In this document: positions 1 through 38,618 of the stretch, in pieces | Position numbering within the stretch: the first letter of the stretch is position 1 | How the letters are laid out: every line of letters begins with the position of its first letter | UHGV virus genome: UHGV-0392077 | Source of the DNA: a virus | Length of the DNA: 38,618 nucleotides | Direction: 5' to 3' (one strand) | Position numbers and translations under genes: made by a program | Notes under the pieces: model-generated | Databases searched by the model: none | What the model saw: the letters and a program-made list of their open reading frames with translations, nothing else | Told to the model about the DNA's origin: nothing

Positions 1-194
1 TGCTGGAGAATCCTGAACTGCTGGCGCAGGACGAATACGCGGCTCGTAGCGCGGCGTGGTTCTTCTCCAGCAAAGGTTGCATGAAGTATACCGACGATAT
101 TGCACGTGTAACTCTGATTATCAATGGTGGCCGGAACGGCATTAATGACCGGCGCGCGCGATACATCACTGCCAGTAAGGTGCTGACGGTATGA
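1..194 (+). CDS. endolysin, C-terminal part (GH19/chitinase-like lysozyme); N-terminal part is at 38183..38618
   Basis: Open frame from base 3 to TGA at 192-194 (LENPELLAQDEYAARSAAWFFSSKGCMKYTDDIARVTLIINGGRNGINDRRARYITASKVLTV*). Base 38618 plus bases 1-2 form an in-frame CTG codon, joining it to the ORF that starts at 38183. Confidence 0.8.
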   Translation, partial: LENPELLAQDEYAARSAAWFFSSKGCMKYTDDIARVTLIINGGRNGINDRRARYITASKVLTV

Positions 195-673
195 TCCTGA
201 CATTCGTAAAAGCATATTGGAAACAGTTGATTATCGTGTTGATGCTTGCTGTTCTGGTCATATCAGGAGTTGTTGCCTGGAATATACACGGCAGTCGTCA
301 GTACGACGCTGGGTATGCGCAGGCGAAGGAAGACCGCAAAGCTGAAGATGAGAGAGTTCGTCAGCACTACGAACAGGAGAAAGCGACCAATGAACGTGAA
401 GCTCAGCAGAGGATCGACCAGGCGCGCAATGATGCTCTTGATGCTGCCGCTCGCGCTGGCCGGTTGCAGCAACAACTCTTTGCCATCCGTGAGCAGCTCA
501 GGCAGTATAACGCCATTGTCGGCGCTGGGACGTCAGCCGCAGACACCGGAGTTTTGCTTGCCGACGTGCTCAGCAAATCTCTCGAGAGAAACAGACAACT
601 GGCAGAGTATGCTGACCGGGCAGCCGAAGCCGGAAGAGTCTGCGAAAAACAGTACGACACCCTGACCAGATAG
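191..673 (+). CDS. Rz: Rz-like i-spanin (inner-membrane spanin)
   Basis: ATG 191 overlaps the endolysin stop (ATGA). N-terminal TM helix (LIIVLMLAVLVISGVVAW) followed by a charged, coiled-coil-like periplasmic domain, with an embedded +1-frame lipoprotein gene: the classic Rz/Rz1 arrangement. Confidence 0.8.
   Translation: MILTFVKAYWKQLIIVLMLAVLVISGVVAWNIHGSRQYDAGYAQAKEDRKAEDERVRQHYEQEKATNEREAQQRIDQARNDALDAAARAGRLQQQLFAIREQLRQYNAIVGAGTSAADTGVLLADVLSKSLERNRQLAEYADRAAEAGRVCEKQYDTLTR
429..665 (+). CDS. Rz1: Rz1-like o-spanin (outer-membrane lipoprotein), embedded in the +1 frame of Rz
   Basis: ATG at 429 in the frame of ORF 246..665. Signal peptide MMLLMLPLALAGC with lipobox LAG|C, then a Pro/Ser-rich mature part. 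Only the distal part of the long ORF is taken as the gene. Confidence 0.7.
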   Translation: MMLLMLPLALAGCSNNSLPSVSSSGSITPLSALGRQPQTPEFCLPTCSANLSRETDNWQSMLTGQPKPEESAKNSTTP

Positions 674-846
674 CATGGCATTTTTCATGGTACTGATTTC
701 CGGTGACGGTATATAAAACGGTACGAGAAAAATTTATCTTTGGAAAAATGTTATCACTCAATTGGTTATGTTATCCGTAAATAATTGAGTGGGAATGATT
801 AACAGCTAACTCATAGCAAGTCATTCCTATTCAGATACTAACTCAA

Positions 847-878
847 CCCTCTGTTTTTACAGAGGGTTTTTGTTTTTA
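847..878 (+). terminator. rho-independent terminator ending the late/lysis operon
   Basis: Stem CCCTCTG (847-853), loop TTTTTA, stem CAGAGGG (860-866), then T-run TTTTTGTTTTT. Confidence 0.6.
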
Positions 879-933
879 TGTATTCATTTCTATTCACTCT
901 ACACCATATTTTTCGGCGGTACAGGTGACGGTA

Positions 934-948
934 TTACCTTAAAGGTAT
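934..948. promoter_or_regulatory. operator-like palindrome TTACC-ttaaa-GGTAT (imperfect copy)
   Basis: Matches the dispersed TTACC-N5-GGTAA motif; lies 43 bp upstream of the int start. Confidence 0.4.
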
Positions 949-990
949 ACTCTCATACCGTCATGAAAATGGTTTCTATACGGGTGAATT

Positions 991-2241
991 GTGCTTACCG
1001 ATACAAAATTAAAAAACCTCAAGCCGCAGGACAAACTGTACAAGGTCTCCGATCGTGACGGGCTGTATGTAGCTGTGCTTACGTCAGGCACGGTCTCGTT
1101 TCGCTACGACTACCGTATCAACGGTCGCCGCGAAACGCTGGTAATCGGGCAGTATGGGCGTGACGGTATCAGCCTGGCAGAAGCGCGAGAAGAACTGATT
1201 GCTGCAAAGAAGCTGCTTAAAGCAGGCCAGTCACCGGCTGCGGCTAAACGTGACGGTATCAAAAAGATTCGTGGTGCCGAGACGTTTGCGGTACATACCG
1301 ACAGTTATATGAAACACGTCATCCTGGCTGACAGTACCCGCGCAATGAAACAGGCGGTGATCGACCGTGACATACTTCCGGTTCTTGGCAATAAAATGAT
1401 GGCTGAAATTACCACATCGATGGTTCGTGATTTGTGTGACCGGATTGTCGAACGCGGTGGCCGGGCAACAGCAGTGCAGGCCAGGGAGATCATCAGTAGC
1501 GTATACCGTCACGCCAATGACCGTGGTCATGGTTTGTTTAATCCTGCGGCTGACATTAAACCTTCGTCTATCGCCATATTTAAACCACGAGAGCGAACAC
1601 TGACACCAGAAGAAATTGGCCTGTTCTTCCGCACGCTGGATGCCATTGGTGCTATGGGCACTATGAAAATGGCTTTAAAACTGGTGCTTATCACTATGGT
1701 TCGTAAGGGCGAATTCACCAATGCAACGTGGGATGAAATAGATTTTAAAAAATGGACATGGACAATTCCTTCAGACCGCATGAAAGGAAGCCGGGCGCAC
1801 GTTATTTACCTGCCTAAACAGGCACAGGATATATTGGTCGGGTTGCAGATGTGCGCTGGTGGAAGTGAATATCTGGTTCCTGGTCGTTACAACTTCCGGA
1901 AGCCATTATCTAATGCCGCGCTGAACTCTCTGATCGACAGAACGGTGAAAATAATAAATGAAGATGGTGAGCATATTCAGGACTTCACCGTACACGATAT
2001 GCGCCGTACAGCCAGTACGTTGTTGCATGAGGCTGGTTATCCTTCAGACTGGATTGAAAAGGCTCTGGCACATGAGCAGAAAGGTGTGCGCGCCGTATAT
2101 AACAAAGCGGAATACGCCAGACAGCGCGCCTACATGTTGCAGCAGTGGGCCGATATGATTGATTCCTGGATTAACGGGGAGCATACGGATCTGATTCCGT
2201 TCTCCCCGTCGAAGTTTGAGAAGTGGATGGCGGGGGAATAA
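991..2241 (+). CDS. int: tyrosine integrase (P4-type, N-terminal arm-binding domain)
   Basis: 416 aa from GTG 991. N-terminus LYKVSDRDGLYVAV...VSFRYDYRINGRRETLVIGQYG resembles the P4-type integrase N-terminal domain; C-terminus carries the catalytic signature HDMRRTASTLLHEAGY...VRAVYNKAEY (H-x-x-R ... Y). Confidence 0.9.
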   Translation: MLTDTKLKNLKPQDKLYKVSDRDGLYVAVLTSGTVSFRYDYRINGRRETLVIGQYGRDGISLAEAREELIAAKKLLKAGQSPAAAKRDGIKKIRGAETFAVHTDSYMKHVILADSTRAMKQAVIDRDILPVLGNKMMAEITTSMVRDLCDRIVERGGRATAVQAREIISSVYRHANDRGHGLFNPAADIKPSSIAIFKPRERTLTPEEIGLFFRTLDAIGAMGTMKMALKLVLITMVRKGEFTNATWDEIDFKKWTWTIPSDRMKGSRAHVIYLPKQAQDILVGLQMCAGGSEYLVPGRYNFRKPLSNAALNSLIDRTVKIINEDGEHIQDFTVHDMRRTASTLLHEAGYPSDWIEKALAHEQKGVRAVYNKAEYARQRAYMLQQWADMIDSWINGEHTDLIPFSPSKFEKWMAGE

Positions 2242-2244
2242 CGT

Positions 2245-2439
2245 TTAATTATTCTGCTGATTTTCTTCCATCTCGGCTTCTGCTGCCAGTGATTCAATTT
2301 TGTCTGCGAATATTGCTGACAGCGTTGCAAATTCAGCATCAGTGACAGCGGGAATCGGAACAAACCTGATCCCGCTGTGTGCAAGCATGTTTGCAGTTTC
2401 AAGGCATTTCCTTAAATCTGCTGGTGATGCCCTGTTCAT
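2245..2439 (-). CDS. hypothetical small protein (64 aa)
   Basis: ATG at 2439 overlaps the stop of the upstream methyltransferase gene (ATGA overlap), suggesting translational coupling; convergent with int with a 3-nt gap. No recognisable motif. Confidence 0.4.
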   Translation of the reverse strand: MNRASPADLRKCLETANMLAHSGIRFVPIPAVTDAEFATLSAIFADKIESLAAEAEMEENQQNN

Positions 2440-3086
2440 GCTGCACGCTCCCGCCCCTGGTTGTCTGTTGGTGACAGCGGAGCATTGCTGAATGCATTTG
2501 TTAATCCGCCAATATCCAACGCGTATCCGGGGTGTAGTTGCACTGCCGGGTCTTCGCACTGATTACCCCAAACATCGAAGCCATGAGACGACTGGCGGGC
2601 GAACAGTTCAATGCGAGAAACATCGCCTAACAATTGCACAAGTTTTTCACGAACGACATCTGGTTTTCTTGAATGCTCAAGCCGCGGTGCCGTAAATGAC
2701 TGAACGATCCCTGCATTAATGCGCGGAGGTAGTTTTCCCTTTACTGCAAACAGGCAATCTTCACTATTGGCGCGAGTCATGTGACCCATACCCATAACCA
2801 GTTTATCTGGTTGTCGACTACCACATTTTATCCACGTGAATCCCTTCATGGTCATCAGACGGAACCCCCAGGCTTCAACAACTTTTAGTGCTTCGAGTGG
2901 TTGTGTTGGCACCCACCACATGGCCAACAGACAGTTTTCATCGGCCAAATCCCACACAGGAAGGCGGCAGATGTCCAGCACACTCATAACCGGATATTTA
3001 AAACCGGCACCGCGATTACCATCTGCGGCTTTGTCCCGGTATACCCAGGGTGGATCTGCATAGATTAGTGTGTATTTCTTAGTCAT
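2436..3086 (-). CDS. MT-A70 family DNA N6-adenine methyltransferase
   Basis: Contains YADPPWVY (the DPPW catalytic motif of MT-A70-type adenine methyltransferases). ATG at 3086 preferred over GTG at 3098. Confidence 0.8.
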   Translation of the reverse strand: MTKKYTLIYADPPWVYRDKAADGNRGAGFKYPVMSVLDICRLPVWDLADENCLLAMWWVPTQPLEALKVVEAWGFRLMTMKGFTWIKCGSRQPDKLVMGMGHMTRANSEDCLFAVKGKLPPRINAGIVQSFTAPRLEHSRKPDVVREKLVQLLGDVSRIELFARQSSHGFDVWGNQCEDPAVQLHPGYALDIGGLTNAFSNAPLSPTDNQGRERAA

Positions 3087-3378
3087 AAACCACCCCACAA
3101 CATCCTATGCCGCTATAGTCGCCACGGCGAAGGCCGTTACCTTTTGTGATACATTGGTCCCTGCGAACCGCGATCCTCGCACGCTCAACATCACCAGAAG
3201 CAACATCCATACACTGAAGCCAAAGGTGAGCGGCAATGCGGAACTGCCCTTTTTTCTCTCTTTCAATCGCGCGTTTTTCGATCTCTATCGCCGCAGGAGT
3301 AACGGCGACAATCTTTGACGGACTGCGCATTGAAACCTTGTTCATGTGATATTTTTCAAGTCGGCTTAACTTTTTCAC
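3079..3378 (-). CDS. hypothetical protein
   Basis: ORF with GTG start at 3378 (SD-like GAGGG upstream) or ATG at 3345; its stop overlaps the methyltransferase start. No recognisable motif. Confidence 0.45.
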   Translation of the reverse strand: MKKLSRLEKYHMNKVSMRSPSKIVAVTPAAIEIEKRAIEREKKGQFRIAAHLWLQCMDVASGDVERARIAVRRDQCITKGNGLRRGDYSGIGCCGVVYD

Positions 3379-3487
3379 TTAATCCAACCCTCTCTGAAAA
3401 TTAATGCCAGCAGATAAAGCCATGCTGAAACAGAGGCCAGGAATAAGTACCATCCTGACCATTTGCTCCAGTGCCTTAGCAGCACAC

Positions 3488-3736
3488 TCATGCAGCGTTG
3501 CTCACAGGACGATATACACGTTGCTGAACAGGAGGCTTTTTACCCTGGAACTCTGCCGGGCTTGCTGCCTGACGTTCATCAAGCCAACGCTCAACTTCAT
3601 CACGGTTCCATGCGCAGCGTTTGTCAGTGATATACCAGCGTTTAGGAAATTCCCCTGCGCGCTCCATGCGGTCGATAGTGCTCCATGACAGTGGCACCAC
3701 CGCCAGGAGTTCCTTCTTACCTAATGCACCTTTCAT
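3488..3736 (-). CDS. AlpA-family excisionase / transcriptional regulator
   Basis: 82 aa; LSWSTIDRMERAGEFPKRWYI...RCAWNRDEVERWL resembles AlpA/Xis-type winged-HTH proteins that partner P4-type integrases. SD GAGG 7 nt upstream of ATG 3736. Confidence 0.7.
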   Translation of the reverse strand: MKGALGKKELLAVVPLSWSTIDRMERAGEFPKRWYITDKRCAWNRDEVERWLDERQAASPAEFQGKKPPVQQRVYRPVSNAA

Positions 3737-3785
3737 AAATACCTCTCTTGGTTGCAGTGCGGCGCGCGTGGCGCCGCGGTGGTGG

Positions 3786-4703
3786 TTACATAGATGTTTC
3801 GTTTAATTCTTCCCGACGAACGCTGTAAACGTCGGTGGCTTTTGCCAGCAGTTCGTCATCATCTGAAAGTTTTTGTGCAATGTATTTGTAAGCTTTATCC
3901 AGTTCGGAGACAGTGCTGTAATTCATCGCTGCGCTGGTAAAGGCCATCAGCATTTCTTCTGGATCACGGCTATCCGCTTTACGCGTTTGCTCATCAGGCT
4001 TTTTCACTTGTTTAGCGTTGATCAGACTGTTCATGCTGGATGCTGTGCCGTGCTTTGCCTGACTTCTTGGAGTTACGTCACGTTCAATAATGTCAGGTGA
4101 GTCGATATATTTACCTTCCATTTCCTCAGCTGTGGCTTGTTGACCAATCTCCGGCCATGCTTTACGTAATGCCTGTGCCTCTGCGCATTTTGCCAACTGC
4201 GCATAAGGGCGCTTTTTCCACATGGCATTTGGTGCCGATGTGTCACGCCCCCCAGTTGCATAGTTCTCAATCCAGTATTCTTTGGCGCTAAACTCTACGA
4301 TTTCCCCGCTTGCCATTCGCTTGCTGACGGTGTACTTACACCACTGAGGGAAGGTAACCTCCACGCCTGAAAGCGTTTGTGTTACATCTGGACCGAACTC
4401 AGGTTCATTAGCGCCTGCGTAATCGCCGGAACGGTAGGCCTGAATGCGATAAAGTCCAATGCCAGGCATGACCACGTCGCGCCATTCATTCTTTCCACTC
4501 TTCGAGTCTTTAACACTCATTGGTACCAGGTGTACCGGCTTAAGAAGAGGATCGAGTTGACGCGCACGGCAGTAATCGACTGCCATCATTACCGATTCAT
4601 CTTTTGCCCCAGGGTAAATACTGTTTTTCAGAGCGCTCCATGTAACTTCATCGATTCCCCGAATAGCCAACACATCATTGGTGATTGCAATTTCGTTGCT
4701 CAT
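3786..4703 (-). CDS. recT: RecT/Redbeta-family single-strand annealing protein
   Basis: AMWKKRPYAQLAKCAEAQALRKAWPE fits the W..M..K.A...A.R.A.P pattern of the RecT family. ATG 4703 overlaps the stop of the upstream exonuclease gene (ATGA); the ORF track start at 4730 is probably an N-terminal over-extension. Confidence 0.7.
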   Translation of the reverse strand: MSNEIAITNDVLAIRGIDEVTWSALKNSIYPGAKDESVMMAVDYCRARQLDPLLKPVHLVPMSVKDSKSGKNEWRDVVMPGIGLYRIQAYRSGDYAGANEPEFGPDVTQTLSGVEVTFPQWCKYTVSKRMASGEIVEFSAKEYWIENYATGGRDTSAPNAMWKKRPYAQLAKCAEAQALRKAWPEIGQQATAEEMEGKYIDSPDIIERDVTPRSQAKHGTASSMNSLINAKQVKKPDEQTRKADSRDPEEMLMAFTSAAMNYSTVSELDKAYKYIAQKLSDDDELLAKATDVYSVRREELNETSM

Positions 4704-5521
4704 ACGTACATATCCTGTTTGCGTGCCCACTCAGGGCGTTTAATAATTTCCACGCCGCCCCATTCATCGCTGATGCGGCATTCGTGATAGGTATTCAGAT
4801 CCCGGCGGAACAGAGCGTGCCCGGCATCGACATCCGGCGCATCCAGCTCGAACACGCGTACTGGATACCGACCACAATCAATGCTTTCGCTCACGGCAAG
4901 AAAGAAAAAACCATGCGGCTGACCAGTAACCCTCATTGCGCCTTCGCGGTACATTGCGTCCTGCACGTGGTAGCGGAATTCCTCGATGTGGCGTGCAAAA
5001 CGGTCCATATCTGCAACCTTTTTCACGTCGACGATCACGTTGTGCTCGTTCAGCCATTTGTCTGGACGAATGCGGCACAACTCACCAGTATCTTCATCGT
5101 TCCAGTACATTGATGCTTCGCAGTAACCAGGTGCTTCCAGCATCCAGCGTGCCGCCGGGTGAGCCATTGCGCTATCACGCATCAGCTCCAGTTTCCGCCA
5201 CTGCTCGGCATCAAGTACCGTAATCCCCATATCCGCCACATCACGAAGAAATGCCTCTTCGTCAGCTTTACCTTGTTTCGTCCGACGTTCGAATTTCGGT
5301 GAAACAATGAAGCGTTTGTCGAACTCTCCAGGCTCCAGAAGCAGACAGTGCAATGCGGTTCCCATATCCAGTGCAGACTTTTTCTCTTCGTCTTCTGGTG
5401 CTGCCTGAACCCATTTAAGAAGCGCCGGATTCTTGGCAACCATGTCCAGTTGCGATTTACTCACGCCGTCACCGGCGTGGTAGTCTTCGTTGCTGATGTC
5501 GAAATAAATTCCCGCTTTCAT
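4700..5521 (-). CDS. RecE-like 5'-3' exonuclease (PD-(D/E)xK superfamily), partner of the annealase
   Basis: 273 aa; N-terminus GIYFDISNEDYHAGDGVSKSQL resembles RecE/exonuclease VIII-type domains; sits directly upstream of and is translationally coupled to the RecT-like gene. Confidence 0.6.
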   Translation of the reverse strand: MKAGIYFDISNEDYHAGDGVSKSQLDMVAKNPALLKWVQAAPEDEEKKSALDMGTALHCLLLEPGEFDKRFIVSPKFERRTKQGKADEEAFLRDVADMGITVLDAEQWRKLELMRDSAMAHPAARWMLEAPGYCEASMYWNDEDTGELCRIRPDKWLNEHNVIVDVKKVADMDRFARHIEEFRYHVQDAMYREGAMRVTGQPHGFFFLAVSESIDCGRYPVRVFELDAPDVDAGHALFRRDLNTYHECRISDEWGGVEIIKRPEWARKQDMYV

Positions 5522-5817
5522 GCCGCGTCCCTCTGCCCATCAATCTGATCAGCCAGATCCCAGCGGGCGATAATTGCCATTGCCTCGCGACGGTAGGCAT
5601 CCATCAGTTCTTCGAACTCAGGGCTGTCTTTAGCAGCCTCCAGTACTTCCTGACGAACGCCTTTGCCTGTTACAACGTCGAAAGTTGAGGACAGTTGATG
5701 AAGTCGGATGCTCTCAATCAGTTCAACTTGTCGGTCATATAGCTGTTCTGACAGGCGGTAGTCCTTGTCGAATGCCAGCATGATTTTTTGAAGATTTTTC
5801 TGCTGATTAACGTTCAT
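5518..5817 (-). CDS. hypothetical protein (99 aa), in the Gam-like position upstream of the exonuclease
   Basis: ATG at 5817 preceded by GGGAGGG; stop overlaps the exonuclease start. No recognisable motif. Confidence 0.5.
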   Translation of the reverse strand: MNVNQQKNLQKIMLAFDKDYRLSEQLYDRQVELIESIRLHQLSSTFDVVTGKGVRQEVLEAAKDSPEFEELMDAYRREAMAIIARWDLADQIDGQRDAA

Positions 5818-5819
5818 TA

Positions 5820-5972
5820 TCAGCCCTCCCATATCTCGTTATCGTTGGCTACATCGCGAGCTTCTTTGCTGACGAAAGCCCACTTAATGCCTTCCTGTAA
5901 GGTGCGGAACTTCCAGCTCATGAATCCGCATGCAGTAACGCAGTACCAACCGTTGATGATTTTCCACTGCAT
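5820..5972 (-). CDS. small hypothetical protein (50 aa), first ORF of the leftward operon
   Basis: Hand-translated: MQWKIINGWYCVTACGFMSWKFRTLQEGIKWAFVSKEARDVANDNEIWEG*. GAGGT 9 nt upstream of ATG 5972. Below the ORF-track size cut-off. Confidence 0.3.
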   Translation of the reverse strand: MQWKIINGWYCVTACGFMSWKFRTLQEGIKWAFVSKEARDVANDNEIWEG

Positions 5973-5991
5973 AACTTGTTACCTCGGTCTG

Positions 5992-6006
5992 TTACCGTTG
6001 AGGTAA
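5992..6006. promoter_or_regulatory. operator-like palindrome TTACC-gttga-GGTAA
   Basis: Perfect half-sites; between the leftward promoter candidate and the first leftward ORF. Confidence 0.5.
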
Positions 6007-6034
6007 TGATTATGCGTATCTGGTTTGATGTCAA
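6007..6034 (-). promoter_or_regulatory. candidate leftward early promoter (PL-like)
   Basis: Minus strand reads TTGACA (6034..6029) followed by CATAAT-like -10 (6014..6009); spacer is only about 14-16 nt, so exact hexamers are uncertain. Flanked by two operator palindromes. Confidence 0.35.
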
Positions 6035-6053
6035 TAGATATGAGTTAAAAAAA

Positions 6054-6068
6054 TTACCCATAAGGTAA
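6054..6068. promoter_or_regulatory. operator-like palindrome ATTACC-cataa-GGTAAT
   Basis: Perfect 17-bp palindrome (6053-6069). Confidence 0.5.
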
Positions 6069-6079
6069 TCGCATAGGCA

Positions 6080-6105
6080 ATAAAAAAGCCGCCATGAGGC
6101 GGCTT
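6080..6105 (-). terminator. rho-independent terminator of the repressor gene
   Basis: Minus strand: AGCCGCC-TCAT-GGCGGCT followed by TTTTTTATT. Confidence 0.6.
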
Positions 6106-6125
6106 ACTTACTGAAAAATATGATT

Positions 6126-6710
6126 TTATTGTTTGCTTTTTTCGTTCTGGTTGATGACAAATTCAATGTAACTTTCGATCTTTGCCTTCTCTGTTTCAGG
6201 TAACAATGCGTAGCGCGAGCGATCATAGTTGATAGTCGCAGGGTCGTGCGGGTGAATCAGTAATTCATAGCCGTGACGCCCGAATGCGGATGCAACATTC
6301 TCCAGGGTGGAAATGGAAACGCTGACTTCATTGTTTAACAGGCGGCTGATTGTCACCTGGGCGACGCCGGATGCGCGGTGAAGTTTTCCCTGTGTTGAAA
6401 GGTCGCGGCTTTCGCTCATCCAGCGTTCCAGGTTGTGAGCCGCCAGCTGACCAATGTCGCTTGGGCCGACAGGCTGAAACCCCTCCTGAGAAAGCGAGCG
6501 ATCGATATCAAGCCAGTTACGGGGTTTATTGGCGGCAGCTTCAATTTTTCGCGCAACCTGGTCGCCGATAACCTTCTTGCCAAGAGCCCAGCGGTTTACC
6601 AGATTTGCCTGAGTTCCAAGTTTTTCTGCCATCCGCGTCTGAACACCATTGAATTCACGGTCGATCAAGTCGTTGAGATTTTGCCTGCGGACGTCCTGGA
6701 TACTTTTCAT
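6126..6710 (-). CDS. phage repressor (CI-like), two HTH-like segments, no S24 peptidase domain
   Basis: 194 aa; HTH-like segments GVQTRMAEKLGTQANLVNRWALGKK and GVAQVTISRLLNNE; no Ser/Lys autoprotease signature. Divergent from the Cro-like gene across an operator cluster. Confidence 0.65.
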   Translation of the reverse strand: MKSIQDVRRQNLNDLIDREFNGVQTRMAEKLGTQANLVNRWALGKKVIGDQVARKIEAAANKPRNWLDIDRSLSQEGFQPVGPSDIGQLAAHNLERWMSESRDLSTQGKLHRASGVAQVTISRLLNNEVSVSISTLENVASAFGRHGYELLIHPHDPATINYDRSRYALLPETEKAKIESYIEFVINQNEKSKQ

Positions 6711-6765
6711 TTTCTGGAAAATCGCCTCATATATGAATCAGTAGATGATTCAATTTAAAGCAATA

Positions 6766-6780
6766 TTACCCAACAGGTAA
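6766..6780. promoter_or_regulatory. operator-like palindrome TTACC-caaca-GGTAA (site 1 of the divergent-promoter cluster)
   Basis: Perfect half-sites in the repressor/cro intergenic region. Confidence 0.55.
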
Positions 6781-6782
6781 AT

Positions 6783-6797
6783 GCACCTCATAGGTAA
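6783..6797. promoter_or_regulatory. operator-like variant GCACC-tcata-GGTAA (site 2)
   Basis: Right half-site perfect, left half degenerate; a near-identical GCACC-tcaaa-GGTAA occurs at 7151-7165. Confidence 0.4.
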
Positions 6798-6803
6798 CTA
6801 TCC

Positions 6804-6835
6804 TTGATTTTTGTTACCTTATGGGTGAATATTTA
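6804..6835 (+). promoter_or_regulatory. candidate rightward early promoter (PR-like)
   Basis: TTGATT at 6804-6809, then an A/T-rich -10 candidate around 6828-6835; operator site 3 lies in the spacer. Confidence 0.35.
6814..6828. promoter_or_regulatory. operator-like palindrome TTACC-ttatg-GGTGA (site 3)
   Basis: Same TTACCTTAnnGGTGAAT variant as the site at 9115-9129. Confidence 0.5.
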
Positions 6836-6864
6836 TTATCTGAAATAAATATCAGGCAATAGCT

Positions 6865-7095
6865 ATGAGCGATAACGGACATTTCGATTTCAAAAAGCAC
6901 TGGCTTGCACTTACTCCGGATGAGCGTGAAGCCTTCGCACAGGAAGCCGGAACGACGAGTCACTATATCCAGACTCACTTAACAGGTAAGCGCAAAATGC
7001 CAGGTAAAGTATTGATGAATGGGCTTTTTAAAGCCTGTAAAACAAGACAATGGCTGCGCTCAAAAGCAGAACTGGCATACTTCTTCTACTCATGA
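6865..7095 (+). CDS. Cro-like HTH DNA-binding protein (putative)
   Basis: 76 aa, first gene of the rightward operon, divergent from the repressor; segment EREAFAQEAGTTSHYIQTHLTGKR is HTH-like. Confidence 0.5.
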   Translation: MSDNGHFDFKKHWLALTPDEREAFAQEAGTTSHYIQTHLTGKRKMPGKVLMNGLFKACKTRQWLRSKAELAYFFYS

Positions 7096-7116
7096 TATCC
7101 AGCTACAACCCTCTGT

Positions 7117-7142
7117 AGACCGCCACCTGGCGGTCTTTTCAT
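7117..7142 (+). terminator. rho-independent terminator after the Cro-like gene (tR1-like)
   Basis: AGACCGCC-ACCT-GGCGGTCT followed by TTTTC. Confidence 0.5.
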
Positions 7143-7150
7143 ATCTATTC

Positions 7151-7165
7151 GCACCTCAAAGGTAA
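7151..7165. promoter_or_regulatory. operator-like variant GCACC-tcaaa-GGTAA
   Basis: Near-identical to the variant at 6783-6797; immediately downstream of the terminator. Confidence 0.35.
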
Positions 7166-7243
7166 TAAAAAACCAAATCTGGTTGATCAAATTTTCCAAT
7201 TGTGCAAAATATCCAATATCAATAACAAAAAGGGGCGGAAAAA

Positions 7244-7456
7244 TTGAAGATAGTAACCAGAATGGAGGCCGCAAAAGCCGGGTTAAATCGCTATTTCACA
7301 GGAAAGCGGTGCCGTCACGGCCATCTCTCTGAAAGGTATGTTCTGAACGGAACATGTGTTGAATGTGCAATGAATAGCGCCAACCGCCATCGTAATGAAT
7401 TTGCTTGTGCACTAAAGAGTGCAAGAGGGGAAACCTATGGCAAGCAGCTGGATTAA
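7244..7456 (+). CDS. small Cys/His-rich (zinc-ribbon-like) protein
   Basis: 70 aa from TTG 7244 (AGGGG upstream); contains C-x-H-G-H ... C-x-E-C. Confidence 0.4.
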   Translation: MKIVTRMEAAKAGLNRYFTGKRCRHGHLSERYVLNGTCVECAMNSANRHRNEFACALKSARGETYGKQLD

Positions 7457-8267
7457 GGTTGAAGTTATCACTCCTGATAAACCTGAAATTTTTCAGATAG
7501 CAGAAATTCTGGGTATTGATCCAGATGCTGTTCTTGGAAAGCTGGTTCGTATATGGGCATGGGCTGACCAGCAAACAATAGACGGTAACGCTGGCAGCGT
7601 TACAAAAGGAGTACTTGATAGACTCGCTTTTATTACAGGATTTGCTGACGCCCTCATTAGCGTCGGATGGCTTGCTTATCATGACGGCAAACTAATTCTT
7701 CCAAACTTTGAGCGACACAATGGAGAATCATCGAAAAAACGTGCACTTACGAATAGAAGAGTGGCAGAGCATCGAAAACGAGTAACGCAAAAAGTAACGC
7801 CAACAGCGTTACAAAAGGAGTTACCAGAGGAAGAGGAAGAGGAAGATATATATAAAACCCCACACATAGCGCACGTGCGCGAGGGTGCTCCGACCAGTGA
7901 AGCGAACGGTATGCCGTTGCAGGTGGCTGAACCTGAATTTCTGGATGGCCTGAGTGAACCCATCGGGAAATTTCCGATGACCGATGGCTGGCATCCGTCG
8001 CCGGATTTTCGACGGCGTGCTGCGCTGTGGGGAACGGCCCTGCCGGAACCGGAATTTACACCTGCTGAACTTGCTGCATTCCGGGATTACTGGATGGCTG
8101 AGGGCAAAGTGTTCACGCAGGTTCAGTGGGAACAAAAATTCGCCAGGCACGTAAATCATATCAGGGGAAAATCAAAAAACGCCGGGAAAAGCGATGAGCT
8201 TGACTGGAATAACACTGACTGGATAGAAGGGGTGTGGGATGAAATCAACTCCAGAACTTCTCAATGA
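7437..8267 (+). CDS. replication initiation protein with DnaT-like C-terminal domain
   Basis: C-terminus GKFPMTDGWHPSPDFRRRAALWGTALPEPEFTPAELAAFRDYWMAEGKVFTQVQWEQKFARHV closely parallels the E. coli DnaT C-terminus as I recall it. ATG 7437 with SD-like AGAGGGG. Iteron-like repeats lie inside the gene. Confidence 0.7.
   Translation: MASSWIKVEVITPDKPEIFQIAEILGIDPDAVLGKLVRIWAWADQQTIDGNAGSVTKGVLDRLAFITGFADALISVGWLAYHDGKLILPNFERHNGESSKKRALTNRRVAEHRKRVTQKVTPTALQKELPEEEEEEDIYKTPHIAHVREGAPTSEANGMPLQVAEPEFLDGLSEPIGKFPMTDGWHPSPDFRRRAALWGTALPEPEFTPAELAAFRDYWMAEGKVFTQVQWEQKFARHVNHIRGKSKNAGKSDELDWNNTDWIEGVWDEINSRTSQ
7585..7860. repeat. iteron-like repeats plus AT-rich tract: candidate replication origin inside the initiator gene
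   Basis: GTAACGCT/AGCGTTAC inverted pair at 7585-7603; AGTAACGC at 7781 and 7793; 17-bp direct repeat AGCGTTACAAAAGGAGT at 7596-7612 and 7805-7821, read in different codon phases; then GAGGAAGAGGAAGAGGAAGA and TATATATAAAA (7845-7857). Confidence 0.35.
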
Positions 8268-9015
8268 GTACGATCGCTTACGTGAGCATGGTGTTGCTGT
8301 GCATGAAGAGCGGCGTGACAGCAATGGCAAAAAGGAGCAGGTCGCTAGAATTTTCAATGAACTATTTGTCCAGTTACAGGCTGCATTTCCTGCAAGCGTT
8401 TCGACCATAAGGGAGCAGAACAAACTTAATGAATTCCGTAAGCAATGGATGCTTGCGTTTCTGGAGAATGGGATCACTACAATGGAACAGGTTAACGCTG
8501 GTATGCGCTACGCCCGCGCCAGTGAATCTCCGTTCTGGCCGTCGCCAGGGCAATTTATCAAGTGGTGTAAAGACAGCAAGATGGTTCTTGGCGTCACCAT
8601 TGACGATGTGATGGCGGAGTTTCACCGGTACAGCAAGGAAAAAAGTTTATATCCTGGTGGTCCCGAAAGATTCCCGTGGCGGCATCCGGTTATGTACTGG
8701 GTCGTATGTGATACCCGCCGTGCAATGTATCAGCGCCAGCTTAGCGAGATTGAGGTTGAGAAACACGCGCGCAGGCTGCTCGATGATTGGGCGAAAAAGG
8801 TGGCTTCCGGGCAGCAGATACCAGATCCGGTGATCAGCATACAGGCAAAGCCAGAACCCATGAGTACGCCTCCGGACACAGGGAGAGACGTTTACCACCC
8901 GCCAGGGCGAAGTTTCGGGTGCATGCCTAACGCCGCCACCACGGGGGGAATAACACCGGCGCAGTGGCTGATGGAGGAATACAGGCGGGGAAAGGCGGCA
9001 GGATTTATCAAGTAA
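8239..9015 (+). CDS. lambda P-like replication protein (DnaB helicase loader)
   Basis: Segment QVARIFNELFVQLQAAFPASVSTIREQNKLNEFRKQWMLAFLENGITTMEQVNAGMRYARASESPFWPSPGQFIKWC is near-collinear with phage lambda P as recalled (…FPASLANRDQNEVNEIRRQWVLAFRENGITTMEQVNAGMRVARRQNRPFLPSPGQFVAWC…). Confidence 0.8.
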   Translation: MKSTPELLNEYDRLREHGVAVHEERRDSNGKKEQVARIFNELFVQLQAAFPASVSTIREQNKLNEFRKQWMLAFLENGITTMEQVNAGMRYARASESPFWPSPGQFIKWCKDSKMVLGVTIDDVMAEFHRYSKEKSLYPGGPERFPWRHPVMYWVVCDTRRAMYQRQLSEIEVEKHARRLLDDWAKKVASGQQIPDPVISIQAKPEPMSTPPDTGRDVYHPPGRSFGCMPNAATTGGITPAQWLMEEYRRGKAAGFIK

Positions 9016-9052
9016 TACCAGCGCGATAGCGCATTTTTTTACGTCTCAACAA

Positions 9053-9067
9053 TTACCTATCAGGTAA
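9053..9067. promoter_or_regulatory. operator-like palindrome ATTACC-tatca-GGTAAT
   Basis: Perfect 17-bp palindrome in the 117-bp gap after the P-like gene. Confidence 0.5.
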
Positions 9068-9114
9068 TAAAATATTCTAAACTCTATTGATTTCGTGTCT
9101 TATGTGGTTTTTAA

Positions 9115-9129
9115 TTACCTTAGAGGTGA
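9115..9129. promoter_or_regulatory. operator-like palindrome TTACC-ttaga-GGTGA
   Basis: Overlaps the SD region 4 nt upstream of ATG 9133. Confidence 0.45.
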
Positions 9130-9132
9130 ATC

Positions 9133-9477
9133 ATGAGAAAACAGATACAGGCTCTTGGTCGACTCAAAACAGGCCAGATGAACAAAACAGAATCTGCGTA
9201 TTGCCAGCACCTTGAGCTGCGTAAACGTGCAGGGGAAATCGCCTGGTATCGATTCGAGGGTATCAAGCTGCGGTTAGCTGACAACACGTTCTATACGCCA
9301 GATTTCGCAGTGATGCTCGCCACCGGAGAGATGGAACTGCACGAAGTGAAAGGTTTCTGGACCGATGACGCCAGGGTGAAAACCAAAGTCGCCGCAGATC
9401 AGTATCCGTTCCGAATCATCGGGGTAACGGTTAAACCAAAGAAAGCAGGTGGTGGCTGGAACATCGAAGAGTTCTGA
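9133..9477 (+). CDS. hypothetical protein, DUF1064-like (possible nuclease)
   Basis: 114 aa; the family assignment is from memory of the overall pattern (YTPDFAV ... HEVKG) and is unverified. Confidence 0.45.
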   Translation: MRKQIQALGRLKTGQMNKTESAYCQHLELRKRAGEIAWYRFEGIKLRLADNTFYTPDFAVMLATGEMELHEVKGFWTDDARVKTKVAADQYPFRIIGVTVKPKKAGGGWNIEEF

Positions 9478-9538
9478 ATCGACGATCTTTTTAGTTATCA
9501 ATGTAATCAATAAGTTATGTGGATAAGCGAGGGTAAAG

Positions 9539-10060
9539 ATGGAAAGTAATATCAAAGGGTTAGTTGCCGCCGGGCATGAGATGGCTTCGGAACTGAAAGC
9601 AGAATGTGGTGCCGTTGATATGCGTAGTGTGGCAAAGCTGCTCAGCGATTTTGCAACGCAACTGGAAGTGCAACTGGTGCGTGCTAATGCGCTGGCTGCG
9701 GAGAATGCGGGGCTGAAGTCGAACCTGATTTGCTGGGGCGGCGAAGATTCAGGGGCTGTCAGAAGTCCGCTTGATTACGCCCGTGCAGCCGGGCTGGAAT
9801 CTGGAGAGGAGTTTGAGATGCAAGTGGCAGCCAGAATGCCGAACCTGACTTATCGCGTTGTGTCGAATTCCCGATTCAGAACAACAATAGAACTGGTTGA
9901 CGGATCATTGCCGGAAACCCCAGCCACCAATGCTTTTCTGGCTGAAGTACGGGCGCAGGGGGTTGAGATGATGCGCGAACACCCATCAATCAAACTTTGC
10001 TCTTTGACGCACATATGTGACGAGTTCGCCGCCCAGCTTCGCAAAGGAGGCAACCAGTGA
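9539..10060 (+). CDS. hypothetical protein
   Basis: 173 aa ORF with an SD-like GAGGG upstream; no recognisable motif. Confidence 0.45.
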   Translation: MESNIKGLVAAGHEMASELKAECGAVDMRSVAKLLSDFATQLEVQLVRANALAAENAGLKSNLICWGGEDSGAVRSPLDYARAAGLESGEEFEMQVAARMPNLTYRVVSNSRFRTTIELVDGSLPETPATNAFLAEVRAQGVEMMREHPSIKLCSLTHICDEFAAQLRKGGNQ

Positions 10061-10683
10061 GCAAGATTGACTATCAGGCACTGCGTGAAAAGGCAGAGAA
10101 AGCAACGTGTGGGGTGTGGTCGCTCGAATATGGAGAGAGCCGATTTGATTGTGATGATGCGCTAATTCATCGTGACGTTGTTGGATATCTTCCCATTTGC
10201 AGAATTGAAGGAGCGCATCCAGAAAGCGGTTTCGATGAAGATTTCCAAATGGAACAGCAGGCCAATGCTGAATTCATCGCCGCAGTCAATCCAGCTACCG
10301 TCTTGGCGCTGCTGGATGAACGGGGAATCCCAAAACAAGCTATTGCAGAACTGGAGAAAAGCGAAGAGCAACTCATTAACGAGCGTGACCATGCTGAGTC
10401 TGCTTTAGATGATATGTACTTTGCAGCAACCGGTAACAGGCCGGAGTGGAGCAACTGGTTCGGCTTTTCAGATGCTGTCGATGCCGTGGTTGACAGAATT
10501 GCTGATTTAGAAGCTCAACAGCCATCGCCAGTAGTACCGGAAGGACTGGTTAAAGCAGTGCGCTTCTATGAACAGGTTAAGCGTGAAAATCCGCCAGTCG
10601 AAACCGGAGCATGGAAAGACGCTGTTGACTGGGTGCTCAAAGAGGCTTGCCAGGTTGTAAACACTGGCATCAAAGGAGAGTGA
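10057..10683 (+). CDS. Ead/Ea22-like protein (putative)
   Basis: GTG 10057 overlaps the upstream stop (GTGA) and follows AAAGGAGG. N-terminus IDYQALREKAEKATCGVW and acidic coiled-coil-like middle resemble Ead/Ea22-family prophage proteins. Confidence 0.45.
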   Translation: MSKIDYQALREKAEKATCGVWSLEYGESRFDCDDALIHRDVVGYLPICRIEGAHPESGFDEDFQMEQQANAEFIAAVNPATVLALLDERGIPKQAIAELEKSEEQLINERDHAESALDDMYFAATGNRPEWSNWFGFSDAVDAVVDRIADLEAQQPSPVVPEGLVKAVRFYEQVKRENPPVETGAWKDAVDWVLKEACQVVNTGIKGE

Positions 10684-10684
10684 T

Positions 10685-11200
10685 ATGGCGTTAACACACC
10701 GCGAACTCTGTCAGATTGCGTACAAGTTCCTTAAGCGCAACGGTTTCAAGGTTTGTTTTCATGACCGCTTTATAGCTGTAACCAGTACCGGAGAACAGCC
10801 AGATGCTATGGGATTCAGAAATTCAGCATCATGCCTGATAGAGGCGAAGTGTTCTCGTGCTGACTTGTTAGCAGATAGAAAAAAGCGTTTTCGTAAAAAT
10901 CCGTCTCTTGGAATGGGCGACTGGCGATTCTTTATTAGTGAGCCGGGAATTATTTCAATTGAGGATTTACCACCTGGCTGGGGATTACTTCACGTTGTTA
11001 ACGGAAGAGTACGGAAAGTACATGGGTGGCCCAAGGGTAATTGCTGTTGGGGTAATCCTGACGATAAGCCATTTACTGGGAATAAGCAGGTTGAATGCGA
11101 TTACATGTTATCTGCATTAAGGCGCATGGAGTTGAGAGGGCACCTTAATGAAATATATGACGGTGTAATTGTTAATAAGAAAGAAGGAAACGCGGCATGA
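10685..11200 (+). CDS. hypothetical protein with PD-(D/E)xK-like motif
   Basis: 171 aa; D...IEAK arrangement (DAMGF...CLIEAKCS) suggestive of a restriction-endonuclease-like fold; unverified. Confidence 0.4.
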   Translation: MALTHRELCQIAYKFLKRNGFKVCFHDRFIAVTSTGEQPDAMGFRNSASCLIEAKCSRADLLADRKKRFRKNPSLGMGDWRFFISEPGIISIEDLPPGWGLLHVVNGRVRKVHGWPKGNCCWGNPDDKPFTGNKQVECDYMLSALRRMELRGHLNEIYDGVIVNKKEGNAA

Positions 11201-12081
11201 TCACTATTACCAATAGCAAACTAACAGACGAATACGTTTCAAATGCAACGTTGATTCGGCTCATTCTGTGGGCTGACCAGCACAATAGCCATTATGTTGT
11301 AGCGGCTCTGCGCGAGCTACAGGAGCGCCGCAAGGCTGATAGTGTGCCTGTAGAAGTCAACGACGACATGGCTTACGCATTCCATCACGCACTGTCAGAT
11401 TCATCGCTAGGCGCTGATGAAGTAGAGGAAATTAAGGCCGGTTTGCGTGCTGCCTTTGCCAATGTCACCGTCCAGCCGGTGCTGATAGTGCCGGATGAAA
11501 TCGAGCCAGACGATAGCAATACGTTTGATTATGTTGATGGCTGGAACGCCTGCCGCGCCGCCATGCTTCAGGCTGGAAACTTTCGGGAAAATAAGGATTC
11601 GCCAACCAATAATTTTCGGGAAATCTCGGAAACGTCAACCAACTATCCGGTAATTCCTAGTGAGGTGTTGTCCGCAATCCAGAAGGTTGCCAAGATTCGT
11701 GCCGATTTCGATGATTTTGACGGTGACAGGCGAGGTATCGGTGATTGTCTGGATGAGGCTGAGCAAGAGCTTATCGTTACCATTAACAAATATGCCAGTC
11801 AGTTGGCAGCAGAACCTATAGCGCCTAATGACGTTCGAGAGCAGACAGCCATTCCGCAAGTTCCGGTAACTCCGGATAGTTGGATAAGCTGTAGTGAGCG
11901 AATGCCAGATGATGGTCAGCACGTAATTATTTTATGTGATGGCGCATTCGTTCTTTATGCGCAATATCGAGACGGTGAGTTTTTTGATGTTGTCCGCAAT
12001 GGTGAGGAGTTCTTCGAAACGCAGAGCCGCAATGTAACCCACTGGATGCCGCTACCAGAACCGCCGCAGGAGGTGAAGTGA
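11197..12081 (+). CDS. Ead/Ea22-like protein with DUF551-like C-terminus (putative)
   Basis: 294 aa; C-terminus WISCSERMPDDGQHVIIL...YAQYRDGEFF...THWMPLPEPP resembles the DUF551 module common in prophage early regions. Confidence 0.45.
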   Translation: MITITNSKLTDEYVSNATLIRLILWADQHNSHYVVAALRELQERRKADSVPVEVNDDMAYAFHHALSDSSLGADEVEEIKAGLRAAFANVTVQPVLIVPDEIEPDDSNTFDYVDGWNACRAAMLQAGNFRENKDSPTNNFREISETSTNYPVIPSEVLSAIQKVAKIRADFDDFDGDRRGIGDCLDEAEQELIVTINKYASQLAAEPIAPNDVREQTAIPQVPVTPDSWISCSERMPDDGQHVIILCDGAFVLYAQYRDGEFFDVVRNGEEFFETQSRNVTHWMPLPEPPQEVK

Positions 12082-12365
12082 TGGACTCCTTCGCGAAATA
12101 TACGATTATTGACTGGATAGCCTTCCTTCAGGTTTTGCTCATCTGGTTTTATATGGCTTACAGGAGTGGACAGTGGATTGTCAGTGTAGCCTGTAGCAAG
12201 GGATGGCGTTGGTGGAACCGAAAGAATAAAAAAGCACTGGCATTGGATTCGTTTTACGAAGCATTCAATCTTAACAGCCTTCAGCCTGGTTCTGTCATTG
12301 TAGTCACCACTCAAAGCGGCATGACGATACAAATTCACAAGCCAAAGGAGGAAGGTCGTGGCTAA
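12081..12365 (+). CDS. hypothetical membrane protein
   Basis: ATG 12081, 7 nt after AGGAGG; N-terminal hydrophobic helix (IIDWIAFLQVLLIWFYMAY). Confidence 0.45.
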   Translation: MDSFAKYTIIDWIAFLQVLLIWFYMAYRSGQWIVSVACSKGWRWWNRKNKKALALDSFYEAFNLNSLQPGSVIVVTTQSGMTIQIHKPKEEGRG

Positions 12366-12639
12366 CCTGCAACTTGCCGTTAAAGGTGAATACTTCGATG
12401 CCATGATTCGCGGGGAGAAAACGGAAGAGTATCGCCTGTGTAATGACTACTGGAATAAGCGAATTATGTTACGGGTGTATGACCGTCTGATTATCACAAA
12501 GGGATATCCGAAGCGCGACGATTCCAGTCGCAGAATTGATGTTCCGTATGGCGGATATGAAATAAAGACAATCACACATCCCCACTTCGGCGATAAACCG
12601 GTAAAGGTGTTCGCGATAAAGGTAAATATTGATGGCTAA
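12358..12639 (+). CDS. ASCH/DUF3850-like small protein (putative)
   Basis: GTG 12358 after AAGGAGGAAGG; VKGEYFDAMIRGEKTEEYRLCND pattern resembles ASCH-type domains. Confidence 0.4.
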   Translation: MANLQLAVKGEYFDAMIRGEKTEEYRLCNDYWNKRIMLRVYDRLIITKGYPKRDDSSRRIDVPYGGYEIKTITHPHFGDKPVKVFAIKVNIDG

Positions 12640-12970
12640 ATCAGCAGCAGAGCGCAAAGCCGCTCAGAGAGCCAGACAAGCTGCATCTGGTGTGCGTAAG
12701 CTGGAGATTGTGCTTGATGCTCAGGAAATTGAAATGCTGGAGCGTAACTGTGCCACGCGTCGCCCCGGGCATGCGCCTTACGAATTTGGTGAGTATATAG
12801 CGTTACTGATCCGCCAGGATGATGCACGCGTGCGCGGGCGTATAAAATCGATCAGCAGAAAACGTTGCGGTAAGTGCGGCGAGAGAGTTCCAGTTAATTC
12901 ATGCCCGTGTAATGGTGACTCGCAATGCTGGGTGACTAAAGGCTGGCATGAAACGAAATTAATAGTGTGA
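12632..12970 (+). CDS. hypothetical DNA-binding-like protein with C-terminal Cys cluster; candidate late regulator
   Basis: Basic N-terminus AKSAAERKAAQRARQAASGVRKLEIVLDAQEIEMLE and C-terminal C-G-K-C ... C-P-C-N-G; last gene before the late-operon junction. Function inferred from position only. Confidence 0.4.
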   Translation: MAKSAAERKAAQRARQAASGVRKLEIVLDAQEIEMLERNCATRRPGHAPYEFGEYIALLIRQDDARVRGRIKSISRKRCGKCGERVPVNSCPCNGDSQCWVTKGWHETKLIV

Positions 12971-12978
12971 CATGTCAC
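12967..12978. repeat. perfect 12-bp palindrome GTGACATGTCAC (copy 1 of 3)
   Basis: Exact string; contains the TGA stop of the upstream gene; followed by GAAGGTGTTAT. Confidence 0.9.
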
Positions 12979-12987
12979 GAAGGTGTT

Positions 12988-13200
12988 ATGCCAAAAATAC
13001 GCTACGACCTTGAAGATATGAGAGATAACTCAGCAAATTTTCCGAAAGAGGTTAAATTTCTCATGCATAAGTATGGTTGCGCCAGGAGGGATATAGTTAT
13101 CGACAGTCAGCACCCTTGCGGCGAGGATGTAATTTTCATTCGCGGTAAATGGGAAGGGTATCTTGACGAGAGTTTTTACGATGAATTTGATGGACTTTGA
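12988..13200 (+). CDS. hypothetical small protein (70 aa)
   Basis: ATG 12988 with AAGGTG upstream; could alternatively be part of a late-operon leader. Confidence 0.35.
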   Translation: MPKIRYDLEDMRDNSANFPKEVKFLMHKYGCARRDIVIDSQHPCGEDVIFIRGKWEGYLDESFYDEFDGL

Positions 13201-13205
13201 ATACT

Positions 13206-13231
13206 GCCGCCAACTATGGCGGCTTTATTTT
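13206..13231 (+). terminator. rho-independent terminator immediately upstream of the terminase genes
   Basis: GCCGCC-AACTAT-GGCGGC followed by TTTATTTT. Confidence 0.6.
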
Positions 13232-13242
13232 GCATGGTACTA

Positions 13243-13257
13243 TTACCACAACGGTAA
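13243..13257. promoter_or_regulatory. operator-like palindrome TTACC-acaac-GGTAA (plus imperfect TTACC-acggt-GGTTA at 13261-13275)
   Basis: Between the terminator and the terminase small-subunit start. Confidence 0.5.
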
Positions 13258-13274
13258 CAATTACCACGGTGGTT

Positions 13275-13871
13275 ATGATGCCTGCTGAACCTAAAACCTA
13301 TAAACGCAAATCAACGCAATTTAAGCCGCTCACAGCAATGCAGGAGGCTTATTGCCAGTCATACATCAAAACGCCTGAAAACCAGACTCAGGCAGCGATT
13401 AACGCAGGATTCTCCCCAAATACAGCGGCAGTTAAAGCCAGTGTCATGATGCGCGATGAACGCATTCAAAAACGGATTGCCGAGCTGATGGAAGAGCGCA
13501 ACAAACGAATGCGCGTCAGTGCCGATTACGTTCTCATGCGCCTGGTGGAGATCGACCAGATGGACGTGATTGATATCCTCAACGACGATGGGAGCCTTAA
13601 GCCAATCCGCGAGTGGCCGAAAATCTGGCGCACTACGCTTAGTGGCTTTGATCTGTCATCGACCATCATGAACATGAACGAGGATTCGATAGAGACAATC
13701 CTCAAAAAAATTAAATGGCCTGACAAGGTGAAGAACCTCGAACTGATTGGTAAGCACGTCGACGTCAACGCATTCAAAGAACGCCTGGATGTTAATGTGA
13801 ATGTGACAATTGCTGATCGCATAGCGGCAGCCAGGAAGCGACTCAAAGAACGTCAGGATGGTAATCAGTGA
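13275..13871 (+). CDS. terS: terminase small subunit
   Basis: LTAMQEAYCQSYIKTPENQTQAAINAGFSPNTAAVKASVMMRDERIQKRIAELMEER matches the HTH-containing small-terminase pattern (Terminase_2/P27-like, as recalled). Start moved to ATG 13275 because the ORF-track N-terminus translates the terminator and operator. Confidence 0.7.
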   Translation: MMPAEPKTYKRKSTQFKPLTAMQEAYCQSYIKTPENQTQAAINAGFSPNTAAVKASVMMRDERIQKRIAELMEERNKRMRVSADYVLMRLVEIDQMDVIDILNDDGSLKPIREWPKIWRTTLSGFDLSSTIMNMNEDSIETILKKIKWPDKVKNLELIGKHVDVNAFKERLDVNVNVTIADRIAAARKRLKERQDGNQ

Positions 13872-15343
13872 CAGATACAGCGTTATCTCCTGAAGAGCAG
13901 TTGATCGAGGATATTGCAGGGTTCACTCACGATCCGCTTGGCTATGCCCTCTATGCGTTCCCGTGGGGGGAAGAGGGGACTGAACTGGCACATGCCACCG
14001 GCCCACGTCAGTGGCAGGCTGATGCGTTCCGAGAGATACGTGATCACCTGCAGAATCCAGAGACGCGCTATCAGCCGCTTATGCTGGCACGCGCTTCTGG
14101 TCACGGTATTGGTAAATCCGCATTCATCTCAATGCTGATCAACTGGGGCATGTCCACTTGCGAGGATTGTAAGGTCGTGGTGACCGCCAACACCGACAAC
14201 CAGCTACGAACGAAGACCTGGCCGGAAATTATCAAGTGGTCAAACCTTGCTATCACGAAAGACTGGTTTACCTGTACCGCTACCGCGATGTACAGCAATG
14301 ACCCTGGGCACGACAAGCGGTGGCGAGCTGACGCAATCCCCTGGTCTGAGCACAACACTGAGGCATTCGCCGGACTACACAACGAGCGCAAACGCATCAT
14401 CGTGGTATTCGATGAAGCGTCGAATATTGCCGATCTTGTGTGGGAGGTAGCAGAGGGTGCGTTGACGGACGAAGACACCGAAATCATCTGGGTGGCGTTC
14501 GGGAACCCGACGCGTAACACCGGGCGTTTCCGTGAATGTTTCCGCAAGTACAAACACCGCTGGAAGTGTGCGCAGATTGACAGCCGGACGGTGGAAGGCA
14601 CTAACAAACAGCAGTTGCAGAAATGGGTTGATGACTACGGGGAAGACAGCGACTTCGTTAAAATCCGTGTGCGCGGCATATTCCCGGATGCATCTGAATT
14701 GCAGTTTATCCCTACCGGTCTTACTGATGAGGCAATGAAACGGGTGGTAACCGCTGCGCAGGTTGCACATGCTCCGGTGATAATCGGCGTTGACCCGGCA
14801 TACTCCGGTGTTGATGACGCGGTGATATACCTGCGGCAGGGGCTGCACAGTAAGGTGCTGTGGACTGGTAACAAGACCACCGACGATCTGATTATGGCGA
14901 AGCGCATCGCTGACTTTGAAGACCAGTATCAGGCTGACGCGGTATTCATCGACTTCGGTTACGGAACCGGTTTGAAGTCAATCGGTGATGGCTGGGGACG
15001 TACATGGCAACTTGTTCCGTTCGGTGGCGCGTCTACTGACCCGCAGATGCTCAACAAGCGTGGGGAGATGTTCAACTCATGTAAGACATGGCTGAGGCTG
15101 GGCGGCATGCTGGATGACCAGGAAACTGCAGACGACCTGTCGGCGGCAGAGTACAAAGTTCGAGTGGACGGTAAAATCGTTATCGAACCGAAGGAAGATA
15201 TCAAAGAGCGACTTGGGCGTTCACCTGGTAAAGGCGATGCGCTACTGCTGACGTTTGCGTTCCCTGTGTCAAAGCGTCTGCTAATTCCCGGGCAGCAGAA
15301 CCAGCAAGGCAAGGCCATCACAGATTACGATCCCTATGCTTAA
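13868..15343 (+). CDS. terL: terminase large subunit
   Basis: 491 aa; GTG 13868 overlaps the terS stop (GTGA). Walker-A-like ASGHGIGKSA and VVFDEASNI (Walker-B-like); size and position typical. Confidence 0.8.
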   Translation: MTDTALSPEEQLIEDIAGFTHDPLGYALYAFPWGEEGTELAHATGPRQWQADAFREIRDHLQNPETRYQPLMLARASGHGIGKSAFISMLINWGMSTCEDCKVVVTANTDNQLRTKTWPEIIKWSNLAITKDWFTCTATAMYSNDPGHDKRWRADAIPWSEHNTEAFAGLHNERKRIIVVFDEASNIADLVWEVAEGALTDEDTEIIWVAFGNPTRNTGRFRECFRKYKHRWKCAQIDSRTVEGTNKQQLQKWVDDYGEDSDFVKIRVRGIFPDASELQFIPTGLTDEAMKRVVTAAQVAHAPVIIGVDPAYSGVDDAVIYLRQGLHSKVLWTGNKTTDDLIMAKRIADFEDQYQADAVFIDFGYGTGLKSIGDGWGRTWQLVPFGGASTDPQMLNKRGEMFNSCKTWLRLGGMLDDQETADDLSAAEYKVRVDGKIVIEPKEDIKERLGRSPGKGDALLLTFAFPVSKRLLIPGQQNQQGKAITDYDPYA

Positions 15344-15370
15344 TCCGTTGGAGGGGATAATGCTGCTGAT

Positions 15371-15420
15371 ATCCTCTGATGAGGATAAAACAAAGCCAGC
15401 TCATCGGCTGGCTGTTTGTG
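15371..15420. terminator. bidirectional terminator region between terL (+) and the minus-strand moron gene
   Basis: Two adjacent hairpins (ATCCTC-TGAT-GAGGAT; AGCCAGC-TCATCG-GCTGGCT) with T-rich runs on both strands. Confidence 0.45.
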
Positions 15421-15429
15421 ACATGTCAC
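15418..15429. repeat. perfect 12-bp palindrome GTGACATGTCAC (copy 2 of 3)
   Basis: Exact string, followed by GGTGTTATT; abuts the terminator hairpin and lies 5 nt beyond the stop of gene 15434..15808. Confidence 0.9.
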
Positions 15430-15433
15430 GGTG

Positions 15434-15808
15434 TTATTGCTCGCTTAACTTCTGCTTCAGCAAGTAACCTTCAAGTATCCAGATTTTGTTTACAGCATTC
15501 TGCCGGGCAATCTTCCGACCAATTTCCGCATCAAAGTTTTCCGGGCTTGCACAGGCGCTCTCTCCGGTGACGGTGAAGCCATTCTTCAGTACCAATACGC
15601 AGAAAGTGAGAAGGTGCAGAGCATCAGGGGTGGCTTCAACATAAGGCTCCGGATTATAAATAAGGTCATCTTCTTTAGCCTGGTGGTCACCCTGCGCAGC
15701 AGTGAAAAAATGCTCACTGCAAATGAGGCCTTCAATTTTCTCAGGTGTTACACGCGGTGCCGTTTTGCCTTTCTCAACGATTTCTTTTTCGATTTGCTGG
15801 TCGTTCAT
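15434..15808 (-). CDS. hypothetical protein (124 aa), moron gene antisense to the late operon
   Basis: ATG 15808 preceded by AAGGTGAG; transcribed opposite to the flanking terminase and portal genes and bracketed by hairpins. No confidently recognised motif. Confidence 0.55.
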   Translation of the reverse strand: MNDQQIEKEIVEKGKTAPRVTPEKIEGLICSEHFFTAAQGDHQAKEDDLIYNPEPYVEATPDALHLLTFCVLVLKNGFTVTGESACASPENFDAEIGRKIARQNAVNKIWILEGYLLKQKLSEQ

Positions 15809-15819
15809 AATCTCACCTT

Positions 15820-15843
15820 AAAAAAATGCCCGGCGAACCGGGC
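15820..15843 (-). terminator. hairpin plus T-run immediately upstream of the moron gene (possible attenuator)
   Basis: Minus strand GCCCGG-TTCG-CCGGGC followed by ATTTTTTT, only about 12 nt before the gene's ATG. Confidence 0.35.
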
Positions 15844-15919
15844 GAACTGGAAGCAATGAGTTATGCCTTCCGTGGCTGTACTGGTTTACAGCATGAAGTC
15901 ATCGCAATGGCGTCCTGCT

Positions 15920-15963
15920 GTAAAAAGGGCGGTGATAGTCCTTCAAGGGAAACCATCACCGCC
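15920..15963 (-). terminator. candidate terminator downstream of the tRNA
   Basis: 9-bp stem GGCGGTGAT/ATCACCGCC with an 18-nt loop, followed on the minus strand by CTTTTTA. The loop is large, so confidence is low. Confidence 0.3.
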
Positions 15964-16006
15964 AAGCACCTGGAACTTCTGGCATCACGGTCCTTAGGCG
16001 TGATTC

Positions 16007-16083
16007 TGGCGTGGCATGCAGGATTCGAACCTGCGACCAACCGCTTAGAAGGCGGTTGCTCTGTCCAGCTGAGCTAATGCCAC
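16007..16083 (-). tRNA. tRNA-Arg(UCU): tRNA-Arg (anticodon UCU), argU-like, CCA encoded
   Basis: Minus strand folds by hand into a cloverleaf: acceptor GTGGCAT/ATGCCAC, D-arm GCTC...GAGC, anticodon stem ACCGC/GCGGT with loop CTTCTAA (anticodon TCT), T-arm GCAGG-TTCGAAT-CCTGC, discriminator G plus CCA. Resembles E. coli argU as recalled. Confidence 0.8.
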
Positions 16084-16405
16084 AACGCTGAGAGCACTTA
16101 GCCTGTTAAGGCACCACACTTTGTCGCGGCTCCATAAATGCTCTCATCGTTGTACCCTCGTCTCTTCCGAGGTGTCACACCGAATCGCCGGGATGGTGAA
16201 TCCCCGTGCGCGGAATAAAACCGCTCGACTTGCACATTCCGGCTACCTGGTTCGTTTGCCCGAGCAAGGGAGGGTGCCCCTTAAACGTATCCAGACCGCT
16301 ATCGGCGCATGTGCCATACGCCGTACTGCTCAAAATAAAAGCTCACTCCACCTGTTCAATTTAACGACAAGCCAGTCAGGTTAGTAACCGGAATGAACTC
16401 TTTGG

Positions 16406-16420
16406 TTACCTGAAAGGTAA
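16406..16420. promoter_or_regulatory. operator-like palindrome TTACC-tgaaa-GGTAA
   Basis: In the non-coding region upstream of the portal operon; the flanking GGTAATAATTTG is repeated again at about 16478. Confidence 0.5.
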
Positions 16421-16510
16421 TAATTTGTGCGTTAAATGTCAACTATCTAAAATAAATAAATCATATGTGGTTAAATTGGTAATAATTTGATTGCGTACGG
16501 AGTCATTGAT

Positions 16511-16717
16511 ATGTGCATGGGTAGCTCACCATCAGTGCCTGCAACACCAGAAGTTCAGGCAGCACCACAGGAGCAGGATGCCGCCGTTGTTGATGCCCGC
16601 GATGAAGAAACTCGTCGCCGTCGCGCTGCTGCTGGTCGTAGTTCTACGCTGCTTACCGGTTCTCAGGGCGACACATCAACCGCTAATACCAGCGGTAAAA
16701 CGCTGCTTGGTCAGTAA
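16511..16717 (+). CDS. small hypothetical protein (68 aa), Ala/Gln/Thr-rich
   Basis: ATG 16511 preceded by CGGAGTCATTGA, the same 12-mer that precedes the portal ATG; low-complexity sequence, so coding status is uncertain. Confidence 0.3.
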   Translation: MCMGSSPSVPATPEVQAAPQEQDAAVVDARDEETRRRRAAAGRSSTLLTGSQGDTSTANTSGKTLLGQ

Positions 16718-16731
16718 CCGGAGTCATTGAA

Positions 16732-18411
16732 ATGGCGGAAACAACTAAAGAGCGATTGAACAAACAGTTCGCACAACTTGAAAGCGAGCGTCAGTCGTTC
16801 GAGCCGCACTGGCGCGAGTTGAGTGATTACATCAACCCACGTGGTTCCCGCTTTCTGACTTCTGAGGTCAACCGTAACGATCGACGCAATACACGCATTA
16901 TTGATTCGACCGGGACTATGGCGGCGCGCACTCTCGCCAGCGGCATGATGTCAGGCATCACAAGCCCCGCGCGTCCGTGGTTTCGCCTGGCTACGCCAGA
17001 TCCTGAAATGATGGATTATGGCCCTGTTAAGTTGTGGCTTGAGGCGGTGCAGAACCGCATGAACGATATGTTCAATAAGTCGAATCTCTATCAGTCGCTG
17101 CCGCAGTTATACGGAAGCCTCGGCACATACAGCACTGGTGCAATGGCGGTACTGGAGGATGACGATGACATCATTCGCACAATGCCATTCCCGATAGGCA
17201 GTTACTACCTGGCTAACTCACCTCGTGGCAGTGTGGACACCTGTTTTCGCAAGTTCTCTATGACTGTTCGTCAGCTTGTTCAGGAGTTCGGGCTAAATAA
17301 CGTCAGCGAATCCGTAAAAAGCATGTGGGAAAGCGGCACCTACGAGAAGTGGATTGAAGTGATGCATTCGGTTTACCCGAACATTGACCGCGATACATCG
17401 AAGCTGGATAGCAAGAACAAGCCATTCAAATCGGTTTATTACGAGGTTGGTGGCGATAACGACAAGTTGTTGCGTGAGTCCGGATTCGATGAGTTTCCAA
17501 TTATGGCTCCGCGCTGGGAAGTTAACGGCGAAGATGTTTATGGATCATCATGCCCGGGTATGCTGGCGCTTGGACCTGTTAAGGCATTGCAGCTTCTCCA
17601 GAAGCGCAAGTCGCAGTTGATTGATAAAGCCACCAATCCGCCGATGGTTGCTCCGACTTCCCTCAAGAATCAGCGCGCCTCCCTTCTTCCTGGCGACATC
17701 ACGTATATCGATCAGATTACTGGTCAGGATGGCTTCAGGCCTGCTTATCTGGTTAACCCCAGTACAGCAGATTTGGTGGCAGACATTCAGGACACTCGTC
17801 AAATCATTAACAGCGCCTACTTTGTCGATCTGTTCATGATGTTGCAGAACATCAATACCCGCTCGATGCCTGTTGAAGCAGTGATCGAAATGAAAGAAGA
17901 AAAACTTCTGATGTTGGGGCCGGTTCTGGAGCGTCTGAACGACGAATGTCTTAATCCTCTCATTGACCGCGCTTTCTCGATGATGGTGCGTAAAAACATG
18001 CTGCCGCCACCGCCTGACGCGATGGAAGGTATGCCCCTGAAGGTCGAATACATTTCCGTCATGGCTCAGGCGCAGAAGTCTATCGGCCTGTCCAGTCTGG
18101 CGTCTACGGTCAACTTCATTGGTCAACTTGCGCAAGCGAAACCAGAAGCTCTCGACAAACTCAACGTTGATCAGGCGATCGATGCATTCGCTGATATGTC
18201 CGGAGTGTCTCCAACCGTCATTGTTCCGCAGGAACAGGTTGAGCAGGCTCGCCAGCAACGGGCACAGCAACAACAGCAGCAACAAATGATGGCGATGGGG
18301 ATGGCGGCGGCACAGGGTGCCAAGACGCTAAGCGAAGCTAAAACTTCGGATCCGAGTGTTTTGTCAGCTATGGCGAATGCAGTTAGTGGTCAGGGTGGGC
18401 AATCACAATGA
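16732..18411 (+). CDS. portal protein
   Basis: 559 aa directly downstream of the terminase module; N-terminus ...FEPHWRELSDYINPRGSRF...PARPWFRL; the C-terminus is Gln/Ala-rich. Size and position typical of podovirus portal proteins. Confidence 0.8.
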   Translation: MAETTKERLNKQFAQLESERQSFEPHWRELSDYINPRGSRFLTSEVNRNDRRNTRIIDSTGTMAARTLASGMMSGITSPARPWFRLATPDPEMMDYGPVKLWLEAVQNRMNDMFNKSNLYQSLPQLYGSLGTYSTGAMAVLEDDDDIIRTMPFPIGSYYLANSPRGSVDTCFRKFSMTVRQLVQEFGLNNVSESVKSMWESGTYEKWIEVMHSVYPNIDRDTSKLDSKNKPFKSVYYEVGGDNDKLLRESGFDEFPIMAPRWEVNGEDVYGSSCPGMLALGPVKALQLLQKRKSQLIDKATNPPMVAPTSLKNQRASLLPGDITYIDQITGQDGFRPAYLVNPSTADLVADIQDTRQIINSAYFVDLFMMLQNINTRSMPVEAVIEMKEEKLLMLGPVLERLNDECLNPLIDRAFSMMVRKNMLPPPPDAMEGMPLKVEYISVMAQAQKSIGLSSLASTVNFIGQLAQAKPEALDKLNVDQAIDAFADMSGVSPTVIVPQEQVEQARQQRAQQQQQQQMMAMGMAAAQGAKTLSEAKTSDPSVLSAMANAVSGQGGQSQ

Positions 18412-18704
18412 CAGATTACGAAGACGATCAACTGAAAGAAGAAAACGCCCGTAAGCAACGTGACATGGCGCAGCGTGAAATTGATGACATTCGCTTTGTC
18501 ATGAGCAGTGAACAGGGGCGTCGCGTTGTCTGGTCGGTGCTGGAGAAAGGCCGTGTGTTTTCCGCTATCTCACCGATGGACGCTATGGCAATGGCATTTA
18601 ATGAGGGGCAACGCAATCTGGCGCTGGAACTGTTTCAGCGCGTTATGGCGCATTGCCCTGAACAGTATTTGAAGATGGCCAAAGAGGCCAGTGAACAGGA
18701 GTGA
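18408..18704 (+). CDS. hypothetical head-assembly protein
   Basis: ATG 18408 overlaps the portal stop (ATGA); 98 aa, charged. Confidence 0.45.
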   Translation: MTDYEDDQLKEENARKQRDMAQREIDDIRFVMSSEQGRRVVWSVLEKGRVFSAISPMDAMAMAFNEGQRNLALELFQRVMAHCPEQYLKMAKEASEQE

Positions 18705-18706
18705 TC

Positions 18707-19402
18707 ATGAATTTATTTGAGCGTTTGCTGTATCGCCGTCTTTGCAATGAGCAACCAGTCGATGGTGGAACAGCTCCGGCTGCGTCAGAACCGTCAGCGC
18801 CTGCAGGTGATAACCCTGCTCCAGTTGGTGATCCATCACAACAGGAAGGTGATAAGCCACAACCTGTTGCTGATGGCGATAAACCTGCTGATGACAAAAA
18901 GCCTGAAAACGATAAGCAGGATGAAAAAAAGGACGGCGATAAACCAGAGGGTGCGCCTGAGAAGTACGAGTTTCAGGCTGCCGAAGGCGTAGAGCTGGAT
19001 ACAGAAGCGTTGAAGGAATTCGAGCCGGTGGCGCGAGAACTTAACCTGACCAACGAGCAAGCGCAAAAGTTGGTTGATGCTTATCCGAAGATTCTGGCAG
19101 GTGTTCAGCAGCGCCAGGCAGAAGCCTGGCAGAAAACAACCGAGCAGTGGGCTGCGGATGTAAAAGCTGACAAAGAAATCGGTGGCGACAAGTTGATTTC
19201 TAACCTTAGCACCGCACAGCGTGCGCTTGACCAGTTCGGAACACCTGAACTCAAAGAATATCTGAACACCACCGGGATGGGTAATCACCCTGATCTGGTC
19301 AAAACGTTCGTGAAAATCGGAAAGGCGATGTCTGAAGATGGCATGGTCACCGGTGATAATGAAGGCCAGCGTAGTGCGGCCGAAGTGCTCTATGGCAAAT
19401 AA
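18707..19402 (+). CDS. scaffolding protein (putative)
   Basis: ATG 18707, 6 nt after AGGAG; highly acidic, Pro/Asp/Lys-rich low-complexity N-terminus and helical C-terminus; sits between portal and capsid genes. Confidence 0.55.
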   Translation: MNLFERLLYRRLCNEQPVDGGTAPAASEPSAPAGDNPAPVGDPSQQEGDKPQPVADGDKPADDKKPENDKQDEKKDGDKPEGAPEKYEFQAAEGVELDTEALKEFEPVARELNLTNEQAQKLVDAYPKILAGVQQRQAEAWQKTTEQWAADVKADKEIGGDKLISNLSTAQRALDQFGTPELKEYLNTTGMGNHPDLVKTFVKIGKAMSEDGMVTGDNEGQRSAAEVLYGK

Positions 19403-19416
19403 GAGAGGAAATGACA

Positions 19417-20403
19417 ATGGCTGTTAAAGGCTTAACTGCGCTAACGCTGGCTGACTGGGGTAAGCGCGTCGATCCAAACGGGAAAGTCGATAAGATTATC
19501 GAGCTTCTCGGTCAAACTAACCCGATCCTTCAGGATATGCCTTTTGTCGAAGGGAACCTTCCTACCGGACACCGAACCACCATTCGTTCTGGTTTACCTT
19601 CAGCTACCTGGCGTTTGCTGAACTATGGCGTACAGCCAAGCAAATCAACCACAGTGCAGGTAACCGATTCCGTTGGCATGCTGGAAACCTATGCTGAAGT
19701 AGATAAGTCACTGGCTGATCTGAACGGTAATACCGCCGAATTCCGCCTGTCTGAAGACCGCGCATTTATTGAAGCGATGAATCAGCAGATGGCGCAGACG
19801 CTGTTTTATGGTGATTCCAGCGTTAACCCTCAGCAGTTTATGGGACTGTCCTCCCGCTATTCCAGCCTGTCTGCGGGTAATGCTCAGAACATCATTGATG
19901 CTGGTGGCACGGGTACAGATAACACCTCAATCTGGTTAGTGGTGTGGGGCGAAAACACCGTGCATGGCATCTTCCCGAAAGGGCAGAAGGCTGGCATCCA
20001 GATGGAAGATAAAGGCCAGGTGACACTGGAAGATGCTAATGGCGGCAAGTACGAAGGCTATCGCACCCATTACAAATGGGATAACGGACTTGCTCTGCGT
20101 GACTGGCGTTATGTTGTTCGCATTGCAAACATCCATGTCAGCAATCTTTCAGAACCTTCCTCTGCCGCAAATATTGCGAAGTTGATGGTTAAAGCACTGC
20201 ATCGCATTCCAAACCGTGGCATGGGCCGCCCGGTGTTCTACATGAACCGCACTGTAGGCCAGGCTCTTGATCTGCAGTCTCTGGAGAAAACATCTCTGGC
20301 GATTAGCGTAAAAGAGACTGAAGGCGAGTGGTGGACGTCATTCCGTGGTGTACCAATCCGTGAAACTGATGCGCTTCTGGAAACAGAAGCCCGCGTGGTG
20401 TAA
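19417..20403 (+). CDS. major capsid protein
   Basis: About 328 aa following the scaffold gene; ATG 19417 has better SD spacing than ATG 19411. The call rests on position and size. Confidence 0.65.
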   Translation: MAVKGLTALTLADWGKRVDPNGKVDKIIELLGQTNPILQDMPFVEGNLPTGHRTTIRSGLPSATWRLLNYGVQPSKSTTVQVTDSVGMLETYAEVDKSLADLNGNTAEFRLSEDRAFIEAMNQQMAQTLFYGDSSVNPQQFMGLSSRYSSLSAGNAQNIIDAGGTGTDNTSIWLVVWGENTVHGIFPKGQKAGIQMEDKGQVTLEDANGGKYEGYRTHYKWDNGLALRDWRYVVRIANIHVSNLSEPSSAANIAKLMVKALHRIPNRGMGRPVFYMNRTVGQALDLQSLEKTSLAISVKETEGEWWTSFRGVPIRETDALLETEARVV

Positions 20404-20454
20404 CGCCTGTTATTAACCTGTGGGTCGTAACAGACCCACTAATGGAGAAAGAAG

Positions 20455-20892
20455 ATGATCACCGACAAACTGTTGATGTTCTCCGAAGCACAGGCGGTAA
20501 CTGATACCGCGGCTTCTACTGACGTAATCGATCTCGGTCCAATTGATGGGATCCGTCGCGATATCGGCGTGGGTTATCCGCTTGAGTTTTGGGCGCTGGT
20601 TAACGAAGCCGCCACGGCAAGTGGTGAGGCAACTGTAAACATCCAGTTGCAGACGAGTGAGAATAACAGCTCATGGTCCACTATTTATGATAGTGGCGCA
20701 CTGGCAAAGGCCACCCTGACAGCAGGTAAGCGAGTTGTTTCTGCAAAGGTGCCAGCCGGTGTTCAGCGATATCTGCGTGTTAACTACTCCGTCGCAACTG
20801 GCCCACTAACGGCTGGCAAATTCACTGCTGGTATCAATCTTGATGTTGATGCCAATACGCCGTATCCGATCCGCTCAAAAGTAACTGGTTAA
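20455..20892 (+). CDS. virion structural protein (possible capsid decoration protein)
   Basis: 145 aa, immediately after the capsid gene with GGAGAAAG upstream. Confidence 0.45.
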   Translation: MITDKLLMFSEAQAVTDTAASTDVIDLGPIDGIRRDIGVGYPLEFWALVNEAATASGEATVNIQLQTSENNSSWSTIYDSGALAKATLTAGKRVVSAKVPAGVQRYLRVNYSVATGPLTAGKFTAGINLDVDANTPYPIRSKVTG

Positions 20893-20902
20893 GGTGATAT
20901 TG

Positions 20903-21238
20903 ATGTCAGGTGAGAAACCAAGATACCGCGTTCTGCGCCTCTCTCATATCCATAACACTCTGTGGCCGGAGGGGGCAGAAATCGAATACGAAGGTGAGCC
21001 TGGTAGCGCACTGGAACCTGTTAACGATGCAGCCAGACAGGCAAAAGCAAAAGTTGCAGGAAAGGTGTCAATGGCAGCAACCAGCACCAAAATCATCAAC
21101 GATGTGTCAGATGATGGTGAACTGGATAAGCTCCGTGAAGAGTACGAATTGCTCTTTAACGAGAAGCCACACCATAACGCCAAAGCCGAAACGCTCCGCG
21201 AGAAGATCGCAGATAAGCGTAAAGAACTGGGCGTGTAA
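20903..21238 (+). CDS. hypothetical virion protein
   Basis: ATG 20903 with AAGG 8 nt upstream; followed by a terminator. Confidence 0.45.
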   Translation: MSGEKPRYRVLRLSHIHNTLWPEGAEIEYEGEPGSALEPVNDAARQAKAKVAGKVSMAATSTKIINDVSDDGELDKLREEYELLFNEKPHHNAKAETLREKIADKRKELGV

Positions 21239-21255
21239 GCCTCGCGAATCAGACA

Positions 21256-21277
21256 AGGGGCTTCGGCCCCTTTATTG
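21256..21277 (+). terminator. rho-independent terminator (likely partial) within the structural operon
   Basis: AGGGGC-TTCG-GCCCCT followed by TTATT. Confidence 0.5.
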
Positions 21278-21288
21278 CAGGAGTGTAT

Positions 21289-21612
21289 ATGGAACTCGTA
21301 AACCTCAAAACCGGCACTGACAGCTACCAGGATGAGAGCGGAGAAACCAGAACTCGCGATGAATACCCGTGGGGGCTGTGCATCACTCTTAATAACGACA
21401 CATTGAATAAGCTGAAGGCGCAACCTCAGGGCGTCGGAACAGAAGTGATGATAACTGCAAAGGCTGTTATTCGAGGCCTGTCTGCCAGAGAAACTGACGA
21501 TGGTGTTAATCGCAGCGCCGATCTGCAGATCACTGATATGGCAATCGCTCCTGTTTCCGGTGATGTAGAAAAATCAGCGGCTGAAACCCTGTACGGCAAT
21601 GGGGGTGAGTAA
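21289..21612 (+). CDS. hypothetical virion protein
   Basis: ATG 21289, 5 nt after AGGAG. Confidence 0.45.
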   Translation: MELVNLKTGTDSYQDESGETRTRDEYPWGLCITLNNDTLNKLKAQPQGVGTEVMITAKAVIRGLSARETDDGVNRSADLQITDMAIAPVSGDVEKSAAETLYGNGGE

Positions 21613-22217
21613 TGGCCTCTGTAGTAGAGATCTGCAATCGTGCGCTGTCCAATATTGGCAATAGCCGCAGCATTAACAGCCTGACGGAAGCCAGCAAGGA
21701 AGCGGGGGAATGTTCGCTGCACTTTGAGGCCTGCCGTGATGCTGTGCTTTCTGATTTTGACTGGAACTTTGCTACCAAACGCGTGGCGCTTGCAGATACG
21801 AGCAATCCACCGCCTGACTGGGAATATGCGTACCAGTACCCGTCCGATTGTCTGCGCATTACTGAAATTATGCTTCCTGGTGTACGCAATCCAACAGCAG
21901 CAATGCGCGTTCAGTACGAAGTTGGTGCAGACACCGACGGAACAGGAAAGTTGATCTACACAGACCAGCCGCAGGCATGGCTCAAGTATGTCTCTCGCGT
22001 TTCAGATGTGAACATGTTTGATGCCATTTTTATGGAGGCGTTGGCCTGGCGTCTTGCGGCAGCTATTAACATGGCGCTGACTGGGAATGCAGACCTCGGT
22101 ACGTTTGCCCTCAATATGTACAATCGCGTGATTCTTAGTGCTGGCTCGCATAGCCAGAATGAATCACAGGAACCACAGCCACCGGTTGACGAGTTTACCA
22201 TTGCGAGGTTGTCCTGA
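21612..22217 (+). CDS. tail structural protein (putative adaptor/tubular protein)
   Basis: 201 aa; ATG overlaps the upstream stop; precedes the 823-aa tail protein. Confidence 0.45.
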   Translation: MASVVEICNRALSNIGNSRSINSLTEASKEAGECSLHFEACRDAVLSDFDWNFATKRVALADTSNPPPDWEYAYQYPSDCLRITEIMLPGVRNPTAAMRVQYEVGADTDGTGKLIYTDQPQAWLKYVSRVSDVNMFDAIFMEALAWRLAAAINMALTGNADLGTFALNMYNRVILSAGSHSQNESQEPQPPVDEFTIARLS

Positions 22218-24688
22218 TGGCTATCAGTTGGATCCAGCCCAGCTTTGCCGGTGGTGAGATTGGACCGTCGTTGTACGGTCGTATCGACATGGCGAAGTAC
22301 CAGGTGGCATTGCGCAAGTGCGATAACTTTATCGTGCGGCAGTATGGCGGTGTTGAGAATCGACCGGGTACGCGTTTTGTCGGTGCTGCCAAATACCCAA
22401 ATCGGAAATGCCGCCTGATCCCGTTCCAGTTCTCGACGGTTCAGACCTATGCTCTGGAGTTCGGACACCAGTACATGCGCGTTATCAAAGATGGTGCGTT
22501 GGTGCTGAACAGCAGCAATGTTATTTATGAAATTGCCACACCATATACTGAAGCCGATCTGTTCCAAATTAAATTCACGCAAAGCGCCGACGTGCTTACG
22601 CTGGTTCACCCGGCATACCCGCCGAAAGAGTTGCGTCGCTATGCGCATGACAACTGGCAACTGATTGATGTGGTAACGAAGAACGGGCCATTTGAAGATA
22701 TCAATATTGACGAGTCAGTGACGGTTTATGCCAGCGCCAGCACCGGGACAATTACGTTAACGGCAAGCGCCTCTATTTTTGGCGCGGAGCAGGTAGGCAA
22801 ATTGTTCTATCTGGAACAGCCTGCAGTGGATTCTGTGCCGGTATGGGAAACCAGTAAGAGTACGTCGATTGGCGATATTCGCCGTGCAGACAGTAACTAC
22901 TATCGCGCCGTTACAGCAGGCAAAACAGGCACTTTGCGCCCTTCGCATACAGAAGGCACATCATGGGATGGCTGGGGCGGATCCGGTGATGATGATACTG
23001 GCATTGAGTGGGAGTATCTGCACAGTGGTTTTGGCATTGCCCGTATAACTGCTGTAAATGGCACTACTGCAACTGCTGAGGTGATTTCCTATATCCCTTC
23101 GCAGGTCGTTGGCGAGGATAATGCCAGCTATAAATGGGCTAAATATGCCTGGAACAGTGTTAATGGTTATCCTGGCACTGTTGTTTATTATCAACAACGT
23201 CTTTACTTCGCCGCATCGACTGCGTTCCCTCAGACTATCTGGGCCAGCCGTACTGGGGATTATAAGGATTTTGGCAAAAGCAATCCTACGCAGGATGACG
23301 ACAGAATTATCTACACCTATGCCGGGCGTCAGGTTAATGAGATCCGCCACCTGATTGATGTTGGTTCGCTGGTGGCGCTGACTTCCGGAGGTGAGTACGT
23401 CATCACCGGCGACCAGAACAAAGTGTTAACCCCATCATCATTTGCATTCAGCTCTCAGGGATCAAATGGCTCAAGCAACGTCCCACCAATTGCCGTAGCG
23501 AATATTGCTCTGTTCGTCCAGGAGAAAGGCAGTGTTGTCCGTGATCTGGCCTACTCATTCGATGTTGACGGCTATCAGGGGAACGACCTGACCATCCTTG
23601 CCAATCATCTTTTTCAGAAGCACAGCATTGTTGACTGGTGCTTCTCTATTGTCCCTTACTCCAGCGCCTTCTGCATTCGTGATGACGGTAAATTACTGGT
23701 GATGACCTATTTGCGTGATCAGCAGGTTTTTGCATGGGCACCACAATCCAGTACCGGAAAATATGAAAGCACATGCAGTATCAGCGAAGGCAATGAAGAT
23801 GCGGTGTATTTCGTCGTTAACCGAACCGTTAACGGGCAAACAGTGAGATACATCGAGCGGCTGTCCAGCCGTTTATTTACCAGCGATGAAGATGCTTTCT
23901 TTGTTGATTCTGGCCTTAGCTATGATGGAAGAAATACGTCTGACAGAACGATGACCATCACTGGTGGTTCTGGTGAATGGGATTACCGTGCGGAATATAC
24001 AATCAGTGTTTCTGGTGGTGCGTACTTCACCAGTAGTGATGTCGGCGCGCAACTACAGTTCCCTTATACCGGAACTGATCCTGATACTGGCGATGAAGTG
24101 TCAAAAGAATTACGTTGCGACATTATTTCTGTAACCAGCAATACCGCTGTAGTGGTTCGTGCTAACAGGAACGTACCGCCATCCCTCAGGAATGCGGCCA
24201 CCACGAACTGGCAGATGGCGCGCCGGACATTTGGAGGCCTGTCTCATCTTGAAGGCCAGACCGTAAACATTCTCTCTGATGCGAACGTGGAACCACAGAA
24301 AGTAGTTTCCGGAGGTGCCGTCACGCTGGAATCTCCGGGGGCTGTAGTGCACATCGGCCTGCCAATAACTGCTGAATTCGAAACACTGGATATCAACATT
24401 AACGGACAGGAAACGCTGCTGGACAAAAAACAGGTGATCCCCTCCGTTACTCTGGTTGTGAATGCCAGTCGCGGCATCTGGGCGACTACGCCCGGCGGTA
24501 AATGGTACGAATATCCACAGCGTGAATTCGAGTTCTACGATGATCCTGTTGATGATGCTACCGGAAAAGTAGAAGTGAAACTGGACAGTAACTGGGGCAA
24601 AAACGGACGTGTAAGAATCCGTCAGCTTGACCCGTTGCCGCTGTCTGTTCTTGCCGTTATTCCTCGCCTTACTGTTGGGGGGTTCTGA
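22217..24688 (+). CDS. large tail structural protein (823 aa)
   Basis: Long ORF, translationally coupled to its upstream neighbour; the call is from position and size in a podovirus-type tail module. Confidence 0.5.
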   Translation: MAISWIQPSFAGGEIGPSLYGRIDMAKYQVALRKCDNFIVRQYGGVENRPGTRFVGAAKYPNRKCRLIPFQFSTVQTYALEFGHQYMRVIKDGALVLNSSNVIYEIATPYTEADLFQIKFTQSADVLTLVHPAYPPKELRRYAHDNWQLIDVVTKNGPFEDINIDESVTVYASASTGTITLTASASIFGAEQVGKLFYLEQPAVDSVPVWETSKSTSIGDIRRADSNYYRAVTAGKTGTLRPSHTEGTSWDGWGGSGDDDTGIEWEYLHSGFGIARITAVNGTTATAEVISYIPSQVVGEDNASYKWAKYAWNSVNGYPGTVVYYQQRLYFAASTAFPQTIWASRTGDYKDFGKSNPTQDDDRIIYTYAGRQVNEIRHLIDVGSLVALTSGGEYVITGDQNKVLTPSSFAFSSQGSNGSSNVPPIAVANIALFVQEKGSVVRDLAYSFDVDGYQGNDLTILANHLFQKHSIVDWCFSIVPYSSAFCIRDDGKLLVMTYLRDQQVFAWAPQSSTGKYESTCSISEGNEDAVYFVVNRTVNGQTVRYIERLSSRLFTSDEDAFFVDSGLSYDGRNTSDRTMTITGGSGEWDYRAEYTISVSGGAYFTSSDVGAQLQFPYTGTDPDTGDEVSKELRCDIISVTSNTAVVVRANRNVPPSLRNAATTNWQMARRTFGGLSHLEGQTVNILSDANVEPQKVVSGGAVTLESPGAVVHIGLPITAEFETLDININGQETLLDKKQVIPSVTLVVNASRGIWATTPGGKWYEYPQREFEFYDDPVDDATGKVEVKLDSNWGKNGRVRIRQLDPLPLSVLAVIPRLTVGGF

Positions 24689-25152
24689 TGATCGATGTTC
24701 GAATTATTCCCGCTACCGAAGAGCATCTTCAGATGATTTTGCCGGATGTTCGTCAGGCTGATATTGACGAACTGTATGCGGTATCGCTGATGACTACCGA
24801 AGATGCGCTGCGTGTTGGTCTGCGCACTGCGACTATGGCCTGGTCAGGGTTTGCGAACAGAGAACTGGTAACCATGTTTGGTGTATCACCGGCGTCAATG
24901 ATTGGTGGAAATGGTACGCCCTGGCTGGTCGGAACCAGCCATATTGAAAAATATCAGAAGACATTTCTTCGCCACTGCCGCCCTGTATTGCAGCAGATGC
25001 TGGCAGTTTATCCGCGCCTGGAAAACTACGTCGACGAGCGAAACCATGTTGCCAAAGCATGGCTGCACTGGCTTGGATTCAGGCTTGAAGAAGCCGCGCC
25101 TTATGGCGCTCTTGGTCTTAATTTCCACAGATTTCACATGGAGAGAAAATAA
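24688..25152 (+). CDS. hypothetical virion protein
   Basis: 154 aa, start overlaps the upstream stop. Confidence 0.4.
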   Translation: MIDVRIIPATEEHLQMILPDVRQADIDELYAVSLMTTEDALRVGLRTATMAWSGFANRELVTMFGVSPASMIGGNGTPWLVGTSHIEKYQKTFLRHCRPVLQQMLAVYPRLENYVDERNHVAKAWLHWLGFRLEEAAPYGALGLNFHRFHMERK

Positions 25153-25691
25153 TGTGTAACCCAGCCATCGCTTTGGTTGCCGTCACAGTGGCATCCACAG
25201 CCGCGTCAATGTACAGCCAGAGCAAGCAGGCAAAATACCAGTCAGCCATAGCTGATCGGAATGCTGAAATTGCTGAAGCTCAGGCACAGGATTCAATCAA
25301 TCGTGGGAATATTGAAGCGGATCAGCGTCGTCGTGAAATGCGTCAACGCTCAGGCACTGCGGCGGCCACTATGGGGGCTACCGGTGCGGAATTAAGTAGC
25401 GGAACAGCTCTTGACGTTTTTGCGGATAATGCTCAGTTCGGCACTCTTGATGCGTTAACGACAGTGAATAATGCTCAGCGTGAGGCATATGGGTATCAGG
25501 TTCAGGGAATGAATGCTCAGGCACAGGGGGCTGCTGCTCAGTCGGCTGCTAAATCATCGATGACCAGCACTTTGTTAACGGCACCACTAAAAGCATACGG
25601 TGCATACCAGATGGGCGGCGGAACGTGGAGCCCGTTCTCTCAGAAAGCTGCGCCGATTTCTGCTGCTGTTGGCACTCCAACAGGTCGATAA
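25152..25691 (+). CDS. hypothetical virion/internal protein (Ala/Gln-rich)
   Basis: 179 aa, start overlaps the upstream stop (ATGA). Confidence 0.4.
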   Translation: MCNPAIALVAVTVASTAASMYSQSKQAKYQSAIADRNAEIAEAQAQDSINRGNIEADQRRREMRQRSGTAAATMGATGAELSSGTALDVFADNAQFGTLDALTTVNNAQREAYGYQVQGMNAQAQGAAAQSAAKSSMTSTLLTAPLKAYGAYQMGGGTWSPFSQKAAPISAAVGTPTGR

Positions 25692-25703
25692 GGGGATAAT
25701 AAG

Positions 25704-28217
25704 ATGCCAGTTGTACCAACAACATCGGGCCGCCAGGTTCAAAGCAGAGGGATTTCGACGCAGGGATTCTCATCGTTTCAGACACCAAATGTCGGTGATG
25801 TACTTGGCGATGTTGCAGAGCAATATGCAGGTATTATTGCGCAGGCAAAACAGCGTGCGAATGTTGCTATGGCTCAGGATGCTTCTCTTAGCTTAAGCCA
25901 GATAAGCAGCGATCTGCTGAATAACCCTGAAACAGGTTTGCTTAACCTGAAAGGGAAAAATGCTATTGGAAAAGGTCAGGAGTATACGCAGCAGTTTGAT
26001 GCCCAGGTCGAGCAACTGGCTATGTCGCTGCCGGATGAACAGGCCCGTAATGCTTTCATGCAGCAGGCACAGCAGCAGCGCATTCAGTTCACTACGCAGG
26101 CCGGGCGGCACGAGATAGGGCAAATTAATGCCTACGAAGAAGGTCAGTTTCAGGCGACGCTGCTGAATAATGGTAAAAATGCCGCAGCATTGTATGGCGA
26201 CAATGCCGCATACGTATTGGCTAATAAGCAAACTTTCCAGCAAATTGAGGATTACGGCATTGCGCATGGCTGGAGCGACGAGCAAATCCAGGCCAAGAAA
26301 ATCGAGTTTAAAGAGAAGGTTGCTGATGCCGCATTGTCCCAGTGGTCGGCAAACAATGCGACCGCATTCATCCAAAGTAATGGCGAGTTAAGTGATACTG
26401 CTGCTGGAGCTCGCCGTGCTGTAGCAGATAGTGACTCTTCCGAGCGTGCCCGTGGCATACGCAACAATAACCCAGGAAATCTCGAATACAGCAAAACTAA
26501 TCCGTGGGTAGGCCAGACCGGTGATGATGGTCGATTTGCTAAATTCGAAACACCTGAACACGGGATTCGTGCATTAGGGCGAAACCTGATGTCGTATCAG
26601 AGGCAGGGTATTGATACCGTCAGCGAGATAATTAATCGCTGGGCACCGCCTACTGATAAAAATGATACTATGTCGTATATCAAAGCAGTGTGCGAACAAC
26701 TTGGCGTTTCTGCTGATGATCCTCTCGATGCATCTAATCCTGATACCCTGAAGGCGCTTTGTGCAGCCATTATCCATCATGAGAACGGTAACCAGCCATA
26801 CAGTGATCAGCAGTTAACTGCTGGTGTCAGTGCAGCACTTGGTTTATCAACAATTCCAACCAACACCAAACGCTATACCGGTAATGCAGCATTCGATGCG
26901 GCATCTCCTGAGGCGCAGGCAAGTTTTATGCGACAGGCGGATCAACTGCGTCGGCAGCAGCAGGCTGAATATAAAACGATGATTGACAGCCAGGTTCGCG
27001 ATGCGACGGCTGCGTATATGCGTGGCGTTGAATTTCCTAACCCACCTGGTGAGGATGATTTTATTGCAGCTTATGGAGTCAGAGAAGGAAACCTGCGATA
27101 TACCGAGTTTAAGAATACGCAGATCGCCGGACAGTATATAGGCTCTTTCCGCAACATGCCGACAAGCAGCATTACAGCATATGTTGAGCAATTACGCCCG
27201 GATACTGGTGATACAGGGGAGGGGTATGCGGCACGCGCAGATCTTTATGACAACGTTGTTTCGGCTGCAAATCAGGTGATAAAGCAGCGGCAGTCGGATC
27301 CTGTGCAGTTCTCTCTTGCCTCCGGACTGGCAAAGCCTATCGACATGAGCAATAAGGATAACTTTGGACAGAGCGTTGCCTTGCGTGCCGCTCAGGTCAG
27401 TGACCTTGCTAAGTCATATGGCACTCCACTGACGTTCTTTTCCAAAGACGAGGCCAATCAGATCGGTGTTTTCTTTCGTGATGCTCCAGTTTCCCAACAG
27501 GCAGCATATCTCGATACCATCAGGCAGAGTACTGGTGGTGGGCAGGTGTATATGTCAGCACTACAGCAGATCAGTGCCAACGCGCCATCTGCTGCCGTTG
27601 CCGGGATACTGATGGATAAGCCTGGTGGTATTTTGGCAGAAAAAAACTGGTTTAATCCGGATGTTTCCGTGTCTCCTGAAACCGCTGCGCAGACAATTCT
27701 TGCTGGCGCGGCGGCTCGTAAAGGTACTGATGATGCGAAAGGTATTCCGATGCCTAAAGATGCTGATCTTCGCCTTGAGTTTTCTGACATGGTGAAGGAT
27801 GCATTTGCTGGTGACGCTCAGGGAGCATCAATGGCATACGAGATCGCAAAGGATTATTACGCTGGTGTGATGGCGAAAAAAGGCGTGGTATCAGGCGAAA
27901 TTGACAATGATGTCTGGAAACAGGCTGTTAACGTAGCTACAGGTGGCGTGCATGACTATAACGGAATGGGGAATGTCCTTTTGCCGTGGGGAATGTCTGC
28001 AGAGCAATTCGATAAGCAGGTTAATCAGGCTTGGAATGAACAAGTTGTCGGCACCGGGATAAAAACACCGCCTGGTCAGTATGGTTTGCAAAGTTACGGC
28101 GATAGTCAGTACCTGGTGAAACTTGGTACTGGTTATCTGCTGAAAGATGATGGTTCTCCTGTTGTTCTTGATCTGACACAGAAGCGTCAGAGATTCTCCG
28201 GAGATATTCCGCAATGA
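25704..28217 (+). CDS. internal virion / ejection protein (837 aa) with an internal globular insert
   Basis: Largely Ala/Gln-rich with a distinct segment (about 26450-26800) RARGIRNNNPGNLEYS...HHENGNQPY. Role inferred from position. Confidence 0.5.
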   Translation: MPVVPTTSGRQVQSRGISTQGFSSFQTPNVGDVLGDVAEQYAGIIAQAKQRANVAMAQDASLSLSQISSDLLNNPETGLLNLKGKNAIGKGQEYTQQFDAQVEQLAMSLPDEQARNAFMQQAQQQRIQFTTQAGRHEIGQINAYEEGQFQATLLNNGKNAAALYGDNAAYVLANKQTFQQIEDYGIAHGWSDEQIQAKKIEFKEKVADAALSQWSANNATAFIQSNGELSDTAAGARRAVADSDSSERARGIRNNNPGNLEYSKTNPWVGQTGDDGRFAKFETPEHGIRALGRNLMSYQRQGIDTVSEIINRWAPPTDKNDTMSYIKAVCEQLGVSADDPLDASNPDTLKALCAAIIHHENGNQPYSDQQLTAGVSAALGLSTIPTNTKRYTGNAAFDAASPEAQASFMRQADQLRRQQQAEYKTMIDSQVRDATAAYMRGVEFPNPPGEDDFIAAYGVREGNLRYTEFKNTQIAGQYIGSFRNMPTSSITAYVEQLRPDTGDTGEGYAARADLYDNVVSAANQVIKQRQSDPVQFSLASGLAKPIDMSNKDNFGQSVALRAAQVSDLAKSYGTPLTFFSKDEANQIGVFFRDAPVSQQAAYLDTIRQSTGGGQVYMSALQQISANAPSAAVAGILMDKPGGILAEKNWFNPDVSVSPETAAQTILAGAAARKGTDDAKGIPMPKDADLRLEFSDMVKDAFAGDAQGASMAYEIAKDYYAGVMAKKGVVSGEIDNDVWKQAVNVATGGVHDYNGMGNVLLPWGMSAEQFDKQVNQAWNEQVVGTGIKTPPGQYGLQSYGDSQYLVKLGTGYLLKDDGSPVVLDLTQKRQRFSGDIPQ

Positions 28218-30016
28218 GTTACTTTGGCCTTAATCCAGTAAACCAGAATCAGCAACTTGACGAAGCAGCATCAAATCCAGCGGGCTTTAACAGCGATGTT
28301 GGTTTTTTCGACAATGCTGCAGGAGCGGCATTGTCTGGTTTGTACTCCGGGCTGGTGGCAAAGCCAGATCAGTTGCTATGGGCAGGGATGGATAAAATCG
28401 TATCCCCGATTGCTCAGTTTGTTAACGAAAACACCTCGTTCAATGACACTTCAGTTTCATACATTGCTGAGCAGAGAAAACTAGCAGAGCAGCAGGTTAA
28501 GCAGCTGACGCCTGATGCCGCGACAACCGGAACCGCCGGGCAGGTTCTTTATGGGTTGTTCGATATGGGCGGGCAGGCTGTTGTCGGTACAACGCTCGGT
28601 GGTCCTGTCGGAGGTGCAGCGGCGGTAACTTCGCTACAGGGTTTTTCTGAGTTTGAACGGCTGACAGCACAGGGTGTTGATTTCAGGACGGCGCAGGAAG
28701 CGGGATTAGTGCAGGGCATTACTGCTGGTGCCGGAACACTGATCCCTATGAGCCTCGGGTTACGTGCTGGTGGTGCGCTGGCGGAAGGTGTGGCGGCTCA
28801 GCTTGCGCGGACGGGTGAGAGTTCAGTGCGACGCGCCGCAGCAACAGCAGTACGTGCAATGCCAGATATTGCCTATGCCGCAGGTACAAATATTGCGTTC
28901 GGTATGGCACAGCGTGGGCTTACTGCAAAAACGCTTCGTGATGGTGGCTATAGCGAAATGGCTAACCAGTATGATGTGTTGGATCGACAGGCAATTGCTA
29001 TTGATGCTGTTCTTGGGGTGGCGTTTGGTGGTGTCGGCAGATTTATTAACTCTCGCGGCGAGTCTACAAACGCACCAAATTTTTCACCAGTTGATATCGA
29101 TGCTGCACTGGCGGCGAATGCCGCTCATCATGCTGAAATTGATATTGCGCCCGGCGTGCCGATCAACGTGCTTTCGCGCAATTCTCACATTCAGGCTCTG
29201 CGAAAAGCTATGTCTGATGTTAGCCAGGGGAGACCTGTAGACGTTGCCAGCATTGTTGAGTCTGCATCTTTCAGTGAAATTCCTGGGCGCAAGAGTCTGC
29301 TGTCTCAGGCAGTTAATGAGGCTCTGTCATCTGTAGATGATGGAGTAACGGCGCGCGCTATAGAAAATCGGTTGCTTGAAGAACAGGCCGCGCAGCTTTT
29401 GCCGCGTGGAGATAGACAGGTTTACCAGTCTGAAATCGCTAATAGCCAACGAATTATTGAAAATCTCACTGAACAGCGTGCACAAATTCTTGCAGAAGAG
29501 CCAACCGGTAGCGGTAAAGCTTTGTCTCGTACTCGATCAGATAAACAGGCCAGACTTCGCGATATTGACCAACGAATCCGGCAGGCACAAGAACGCCTGG
29601 AATTTTCTCGTAACGCGTTGGCACCGCATGAGCCTGGCGGTCAGTTTTTTGAAGCTCGAGCAGAACTGGCTCGGAGACAGCAGGCAGAAAGTGAACTTAA
29701 TGCTCAGGCTGTTTCATTCTATAAAACAGCAGAGGTCAGGACGCCAGGCGAAGTGGCTCCTTTTGAGCCTGATAAAATATTGCAACAGGCAGAACAAAAA
29801 ATGATGGCGGATCAGGCAGGAGATATTGATCTGCGCATAGCTGAAGACTCGCTGCTTGAATCACCTGACATGATAATCACCGTGCTGGATGATGATGGTA
29901 ATCCACAATCGCGCAGCGCGCGTGAAGTACTGGATGAAGCGAACAGGGAAAGTGAGCAGGCAATACAGGATTCCAGCCTGTTTGATGTCGCTGTGGCGTG
30001 TTTCTTGAGAGGTTAA
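28214..30016 (+). CDS. internal virion / ejection protein (600 aa)
   Basis: ATG overlaps the upstream stop; Gly/Ala-rich N-terminal half with hydrophobic stretches. Confidence 0.5.
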   Translation: MSYFGLNPVNQNQQLDEAASNPAGFNSDVGFFDNAAGAALSGLYSGLVAKPDQLLWAGMDKIVSPIAQFVNENTSFNDTSVSYIAEQRKLAEQQVKQLTPDAATTGTAGQVLYGLFDMGGQAVVGTTLGGPVGGAAAVTSLQGFSEFERLTAQGVDFRTAQEAGLVQGITAGAGTLIPMSLGLRAGGALAEGVAAQLARTGESSVRRAAATAVRAMPDIAYAAGTNIAFGMAQRGLTAKTLRDGGYSEMANQYDVLDRQAIAIDAVLGVAFGGVGRFINSRGESTNAPNFSPVDIDAALAANAAHHAEIDIAPGVPINVLSRNSHIQALRKAMSDVSQGRPVDVASIVESASFSEIPGRKSLLSQAVNEALSSVDDGVTARAIENRLLEEQAAQLLPRGDRQVYQSEIANSQRIIENLTEQRAQILAEEPTGSGKALSRTRSDKQARLRDIDQRIRQAQERLEFSRNALAPHEPGGQFFEARAELARRQQAESELNAQAVSFYKTAEVRTPGEVAPFEPDKILQQAEQKMMADQAGDIDLRIAEDSLLESPDMIITVLDDDGNPQSRSAREVLDEANRESEQAIQDSSLFDVAVACFLRG

Positions 30017-30021
30017 ATTAA

Positions 30022-32496
30022 ATGAGACAGGAATGTATACAAGCGGTCCAGCAGGCGGCGCAGCGCACGTTAACGGCGCGAGAAATACAGAACATTGAAG
30101 ACCGCATTTATCGAAATATGCGCTCCATTGCTCGTGATGACCCGATGTCGTGGAGACAACTTTCCGAATCAGAGCGGCTATATCGTGCAGCACAATTGGC
30201 ATCTGAAGAATTACAGCGAGAAGCGGCATTAAAGAAACGTCGTGTGGCCCTCACTATAGCCGCACGTCAGAGATTGGATAAATTTATCAATAGCTATCAA
30301 GGGGCTGATGGGAAACTTGGCGCTCTTAACCGTACTATTGCTTTTAATGCAGACGGTAAATCGAATTTCCTCTCTGTTGAGTCCAGAACAAAAGCCACTC
30401 GTGATTATGCATTGAGTCAATTGCAAGAGGCATTTGAAGCAGTTGATCCTCGCTTTTTTGGCCTGTTTGAAGATGAAGCTGGCGTGCGTGACTTGGTATA
30501 TGAAATGCGAGGGCAAAATACTGGCAATGCTAAAGCAAGAAAAGGTGCTAAGGCGTGGAGAGAAGTGACAGATCTACTGCGCCGCCGGTTTAATGATGCT
30601 GGTGGGGACATTGGCTATCTCGAAAACTGGGGGATCCCTCAACATCATTCTATGGAAAAGGTTGGGGCGGTATCAAAGGATAAGTGGGTTAGCGATGTTA
30701 TAGGTAAGCTGGATCGCAAATATTATATCCGAGCCGATGGACAACTGATGAACGATGCCGAGTTGTCTGCATTTCTTGGAGAGGCTTATAACACGATCGC
30801 TACTGGTGGGCTGAATAAGCTTACTGATACCGGAATGCGAATTTCCGGCGCACGTGCTAACCGTGGTAATGCATCACGACAGATACATTTCAAAGATGCA
30901 GATTCCTATCTGCAATATCAGCAACTTTATGGCGATCGCTCTCTATGGGAAATCATGGTCGGTCACCTGGAAGGTATCAGTAAAGATATTGCACTGGTGG
31001 AAACATATGGCCCAAACCCCGATCATGTTTTCCGCTCCCTTCTTGATCAGGTTAAGGCAGAAACGGCAACAGCTAACCCGAGTAAAACCGGTAAAGTCGA
31101 GCGGCTGGCGAACAACACAGAGAATCTGTACAACTTTATTTCCGGAAAGACACAGCCTGTAGCGAATCCGCACATCGCGCGATGGTCTGACAATATCCGC
31201 AACTGGCTGGTTGCCAGCAGACTCGGATCCGCGTTGCTGTCATCGTTCTCTGATCTTGGAACCATGTATCTGTCTGCGAAGGTTACCAACCTTCCAATGA
31301 ACCAGTTATTCCGCAACCAACTTGAAGCTATGGACCCAACGAACCGTACAGAACTTGCGCGGGCGCGCCGCGCTGGTCTGGCGATGGAATCTCTACTTGG
31401 CAGCGTTAACCGCTGGGCGATGGATAATATGGGGCCGTCAGTGTCTCGTTGGGCGGCGACGGCGGTAATGCGTGCCAGTGGGCTTACAGCATGGTCAGAT
31501 GCGCACAAGCGCGCCTATGGCGTAACCATGATGGGAAGCCTGGGAGAAGTAGTGTCACGGACACCAGACCTTCGTAGCCTCGATGATTCTGATTTTCGTA
31601 TCCTGAAAAGCAAAGGGATTACTGACACAGACTGGAGCGTATGGAAGCTGGCGCAACAGGAGGACTGGGGGAACGGTAATAATACGATGCTGACACCGGA
31701 AAGCATTATGCGTATCCCTGATTCAGCAGTTAAACATCTTGGTGAGCCTGAACGCGTGAAATTTGAGGCAATGCGTAAACTGCTCGGTGCCGTAACTGAA
31801 GAGGTTGATATGGCTGTTATTACACCGGGAGCACGTGAGCAACTGATAACCGGTTCTGGTATTCAGCGTGGAACATGGAAAGGTGAATTAACGAGAAGTG
31901 TTTTCCTGTTTAAATCGTTCCCTATCTCGGTGGTTATGCGTCACTGGTCACGCGCTATGGGTATGCCGTCTGCTGGTGGGCGTGCGGCATATATTGCGAC
32001 GTTTATTGCCAGTACGACCATTCTTGGCGCTTTGTCGCAGCAACTTAACGACCTTGCGTCTGGTCGTAATCCTCGCGAGATGACAGGAGAAGATGCTGCT
32101 AAATTTTGGCTTGGTGCTCTACTGAAAGGTGGTGGTCTTGGCCTTTACGGTGACTTTTTATTGTCAGATCACACTAGGTACGGAAGCGGCGCGCTGGCAT
32201 CGATGCTTGGCCCGGTAGCTGGTCTGGTTGATGACGTAGTGAAGATTGCTCAGGGCATACCGTTAAATGCTGTGGAAGGGAAGAGTGAGCAGACTGGTGG
32301 TGATCTGATTAAGCTGGGGAAAGGTCTGATGCCAGGTGCGAATCTCTGGTACTTGAAGGCGGCTCTCGATCACATGATCTTTAACCAGATGCAGGAGTAT
32401 TTTTCACCAGGCTATTTGCGTAAAATGGAGCAACGTTCGAAGAAAGAGTTTAACCAGACATACTGGTGGCGACCACAGGATGTCACTCCGCAATAA
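30022..32496 (+). CDS. internal virion / ejection protein (824 aa)
   Basis: Long ORF ending the contiguous plus-strand structural block; hydrophobic segments near residues 650-700. Confidence 0.5.
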   Translation: MRQECIQAVQQAAQRTLTAREIQNIEDRIYRNMRSIARDDPMSWRQLSESERLYRAAQLASEELQREAALKKRRVALTIAARQRLDKFINSYQGADGKLGALNRTIAFNADGKSNFLSVESRTKATRDYALSQLQEAFEAVDPRFFGLFEDEAGVRDLVYEMRGQNTGNAKARKGAKAWREVTDLLRRRFNDAGGDIGYLENWGIPQHHSMEKVGAVSKDKWVSDVIGKLDRKYYIRADGQLMNDAELSAFLGEAYNTIATGGLNKLTDTGMRISGARANRGNASRQIHFKDADSYLQYQQLYGDRSLWEIMVGHLEGISKDIALVETYGPNPDHVFRSLLDQVKAETATANPSKTGKVERLANNTENLYNFISGKTQPVANPHIARWSDNIRNWLVASRLGSALLSSFSDLGTMYLSAKVTNLPMNQLFRNQLEAMDPTNRTELARARRAGLAMESLLGSVNRWAMDNMGPSVSRWAATAVMRASGLTAWSDAHKRAYGVTMMGSLGEVVSRTPDLRSLDDSDFRILKSKGITDTDWSVWKLAQQEDWGNGNNTMLTPESIMRIPDSAVKHLGEPERVKFEAMRKLLGAVTEEVDMAVITPGAREQLITGSGIQRGTWKGELTRSVFLFKSFPISVVMRHWSRAMGMPSAGGRAAYIATFIASTTILGALSQQLNDLASGRNPREMTGEDAAKFWLGALLKGGGLGLYGDFLLSDHTRYGSGALASMLGPVAGLVDDVVKIAQGIPLNAVEGKSEQTGGDLIKLGKGLMPGANLWYLKAALDHMIFNQMQEYFSPGYLRKMEQRSKKEFNQTYWWRPQDVTPQ

Positions 32497-32504
32497 AAGG
32501 AGAT

Positions 32505-32630
32505 ATGATGGTTCAAATAACTTTTATTGTACTAATATGTGCAGCGTTTTTATGCTATTCATACATTTTGATAAAAATGGGTTTCAATTGGAACCTCTGT
32601 TGCGTGCAGCGGCATGGTTCGGCTTTGTAG
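32505..32630 (+). CDS. small hydrophobic peptide (about 40 aa), uncertain
   Basis: AAGGAG at 32497-32502 then ATGATG; hand translation MMVQITFIVLICAAFLCYSYILIKMGFNWNLCCVQRHGSAL*. An alternative frame (32480..32668) also encodes a TM segment. Confidence 0.3.
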   Translation: MMVQITFIVLICAAFLCYSYILIKMGFNWNLCCVQRHGSAL

Positions 32631-32715
32631 TATTCGGAATTGTATTGTTCGGAAGAATAATAAAATAACTAGTTAATTTGTGGATTGGTGCTGTTTTTCC
32701 ATGATAGGGGTAATT

Positions 32716-33096
32716 ATGAGAAAAGTATTTTTGATTTTTGGATTTATGCTTCTCGTTGGATGCCAGTCAGCTGCACAGTTTGAAAGAAATATGCTTACGT
32801 GGCGTGGGCAGAGTATAGACGCAATGGTTCAGCAGTGGGGGTATCCTCAGGGAGAGCTTACATCTCCAGATGGAAACAGAGTGTATGTTTACTCAAGCTC
32901 TGGTAGTTATAACGTACCACAAACCACAACGTATAATACTACGTCTAATCTAATTGGTAATACTATATATTCAAACACATATGCAACAACTGATGGCGGT
33001 TATACACTCCATTTCAGTTGCTCTGTTTACGTTGAGTTTGGTGCTGATAAGATTATTAAAAATGTTACATGGCGCGGTAATAATTGCGTTGCGTGA
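32716..33096 (+). CDS. lipoprotein (moron; possible superinfection-exclusion factor)
   Basis: Signal peptide MRKVFLIFGFMLLVGC with lipobox LVG|C; AGGGG 6 nt upstream of ATG 32716; conspicuously AT-rich compared with its flanks. Confidence 0.65.
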   Translation: MRKVFLIFGFMLLVGCQSAAQFERNMLTWRGQSIDAMVQQWGYPQGELTSPDGNRVYVYSSSGSYNVPQTTTYNTTSNLIGNTIYSNTYATTDGGYTLHFSCSVYVEFGADKIIKNVTWRGNNCVA

Positions 33097-33104
33097 CATG
33101 TCAC
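33093..33104. repeat. perfect 12-bp palindrome GTGACATGTCAC (copy 3 of 3)
   Basis: Exact string; contains the TGA stop of the lipoprotein gene and abuts the terminator hairpin. Confidence 0.9.
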
Positions 33105-33130
33105 AGGCCGCTTTCGCGGCCTTGTTTTTA
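33105..33130 (+). terminator. rho-independent terminator of the lipoprotein gene
   Basis: AGGCCGC-TTTC-GCGGCCT followed by TGTTTTT. Confidence 0.6.
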
Positions 33131-33169
33131 ACGAATGCCACCGCCGCCCGGGCGGGAATCCGCAGACAC

Positions 33170-33190
33170 AAAAAAGCCCGCGGCGCGGGC
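33170..33190 (-). terminator. terminator of the minus-strand antirepressor operon
   Basis: GC-rich hairpin GCCCG-CGGCG-CGGGC with TTTTT on the minus strand, directly after the stop at 33191. Confidence 0.5.
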
Positions 33191-33739
33191 TTACTTTTCT
33201 TCAGGTTTGTTGTCTTCAGATTTCTTCTTGATGCTTGGTTTTTGTCTAAGAACGAAAATACCAGCCACTGCAACAACTGTACCGATCACTGTGCCTGCTA
33301 GAACTTCATGACCTGTTAAACCTAATAATGTTGCACAAGCTACTGTAAAAATAGTTGCACTCAGGCCAAACCACTGCCCACGTTTATCTCTATTAATAGC
33401 CCCGTCAAGTGCCTTTTCCTCCATTTTCTGGCGGTGAGCAAACTCCTTCTCCGTCAGCTGGAAGATGCGTTCGGGGGCATCAGGTAAAATATCCTGATAC
33501 CCGCGAAGCAGATAAGGGGGAGGAAGCGGACCCTGAAACGCATGGTGAGCGACAACTATCTCCTGAATTTCAGGGCGATCAAGAACTCTTGTGAAGGCAT
33601 CTGGGTGTTGAATGATCTCGTTACTTAGCCCTTCCTCAACTTCCTCGAACTCAGTTTCTTCGTTATCACTTGGTTGCCCAATAGATTTTTGCATATTTGT
33701 CGAAGGACATTCCTTTAGCTTCTGGTTTTCCTCTTGCAT
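33191..33739 (-). CDS. hypothetical membrane protein (possible superinfection-exclusion protein)
   Basis: Acidic N-terminal region and two C-terminal TM helices (WFGLSATIFTVACATLLGL; VLAGTVIGTVVAVAGIFVL). The true start may be the internal ATG at 33694. Confidence 0.5.
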   Translation of the reverse strand: MQEENQKLKECPSTNMQKSIGQPSDNEETEFEEVEEGLSNEIIQHPDAFTRVLDRPEIQEIVVAHHAFQGPLPPPYLLRGYQDILPDAPERIFQLTEKEFAHRQKMEEKALDGAINRDKRGQWFGLSATIFTVACATLLGLTGHEVLAGTVIGTVVAVAGIFVLRQKPSIKKKSEDNKPEEK

Positions 33740-33992
33740 TTGAGTTTTTCCCTGTCACTATTGCCCATTTTCCGCCAGCAGGCGCTGCAATTTTTTTTCC
33801 GTTCTTTACTATATATTCAGCATAAACACGATTTTCTGACCGTCTGAGATCGTCTCCGACCATATTCATGTCTCTTGATATAACTTTGACGACAGAGTCT
33901 CGGTTTAAAGCCTTGGCATAGTTGGAGCCAGGAACGATACCCAAAGGGGTGCCAGACTCTATAGCCAGCTCCTTGACATATCTTCTGCTCAT
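33666..33992 (-). CDS. hypothetical protein (108 aa)
   Basis: ATG 33992 with GAGGT 5 nt upstream; overlaps the start of the downstream membrane-protein gene; operator site lies just upstream. Confidence 0.4.
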   Translation of the reverse strand: MSRRYVKELAIESGTPLGIVPGSNYAKALNRDSVVKVISRDMNMVGDDLRRSENRVYAEYIVKNGKKIAAPAGGKWAIVTGKNSNARGKPEAKGMSFDKYAKIYWATK

Positions 33993-34013
33993 ATGAACCT
34001 CAACCAATCGACT

Positions 34014-34028
34014 TTACCAATCGGGTAA
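34014..34028. promoter_or_regulatory. operator-like palindrome TTACC-aatcg-GGTAA
   Basis: Perfect half-sites between ant and the 108-aa gene. Confidence 0.5.
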
Positions 34029-34113
34029 TTTTAAACATGAGTATAATGCTTTTAACTGCAACGAGTGTAAACAATTATTGATAATTGTAGGCACATCCAT
34101 GTGCCGCCGCCCG

Positions 34114-34824
34114 TCAGAAGAACCCAGCCTTGTCGTTGATGTACTCCGCGTGTGTCTGGATATCACGCAGGCATTTGCTCACACCGACGATGTAGCAGAA
34201 CATGGTGGTCAGCTCCGCCGCCGCGCCCGATACGTCGTGCCCGTCTTCCTGTAACTGGTTCAGCAGATTCATCAGCAGTGAGTGCTCCGTCAGGCCGAGA
34301 ACACCAGACGGCGAATGAATCAGGCTACGGTAGCCGGGCTTCAGTGGGGCACTGTAGGTTTTGTTCTCTATCTTCATTGCCTGCATTACTGCTGACGCCG
34401 TGGCGTTGGCTACCTGGTCGGCAACCATCTTTATGCGTTCTTCCTGCGGTAGCGAGTTTTTAATGTAACTTCCGGTGCGGCGGATCTGAGGAAGAACCTC
34501 ACCTGTAACCCATTTGCGAAAGCGGTAGGGGATAGTGCCTGGTGTCACTGCGTCGCGGCAGCGGAGGATCAGTGTGTAGAGGCCTGACTCGGAGATGATG
34601 TTGATCTCTTTTACTCGGCTATCAAAAATTGCACGATGTTCATGCCCTATGTTGAACATAGACCTTTCATCATCATCCAGTTTTTCAAGTGCTTGGGTGA
34701 CGTTTTGGATACGCAGCGCACTACAAACGTCTTGGGCTACAAACCATGGTTGGCCATCGATAATGATGGAACGGATAGGGTTAACAGATTCAAATTTGAA
34801 GATGGCAGTTTGAGCATTAGCCAT
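34114..34824 (-). CDS. ant: antirepressor, Bro-N domain (Ant-like)
   Basis: N-terminus FKFESVNPIRSIIIDGQPWFVAQDVCSALRIQNVTQALEKLDDDE matches the Bro-N / P22 Ant-type domain. ATG 34824 with GGAG upstream. The C-terminal domain is paralogous to gene 35140..35397. Confidence 0.7.
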   Translation of the reverse strand: MANAQTAIFKFESVNPIRSIIIDGQPWFVAQDVCSALRIQNVTQALEKLDDDERSMFNIGHEHRAIFDSRVKEINIISESGLYTLILRCRDAVTPGTIPYRFRKWVTGEVLPQIRRTGSYIKNSLPQEERIKMVADQVANATASAVMQAMKIENKTYSAPLKPGYRSLIHSPSGVLGLTEHSLLMNLLNQLQEDGHDVSGAAAELTTMFCYIVGVSKCLRDIQTHAEYINDKAGFF

Positions 34825-34842
34825 GGTGGTTATCTCCACTTA

Positions 34843-34856
34843 GTGATTTTAATCAC
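34843..34856. promoter_or_regulatory. 14-bp palindrome GTGATTTTAATCAC upstream of ant (candidate operator)
   Basis: Perfect inverted repeat GTGATT/AATCAC, 19 bp upstream of the ant start codon; distinct from the TTACC-N5-GGTAA family. Confidence 0.4.
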
Positions 34857-34979
34857 CACCGCAACGCCAATTACTGGTGGTGAACTGGACAAGGTTGGCG
34901 TACCGGCCTAAGTGGTACCGGCGTCCTTTCGGACCCCTGCCCAGCCCACCATAATTCGGATATGGCTGTGCTTAACGCA

Positions 34980-35003
34980 TAAAAAAACCACGTCTGGCGT
35001 GGT
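34980..35003 (-). terminator. rho-independent terminator after the small LexA-boxed gene
   Basis: Minus strand ACCACG-CCAGA-CGTGGT followed by TTTTTTT. Confidence 0.6.
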
Positions 35004-35093
35004 ATGCGCCACTTAGTAACTCGGGACGCCAATCCCGGCACTGGATTTTGCCAGTACCCGATTACTATGGCACAAGAGGAGTGCGATGTAAAT

Positions 35094-35108
35094 TTACCGC
35101 AAAGGTAA
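35094..35108. promoter_or_regulatory. operator-like palindrome TTACC-gcaaa-GGTAA
   Basis: Between the stop of the small gene and its terminator. Confidence 0.5.
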
Positions 35109-35139
35109 ATATAAGCACTCCACTTGGTAATTGCAAACC

Positions 35140-35397
35140 TTATCTGGTTTGTTTTCGTAATTGTTCGGCACAATAGTCGAGATGTGTTTGCAGATCCTGC
35201 ATAGACATCTGTGAGCTGGTGACGTAGTTAATCAGTGCAGTCAGTTCGGCAAGTGGGCCATCGACATTAAATCCATCCTTATCGAGATCCCGGAGTAATT
35301 TCATCAAGTGCGATCCCTCCACTAGTGATCTGACGCCTCCCGGCGTGTGAATCCTTTCGGTAAATCCGTCTTCCAGTGGATAGTGATACTGCTGCAT
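35140..35397 (-). CDS. small protein (85 aa) paralogous to the Ant C-terminal domain; candidate SOS-inducible antirepressor
   Basis: Aligns by eye with the Ant C-terminus (IHTPGGVRSLVEGSHLMKLLRDLDKDGFNVDGPLAELT...DLQTHLDY versus IHSPSGVLGLTEHSLLMNLLNQLQEDGHDVSGAAAELT...DIQTHAEY). Start set at ATG 35397 because the ORF-track extension to 35520 translates the LexA box. Confidence 0.55.
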   Translation of the reverse strand: MQQYHYPLEDGFTERIHTPGGVRSLVEGSHLMKLLRDLDKDGFNVDGPLAELTALINYVTSSQMSMQDLQTHLDYCAEQLRKQTR

Positions 35398-35416
35398 CTT
35401 ATCTTCTCCATGCAAT

Positions 35417-35436
35417 AACTGTATATTTATACAGTA
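35417..35436. promoter_or_regulatory. LexA (SOS) box
   Basis: AACTGTATATTTATACAGTA is CTGT-N8-ACAG with an AT-rich core, close to the E. coli consensus TACTGTATATATATACAGTA; 22 nt upstream of the small gene's ATG. Confidence 0.7.
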
Positions 35437-35473
35437 GCAAATAATTTGTTTGCTATCCAGCACGTTTTGCAAA

Positions 35474-35488
35474 TTACCCGAAAGGTAA
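35474..35488. promoter_or_regulatory. operator-like palindrome ATTACC-cgaaa-GGTAAT
   Basis: Perfect 17-bp palindrome between the LexA-boxed promoter and the tailspike gene. Confidence 0.5.
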
Positions 35489-35592
35489 TATCTATTCGTA
35501 TTTACAGTCTTTCTATCCATATGTGGTTTTTCAGGTAATAGAATAACCAGATATGCGGCGCAACGGGTGCTGCGACTATCTGGAGATTTAAC

Positions 35593-37416
35593 ATGACGGT
35601 CTCAACCGAAGTTGACCACAACGAATACACAGGTAACGGTGTTACGACATCATTTCCGTATACCTTCCGCATTTTCAAAAAATCCGACTTAGTTGTTCAG
35701 GTGTCTGACCTTAACGGTAACGTAACAGTACTAGTACTGGATACCGGTTATACGGTAACCGGTGCGGGCACTTATAGTGGTGGTGCTGTGGTTCTTCCGT
35801 CGCCTCTTGCGGCTGGTTGGCGTATTACGATAGAGCGCGTGCTTAATGTTGTGCAGAAGACTGACCTTCGCAATCAAGGAAAATTTTTTCCAGAAGTTCA
35901 TGAGGATGCCTTTGACTACCTGACAATGTTGATTCAGAAGTGTTTTGGTTGGTTCCGACGTTCACTGATGAAGCCTTCGTTGCTTGCAAAATATTACGAT
36001 GCAAAACAAAACAGAATTTCTAATCTTGCAGATCCTGGCGTACCACAGGACGCTGTAAATAACCGGTCTATGCGCAACTATGTTGATGCTGCTATAGCTG
36101 GTGTTGTTGGTGGTTATGGATGGTTTATTCAGTATGGTTCTGGGGCTATTTACCGTACATTTCAGGACAAGATGCGTGAAGTTTTTAGTGTAAAAGATTT
36201 TGGCGCTAAGGGGGACGGAGTTACTGATGATACAGCTGCGATTCATACGGCATGTAGTGCATTAAACGATTATTTTTTGGCTGATGGTGTTCGTAGAACA
36301 TTAGTTTTTCCTGACGGTACATATCGCACATCAAGTACTGTTGTGTCTCATCCCAACATGTGCATCCATTGTATTGGTAATGTTATATTTCAGAATGCCA
36401 ATAAGGACGATAAATCATTTGCTGCCTTTGAGATACAAGGAGGTGCACATAAAACAGTATTGGGTGTGATAGATGCATATGGTGTCGGATTCATAGTTAG
36501 AGGTAATACTCATAATATAGAGTTTCAGACCATTAGTAATTGTATTGATGGGTTTGTTATTCGTGCAGATATTAATTGGACTCTTGGCACTAAAAATAGC
36601 TTAGATAATAAAATTACTGGTATCCAAATTGGTAAGTGCACCAACGGAATTGTATTTGAACAGAATGGAGATTCACTTATTCAGCAAGGTAATGAAGTGC
36701 GTGTTAACTTTGTGTCTGAAACAAATAATACTGTTCTGTTTAGAAACTACGATGGGTTTTCTCATACAAAACAATCTAACTGGGATTCTAATTTTATAGA
36801 GCTTATTGCATCAGACCCAACAAAATTACCTGGCTCCTCTATGGTAATGAATACTACAAATTATGGTGTGCCAAACCTTACATTTAATATCACAAACTGG
36901 TGCGGTGGTTGGATTGCAAACGCTGGAACCATATGTCTTATTAGGGGGGCATTTACAACATGTAGATTCATGTTTAACTTGGCTGCAGATGTTGGGGTTA
37001 ATGAGGTTGTTGATTCACGTGGAAAATCATCTTTTGGATCTTGTAAGGTAAGTCTTTGCAGGCAAGGAAACCTCGGAAGCGGCTCTTCTTTTTACACTGC
37101 TGTTACTCCAGGTGATATTTTTAATAATGGAATTGCAGTTAAAAATGATAAATTTAGGATTCGTGTAACCATTCCTGATTTAGCTGCAGGTCAAGTATAT
37201 GGCTCATCTTTCTGGCATGTTCTTGTACAACAATCAGGAACATCAAGGGTGCGACTCGAACAAGTAGCTGGTGCCGTACATTCCAGAAATGGAATTCTTA
37301 TCGAACTCACAGATGCTGGAACAGAATTAGTTGGGATGGTGCGCATATGGGTTAAAAATACAACCCAAGACACTATATCTGCAAGAAATATTGATTTTAT
37401 TGTTTCAGTATCTTAA
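35593..37416 (+). CDS. tailspike / receptor-binding protein with pectate-lyase-like beta-helix (putative depolymerase)
   Basis: GGAG 7 nt upstream of ATG. N-terminus EYTGNGVTTSFPYTF looks like a conserved particle-binding domain; middle carries FSVKDFGAKGDGVTDDTAAIHTA, the hallmark of the pectate-lyase-type right-handed beta-helix; the distal half is AT-rich. Confidence 0.75.
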   Translation: MTVSTEVDHNEYTGNGVTTSFPYTFRIFKKSDLVVQVSDLNGNVTVLVLDTGYTVTGAGTYSGGAVVLPSPLAAGWRITIERVLNVVQKTDLRNQGKFFPEVHEDAFDYLTMLIQKCFGWFRRSLMKPSLLAKYYDAKQNRISNLADPGVPQDAVNNRSMRNYVDAAIAGVVGGYGWFIQYGSGAIYRTFQDKMREVFSVKDFGAKGDGVTDDTAAIHTACSALNDYFLADGVRRTLVFPDGTYRTSSTVVSHPNMCIHCIGNVIFQNANKDDKSFAAFEIQGGAHKTVLGVIDAYGVGFIVRGNTHNIEFQTISNCIDGFVIRADINWTLGTKNSLDNKITGIQIGKCTNGIVFEQNGDSLIQQGNEVRVNFVSETNNTVLFRNYDGFSHTKQSNWDSNFIELIASDPTKLPGSSMVMNTTNYGVPNLTFNITNWCGGWIANAGTICLIRGAFTTCRFMFNLAADVGVNEVVDSRGKSSFGSCKVSLCRQGNLGSGSSFYTAVTPGDIFNNGIAVKNDKFRIRVTIPDLAAGQVYGSSFWHVLVQQSGTSRVRLEQVAGAVHSRNGILIELTDAGTELVGMVRIWVKNTTQDTISARNIDFIVSVS

Positions 37417-37481
37417 AGGGATGAATAAAAATATCTGATGTTACATTGATAATTAATTGGGAAAGATATAATGAATATTAA

Positions 37482-37898
37482 GTGGTGTTTTGTATGTCTG
37501 TAGGTATAACCAGCGAGTCTTTAAACCAATGGCTTAGCATGAGTTCTCTGGTGGCGGTGATAGTTGGAGTTCCTCCTGAGGTTGCTTTGGGGGCTTTGGC
37601 TGGGGCGGTAATTTTTGTTACCTCTGCGGTAGAGTATCCCATTCGTCGTCGTGTACTTTTGTCGATACTTAGCTTTCTCTGCGGACTTCTCTTTTACAAA
37701 CCAGCAGCATCAATTCTTATCGGCATAGCCAGCCTGATCCCTACCATCACGCAGGACTCTTTTGAAAAAGGGATTGTTTTCTCTGCTGGTGCATTCGTGT
37801 CAGCAATTGTTGCTGTGCGTATTGGTATATGGCTCTACCACCGTTCCGATAATCCACGCGAGTTAATTCCGGGGAGAAAAGACGATGGTAGCGCATGA
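37482..37898 (+). CDS. holin-like membrane protein (putative)
   Basis: Several TM helices and a charged C-terminal tail ([18 protein letters not shown]). Start ambiguous: GTG 37482 or ATG 37494. Confidence 0.45.
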   Translation: MVFCMSVGITSESLNQWLSMSSLVAVIVGVPPEVALGALAGAVIFVTSAVEYPIRRRVLLSILSFLCGLLFYKPAASILIGIASLIPTITQDSFEKGIVFSAGAFVSAIVAVRIGIWLYHRSDNPRELIPGRKDDGSA

Positions 37899-38193
37899 GT
37901 TTTTTTTGCTTATAACCAATGCATTTATTTGTACTGGCATAGCAATTCGCGTTGTCACATTCCGACGTAACGGATCTCAACATCGAAGATGGGGTGGTTG
38001 GCTTGCTTATTTCCTGATTGTTGCAGCGGCCAGTATTCCGGTTCGTGTCGCCTATGCAATCTGGTTCCGCACGCCAATGGCTGTGGATTTATCTGAGGTC
38101 ATTATTAATGCTGTCATGCTTGCTGCGGTTATTAAAACGCGCGGTAACGTCGTTCAAATTTTCAAAGTATCGAGGTCTAAACATGGAGATTAA
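37885..38193 (+). CDS. holin/antiholin-like membrane protein (putative)
   Basis: 102 aa with TM helices and a basic C-terminus; overlaps the endolysin start by 11 nt. Confidence 0.45.
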
Positions 38194-38618
38194 GCAATTC
38201 CAGCGAGCTGCTGGTATCAGCGATGCGCTGGCCGCACGCTGGTTCTCGCATATAACTTCTGCGATGAATGAGTTTGGTATCAGAAAACCCGAAGATCAGG
38301 CAATGTTTATTGCTCAGGTCGGGCATGAGTCTGGGGGCTTCACCAGGTTGCAGGAGAATTTCAACTACAGCGTCACAGGGCTGGCTAACTTTGTTCGGGC
38401 AGGACGTCTCACTCAGGGACAGGCCAACGCATTGGGGAGACGCGCAGGCGAACCACCATTGCCACTTGAGCGCCAGCGAGCGATTGCCAATCTGGTGTAC
38501 AGCAAACGCATGGGGAACAATGCCCCCGGAGATGGCTGGAATTACCGAGGTCGCGGACTTATCCAGATTACCGGTTTGAATAACTATCGTGACTGCGGAA
38601 ACGGTCTGAAAGTTGACC
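38183..38618 (+). CDS. endolysin, N-terminal part (GH19/chitinase-like lysozyme); continues at 1..194
   Basis: ATG 38183 with GAGG 6 nt upstream; [13 protein letters not shown]...[22 protein letters not shown]...[13 protein letters not shown] matches GH19-type phage endolysins. No stop before the window end, so it is absent from the ORF track; it is in frame with 3..194. Confidence 0.8.

What the first reader, a model, noticed from the sequence alone, without database searches (positions are those of the whole stretch)
33191..35139. P22 immI-like antirepressor block inserted between ejection-protein genes and the tailspike
A minus-strand operon (Bro-N Ant, a 108-aa protein, a two-TM membrane protein) sits between the last ejection-protein gene and the tailspike gene, the same position the immI region (ant/arc/mnt, with sieA nearby) occupies in P22 as I recall it. 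A perfect 14-bp palindrome GTGATTTTAATCAC lies 19 bp upstream of ant and is unlike the TTACC-N5-GGTAA family, so ant may have its own small repressor (Arc/Mnt-like), possibly the 108-aa protein. The membrane protein is a candidate superinfection-exclusion factor by position. A GC-rich structured stretch (about 34900-34980) between the upstream terminator and ant could encode a small RNA like P22 sar.
Basis: partly seen in the sequence, partly recalled or inferred. Interest (0 to 1): 0.6.

Follow-up and report, generated by a model that had tools for sequence, protein, structure and literature searches.

The report
RNA-gated antirepressor module in a prophage
The block is a phage P1-style (not P22-style) immunity module in which a small C4 RNA made from the antirepressor gene's own leader blocks its ribosome-binding site; it sits next to a second, SOS-controlled antirepressor, and all parts belong to known families, so it is a tidy but ordinary example.

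Summary
The three minus-strand genes, their position and a structured GC-rich stretch are real. The window is an epsilon15/phiV10-like E. coli prophage.

**What the leader holds.** The stretch upstream of the Bro-N antirepressor gene matches two Rfam families above their curated thresholds: C4 antisense RNA (34873-34956) and isrK (34981-35057). The layout matches annotated phage P1 immI site for site. A repressor operator sits at the promoter, a1/b1 decoy sites lie upstream, and a2/b2 targets lie downstream with b2 over the ant Shine-Dalgarno.

**Evidence it works.** The C4 loops and their targets co-vary without exception across 15 loci.

**The "14-bp palindrome".** It is a 6+2+6 inverted repeat, and the window holds 19 of that class. 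It lies inside the ant mRNA leader between a2 and b2, where P1 also has a hairpin. It is an RNA hairpin, not an operator.

**The downstream genes.** The 108-aa protein shows no Arc/Mnt signal. It is the fixed partner of the DUF2335 membrane protein in a mobile two-gene cassette that also occurs without ant.

The adjacent 85-aa gene (35140-35397) is the SPC32H-type antirepressor (PDB 5D50), preceded by a LexA box. The Bro-N Ant C-terminus carries the same domain.

Known kind, new member.

The parts
35474..35488 (.). Repressor (Rep) operator TTACCCGAAAGGTAA, upstream of the small ant gene.
   Evidence: 15 such sites with at most 1 mismatch, against 0.67 expected. It is present at the same place in 8 of the 10 loci checked; in phiV10 and TL-2011b the site reads GGTGA (one mismatch).
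35419..35434 (.). LexA (SOS) box, TACTGTATAAATATACAGT on the minus strand, about 20 nt upstream of the small ant ATG.
   Evidence: CTGT-N8-ACAG is conserved in 8 of 10 relatives although the centre varies; the two Klebsiella relatives carry ATGT...ACAG.
35140..35397 (-). Small antirepressor, 85 aa, SPC32H Ant type.
   Evidence: PDB 5D50 chain E 'Anti-repressor protein', E 4.1e-47 over residues 2-84. PHROG 450.
35108..35136 (-). Promoter-like site TTGCAA-17-TATATT. The -35 hexamer starts 4 nt after the small ant stop codon.
   Evidence: Conserved in ZX5, phiV10 and phiv142-3. Consensus match only.
35094..35108 (.). Rep operator TTACCTTTGCGGTAA (minus strand). It abuts the -10 of the upstream promoter and lies 1 nt from the -35 of the downstream one. 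Analogue of P1 Oc4/Op51.
   Evidence: The TTACC/GGTAA arms are conserved with variable N5 in all nine Uetakevirus-type relatives. P1 annotation.
35064..35092 (-). Promoter-like site TTTACA-17-(TG)CATAGT. The predicted start near 35057 equals position 1 of the Rfam isrK model.
   Evidence: The motif is conserved in L001-L009.
34981..35057 (-). IsrK-like leader RNA. It carries a1 (UUGGCGU, 35032-35026), b1 (CUAAGUGG, 35016-35009) and an intrinsic terminator (stem 35003-34987 plus U7).
   Evidence: Rfam RF01394, 63.5 bits (gathering score 50). RF03163 c4-a1b1, 43.4 bits (gathering score 46.7, so just below). Terminator.
34873..34956 (-). C4 antisense RNA. a' is ACGCCAA (34901-34895). b' is CCACUUAG (34915-34908), in the loop of the second hairpin.
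   Evidence: Rfam RF01695, 66 bits (gathering score 45). The fold reproduces the structure, z = -4.6 for the whole leader.
34864..34870 (-). a2 target, UUGGCGU, 3 nt downstream of the Rfam C4 match.
   Evidence: Perfect 7-nt complement to a'. Same position and length as P1 a2.
34843..34856 (-). In RNA it reads GUGAUUAAAAUCAC and forms a hairpin between a2 and b2. Its last C is the first base of b2.
   Evidence: P1 has CAGGUU-GUUA-AACCUG at the equivalent place.
34834..34843 (-). b2 target CUAAGUGG (34843-34836), overlapping the ant Shine-Dalgarno GGAG (34837-34834).
   Evidence: Perfect 8-nt complement to b'. P1 b2 likewise overlaps the icd ribosome-binding site.
34114..34824 (-). Bro-N antirepressor, 236 aa. 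N-terminal Bro-N domain plus a C-terminal SPC32H-Ant-like domain (residues 155-231).
   Evidence: Pfam Bro-N 9.6e-20. 42% identity to the 85-aa Ant. PDB 5D50_E, 2.2e-13. 81% identical to ZX5 ORF4, which was tested by overexpression (PMC9782041).
34043..34071 (-). Promoter-like site TTTACA-17-CATTAT for the downstream cassette.
   Evidence: Consensus match only.
34014..34028 (.). Rep operator at about +8 to +22 of the cassette promoter.
   Evidence: An operator is kept at this slot in relatives with different cargo (TL-2011b, phiv142-3, L015).
33666..33992 (-). 108-aa protein of unknown function. First gene of a two-gene cassette.
   Evidence: PHROG 10654, unknown function. Only a handful of true homologues among 1.8 billion representatives.
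33191..33739 (-). DUF2335 protein with two C-terminal transmembrane helices. Second gene of the cassette. Overlaps the 108-aa gene by 74 nt, or 29 nt if it starts at M16.
   Evidence: Pfam PF10097. PHROG 3996 'membrane protein'. Hydropathy.
33174..33192 (.). Bidirectional terminator hairpin that ends the minus-strand block.

Best explanation
The block is a secondary immunity (immI) module of the phage P1/P7 type, inserted into an epsilon15/phiV10-like prophage next to that family's usual SOS-controlled antirepressor.

**Repressor.** The prophage repressor Rep is the 194-aa protein at 6126-6710. It has two HTH domains, no S24 peptidase domain, and is a homologue of SPC32H Rep. It binds TTACC-N5-GGTAA operators. 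Three of these lie in the region: in front of the small ant gene, at the isrK/C4/ant promoter, and in front of the downstream cassette.

**SOS trigger.** LexA additionally covers the small ant promoter. DNA damage removes LexA. The 85-aa Ant is then made and takes Rep tetramers apart, as shown for SPC32H. This derepresses the second promoter.

**RNA gate.** Transcripts from the second promoter mostly stop at the terminator, giving an IsrK-like RNA that carries a1/b1. Read-through transcripts carry C4, which in P1 is cut out by RNase P. C4 pairs through a' and b' with a2 and b2 in the ant leader. Because b2 overlaps the Shine-Dalgarno, translation of the Bro-N antirepressor is blocked. The a1/b1 RNA competes for the same C4 loops. 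In Gifsy-1, IsrK supplied in trans raises translation of the downstream antirepressor about 140-fold.

**The second antirepressor.** The Bro-N Ant carries the same Rep-binding-type domain as the small Ant, so when translated it reinforces Rep inactivation.

**The 'palindrome'.** It is a hairpin in the leader RNA between a2 and b2.

**The downstream genes.** The 108-aa and DUF2335 genes are a separate, mobile, Rep-controlled two-gene cassette of unknown function. They are not regulators of ant.

**Shown here:** family matches, site layout, covariation, domain homology.
**Inferred:** promoter use, RNA processing, Rep/LexA binding, and Rep binding by the Bro-N Ant.
For: - Rfam C4 at 66 bits and isrK at 63.5 bits, both above gathering score. 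They are the only such hits in the window.
- Site-for-site agreement with annotated P1 immI. The order is operator, promoter(s), a1, b1, terminator-like hairpin, C4, a2 (7 nt, just 3' of C4), hairpin, b2 (8 nt, over the ribosome-binding site).
- Across 15 loci the a and b sequences change: four a types and at least eight b types. In every case C4, the upstream copy and the downstream copy change together.
- The leader folds far better than shuffles (z -4.6), with the C4 cloverleaf-like fold and the a2-b2 hairpin in the minimum-energy structure.
- The Rep operator next to the promoter is conserved, with variable N5, in all Uetakevirus-type relatives.
- Small Ant matches PDB 5D50_E (4e-47) and Rep matches 5D50_A (3.5e-42). 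Rep has no peptidase domain.
- The LexA box is conserved.
- The Bro-N Ant C-terminus is homologous to the small Ant.
- In ZX5 the 81%-identical ORF4 lowered prophage titre about 1000-fold when overexpressed (PMC9782041).
- IsrK activation of AnrP translation: PMC4825925.
- P1 immI summary: PMC8201110.
- C4 and c4-a1b1 motifs in Proteobacteria and phages: PMC2864571.
Against: - No icd-like ORF is coupled to ant. The best candidate is a 20-codon TTG-start ORF with no Shine-Dalgarno, so the P1 mechanism of translation-dependent anti-polarity cannot be copied exactly.
- The controlled protein is unrelated to P1 Ant1 (P1 Ant1 has the KilAC domain).
- Both candidate promoters touch a Rep operator. 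C4 may therefore not be made in a stable lysogen. In P1, by contrast, one c4 promoter (P51b) lies clear of the operator in the record's annotation. The role in superinfection immunity is then uncertain.
- The Gifsy-1 study interprets the homologous leader as an mRNA structural switch with an upstream ORF, not as a processed antisense RNA.
- No expression data exist for this prophage.
- c4-a1b1 scores 43.4 bits, just under its gathering score of 46.7.
Confidence: 0.8

Rival explanations
1. One reading: a P22-type immI. A small Arc/Mnt-like protein, perhaps the 108-aa product, represses ant by binding the palindrome. A sar-like RNA transcribed antisense to the ant leader adds a second layer of control.
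For: - The genome position matches P22 immI.
- An inverted repeat lies 18 nt upstream of the ant ATG.
- A true P22-type Arc/Ant/sar unit sits next to the C4 module in the relative TL-2011b, so such units do occur in this slot.
Against: - Rfam gives no sar hit in the window, although the same search finds sar in TL-2011b.
- No plus-strand promoter-like site lies opposite the ant leader.
- The repeat is imperfect and of a common class.
- Only its left arm is conserved in relatives, where it pairs with other partners in the RNA.
- The 108-aa protein has no ribbon-helix-helix or other family match.
- It travels with DUF2335 even where there is no ant gene.
Confidence: 0.03
2. The leader works mainly as a cis-acting mRNA switch of the Gifsy-1 IsrK type. 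In the long transcript the a1 region pairs with the a' region to lock an inactive fold. The short IsrK RNA opens that fold in trans and activates ant translation. No processed, trans-acting C4 repressor is needed.
For: - The isrK match is above threshold.
- Gifsy-1 genetics show IsrK positions G28 and G31 pairing with C162 and C159 of the 'orf45' region. By position these correspond to a1 and a' here (with coordinates worked out).
- IsrK in trans gives about 140-fold activation.
Against: - The downstream a2/b2 copies co-vary with C4 just as strictly as a1/b1 do, and b2 always overlaps the ribosome-binding site or start codon. A pure a1-a' switch does not explain this.
- A processed RNA (STnc1160) from the 'orf45' region is seen in Gifsy-1.
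- There is no orf45-like coupled ORF here.
- The two views are compatible: IsrK may act as a decoy for C4.
Confidence: 0.12
3. The module is a decaying remnant with no current function.
For: In phiV10 the Bro-N ant gene is frameshifted in its C-terminal domain.
Against: - The ORF is intact here.
- The region is 100% identical in two complete E. coli genomes and at least 80% covered in 49.
- All six RNA pairing sites are perfectly matched.
- The close homologue in ZX5 is active when expressed.
Confidence: 0.03

Closest known systems
Phage P1/P7 immI operon (Oc4/Op51 - a1 b1 - c4 - a2 b2 - icd - ant1/ant2)
   Same: - A repressor operator sits at the promoter.
- a1/b1 copies lie upstream of C4 and are followed by a terminator-like hairpin.
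- The C4 RNA has the same fold (Rfam RF01695).
- a2 is 7 nt and lies directly 3' of C4.
- A hairpin lies between a2 and b2.
- b2 is 8 nt and overlaps the ribosome-binding site of the first gene.
- The controlled product is an antirepressor.

   Different: - There is no icd gene; C4 targets the ant ribosome-binding site directly.
- The antirepressor is Bro-N plus an SPC32H-Ant-like domain and is unrelated to P1 Ant1, which has the KilAC domain.
- The repressor is an SPC32H-type two-HTH protein with palindromic operators, not P1 C1.
- Both candidate promoters touch the operator.
- The host phage is an integrated podovirus, not a plasmid prophage.
Gifsy-1 isrK-orf45-anrP locus (Salmonella)
   Same: - The same leader RNA family (Rfam RF01394, 63.5 bits).
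- The same order: IsrK with its terminator, then the C4-like region, then an antirepressor gene.
- The same arrangement occurs in Stx phages such as VT2-Sakai and CP-1639.

   Different: - There is no orf45-type ORF overlapping the ant start.
- The promoter here carries the phage repressor's operator.
- Homology of the controlled protein to AnrP was not tested.
SPC32H Rep-Ant system (epsilon15-like Salmonella phage; PDB 5D50, 5D4Z)
   Same: - The small Ant matches at E 4e-47 with near-identical sequence, and Rep matches at E 3.5e-42.
- A LexA box lies in front of ant.
- The position is next to the tailspike gene.
   Different: - Salmonella epsilon15-like phages have only this small ant in the slot and carry no isrK or C4.
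- The window adds a second, RNA-gated antirepressor that reuses the same domain.
P22 immI (mnt-arc-ant with sar RNA)
   Same: - The genome position, between the ejection-protein genes and the tailspike gene.
- The general purpose: keeping an antirepressor silent.
   Different: - No Arc or Mnt homologue, no sar RNA, and no P22_AR domains.
- Control is by a sense-strand leader RNA.

Membership tests
P1/P7-type immI (C4-controlled antirepressor) | A C4 RNA with the family's fold. | tested here: met
   RF01695, 66 bits against a gathering score of 45, full-length match to model positions 1-87.
P1/P7-type immI (C4-controlled antirepressor) | Downstream targets a2 and b2 complementary to the C4 loops, with b2 over the ribosome-binding site. 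| tested here: met
   Perfect complements of 7 nt and 8 nt. b2 (34843-34836) overlaps GGAG (34837-34834). The sites co-vary in 15 loci.
P1/P7-type immI (C4-controlled antirepressor) | Upstream a1/b1 copies. | tested here: met
   Sequences identical to a2/b2 lie at 35032-35026 and 35016-35009. RF03163 scores 43.4 bits, just under its gathering score of 46.7.
P1/P7-type immI (C4-controlled antirepressor) | A promoter under control of the primary repressor. | tested here: inconclusive
   The operator at 35094-35108 touches both promoter-like sites and is conserved. Binding was not tested.
P1/P7-type immI (C4-controlled antirepressor) | An icd ORF translationally coupled to ant. | tested here: not met
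   No ORF of 30 aa or more ends at the ant start. By reading the sequence, only a 20-codon TTG-start ORF is present.
P1/P7-type immI (C4-controlled antirepressor) | An antirepressor homologous to P1 Ant1/Ant2. | tested here: not met
   BLASTP E 5.1. P1 Ant1 has KilAC, the window protein has Bro-N.
P1/P7-type immI (C4-controlled antirepressor) | C4 is released from the leader by RNase P. | not testable with these tools
   The 3' CACCACC motif is conserved. Processing itself needs an experiment.
P22 immI | Arc and Mnt ribbon-helix-helix repressors. | tested here: not met
   No RHH or other family hit for any ORF of the block.
P22 immI | A sar RNA antisense to the ant leader. | tested here: not met
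   No RF00262 hit in the window. Positive control: sar is found in TL-2011b at 44.8 bits.
P22 immI | A P22-type Ant with P22_AR_N and P22_AR_C domains. | tested here: not met
   Only Bro-N is found. P22_AR domains are detected in the control proteins.
P22 immI | Location between the ejection-protein genes and the tailspike gene. | tested here: met
   The P22 gene order itself is from my own knowledge.
SPC32H Rep/Ant antirepression | A small Ant homologue and a Rep homologue lacking an autocleavage domain. | tested here: met
   5D50_E at 4.1e-47 and 5D50_A at 3.5e-42. Rep shows HTH domains only.
SPC32H Rep/Ant antirepression | LexA control of ant. | tested here: inconclusive
   A consensus CTGT-N8-ACAG box lies 20 nt upstream of the ATG and is conserved in relatives. 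Binding was not tested.
Gifsy-1 IsrK/AnrP | An IsrK RNA with its own terminator upstream of an antirepressor gene. | tested here: met
   RF01394, 63.5 bits against a gathering score of 50. Terminator.
Gifsy-1 IsrK/AnrP | orf45 translationally coupled to the antirepressor gene. | tested here: not met
   No such ORF.
Superinfection exclusion protein (SieA-like) for the DUF2335 protein | Expressed from the prophage and blocks incoming phage. | not testable with these tools
   No PADLOC hit. The Rep operator downstream of its promoter-like site predicts repression in the lysogen. The AF2 model is of low confidence, pLDDT 59.5.

The most novel reading that the evidence does not exclude
The E. coli, Klebsiella and Enterobacter branch of epsilon15-like phages may run a two-tier antirepressor circuit that has not been described. 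An SOS-triggered small Ant starts Rep inactivation. An RNA-gated Bro-N fusion that reuses the same Rep-binding-type domain then locks it in. The IsrK-like a1/b1 RNA would act as a sponge for C4. The a and b loop sequences are shuffled independently between otherwise near-identical prophages: the window shares its a type with ZX5 and its b type with phiv142-3. This would create RNA-level heteroimmunity groups. Separately, the Rep-controlled 108-aa + DUF2335 pair could be a new two-gene exclusion or abortive-infection cassette.
Probability: 0.2. Interest if true: 0.5.

Novelty: new member of a known kind. Interest (0 to 1): 0.3.

Why it matters
- **Annotation.** It corrects the record for a common E. 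coli prophage module. Some part of it is present in 549 of 5426 complete genomes. The 'hypothetical' ORFs called across this leader in ZX5, VT2-Sakai and Hafnia phage yong2 ('Ash family protein', orf34) overlap non-coding C4/IsrK RNAs.
- **Portability of the RNA cassette.** The P1-type cassette (a1b1-C4-a2b2) is a movable controller placed in front of unrelated antirepressors: KilAC in P1, ORF6N/P22_AR_C in Stx phages, and Bro-N/SPC32H-Ant here.
- **Link between studies.** The Gifsy-1 IsrK work concerns the same module.
- **Induction biology.** These prophages have two routes to repressor inactivation, one through SOS and one gated by RNA.
- **An open item.** The 108-aa + DUF2335 cassette remains a small unknown worth a knockout.

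Tried and rejected
- **AlphaFold2, 108-aa protein.** Seven-sequence alignment, mean pLDDT 52.5. Too poor for a fold search, so none was run.
- **AlphaFold2, DUF2335 protein.** Sixteen sequences, mean pLDDT 59.5, pTM 0.22, all-helical. Also too poor for a fold search.
- **Exhaustive HMMER search with the 108-aa protein.** It gave 19 hits. Most are multi-stretch matches to giant repetitive proteins (Big_9, cadherin-like, DUF4431), which I treat as compositional noise. Only P0008, P0014, P0020 and P0022 look like true homologues.
- **Family libraries.** PADLOC and NCBIfam gave nothing for the block's proteins.
- **Outer symmetry around the Rep operators.** I looked for it because phiV10 has a 41-bp palindrome at the C4 promoter. 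There is no general pattern.
- **AAGTGGAG in the upstream promoter spacer as a third b-type site.** Rejected, because it does not co-vary with b in ZX5 or phiv142-3.
- **Papers not held in the library.** The SPC32H papers (J Virol 2013, PNAS 2016) and the P1 genome paper. Statements about Rep tetramer disassembly rest on a secondary description in PMC9638917. Statements about P1 c4/RNase P/icd rest on the P1 GenBank annotation, PMC8201110 and my own knowledge of Citron & Schuster 1990 and Hartmann et al. 1995.
- **Formal count of structure pairs.** Not done for the intermolecular pairs, because the length of b varies. The script table stands in for it.


Full report
**1. What the window is**

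The region around the finding matches Uetakevirus (epsilon15/phiV10-like) E. coli phages. The best matches are vB_EcoP_ZX5, EC.W1-9, HEMP4, phiV10 and TL-2011b, at 92-98% identity over patches. It is 100% identical to prophages in two complete E. coli genomes. Some part of it occurs in 549 of 5426 complete genomes, and 49 genomes cover at least 80%.

**2. Checking the observation**

The three minus-strand ORFs exist:
- 33191-33739 is a DUF2335 protein (Pfam 1.6e-15; PHROG 3996 'membrane protein'). It has two hydrophobic helices near residues 123-165.
- 33666-33992 encodes 108 aa with no Pfam match.
- 34114-34824 encodes a Bro-N protein (Pfam 9.6e-20; PHROG 'anti-repressor Ant').

They lie between the 824-aa ejection-type protein gene and the tailspike gene. 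Two small plus-strand genes intervene.

The '14-bp perfect palindrome' at 34843-34856 is in fact a 6+2+6 inverted repeat. The window contains 19 repeats of that class, against 9.1 +/- 3.0 in shuffles. By itself it is not remarkable.

**3. The GC-rich stretch is a C4 RNA, and the leader is laid out like P1 immI**

Rfam gives two matches on the minus strand, both above their curated thresholds:
- C4 antisense RNA (RF01695) at 34873-34956, 66 bits against a gathering score of 45.
- isrK (RF01394) at 34981-35057, 63.5 bits against a gathering score of 50.

The c4-a1b1 motif scores 43.4 bits at 35018-35070, just below its gathering score of 46.7.

I fetched the richly annotated P1 record and read its sequence. 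The table compares the two leaders. P1 coordinates are in locus L014. Window coordinates are on the minus strand.

| Element | P1 (L014) | Window |
|---|---|---|
| Repressor operator | Oc4, 3141-3157 | 35108-35094 |
| Promoters | 3156-3184 (P51a), 3196-3224 (P51b) | TTGCAA-17-TATATT and TTTACA-17-CATAGT |
| a1 | 7 nt, 3256-3262 | UUGGCGU, 35032-35026 |
| b1 | 8 nt, 3270-3277 | CUAAGUGG, 35016-35009 |
| Terminator | terminator-like hairpin | stem 35003-34987 plus U7 |
| C4 RNA | 3344-3420 | 34956-34873 (a' ACGCCAA, b' CCACUUAG) |
| a2 | 3 nt after C4 | 34870-34864 |
| Hairpin between a2 and b2 | CAGGUU-GUUA-AACCUG | GUGAUUAAAAUCAC, 34856-34843 |
| b2 | over the icd ribosome-binding site | 34843-34836, overlapping GGAG at 34837-34834 |
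| First gene | icd, then ant1/ant2 | ant, ATG at 34824 |

The lengths (7 and 8 nt) and spacings are close. a1 to b1 is 16 nt in the window and 14 in P1. a2 to b2 is 27 nt in the window and 29 in P1.

The second promoter-like site predicts a start at about 35057. That is exactly position 1 of the isrK model.

**4. Covariation shows the pairing is under selection**

I fetched 13 related leaders and confirmed isrK plus C4 in each. They come from ZX5, phiV10, TL-2011b, phiv142-3, Tyrion, EC.W1-9, three Klebsiella phages, Hafnia yong2, a Yersinia phage, CP-1639 and VT2-Sakai. A script then listed the best complementary stretches between the C4 core and its flanks.

The a and b sequences differ between phages. 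In each phage the C4 loop, the upstream copy and the downstream copy match one another.

| Phage(s) | a / a' | b / b' |
|---|---|---|
| Window | UUGGCGU / ACGCCAA | CUAAGUGG / CCACUUAG |
| ZX5, phiV10, TL-2011b | as window | CUAAAAGG / CCUUUUAG |
| phiv142-3 | UUGGUCU / AGACCAA | as window |
| Tyrion, EC.W1-9, ST512phi13.3 | UUGGUCU / AGACCAA | CUACAAAGG / CCUUUGUAG |
| Kp4865-1 | UUGAGAC / GUCUCAA | CUACAAAGG / CCUUUGUAG |
| ST11-OXA245phi3.2 | as window | CUAAACGG (b1), CUAAGCGG (b2) / CCGUUUAG |
| Hafnia yong2 | as window | UCGCAAGAGG / UCUCUUGCGA |
| Yersinia vB_YpM_41 | as window | UCAUCAUGA / UCAUGAUGA (over the start codon) |
| P1 | UUGACAG / CUGUCAA | GUUAGUG / CACUAAC |

CP-1639 and VT2-Sakai share the window's a type. 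Their b pairing is shorter (b' CGGUUUC) and was read by eye from the sequences, not returned by the script.

The a and b types assort independently. The window shares its a type with ZX5 and its b type with phiv142-3. This is the pattern expected for specificity determinants of an RNA repressor.

**5. The 'palindrome' explained**

It lies in the transcribed leader between a2 and b2, and its last base is the first base of b2.
- Its left arm is part of GGUGGUGAU(UAA), which follows a2 in every enterobacterial relative.
- In most relatives that motif pairs with AUCAC or ACCAC immediately before the AUG. The resulting stem-loop encloses b2 and the Shine-Dalgarno.
- In the window and in Hafnia yong2 the partner lies adjacent, giving a local hairpin.
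- In the fold of the whole 248-nt leader the hairpin GGUGAUUAAAAUCACU is part of the minimum-energy structure. That structure also reproduces the IsrK hairpins and the C4 fold. The z-score is -4.6, and none of 200 shuffles folds as well.
- P1 has an unrelated 6-bp hairpin in the same place.

The sequence occurs nowhere else in the window. An RNA role accounts for it fully. A protein operator is not excluded but is not needed.

**6.

- The next minus-strand ORF (35140-35397, 85 aa from the ATG with a GGAG site) matches PDB 5D50 chain E, 'Anti-repressor protein', at E 4.1e-47.
- The 194-aa protein at 6126-6710 matches 5D50 chain A, 'Repressor', at 3.5e-42. It is flanked by TTACC-N5-GGTAA sites. 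It has HTH domains only and no S24 peptidase domain.
- 5D50 is the Rep-Ant complex of the epsilon15-like Salmonella phage SPC32H. A secondary source describes Ant as a tetramer that binds two Rep dimers and breaks the DNA-binding Rep tetramer (PMC9638917). A review places this phage among the LexA-controlled antirepressor systems (PMC7380047).
- A consensus LexA box (CTGTATAAATATACAG on the minus strand, 35434-35419) lies about 20 nt upstream of the small ant ATG. It is conserved in relatives although its centre varies.
- A Rep operator lies about 40 bp further upstream (35474-35488).

Residues 155-231 of the Bro-N Ant are homologous to this small Ant: 42% identity with E 2e-15, PHROG 450 at 7.6e-36, and 5D50_E at 2.2e-13. 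The P22-type Ant of TL-2011b carries the same domain at its C-terminus. The simplest reading is that this domain is the Rep-binding module, fused to different N-terminal domains.

The window's Bro-N Ant is 81% identical to ZX5 ORF4, and nearly identical from residue 80 onward. Overexpression of ZX5 ORF4 cut prophage titre from 10^9 to 10^6 and lowered repressor transcription by 75% (PMC9782041).

Salmonella epsilon15-like phages have only the small ant in this slot and carry no isrK or C4. The isrK-C4-BroN-ant unit is therefore an insertion in the E. coli, Klebsiella and Enterobacter branch.

**7. The 108-aa protein and the DUF2335 protein**

- The 108-aa protein has very few relatives: 7 clusters in the 5.8-billion-sequence set, and a handful of true small homologues in the exhaustive search.
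- Those relatives share N-terminal (E-G-x-x-LG-x-x-P-x-x-x-Y) and C-terminal (YA-x-x-Y-x-x-TK) motifs around a variable middle.
- The gene is always followed by, and overlaps, a DUF2335 gene. This holds in ZX5 and EC.W1-9, in a metagenomic contig and in Klebsiella prophages, where the gene was not called.
- It also holds in Rahnella lambdoid prophages, where the pair sits behind a Q-type antiterminator with no ant or C4 nearby.

It is therefore one half of a mobile two-gene cassette, not ant's regulator.

In the window the cassette has its own promoter-like site (TTTACA-17-CATTAT, 34071-34043). A Rep operator lies at about +8 to +22 (34028-34014). Relatives with different cargo in this slot also keep a Rep operator directly after a -10-like box. 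TL-2011b carries a YafO-type toxin pair there, and phiv142-3 carries small ORFs.

That predicts the cargo is silent in lysogens and switched on with the early genes. This argues against a classical prophage-expressed exclusion function but does not exclude one. Structure predictions for both proteins were of low confidence. No defence-system or NCBIfam model matches.

**8. Mechanism proposed**

In the lysogen, Rep occupies the three operators and LexA covers the small ant promoter. The sequence of events would then be:
1. DNA damage removes LexA.
2. The small Ant is made and dismantles Rep.
3. The isrK/C4/ant promoter fires.
4. Most transcripts end at the IsrK terminator.
5. Read-through transcripts deliver C4, which pairs with a2/b2 and blocks the ant ribosome-binding site.
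6. IsrK (a1/b1) competes for C4.

The amount of Bro-N Ant would therefore depend on the IsrK:C4 balance. When made, Bro-N Ant reinforces Rep inactivation. On infection of a naive cell the same circuit would give a pulse of Ant that C4 then shuts off.

The family matches, site geometry, covariation and domain homologies are shown here. Promoter use, RNA processing, protein-DNA and protein-protein binding, and the timing are inferred from P1, Gifsy-1 and SPC32H.

The main uncertainty is whether C4 is made in the uninduced lysogen, because both candidate promoters touch the Rep operator. In Gifsy-1 the homologous RNAs (IsrK, STnc1160) are abundant in lysogens (PMC7067206).

**9. Comparison and novelty**

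The RNA part meets the defining features of P1-type immI, except that there is no icd and no Ant1 homologue. None of the defining P22 immI features is met except position.

C4 and c4-a1b1 have been catalogued in Proteobacteria and phages since 2010 (PMC2864571). phiV10's authors already labelled the protein 'putative anti-immunity protein'. The ZX5 paper tested the protein but did not mention the RNA among the passages retrieved.

The module is thus a new member of a known kind. Two modestly new points are the pairing of two antirepressors that share one domain under different controls, and the independent assortment of a and b types among near-identical prophages.

Noticed in passing
window 32680-33096 (+), probable start about 32716: A 138-aa ORF whose sequence from M13 reads MRKVFLIFGFMLLVGC, a lipoprotein-type signal. 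PHROG 3716, unknown function. It has its own terminator at 33105-33122. It follows a 62-aa hydrophobic ORF (32480-32668); the small ORF at the same position in phiV10 is annotated as an integral membrane protein with two predicted TM helices. By position and type it is at least as good an exclusion-factor candidate as the DUF2335 protein.
   Followed up: partly
window 934-37632 (15 sites; e.g. 5992, 6054, 6766, 6814, 9053, 9115, 13243, 13261, 16406): TTACC-N5-GGTAA operators are scattered over the whole genome: 15 with at most 1 mismatch, against 0.67 expected. Two pairs are about 62 bp apart. They flank the Rep gene (6126-6710) and a cro-like ORF (6865-7095). Many dispersed operators recall the P1 C1 regulon more than a lambda-type immunity region.
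   Followed up: partly
window 16010-16083 (-): A tRNA gene (Rfam RF00005, 71.7 bits) inside the prophage.
   Followed up: no
L003 (TL-2011b) 280-1464 and 3383-3581: TL-2011b carries both a true P22-type immI (Arc-like repressor, Ant with a P22_AR_N domain, sar RNA at 451-518) and the C4-type module a few kb apart. Its P22-type Ant also ends in the SPC32H-Ant-like domain (44% identity). That makes three antirepressor genes with one shared domain in a single phage.
   Followed up: partly
L002 (phiV10) 2840-3045: The C-terminal domain of the phiV10 Bro-N antirepressor is split across two frames and annotated as p23 plus p22. This looks like a frameshifted, probably inactive copy.
   Followed up: no
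L001 1779-1892; L013 1563-1736; L010 1282-1965: Protein-coding genes annotated over the C4/IsrK leader in public records ('ash family protein', orf34, 'Ash family protein') overlap the non-coding RNAs. They are probably mis-annotations, or orf45-like leader ORFs.
   Followed up: partly
window 34852-34860 versus 34875-34883: The conserved GGUGGUGA just after a2 is complementary to the 3' strand of the C4 outer stem (UCACCACC). In the unprocessed precursor it could compete with the C4 5' strand, giving an alternative fold like the 'structure A/B' switch described for Gifsy-1.
   Followed up: no
L016/L017 (Rahnella prophages) 3182-3998: The pair of the 108-aa-family gene and the DUF2335 gene sits directly downstream of a Q-type antiterminator gene. 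This is the classical moron slot of lambdoid phages, and the short gene overlap is the same as in the window.
   Followed up: partly
L002 (phiV10), about 3741-3781, upstream of isrK: In phiV10 the Rep operator at the C4 promoter is the centre of a perfect 41-bp palindrome (GGAGTGCTTATATTTACC-GCAAA-GGTAAATATAAGCACTCC). The window keeps only the outer GGAGTGC/GCACTCC and the core. Other operators show no such outer symmetry.
   Followed up: partly

What the first reader, a model, noticed from the sequence alone, without database searches (positions are those of the whole stretch)
35140..35436. Near-consensus LexA box driving a small paralogue of the Ant C-terminal domain: SOS-triggered antirepressor
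AACTGTATATTTATACAGTA at 35417..35436 is an almost perfect SOS box (CTGT-N8-ACAG), 22 nt upstream of the ATG of an 85-aa gene. That protein aligns by eye with the C-terminal domain of the adjacent Bro-N Ant protein (shared P.GV..L.E.S.LM.LL..L..DG..V.G..AELT...Y......D.QTH..Y). This is the arrangement seen in Gifsy-type and 186/N15-type phages, where host LexA represses a small antirepressor and so couples induction to DNA damage. Here the antirepressor appears to be a stand-alone copy of a domain that also exists fused to a Bro-N module, which suggests the shared domain is the repressor-binding unit.
Basis: partly seen in the sequence, partly recalled or inferred. Interest (0 to 1): 0.8.

Follow-up and report, generated by a model that had tools for sequence, protein, structure and literature searches.

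The report
LexA-controlled small phage antirepressor Ant
This is the E. coli-prophage copy of an already characterised switch in which the host DNA-damage repressor LexA keeps a small phage protein (Ant) silent until damage occurs and Ant then disables the prophage repressor. The modestly new point is that a neighbouring, antisense-RNA-controlled antirepressor ends in a copy of the same domain.

Summary
A near-consensus LexA box (35417-35436) is the only such site in the window. It lies 19 nt upstream of an 85-aa gene (35140-35397, minus strand). That protein is homologous to the C-terminal domain of the adjacent Bro-N protein (42% identity, E=2e-15).

The window is an epsilon15-like (Uetakevirus) E. 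coli prophage. The 85-aa protein is 86-88% identical to Ant of Salmonella phage SPC32H (PDB 5D50 chain E, E=4e-47), and the 6126-6710 protein is the orthologue of its partner Rep (5D50 chain A, E=3.5e-42). The box aligns base for base with the SPC32H box, the site that differs by one base in the SPC32N variant.

The box does not place the gene in the Gifsy, 186 or N15 families. No sequence relatives turn up outside Uetakevirus-type phages.

New context:
- The Bro-N protein lies behind an isrK/C4 antisense-RNA leader of the P1 immI type, and the C4 target overlaps its ribosome-binding site.
- Predicted Rep operators (TTACC-N5-GGTAA) flank both antirepressor units.
- In 50,697 phage records, the fused copy of the Ant domain occurs only in phages that also carry the small Ant.

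Interest is low to moderate.

The parts
35417..35436 (.). LexA (SOS) box; reads TACTGTATAAATATACAGTT in the sense of ant
   Evidence: Only site within 3 mismatches of the consensus. It is conserved in register in 13 of 13 related loci: 10 have a perfect CTGT-N8-ACAG core and 3 Klebsiella phages have ATGT-N8-ACAG. The homologous SPC32H box differs by one base in SPC32N.
35140..35397 (-). ant: 85-aa small antirepressor, orthologue of SPC32H Ant
   Evidence: phmmer against PDB 5D50_E gives E=4.1e-47. It is 86% identical to SPC32H Ant and 82% to epsilon15 gp19. It matches phrog_450 at 9e-48.
35403..35409 (-). Shine-Dalgarno GGAGAAG of ant, 5 nt before the ATG
   Evidence: Read from the sequence. 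Invariant in the 5-phage alignment.
35431..35459 (-). Inferred ant promoter: -35 TGGATA (35454-35459), 17-nt spacer, -10 TACTGT (35431-35436) overlapping the first half of the LexA box
   Evidence: Inference only. The hexamers and the 17-nt spacing are conserved in the E. coli, Salmonella and Klebsiella versions. The consensus scan did not report it.
35474..35488 (.). TTACC-N5-GGTAA palindrome, a predicted Rep operator between ant and the divergent tailspike gene
   Evidence: The motif occurs 9 times in the window against 0.07 expected. The homologous site in epsilon15 is annotated 'protein_bind: repressor, lysogeny'. It is conserved in all related loci.
6126..6710 (-). rep: prophage repressor, orthologue of SPC32H Rep and the target of Ant
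   Evidence: PDB 5D50_A, E=3.5e-42, full length, 43% identity. Pfam finds HTH_3 only and no peptidase S24 domain. It is flanked by operators at 5992, 6054 and 6766.
35094..35108 (.). Predicted Rep operator between two promoter-like sites upstream of the isrK/C4 unit
   Evidence: Promoter-like sites are TTGCAA-17-TATATT (35136-35108) and TTTACA-17-CATAGT (35092-35064). The palindrome arms are invariant in 7 phages while the spacer varies.
34981..35057 (-). isrK-like RNA element carrying the first C4 target pair (b1 35026-35032, a1 35009-35016), ending in an intrinsic terminator (stem 34987-35003 plus a T run)
   Evidence: Rfam RF01394 scores 63.5 bits against a gathering score of 50. The overlapping c4-a1b1 family scores 43.4 bits, just below its gathering score. 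Terminator; complementarity.
34873..34956 (-). C4-type antisense RNA
   Evidence: Rfam RF01695 scores 66 bits against a gathering score of 45. Its loop CCACUUAG and single-stranded ACGCCAA are complementary to both target pairs. C4 and both targets change together across 9 phages.
34836..34870 (-). Second C4 target pair: b2 (34864-34870) and a2 (34836-34843); a2 overlaps the Shine-Dalgarno GGAG of the Bro-N ant gene
34114..34824 (-). Bro-N antirepressor, 236 aa: Bro-N domain (residues 17-112, nt 34489-34776), a linker, then the Ant-like C-terminal domain (residues 155-231, nt 34132-34362)
   Evidence: Pfam Bro-N. The C-domain matches 5D50_E at E=2.2e-13 and the small Ant at E=2e-15. Phage ZX5 ORF4 has a near-identical C-domain (98.9%), and its overexpression lowered lysogen counts from 1e9 to 1e6 (PMC9782041).
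34014..34028 (.). Predicted Rep operator just downstream of promoter-like sites, ahead of the 113-aa and 182-aa (DUF2335 membrane) genes

Best explanation
The locus is the SOS input of an epsilon15/SPC32H-type lysis-lysogeny switch.

In the lysogen, host LexA sits on the box that overlaps the ant promoter and keeps ant silent. DNA damage activates RecA, LexA cleaves itself, and the 85-aa Ant is made. Ant assembles into an oligomer, binds the tetramerisation region of the non-cleavable repressor Rep (6126-6710), and breaks the DNA-binding Rep tetramer into dimers. The TTACC-N5-GGTAA operators scattered over the genome are then freed and the prophage is induced.

What is shown here: the sequence features, the orthology of both proteins to the crystallised complex, and the conservation of the box. 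What is taken from published work on SPC32H: LexA control and the Ant-Rep mechanism. What is inferred: that both apply to this phage.

The neighbouring Bro-N protein is a second antirepressor whose C-terminal domain is a paralogue of Ant. Its translation is held down by a C4 antisense RNA that pairs with its ribosome-binding site. Its transcription unit carries a predicted Rep operator. I infer that it acts on the same repressor family under a different, P1 immI-like control.
For: - Ant matches 5D50_E at E=4e-47 and Rep matches 5D50_A at E=3.5e-42.
- Rep has no S24 peptidase domain.
- The box matches the consensus at 18 of 20 positions and is unique in the window.
- The box, the Shine-Dalgarno sequence and the operator align column for column with SPC32H and epsilon15.
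- SPC32H and SPC32N differ in this region by one base, ACAG to AAAG in the box. From memory of Kim & Ryu 2013 (paper not held), this change makes Ant constitutive.
- The box is conserved in 13 of 13 loci across four host genera.
- Held papers describe LexA-dependent antirepressors citing Kim & Ryu 2013 (PMC7380047), an Ant tetramer binding two Rep dimers and breaking the Rep tetramer (PMC9638917), and Ant binding Rep's tetramerisation domain (PMC9986798).
- For the Bro-N copy: Rfam C4 and isrK score above their gathering thresholds; target a2 lies on the Shine-Dalgarno sequence; C4 and both target pairs change together across phages; ZX5 ORF4 overexpression lowers lysogeny; the fused domain is found only in phages that also have the small Ant.
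Against: - Nothing was measured in this phage.
- Rep is only 43% identical to SPC32H Rep, so the Ant-Rep contact is inferred.
- The promoter could not be placed by the consensus scan. My -35/-10 assignment is weak (3 of 6 matches in the -10).
- A predicted Rep operator lies about 40 bp upstream of the box. Ant may therefore also be under Rep control, or that operator may serve the divergent tailspike promoter.
- The two primary papers could not be read.
Confidence: 0.9

Rival explanations
1. The shared domain is mainly an oligomerisation scaffold, not a Rep-recognition unit. On this reading the Bro-N fusion uses it to tetramerise and acts on something else, such as repressors of other prophages or DNA through Bro-N. 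It would then be an anti-immunity factor used on superinfection, like P1 or P22 Ant, rather than a second route to inactivate its own Rep.
For: - The two paralogues share only 37-42% identity.
- Each group has its own conserved residues, for example NYVTSSQMS against CYIVGVSKCL, and a different last helix.
- SPC32H Ant is itself a tetramer (PMC9638917).
- The control by C4 RNA is that of immI-type anti-immunity genes.
- phiV10 tolerates a frameshift in the domain.
Against: - In 50,697 phage records the fused domain occurs only in phages that also carry the small Ant, which in every genome checked goes with this Rep type (window, SPC32H, epsilon15).
- The same RNA leader in an Stx phage precedes an antirepressor with an unrelated C-terminal domain, P22_AR_C. 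This fits a C-domain matched to the resident repressor.
- ZX5 ORF4, with a near-identical C-domain (98.9%), lowers lysogeny of its own phage.
Confidence: 0.25
2. The LexA box is not the operative control. On this reading ant is regulated mainly by Rep through the TTACC-N5-GGTAA site at 35474-35488, or the box regulates the divergent tailspike gene.
For: A conserved Rep-type palindrome lies 38 bp from the box. No strong sigma-70 promoter was detected around the box.
Against: - The box is conserved in register, 19 nt from the ATG, in all 13 loci, while the flanking sequence diverges.
- The one base that differs between SPC32H and SPC32N in this region lies in the box.
- The box is 157 nt from the tailspike ATG.
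Confidence: 0.04
3. The real gene is the 126-aa ORF starting at 35520, as annotated in phage PAS61 and in many metagenome gene calls. The box and the operator would then lie inside a coding region.
For: The reading frame is open for 41 further codons in the window, ZX5, PAS61, EC.W1-9 and SPC32H.
Against: - The extension is closed by stop codons in epsilon15, Tyrion, BUCT554 and three Klebsiella phages, and it has no ATG in phiV10 or TL-2011b.
- Its conserved 'residues' coincide with the DNA motifs: operator, -35, box and Shine-Dalgarno sequence.
- The crystallised Ant chain is 86 aa.
- A strong Shine-Dalgarno sequence precedes the internal ATG.
Confidence: 0.02

Closest known systems
Ant-Rep-LexA switch of Salmonella podophage SPC32H (Kim & Ryu 2013, J Virol 87:11775; Kim et al. 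2016, PNAS 113:E2480; PDB 5D50 and 5D4Z)
   Same: - Same phage genus (Uetakevirus).
- Ant is 86-88% identical and Rep is orthologous.
- The LexA box, Shine-Dalgarno sequence and Rep-type palindrome are in the same register.
- The gene sits in the same place, between the virion operon and the tailspike gene.
   Different: - The host is E. coli.
- Rep is only 43% identical.
- This phage has an extra isrK/C4/Bro-N-Ant cassette downstream of ant that SPC32H, epsilon15, PAS61 and BUCT554 lack.
LexA-controlled antirepressors of other phages: 186 Tum, Fels-2 Tum, Gifsy-1/3 GfoA/GfhA (Lemire et al. 2011, PMC3121763), N15 AntC
   Same: The same logic: a non-cleavable repressor, a small antirepressor gene behind a LexA box, and SOS-dependent induction (review PMC7380047).
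   Different: No detectable sequence relationship. tblastn of Ant against 50,697 phage records hits only 35 Uetakevirus-type records, and there is no Pfam family match. From memory, Kim & Ryu described Ant as structurally distinct from these proteins.
immI of phages P1 and P7 (c4 antisense RNA - icd - ant)
   Same: This comparison concerns the adjacent Bro-N Ant. It has a C4 RNA match above the Rfam threshold and two target pairs, one upstream and one downstream of c4. The downstream pair covers the ribosome-binding site of the controlled gene. Specificity varies between phages through matched changes in loop and targets. A prophage-repressor operator sits at the operon promoter.
   Different: There is no icd-like ORF; target a2 sits directly on the Shine-Dalgarno sequence of the ant gene. 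The antirepressor protein is unrelated to P1 Ant. The operator is of the Rep type, not the C1 type.
Gifsy-1 isrK - orf45 (STnc1160) - anrP locus (Hershko-Shalev et al. 2016, PMC4825925)
   Same: An isrK-family RNA with its own terminator lies upstream of a C4-like RNA and an antirepressor gene reached by read-through. In Gifsy-1, IsrK in trans switches on AnrP translation and prophage induction.
   Different: Here the isrK element lies directly behind a LexA-controlled gene. There is no orf45 equivalent in frame. The antirepressor carries the SPC32H-Ant-like domain.
P22 immI (mnt, arc, sar RNA, ant) and the Stx-phage C4-ant cassette
   Same: An antirepressor next to the tailspike gene, held down by an antisense RNA. 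VT2-Sakai has the same isrK/C4-type leader.
   Different: The proteins are unrelated: ORF6N + P22_AR_C in VT2-Sakai, with BLASTP E=0.4 against the window's Bro-N Ant. The window has no Mnt or Arc.

Membership tests
SPC32H-type small antirepressor Ant (PDB 5D50 chain E; phrog_450) | Sequence homology over the full length to the crystallised Ant | tested here: met
   phmmer E=4.1e-47 over residues 2-84 of 85; 86% identity; phrog_450 at 9e-48.
SPC32H-type small antirepressor Ant (PDB 5D50 chain E; phrog_450) | LexA box at the ant promoter, homologous to the site that differs in SPC32N | tested here: met
   The alignment puts the window box in the same columns as the SPC32H box. SPC32N differs from SPC32H in this region only by ACAG to AAAG in that box. 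The window has ACAG.
SPC32H-type small antirepressor Ant (PDB 5D50 chain E; phrog_450) | Cognate Rep-type repressor without a RecA-dependent self-cleavage domain in the same genome | tested here: met
   6126-6710 matches 5D50_A at E=3.5e-42. Pfam finds HTH_3 only and no Peptidase_S24.
SPC32H-type small antirepressor Ant (PDB 5D50 chain E; phrog_450) | Genomic position between the virion structural operon and the divergent tailspike gene | tested here: met
   Here the optional isrK/C4/Bro-N cassette is inserted on the distal side.
SPC32H-type small antirepressor Ant (PDB 5D50 chain E; phrog_450) | Physical binding of LexA to the box and of Ant to Rep; SOS-dependent induction | not testable with these tools
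   Requires EMSA, pulldown and induction assays.
186 Tum / Gifsy GfoA-GfhA / N15 AntC antirepressors | Sequence homology to those proteins | tested here: not met
   tblastn of Ant against 50,697 phage records at E<=1e-3 returns only 35 Uetakevirus-type records. It returns nothing from 186-, Fels-2-, Gifsy- or N15-type phages. No Pfam family match.
186 Tum / Gifsy GfoA-GfhA / N15 AntC antirepressors | LexA box controlling a small antirepressor of a non-cleavable repressor (shared logic) | tested here: met
   This is a resemblance in how it works, not family membership.
P1/P7-type C4 antisense RNA control (applies to the adjacent Bro-N Ant) | C4 RNA with the family's sequence and structure | tested here: met
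   RF01695 scores 66 bits against a gathering score of 45, over model positions 1-87 of 87.
P1/P7-type C4 antisense RNA control (applies to the adjacent Bro-N Ant) | Two exposed C4 segments complementary to one target pair upstream and one downstream of c4, with the downstream pair at the ribosome-binding site | tested here: met
   The 8-nt and 7-nt segments have exact complements at 35009-35016 and 35026-35032, and at 34836-34843 and 34864-34870. Target a2 overlaps the GGAG. All three elements change together across 9 phages.
P1/P7-type C4 antisense RNA control (applies to the adjacent Bro-N Ant) | An icd-like leader ORF translationally coupled to ant | tested here: not met
   No suitable ORF lies between C4 and the ATG at 34824. 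The target sits directly on the Shine-Dalgarno sequence of ant.
Ant-like domain as the C-terminal module of multidomain antirepressors | Significant homology of the Bro-N protein's C-terminus to Ant, recurring with other N-terminal modules | tested here: met
   E=2e-15 and E=2.2e-13 against 5D50_E. Among 1.84 billion representative proteins, 45 match. They include fusions to Bro-N (236 aa), AntA (216 aa) and Phage_pRha (319 aa).
Ant-like domain as the C-terminal module of multidomain antirepressors | Same three-dimensional fold as 5D50 chain E | tested here: inconclusive
   The AlphaFold2 model of the 236-aa protein had mean pLDDT 55.8, and 45-58 over the C-domain. It is too poor for a fold search and was not used.

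The most novel reading that the evidence does not exclude
The two antirepressors may form one SOS-triggered cascade.
- No conserved terminator separates ant from the isrK element. The LexA-controlled ant mRNA should therefore carry the IsrK/a1-b1 sequence, which is the decoy target of the C4 antisense RNA, as its 3' UTR.
- SOS induction would then do two things. It would make Ant, which removes Rep. It would also flood the cell with C4-binding RNA, lifting the C4 block on translation of the Bro-N Ant paralogue.
- Loss of Rep would also derepress the operator-flanked isrK promoters.

This would be a protein-plus-RNA feed-forward that makes induction irreversible. It would also be a case of an mRNA 3' UTR acting as a sponge for a phage immunity RNA.
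Probability: 0.15. Interest if true: 0.6.

Novelty: new member of a known kind. Interest (0 to 1): 0.3.

Why it matters
The practical value lies mainly in annotation. The small gene is labelled 'hypothetical protein' in RefSeq E. coli genomes and in most phage records. It is in fact the SOS trigger of a prophage type present in full in about 2% of complete E. coli genomes (101 of 5,426), with partial matches in about 10% (549).

The biology that goes beyond the published SPC32H work is the modular picture:
- The Rep-directed Ant domain exists free under LexA control. It also exists fused to Bro-N, AntA or Rha modules.
- In this phage group the fused form sits behind a portable C4/isrK antisense-RNA leader.
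- That leader shows matched changes in loop and targets across phages, which points to different specificities.

One prophage would thus have two differently wired inputs to the same repressor family. This gives a tractable system for asking why phages keep both a damage-sensing and an immunity-type antirepressor.

Tried and rejected
- The primary papers (Kim & Ryu 2013; Kim et al. 2016; Kropinski et al. 2007) could not be fetched by DOI or PMC id. Statements about them rest on citing papers, on the deposited sequences and PDB names, and, where marked, on memory.\n- The consensus promoter scan found no promoter at the box. My promoter assignment is an inference from conserved spacing.\n- Pfam has no family for Ant. 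The only hit is a sub-threshold DUF724 match, which I dismissed.\n- The AlphaFold2 model of the Bro-N Ant was of low confidence (pLDDT 55.8), so no fold search was run.\n- A stem (GGAGTGC/GCACTCC) around the 35094 operator looked like a possible ant terminator. It is not conserved across phages, and only the protein-binding palindrome is. I rejected it as a conserved terminator.\n- My first tblastn suggested that phage Tyrion's Bro-N Ant lacks the Ant-like domain. A search with the C-domain itself showed that it has it, at 77% identity. The earlier result was a sensitivity miss.\n- The other two CTGT-N8-ACAG cores (15876, 20418) have G+C-rich spacers and do not approach the 20-nt consensus. 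I treated them as chance.\n- The 126-aa extended ORF was rejected.

Full report
**1. Checking the observation**

The sequence AACTGTATATTTATACAGTA is at 35417-35436. In the sense of the downstream gene it reads TACTGTATAAATATACAGTT, which matches the LexA consensus TACTGTATATATATACAGTA at 18 of 20 positions.

It is the only site in the 38.6-kb window within three mismatches of that consensus, and none was found in 100 shuffles. The bare core CTGT-N8-ACAG is less telling: it occurs three times against 0.59 expected, and the other two copies have G+C-rich spacers.

The small gene is on the minus strand at 35140-35397. Its ATG is at 35397, preceded by GGAGAAG five bases upstream, and 19 nt separate the box from the ATG.

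The by-eye similarity to the neighbouring Bro-N protein (34114-34824, 236 aa; Pfam Bro-N 9.6e-20) is statistically sound. BLASTP finds 31 of 74 residues identical with E=2e-15, aligning Ant residues 2-75 with residues 155-228.

**2. What it is**

The window is an epsilon15-like podophage (genus Uetakevirus). Its nearest relatives are HEMP4, vB_EcoP_ZX5, TL-2011b and phiV10. The region 34000-35600 is 100% identical to prophages in two complete E. coli genomes, and 101 of 5,426 complete genomes hold the full arrangement.

The 85-aa protein matches one entry in the Protein Data Bank: chain E of 5D50, 'Anti-repressor protein', at E=4e-47 over its whole length. That entry is Ant of Salmonella phage SPC32H, whose ant gene occupies the same position next to the tailspike gene. 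The two proteins are 86% identical.

It has an HTH_3 domain and no S24 self-cleavage domain.

The upstream regions of the window, phiV10, ZX5, SPC32H and epsilon15 align without difficulty. The LexA box, the Shine-Dalgarno sequence and a TTACC-N5-GGTAA palindrome are in the same columns in all five.

SPC32H and its variant SPC32N differ in this region by a single base, which turns the box's ACAG into AAAG. As I recall the abstract of Kim & Ryu 2013 (paper not held), this mutation abolishes LexA control and makes Ant constitutive.

The box is present in register in all 13 related loci I collected, from phages of Escherichia, Salmonella, Enterobacter and Klebsiella. Ten have a perfect core. Three Klebsiella phages have ATGT-N8-ACAG.

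The 126-aa upstream-extended ORF that some annotations use is closed in epsilon15, Tyrion, BUCT554 and the three Klebsiella phages, and lacks an ATG in phiV10 and TL-2011b. Its apparent conservation coincides with the DNA motifs, so I regard it as an artefact.

**3. How it most likely works**

By orthology, LexA represses ant in the lysogen. DNA damage removes LexA, and Ant is made. Ant then binds the tetramerisation region of Rep and converts the DNA-binding tetramer into dimers.

Held papers summarise the mechanism in these terms:
- An Ant tetramer binds two Rep dimers and breaks the Rep tetramer (PMC9638917).
- Rep's tetramerisation domain is the one that interacts with Ant (PMC9986798).
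- LexA-dependent antirepressors are a common route of induction in Salmonella prophages (PMC7380047).

The steps shown here are the sequence features and the homologies. LexA binding, Ant-Rep binding and induction are inferred for this phage.

I could not place the promoter with the consensus scan. A -35 TGGATA and a -10 TACTGT with a conserved 17-nt spacer would put the box over the -10 and the transcription start. That assignment is only an inference.

**4.

(a) *Rep operators.* TTACC-N5-GGTAA occurs nine times in the window against 0.07 expected. Three copies flank rep. The epsilon15 GenBank record annotates the same palindrome as 'repressor, lysogeny' binding sites, including the one upstream of its ant orthologue gp19. 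In the window, copies lie at three places in this region:
- 35474-35488, between ant and the divergent tailspike gene.
- 35094-35108, between two promoter-like sites just downstream of ant.
- 34014-34028, just downstream of promoter-like sites and ahead of two further minus-strand genes.

(b) *An antisense-RNA leader.* The 315 bp between ant and the Bro-N gene is not empty. Rfam finds an isrK element (34981-35057, 63.5 bits against a gathering score of 50) ending in an intrinsic terminator. It also finds a C4 antisense RNA (34873-34956, 66 bits against 45).

The C4 hairpin loop CCACUUAG and the single-stranded ACGCCAA have exact complements twice. One pair lies inside the isrK element. The other lies just upstream of the Bro-N gene, where CTAAGTGG overlaps its Shine-Dalgarno GGAG.

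Across nine phages the C4 segments and both target pairs change together. There are three variants of one segment and four of the other. That is strong comparative support for the pairing and implies different specificities.

This is the design of the P1/P7 immI operon and of the Gifsy-1 isrK-anrP locus. In the latter, IsrK in trans turns on translation of the antirepressor (PMC4825925).

The cassette is optional. It is present in the window, ZX5, phiV10, TL-2011b, EC.W1-9, Tyrion and three Klebsiella phages. It is absent from SPC32H, epsilon15, PAS61 and BUCT554.

**5. The shared domain**

A search of 1.84 billion representative proteins with Ant returned only 45 matches. Most are stand-alone proteins of 82-95 aa. 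The set also includes C-terminal fusions to Bro-N (236 aa), AntA (216 aa) and Phage_pRha (319 aa).

The Bro-N fusion is common in Enterobacteriaceae prophages. Eighteen residues are invariant across both groups, and each group also has its own conserved positions.

In the 50,697-record phage collection, tblastn with Ant and tblastn with the Bro-N protein's C-domain hit exactly the same 35 records. The fused copy occurs in 19 of them, always alongside a small Ant.

In Stx2 phage VT2-Sakai the same RNA leader precedes an antirepressor with unrelated domains, ORF6N plus P22_AR_C.

In phage ZX5 the Bro-N protein ORF4 has a C-domain 98.9% identical to the window's. Its overexpression lowered lysogen counts from 1e9 to 1e6. 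The authors mention neither the small Ant, nor LexA, nor SPC32H (PMC9782041).

It does not prove it. The domain could equally serve mainly for oligomerisation, since Ant is itself a tetramer. A structure prediction meant to compare folds was too poor to use (pLDDT 55.8).

**6. Comparison with what is known, and verdict**

The small gene is a member of the SPC32H Ant family by every feature I could test: sequence, box, partner and position. It works like 186 Tum, Gifsy GfoA/GfhA and N15 AntC but is not related to them in sequence. The neighbouring gene is under a P1-type C4 control, without an icd-like leader ORF.

The finding is therefore correct but already explained, and I file it as a new member of a known kind.

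The parts I could not find in the held literature (none of the papers I could read mentions them) are the paralogy between the free and fused Ant domains, their exclusive co-occurrence, and the juxtaposition of a LexA-controlled and a C4-controlled antirepressor in one prophage.

The most novel reading not excluded is that the LexA-driven ant mRNA carries the C4 decoy as its 3' UTR and so unlocks the second antirepressor. I give that about 15%.

Noticed in passing
window 34873-35057 (-), targets at 34836-34870: An isrK element plus a C4 antisense RNA lie between ant and the Bro-N gene. The C4 loop and tail are exactly complementary to two target pairs, one of them on the Bro-N gene's Shine-Dalgarno sequence. 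Loop and targets change together across 9 phages, which implies distinct specificities. The window's a' loop CCACUUAG differs from CCUUUUAG in ZX5 and phiV10.
   Followed up: yes
window 5992, 6054, 6766, 9053, 13243, 16406, 34014, 35094, 35474 (each 15 bp): The TTACC-N5-GGTAA palindrome occurs 9 times against 0.07 expected. The same motif is annotated as repressor-binding sites in the epsilon15 GenBank record. The scattered sites suggest that Rep directly controls several operons. The motif is identical in phages whose Rep proteins are only 43% identical.
   Followed up: partly
L001 (phiV10) 3012-3691: phiV10's Bro-N antirepressor is frameshifted inside the Ant-like C-terminal domain. It is annotated as a 194-aa protein plus a separate 29-aa ORF, so this copy is probably inactive.
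   Followed up: partly
L011 (TL-2011b) 2276-3364; L012 (EC.W1-9) 2751-3666: About 1.1 kb of extra DNA with plus-strand ORFs is inserted between ant and the isrK element in these two phages. TL-2011b also has a third Ant-domain protein, gp42 'anti-repressor Ant', on the other strand.
   Followed up: no
window 35398-35520: The frame upstream of ant stays open for 41 codons, giving a 126-aa ORF that PAS61 and many metagenome gene calls annotate. It is closed in six related phages (epsilon15, Tyrion, BUCT554, three Klebsiella phages) and lacks an ATG in phiV10 and TL-2011b. Its conserved 'residues' are the operator, the -35, the LexA box and the Shine-Dalgarno sequence read as codons.
   Followed up: yes
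window 16007-16083 (-): A phage-borne tRNA-Arg (anticodon TCT) lies downstream of a 491-aa ORF (13868-15343). A Rep-type palindrome is nearby at 16406.
   Followed up: no
window 33191-34007 (-): Two genes lie downstream of the Bro-N gene: a 113-aa protein (phrog_10654, function unknown) and a 182-aa DUF2335 membrane protein that PHROGs labels a moron. They follow promoter-like sites and a Rep-type palindrome at 34014-34028.
   Followed up: partly
L015 (VT2-Sakai) 1036-2002: Stx phages carry the same isrK/C4-type leader (about 71% DNA identity over 200 bp; part of the 267 records in the distant search). There it sits in front of an unrelated antirepressor (ORF6N + P22_AR_C), so the RNA leader behaves as a portable control module.
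   Followed up: partly
window 35140-35397 compared with 6126-6710: Ant is far more conserved between the E. coli and Salmonella phages (86-88% identity) than its partner Rep (43%). The most conserved parts of Rep are residues 1-75 (52%) and the C-terminal 153-190 (47%).
   Followed up: no

What the first reader, a model, noticed from the sequence alone, without database searches (positions are those of the whole stretch)
35593..37416. Mosaic tailspike: conserved N-terminal anchor fused to an AT-rich pectate-lyase-like depolymerase module, separated from the other virion genes
The gene is separated from the virion operon by the antirepressor block and has its own upstream regulatory region (LexA box and operator site lie between them). 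The N-terminal roughly 100 residues carry a conserved-looking particle-binding motif, and the middle has the FxxKDFGAxGDGxTDDTxAI hallmark of pectate-lyase-type beta-helix enzymes. The distal half is AT-rich, suggesting a recently exchanged receptor-specificity module, likely an O-antigen or capsule depolymerase.
Basis: partly seen in the sequence, partly recalled or inferred. Interest (0 to 1): 0.55.

Follow-up and report, generated by a model that had tools for sequence, protein, structure and literature searches.

The report
Mosaic prophage tailspike, swapped sugar-cutting module
This is the tailspike gene of an epsilon15/phiV10-type prophage of E. coli O4, built from the genus-wide tail-anchoring front end and a rare, AT-rich beta-helix sugar-degrading back end that was swapped in as a cassette; this is a textbook case of tailspike module exchange, not a new kind of system.

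Summary
ORF 35593-37416 (607 aa) is the tailspike of a Uetakevirus-type (epsilon15/phiV10-like) prophage, 100% identical to E. coli O4:H5 CU532-9.

- **Anchor:** residues 1-~185 are the genus anchor, a beta-sandwich plus helical neck homologous to the solved Carin-1/Dpo31 N-terminus. Its DNA is in 492 of 5,426 complete E. coli genomes.
- **Exchange:** homology to sister phages stops at 36207-36245 and resumes at 37493-37507, the holin start. This 1.26-kb cassette has GC 0.37 and GC3 0.24, the lowest in the window, and occurs in only 2 of the 5,426 genomes. Both are O4.
- **Relatives:** homologues (29-71% identity) sit on P22-type, T7-type, P2-type, TSP1/Gp66-type and Mtd-type N-termini.

Corrections:
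- The anchor is about 185-217 aa, not 100.
- Separation from the virion genes is the normal genus layout.
- The LexA box sits 22 nt upstream of the start codon of the leftward antirepressor operon; no tailspike promoter was identified.

Depolymerase activity and O4 specificity are inferred. Verdict: a new member of a known kind, low to moderate interest.

The parts
35593..37416 (+). Tailspike (receptor-binding protein) gene, 607 aa; RefSeq WP_020231251.1, named 'glycosyl hydrolase family 28-related protein'
   Evidence: ORF list. 100% identical in E. coli CU532-9 and GN02350. PHROG tail families phrog_13893 and phrog_1171 match with E 3e-138 and 2e-111.
35593..35847 (+). Anchor domain D1 (aa 1-85): predicted beta-sandwich that docks the spike on the tail
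   Evidence: Part of the aa 1-179 match (E 2e-32) to the Dpo31/Carin-1 tail fibre, PDB 28lx and 8ck1. Foldseek hit 8ck1_B, 43% identity over 123 alignment columns. Strands E2-83 in the model. The Dpo31 D1 beta-sandwich is residues 8-87 (PMC13317679).
35851..36141 (+). Helical neck (aa 87-183), probably a trimeric coiled coil; it completes the conserved anchor
   Evidence: Helices H87-174 in the model, with low pLDDT as expected for a monomer prediction. Aligns to the Dpo31 D2 three-helix coiled-coil region. Many PHROG tail families match aa 1-166 only.
36184..36243 (+). N-cap motif FSVKDFGAKGDGVTDDTAAI (aa 198-217): start of the beta-helix and the commonest left recombination junction
   Evidence: Regex match. 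Start of the PF12708 hit. DNA homology to most E. coli relatives ends at gene nt 636-654. The same motif is matched in GH55 glucanases, AlgE epimerases and GVE2 ORF18.
36184..37002 (+). Right-handed parallel beta-helix (aa ~198-470), the presumed glycan-binding and cleaving body
36604..36816 (+). Conserved acidic cluster D338, E368, D398, D408 in motifs LDN, QQGNE.RVNF, SNWDSN and ASDP; candidate catalytic centre
   Evidence: D338, D398 and D408 are invariant and E368 is 92% conserved in 38 homologues of 29-70% identity. D338, E368 and D398 are spaced 30 residues apart, at or just before strands 340-347, 368-375 and 401-408. Assigning catalysis to them is inference.
37003..37413 (+). C-terminal beta-rich domain (aa ~471-607); function unassigned, possibly trimer stabilisation or extra glycan contacts
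   Evidence: Strands E485-606 with pLDDT about 72-95. Conserved in homologues (R490, H542, G581, N589). No Pfam hit and no Peptidase_S74 chaperone domain.
36246..37506 (.). Exchanged cassette: receptor-binding module, its stop codon, the 77-nt spacer and the first bases of the holin gene
   Evidence: blastn homology to phiv142-3, ZX5 and phiV10 ends at 36245, 36207 and 36004 and resumes at 37507, 37507 and 37493. A GC change-point falls at 37510. This stretch is found in only 2 of 5,426 complete E. coli genomes, even with the distant blastn mode.
35419..35434 (.). LexA box CTGTATATTTATACAG, 22 nt upstream of the start codon of the leftward 85-aa gene
   Evidence: Exact match. Position relative to the ATG at 35397 on the - strand. 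Conserved in phiv142-3 and ZX5, and with three changes in the spacer between the intact CTGT and ACAG arms in phiV10.
35474..35488 (.). Operator-like palindrome TTACCCGAAAGGTAA; a second copy lies at 35094-35108
   Evidence: 15 sites in the window against 0.67 expected, clustered in intergenic control regions.
35140..35397 (-). 85-aa gene (homologue of epsilon15 p19 and phiV10 p24), first gene of the LexA-controlled leftward operon; paralogue of the C-terminal domain of the antirepressor
   Evidence: RefSeq CDS WP_001188252.1. 42% identity to aa 155-228 of the BRO-N protein, E 2e-15.
34873..35057 (-). isrK (34981-35057) and C4 antisense RNA (34873-34956), between the 85-aa gene and the antirepressor
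   Evidence: Rfam hits of 63.5 and 66 bits, both above their gathering scores.
34114..34824 (-). BRO-N antirepressor
   Evidence: Pfam Bro-N, E 1e-19. The corresponding ZX5 ORF4, in the same position, promotes the lytic cycle when overexpressed (PMC9782041).
35542..35588 (+). Hairpin in the tailspike leader that overlaps the Shine-Dalgarno sequence
   Evidence: Inverted repeat I1. RNA fold of 35500-35610: -31 kcal/mol, z = -2.8. The sequence is invariant in phiV10, ZX5 and phiv142-3. Function not tested.
37494..37898 (+). Holin (Phage_holin_8), first gene of the lysis cassette and the right-hand crossover site
   Evidence: Pfam E 3e-11. Homology to sister phages resumes here.

Best explanation
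The gene encodes the single tailspike of a temperate epsilon15/phiV10-type podovirus (Uetakevirus-like) that is integrated beside yfgI, where related phages insert at guaA, in an E. coli O4 lineage.

How it is built (shown by homology and modelling):
- Residues 1-~85 form a beta-sandwich and residues ~87-183 form a helical, presumably trimeric, neck. Together they are the genus-wide anchor that fixes the spike to the tail.
- From the KDFGAKGDGxTDD N-cap onwards (aa ~198-470) the chain forms a right-handed parallel beta-helix. A beta-rich C-terminal domain follows (aa ~471-607).

How it was assembled (shown by comparison):
- The receptor-binding part, window 36246-37506, was brought in by recombination. 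The left crossover lies in or next to the conserved N-cap motif. The right crossover lies at the start of the conserved holin gene.
- It replaced whatever module the ancestor carried. Its low GC3 (0.24) points to a source with lower GC than both the phage backbone and E. coli.

What it does (inferred):
- Like the P22, Sf6, HK620 and epsilon15 tailspikes, the trimer binds a surface polysaccharide and cleaves it endolytically along the beta-helix. The conserved acidic cluster D338/E368/D398/D408 would act as a glycoside-hydrolase centre. This lets the virion work down to the outer membrane.
- The most likely substrate is the O4 O-antigen. Its gene cluster in the host encodes the dTDP-L-rhamnose genes (rfbBDAC) and UDP-L-FucNAc-type genes (fnlA, wbjC, wecB).

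Expression (inferred): the gene is transcribed with the downstream lysis genes. The adjacent LexA box and operator control the divergent antirepressor operon.
For: Identity and context:
- 100% DNA match to a prophage in E. coli O4:H5 CU532-9 and in GN02350.
- Same gene order as phiV10, phiv142-3 and ZX5, all classified as Uetakevirus.

Anchor:
- More than 15 PHROG tail families match only aa 1-166 up to 1-234.
- E 2e-32 to the solved Dpo31/Carin-1 tail fibre N-terminus.
- The anchor DNA is in 492 of 5,426 complete E. coli genomes.
- Pas et al. 2023 used the first 205 aa of the phiV10 receptor-binding protein as the anchor query (PMC10408124).

Beta-helix:
- PF12708 hit above its cutoff.
- AlphaFold model with pLDDT above 90 over most of aa 200-607.

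Exchange:
- Homology breakpoints at 36207-36245 and 37493-37507, with flanks about 83-99% identical.
- The cassette is in 2 of 5,426 genomes and in none of 50,697 phage records by tblastn at E <= 1e-5.
- Homologues of 29-71% identity carry Tail_spike_N (11), T7_tail (4), P22 Head_binding (3), P2-type Phage_tail_fib (3) and Mtd_N (1) N-termini.
- These homologues sit in P22-like, lambdoid siphovirus, E217/phiTE-like and P2-like myovirus, and other Uetake-like genomes.

Composition:
- GC 0.371 and GC3 0.242 in the module, against 0.446 and 0.372 in the anchor and GC 0.489 for the window.
- Homologous modules elsewhere have GC3 of 0.39-0.54, so the bias is not intrinsic to the protein family.

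Catalysis: D338, D398 and D408 are invariant and E368 is 92% conserved.

O-antigen:
- Both complete genomes with the module carry O4 wzx/wzy, which only 36 of 5,426 genomes have.
- A 42%-identical homologue in a P. aeruginosa prophage is followed directly by an Acyl_transf_3 gene. This matches the arrangement in phiV10, where the O-acetyltransferase gene oac follows the tail fibre gene.
Against: - No enzymatic or binding data exist for this protein or for any member of its receptor-module family. The family is small: 30 clusters at E <= 1e-30 among 1.84 billion representatives.
- There is no sequence-level match to any solved structure beyond the N-cap.
- The catalytic residues were chosen from conservation and spacing only. 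Model coordinates could not be inspected.
- The O4 association rests on two complete genomes that carry the identical prophage at the same site. The exact protein was at that same site in the five assemblies whose flanks were read (24 contigs were read; the index lists it in 539 blocks), so the link may simply be clonal.
- A 71-76-aa gene follows the module in five of seven other phage contexts but is absent here. If it is an obligatory partner, function could be affected.
- Only a monomer was modelled, so trimerisation is assumed by analogy.
Confidence: 0.8

Rival explanations
1. The module is a depolymerase for a capsule (K antigen) or another exopolysaccharide, not for the O4 O-antigen. The O4 association would then be a by-product of clonal descent of the lysogen.
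For: - Structural neighbours include many capsule depolymerases: Depo32, Kp7 gp51, KP32gp38, K5 lyase and Acinetobacter tailspikes.
- A Klebsiella Uetakevirus, ZX1, is reported with capsule depolymerases (PMC9505181, abstract listed).
- In Pas et al., the receptor-binding protein of phiv142-3 occurs across several O serogroups, which suggests some Uetakevirus spikes target non-O receptors.
- The prophage sat at the same chromosomal site in the five assemblies whose flanks were read, which is consistent with one lineage.
Against: - Both complete genomes with the module are O4, at a background frequency of 36 in 5,426.
- Characterised E. coli and Salmonella members of the genus (epsilon15, phiV10) use O-antigen. 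Pas et al. find a clear link between Uetake- and Lederbergvirus prophage receptor-binding proteins and host serogroup.
- A homologue in P. aeruginosa is followed by an Acyl_transf_3 gene, in the position the O-antigen acetylase oac occupies in phiV10.
- The K type of the hosts was not examined.
Confidence: 0.2
2. The beta-helix is a non-catalytic binder, or it uses another chemistry (lyase, epimerase or deacetylase) instead of glycoside hydrolysis.
For: - There is no hit to GH28 proper (PF00295) or to any family with known catalytic residues.
Against: - Three invariant Asp and one 92%-conserved Glu lie in conserved motifs on neighbouring parts of the predicted helix, across homologues down to 29% identity. 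This is the usual signature of tailspike endoglycosidases such as D339/E372 in HK620, whose mutant structures appear among the hits.
- The host O4 gene cluster lists rhamnose and FucNAc-type pathway genes. From memory, the O4 repeat unit has no uronic acid; if so, beta-elimination has no substrate there.
Confidence: 0.12
3. The tailspike has its own SOS-controlled and repressor-controlled promoter. The LexA box and operator would then regulate rightward transcription of the tailspike and lysis genes.
For: - The operator palindrome at 35474-35488 lies between a TTGCAA and a TATCTA hexamer on the + strand, read directly from the sequence.
- The 200 nt upstream of the gene are almost invariant among phages whose coding sequences are only about 85% identical.
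- In ZX5, overexpressing the repressor cuts holin and endolysin transcripts by more than 99.9% (PMC9782041).
Against: - The LexA box is 22 nt from the start codon of the leftward gene and 158 nt from the tailspike ATG.
- The consensus scan finds no rightward sigma-70-like promoter between 35398 and 35592.
- The leftward transcript carries isrK, C4 and a BRO-N antirepressor. An SOS-derepressed antirepressor is a coherent arrangement and resembles the LexA-controlled Tum of phage 186 and the c4-ant region (immI) of P1; both parallels are from memory.
- The drop in lysis transcripts in ZX5 is equally explained by a general block of the lytic cascade.
Confidence: 0.1
4. The AT-richness of the distal part reflects the amino-acid composition of beta-helices or local mutational bias, not foreign origin. 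The gene would then be an old, vertically inherited allele.
For: - The anchor is also somewhat below the window average (GC 0.446 against 0.489).
- The unrelated receptor module of phiv142-3 is also AT-rich (GC3 0.258).
Against: - The bias is strongest at synonymous third positions (GC3 0.242).
- Homologous modules in other phages have GC3 of 0.39-0.54.
- The compositional edge at 37510 coincides with the homology breakpoint at 37507.
- The flanks are about 83-99% identical to sister phages, while the cassette does not align at all with phiv142-3, ZX5 or phiV10.
Confidence: 0.04

Closest known systems
Tail fibre/tailspike of Escherichia phage phiV10 (gp25) and Salmonella phage epsilon15 (gp20); sister prophage receptor-binding proteins of phiv142-3 and vB_EcoP_ZX5 (genus Uetakevirus)
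   Same: - Same gene position: after the leftward antirepressor block and the p19/p24-like small gene, before the holin-endolysin cassette.
- Same N-terminal anchor: about 83-90% DNA identity over the first 412-653 nt, and a near-identical upstream region.
   Different: - The receptor-binding part does not align with any of them.
- The protein is shorter: 607 aa against 709-1,039 aa.
- No seroconversion gene follows it, unlike oac in phiV10.
Tailspike modularity and horizontal transfer between Uetakevirus, Lederbergvirus and lytic phage genera (Pas, Latka, Fieseler and Briers 2023, PMC10408124)
   Same: - A conserved anchor with an exchangeable receptor-binding domain.
- The same receptor-module family is seen here on a P22-type head-binding domain in an E. 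coli prophage, at 66% identity.
- A conserved sequence motif sits at the junction.
- The prophage receptor-binding protein matches the host serogroup.
   Different: - O4 is not among the serogroups named in that paper's abstract (O2, O8, O16, O18, 4s/O22, O77, O78, O26, O45, O103, O104, O111, O145, O157).
- This module has no representative in 50,697 deposited phage genomes.
Dpo31 tailspike of marine podovirus Carin-1 (PDB 28lx, 28mg, 8ck1; PMC13317679)
   Same: - The N-terminal beta-sandwich D1 plus three-helix coiled-coil D2 align to aa 1-179 (E 2e-32).
- Same overall plan: anchor, neck, then a beta-helix carrying the depolymerase activity.
   Different: - The beta-helix bodies show no significant sequence match beyond the N-cap motif.
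- Dpo31 has an inserted Ig-like subdomain and a cleaved C-terminal D4 domain, for which no counterpart was found here.
P22, Sf6 and HK620 tailspike endoglycosidases (O-antigen-specific beta-helix hydrolases)
   Same: - Right-handed parallel beta-helix followed by a C-terminal beta domain.
- Conserved acidic residues on successive rungs.
   Different: - Sequence identity is only 6-14%.
- The anchor differs: there is no PF09008 head-binding domain.
- The substrate and the catalytic residues are not established.
Pfam PF12708 Pect-lyase_RHGA_epim, annotated by RefSeq as 'glycosyl hydrolase family 28-related'
   Same: The N-cap motif and the first rungs match the profile above threshold.
   Different: - No hit to GH28 proper (PF00295) at E <= 1.
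- The RefSeq name is a superfamily label, not a functional assignment.

Membership tests
Uetakevirus (epsilon15/phiV10-type) tailspike | N-terminal anchor homologous to the first ~205 aa of phiV10 gp25 / epsilon15 gp20 | tested here: met
   - DNA identity of 81.6% (megablast, gene nt 1-176) and 82.7% (blastn, an alignment running from upstream of the gene to gene nt 412) to phiV10.
- 84-88% over gene nt 1-536 to 1-653 to phiv142-3, ZX5 and HEMP4; 73% over the first 350 nt to epsilon15-like Salmonella phages.
- phrog_13893 E 3e-138.
Uetakevirus (epsilon15/phiV10-type) tailspike | Gene position: downstream of the leftward antirepressor block, upstream of the holin - GH19 endolysin - DUF2514 lysis cassette, in a ~39-kb temperate podovirus genome | tested here: met
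   The annotated regions of CU532-9, phiv142-3, ZX5 and phiV10 are collinear.
Uetakevirus (epsilon15/phiV10-type) tailspike | Physically part of the virion, as six trimeric spikes on the tail | not testable with these tools
   Needs virion proteomics or cryo-EM of the induced phage.
Pectate-lyase superfamily beta-helix (Pfam PF12708) | Profile match above the curated threshold | tested here: met
   43.8 bits against a cutoff of 27, aa 198-390. 33 of 38 homologues also match.
Pectate-lyase superfamily beta-helix (Pfam PF12708) | Right-handed parallel beta-helix fold | tested here: met
Glycoside hydrolase family 28 proper | Match to the GH28 profile (PF00295) with its conserved catalytic Asp motifs | tested here: not met
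Tailspike depolymerase (enzymatically active receptor-binding protein) | Demonstrated cleavage of a host surface polysaccharide | not testable with these tools
   There is only indirect support: invariant D338, D398 and D408, and E368 at 92%.
Tailspike depolymerase (enzymatically active receptor-binding protein) | Homotrimer | not tested
   Only a monomer was modelled. The low-confidence helical neck is consistent with a coiled coil that needs partner chains.
Lederbergvirus (P22-type) tailspike | N-terminal head-binding domain PF09008 | tested here: not met
   No hit in this protein. It is present in the homologues P0003, P0004 and P0012, which share only the receptor-binding module.
Tailspikes/fibres with a C-terminal intramolecular chaperone (Peptidase_S74) | C-terminal auto-cleaving chaperone domain | tested here: not met
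   No such Pfam hit at E <= 1.
O4-specific receptor-binding protein subtype | Carriage restricted to, and activity on, serogroup O4 | tested here: inconclusive
   Both of the 2 complete genomes with the module have O4 wzx/wzy, against a background of 36 in 5,426. They carry the identical prophage at the same site, so they are not independent. The serogroups of hosts carrying the homologous modules are unknown.

The most novel reading that the evidence does not exclude
The receptor-binding module would represent an uncharacterised family of tailspike glycosidases. The family is small (about 30 clusters at 50% identity in 1.84 billion proteins) and has no solved structure and no isolated-phage representative. 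It would be specific for the L-rhamnose/L-FucNAc-containing O4 antigen of extraintestinal pathogenic E. coli. It would travel as a cassette, often with a conserved 71-76-aa partner gene of unknown function, between at least five different tail architectures.
Probability: 0.35. Interest if true: 0.4.

Novelty: new member of a known kind. Interest (0 to 1): 0.25.

Why it matters
The biology here is ordinary. Modular tailspikes with a conserved anchor and a horizontally exchanged beta-helix receptor module are well documented, and specifically for this phage genus.

The practical value is modest:
- The module is a candidate O4-specific receptor-binding domain. The serogroup-specific receptor-binding protein subtypes named in the abstract of Pas et al. 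2023 do not include O4.
- Such domains are used for serotyping reagents, for engineered tailocins and for retargeting phages. O4 strains include strains from human blood and stool.

The clean breakpoints, at the N-cap motif and at the holin start, also give a usable recipe for grafting modules onto this anchor.

Tried and rejected
1. Donor of the AT-rich module.
   - There is no tblastn hit at E <= 1e-5 in 50,697 phage records.
   - There is no second allele in 5,426 complete E. coli genomes, even with the distant blastn mode.
   - The nearest protein is 71% identical and sits in a GC-richer siphovirus prophage.
   - All homologous modules examined have a higher GC3 than this one.
   - The donor remains unknown.
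2. Solved structure or characterised enzyme for the beta-helix body. Single-sequence and profile searches of the PDB match only the N-cap and the anchor.
3. Serogroup of hosts that carry the 66%-identical module on a P22-type anchor.
4. Rightward promoter for the tailspike. The consensus scan found none between the LexA box and the ATG, so the question stays open.
5. Function of the 71-76-aa gene that accompanies the module elsewhere. There are only sub-threshold hits (PF21825, E 4e-4; phrog_774, E 2e-3) and no match in phage records.
6. O4 repeat-unit structure. It could not be retrieved from the text of the O-antigen review. The sugar content is therefore inferred from the gene cluster annotation and from memory.
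7. Inspection of model coordinates, to check that the conserved acids line one groove. The coordinates are not exposed to scripts.
Full report
**What is at the coordinates.** The window is a prophage. The ORF 35593-37416 (+, 607 aa) starts at an ATG preceded by GGAG. It is 100% identical at DNA level to a gene in two complete genomes: E. coli O4:H5 strain CU532-9 (stool) and strain GN02350 (blood). RefSeq names it 'glycosyl hydrolase family 28-related protein', WP_020231251.1. The exact protein is listed in 539 blocks of the assembly collection. All named copies are from E. coli, and in the five places whose flanks were read it sits at the same chromosomal site beside yfgI.

**Genome context.** The gene order matches that of Escherichia phages phiV10, phiv142-3 and vB_EcoP_ZX5, all classified as Uetakevirus. 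The order is:
- large virion and ejection genes ending at 32496;
- a + strand lipoprotein ORF;
- a leftward block of DUF2335, a hypothetical gene, a BRO-N antirepressor and a small gene;
- this gene;
- two holins, a GH19 endolysin and DUF2514.

So the separation of the tailspike from the virion operon is real, but it is the standard layout of the genus.

Each one checks out, with corrections.
- The motif FSVKDFGAKGDGVTDDTAAI is present at aa 198-217. It starts the only Pfam match above threshold, PF12708 at aa 198-390 with 43.8 bits against a cutoff of 27.
- GC is 0.446 for gene nt 1-650 and 0.371 for nt 651-1824, against 0.489 for the whole window. Only 0.5% of the 1,174-nt windows sampled are as low in GC as the distal part, and the lowest of them lies inside it.
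- GC3 drops from 0.372 in codons 1-218 to 0.242 in codons 219-607 (Fisher p = 0.001).
- A perfect LexA box, CTGTATATTTATACAG, lies at 35419-35434.
- A palindrome, TTACCCGAAAGGTAA, lies at 35474-35488. It is one of 15 TTACC-N5-GGTAA sites in the window against 0.67 expected, and these cluster in intergenic control regions. It is very probably the operator of the prophage repressor.

**The anchor.**
- More than fifteen PHROG tail protein families match only the N-terminus, from aa 1-166 up to 1-234. The best are E 3e-138 and 2e-111. None matches the rest of the protein.
- The first ~650 nt of the gene occur at roughly 80-90% identity in 492 of 5,426 complete E. coli genomes.
- Residues 1-179 match the N-terminus of the marine podovirus Carin-1 tailspike Dpo31 (E 2e-32; PDB 28lx, 8ck1). 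Foldseek aligns the model to the tail-bound fragment 8ck1_B at 43% identity.
- In Dpo31 this region is a beta-sandwich D1 (residues 8-87), followed by a linker and a two-part three-helix coiled coil D2 (PMC13317679).
- The AlphaFold model shows the same order. Strands span aa 2-83. Long helices span aa 87-174, with low confidence as expected for a trimeric neck modelled as a monomer.
- The anchor is therefore about 185 aa of structure, not about 100. Pas et al. likewise used the first 205 aa of the phiV10 receptor-binding protein as the anchor query (PMC10408124).

**The receptor-binding module.**
- From aa ~190 to 607 the model is confident, with pLDDT mostly above 90. Short strands recur in rungs from aa ~235 to ~465, followed by a beta-rich C-terminal domain.
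- The top Foldseek hits in the PDB are the Sf6 and HK620 tailspikes. The viral structure library returns tail fibres and spikes.
- Sequence identity to all of these is 6-18%. Sequence and profile searches of the PDB match only the N-cap.
- There is no hit to GH28 proper and none to a C-terminal chaperone domain.
The fold alone does not decide between hydrolase, lyase and binder.
- Among 38 homologues of 29-70% identity, D338, D398 and D408 are invariant and E368 is 92% conserved. They lie in the motifs LDN, QQGNE.RVNF, SNWDSN and ASDP. D338, E368 and D398 are 30 residues apart, at or just before strands 340-347, 368-375 and 401-408.
- I take this cluster as the likely acid/base centre of an endoglycosidase. 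That step is inference.

**Evidence for exchange.**
- blastn of the window against sister phages shows about 83-99% identity in the flanks.
- Homology ends at 36245 (phiv142-3), 36207 (ZX5) and 36004 (phiV10). It resumes at 37507, 37507 and 37493, which is the start of the holin gene at 37494.
- Most E. coli relatives break at gene nt 636-654, immediately after the GDGxTDD motif. Their own, different modules also carry this motif. The conserved N-cap therefore acts as the left crossover patch and the holin start as the right one.
- A two-change-point GC segmentation puts the right edge at 37510.
- The cassette 36246-37506 occurs in only 2 of 5,426 complete genomes, even with the distant blastn mode. 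It has no tblastn match at E <= 1e-5 in 50,697 deposited phage genomes.
- In the 5.8-billion-protein collection the module has about 46 clear homologues at 35-71% identity. An exhaustive scan of 1.84 billion cluster representatives finds only 30 at E <= 1e-30.
- The homologues carry different N-termini: Tail_spike_N (11 of 38), T7 tail fibre N-terminus (4), P22 head-binding domain (3), P2-type tail-fibre N-terminus (3) and Mtd_N (1). Homology to this protein begins at aa ~183-200.
- Their contexts are varied:
  - a P22-like E. coli prophage;
  - a lambdoid siphovirus prophage;
  - an E217/phiTE-like myovirus;
  - a P2-like myovirus, with the module at the gpH position;
  - two other Uetake-like genomes;
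  - a P. aeruginosa siphovirus prophage.
- The low GC3 is not a property of the family. The homologous modules have GC3 of 0.39-0.54. This allele therefore probably came from, or spent a long time in, a lower-GC background. No donor was found, and 'recent' cannot be quantified.

**Which receptor.**
- The host CU532-9 carries an O4 cluster with rfbBDAC, fnlA-wbjC-wecB, three glycosyltransferases, and O4-family wzx and wzy.
- O4 wzx/wzy occur in 36 of 5,426 complete genomes, and both genomes with the module are among them.
- This fits the rule, documented for this genus, that the prophage tailspike matches the host serogroup (PMC10408124).
- The two genomes carry the identical prophage at the same site, so they are not independent.
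- A 42%-identical homologue in P. aeruginosa is followed by an Acyl_transf_3 gene. phiV10 has the same arrangement, with the O-acetyltransferase gene oac after its tail fibre gene. This is further indirect support for O-antigen.
- Capsule or another exopolysaccharide remains a live alternative, at about 0.2.

**Regulation.**
- The LexA box is 22 nt upstream of the ATG (35397, - strand) of an 85-aa gene.
- On the same strand follow isrK (34981-35057) and C4 antisense RNA (34873-34956), both above their Rfam gathering scores, and then the BRO-N antirepressor.
- The 85-aa protein is 42% identical to the C-terminal 74 residues of that antirepressor.
- This reads as an SOS-controlled antirepressor operon. 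It resembles the c4-ant region (immI) of P1 and the LexA-controlled Tum of phage 186; both parallels are from memory.
- The ZX5 counterpart of the BRO-N protein promotes the lytic cycle when overexpressed (PMC9782041).
- No rightward consensus promoter was found upstream of the tailspike.
- The ~200 nt upstream of the tailspike are almost invariant among phages whose coding sequences differ by about 15%. They include a stable hairpin overlapping the Shine-Dalgarno sequence.
- Whether the operator also gates rightward transcription is unresolved.

**Verdict.** The finding is real and essentially correctly interpreted. It is a mosaic tailspike made of the Uetakevirus anchor and an exchanged, AT-rich beta-helix receptor module that probably depolymerises the O4 antigen.
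- Tailspike mosaicism of this kind is well documented, including for this genus, and the protein is already annotated in RefSeq at superfamily level.
- What is new is only the member itself. It belongs to an uncharacterised receptor-module subtype with no isolated-phage representative and no solved relative, and it is plausibly specific for O4.
- Interest is low to moderate.

Noticed in passing
window 34114-35434, - strand: An SOS-controlled antirepressor operon: LexA box (35419-35434) -> 85-aa gene (35397-35140) -> isrK (35057-34981) -> C4 antisense RNA (34956-34873) -> BRO-N antirepressor (34824-34114). The 85-aa protein is 42% identical to the C-terminal 74 residues of the antirepressor (E 2e-15). 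It resembles the c4-ant region (immI) of P1 combined with LexA control as in phage 186 Tum (both from memory).
   Followed up: partly
window 934, 5992, 6054, 6766, 6814, 9053, 9115, 13243, 13261, 16406, 34014, 35094, 35474, 35706, 37618 (15-nt sites): The palindrome TTACC-N5-GGTAA occurs 15 times (up to 1 mismatch) against 0.67 expected. Most copies lie in intergenic control regions. Pairs flank the 194-aa leftward ORF 6126-6710, which is possibly the repressor gene (not checked). This is probably the operator of the prophage repressor.
   Followed up: partly
window 35500-35592: The tailspike leader folds into a stable hairpin (35542-35588; -31 kcal/mol for 35500-35610, z = -2.8) that overlaps the Shine-Dalgarno sequence. 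The ~200 nt upstream of the gene are nearly invariant in phiV10, ZX5 and phiv142-3, although the coding sequences are only about 85% identical.
   Followed up: partly
L006:7653-7868, L009:9744-9959, L008:7831-8061, L012:8840-9055, L013:8933-9160: A conserved 71-76-aa helical protein of unknown function directly follows the homologous receptor module. The only family hits are sub-threshold (PF21825 crAss001_48, E 4e-4). It is present in five phage backgrounds: P22-like, lambdoid siphovirus, Uetake-like, E217/phiTE-like myovirus and P2-like myovirus. It is absent from this window, from L019 and from L020. It may be a travelling partner, such as an assembly factor, of this module family.
   Followed up: partly
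window 32716-33096, + strand: A 126-aa ORF with a lipoprotein signal (LVGC lipobox) and low GC (~0.40) sits between the last virion gene and the leftward block. It has no Pfam hit and is a candidate moron or superinfection-exclusion lipoprotein. phiv142-3 and phiV10 have different genes at this position.
   Followed up: no
window 16010-16083, - strand: A tRNA gene lies inside the prophage (Rfam tRNA, 71.7 bits).
   Followed up: no
L011:110-1864 (host CU532-9, outside the window): The O-antigen chain-length regulator gene wzzB of the O4 host is split by an IS1 insertion. This might alter O-antigen length in this lysogen.
   Followed up: no
L016:7293-8408: In one assembly (GCA_964045775.1) an IS1 element has inserted in the prophage lysis cassette. 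It truncates the second holin, and the endolysin and DUF2514 genes are missing. This is a sign of prophage decay in part of the lineage.
   Followed up: no
L020:5928-6962: In a P. aeruginosa siphovirus prophage, the 42%-identical homologue of the module is followed on the opposite strand by an Acyl_transf_3 gene. This matches the arrangement in phiV10, where oac follows the tail fibre gene, and it hints that the module family targets O-antigens.
   Followed up: no
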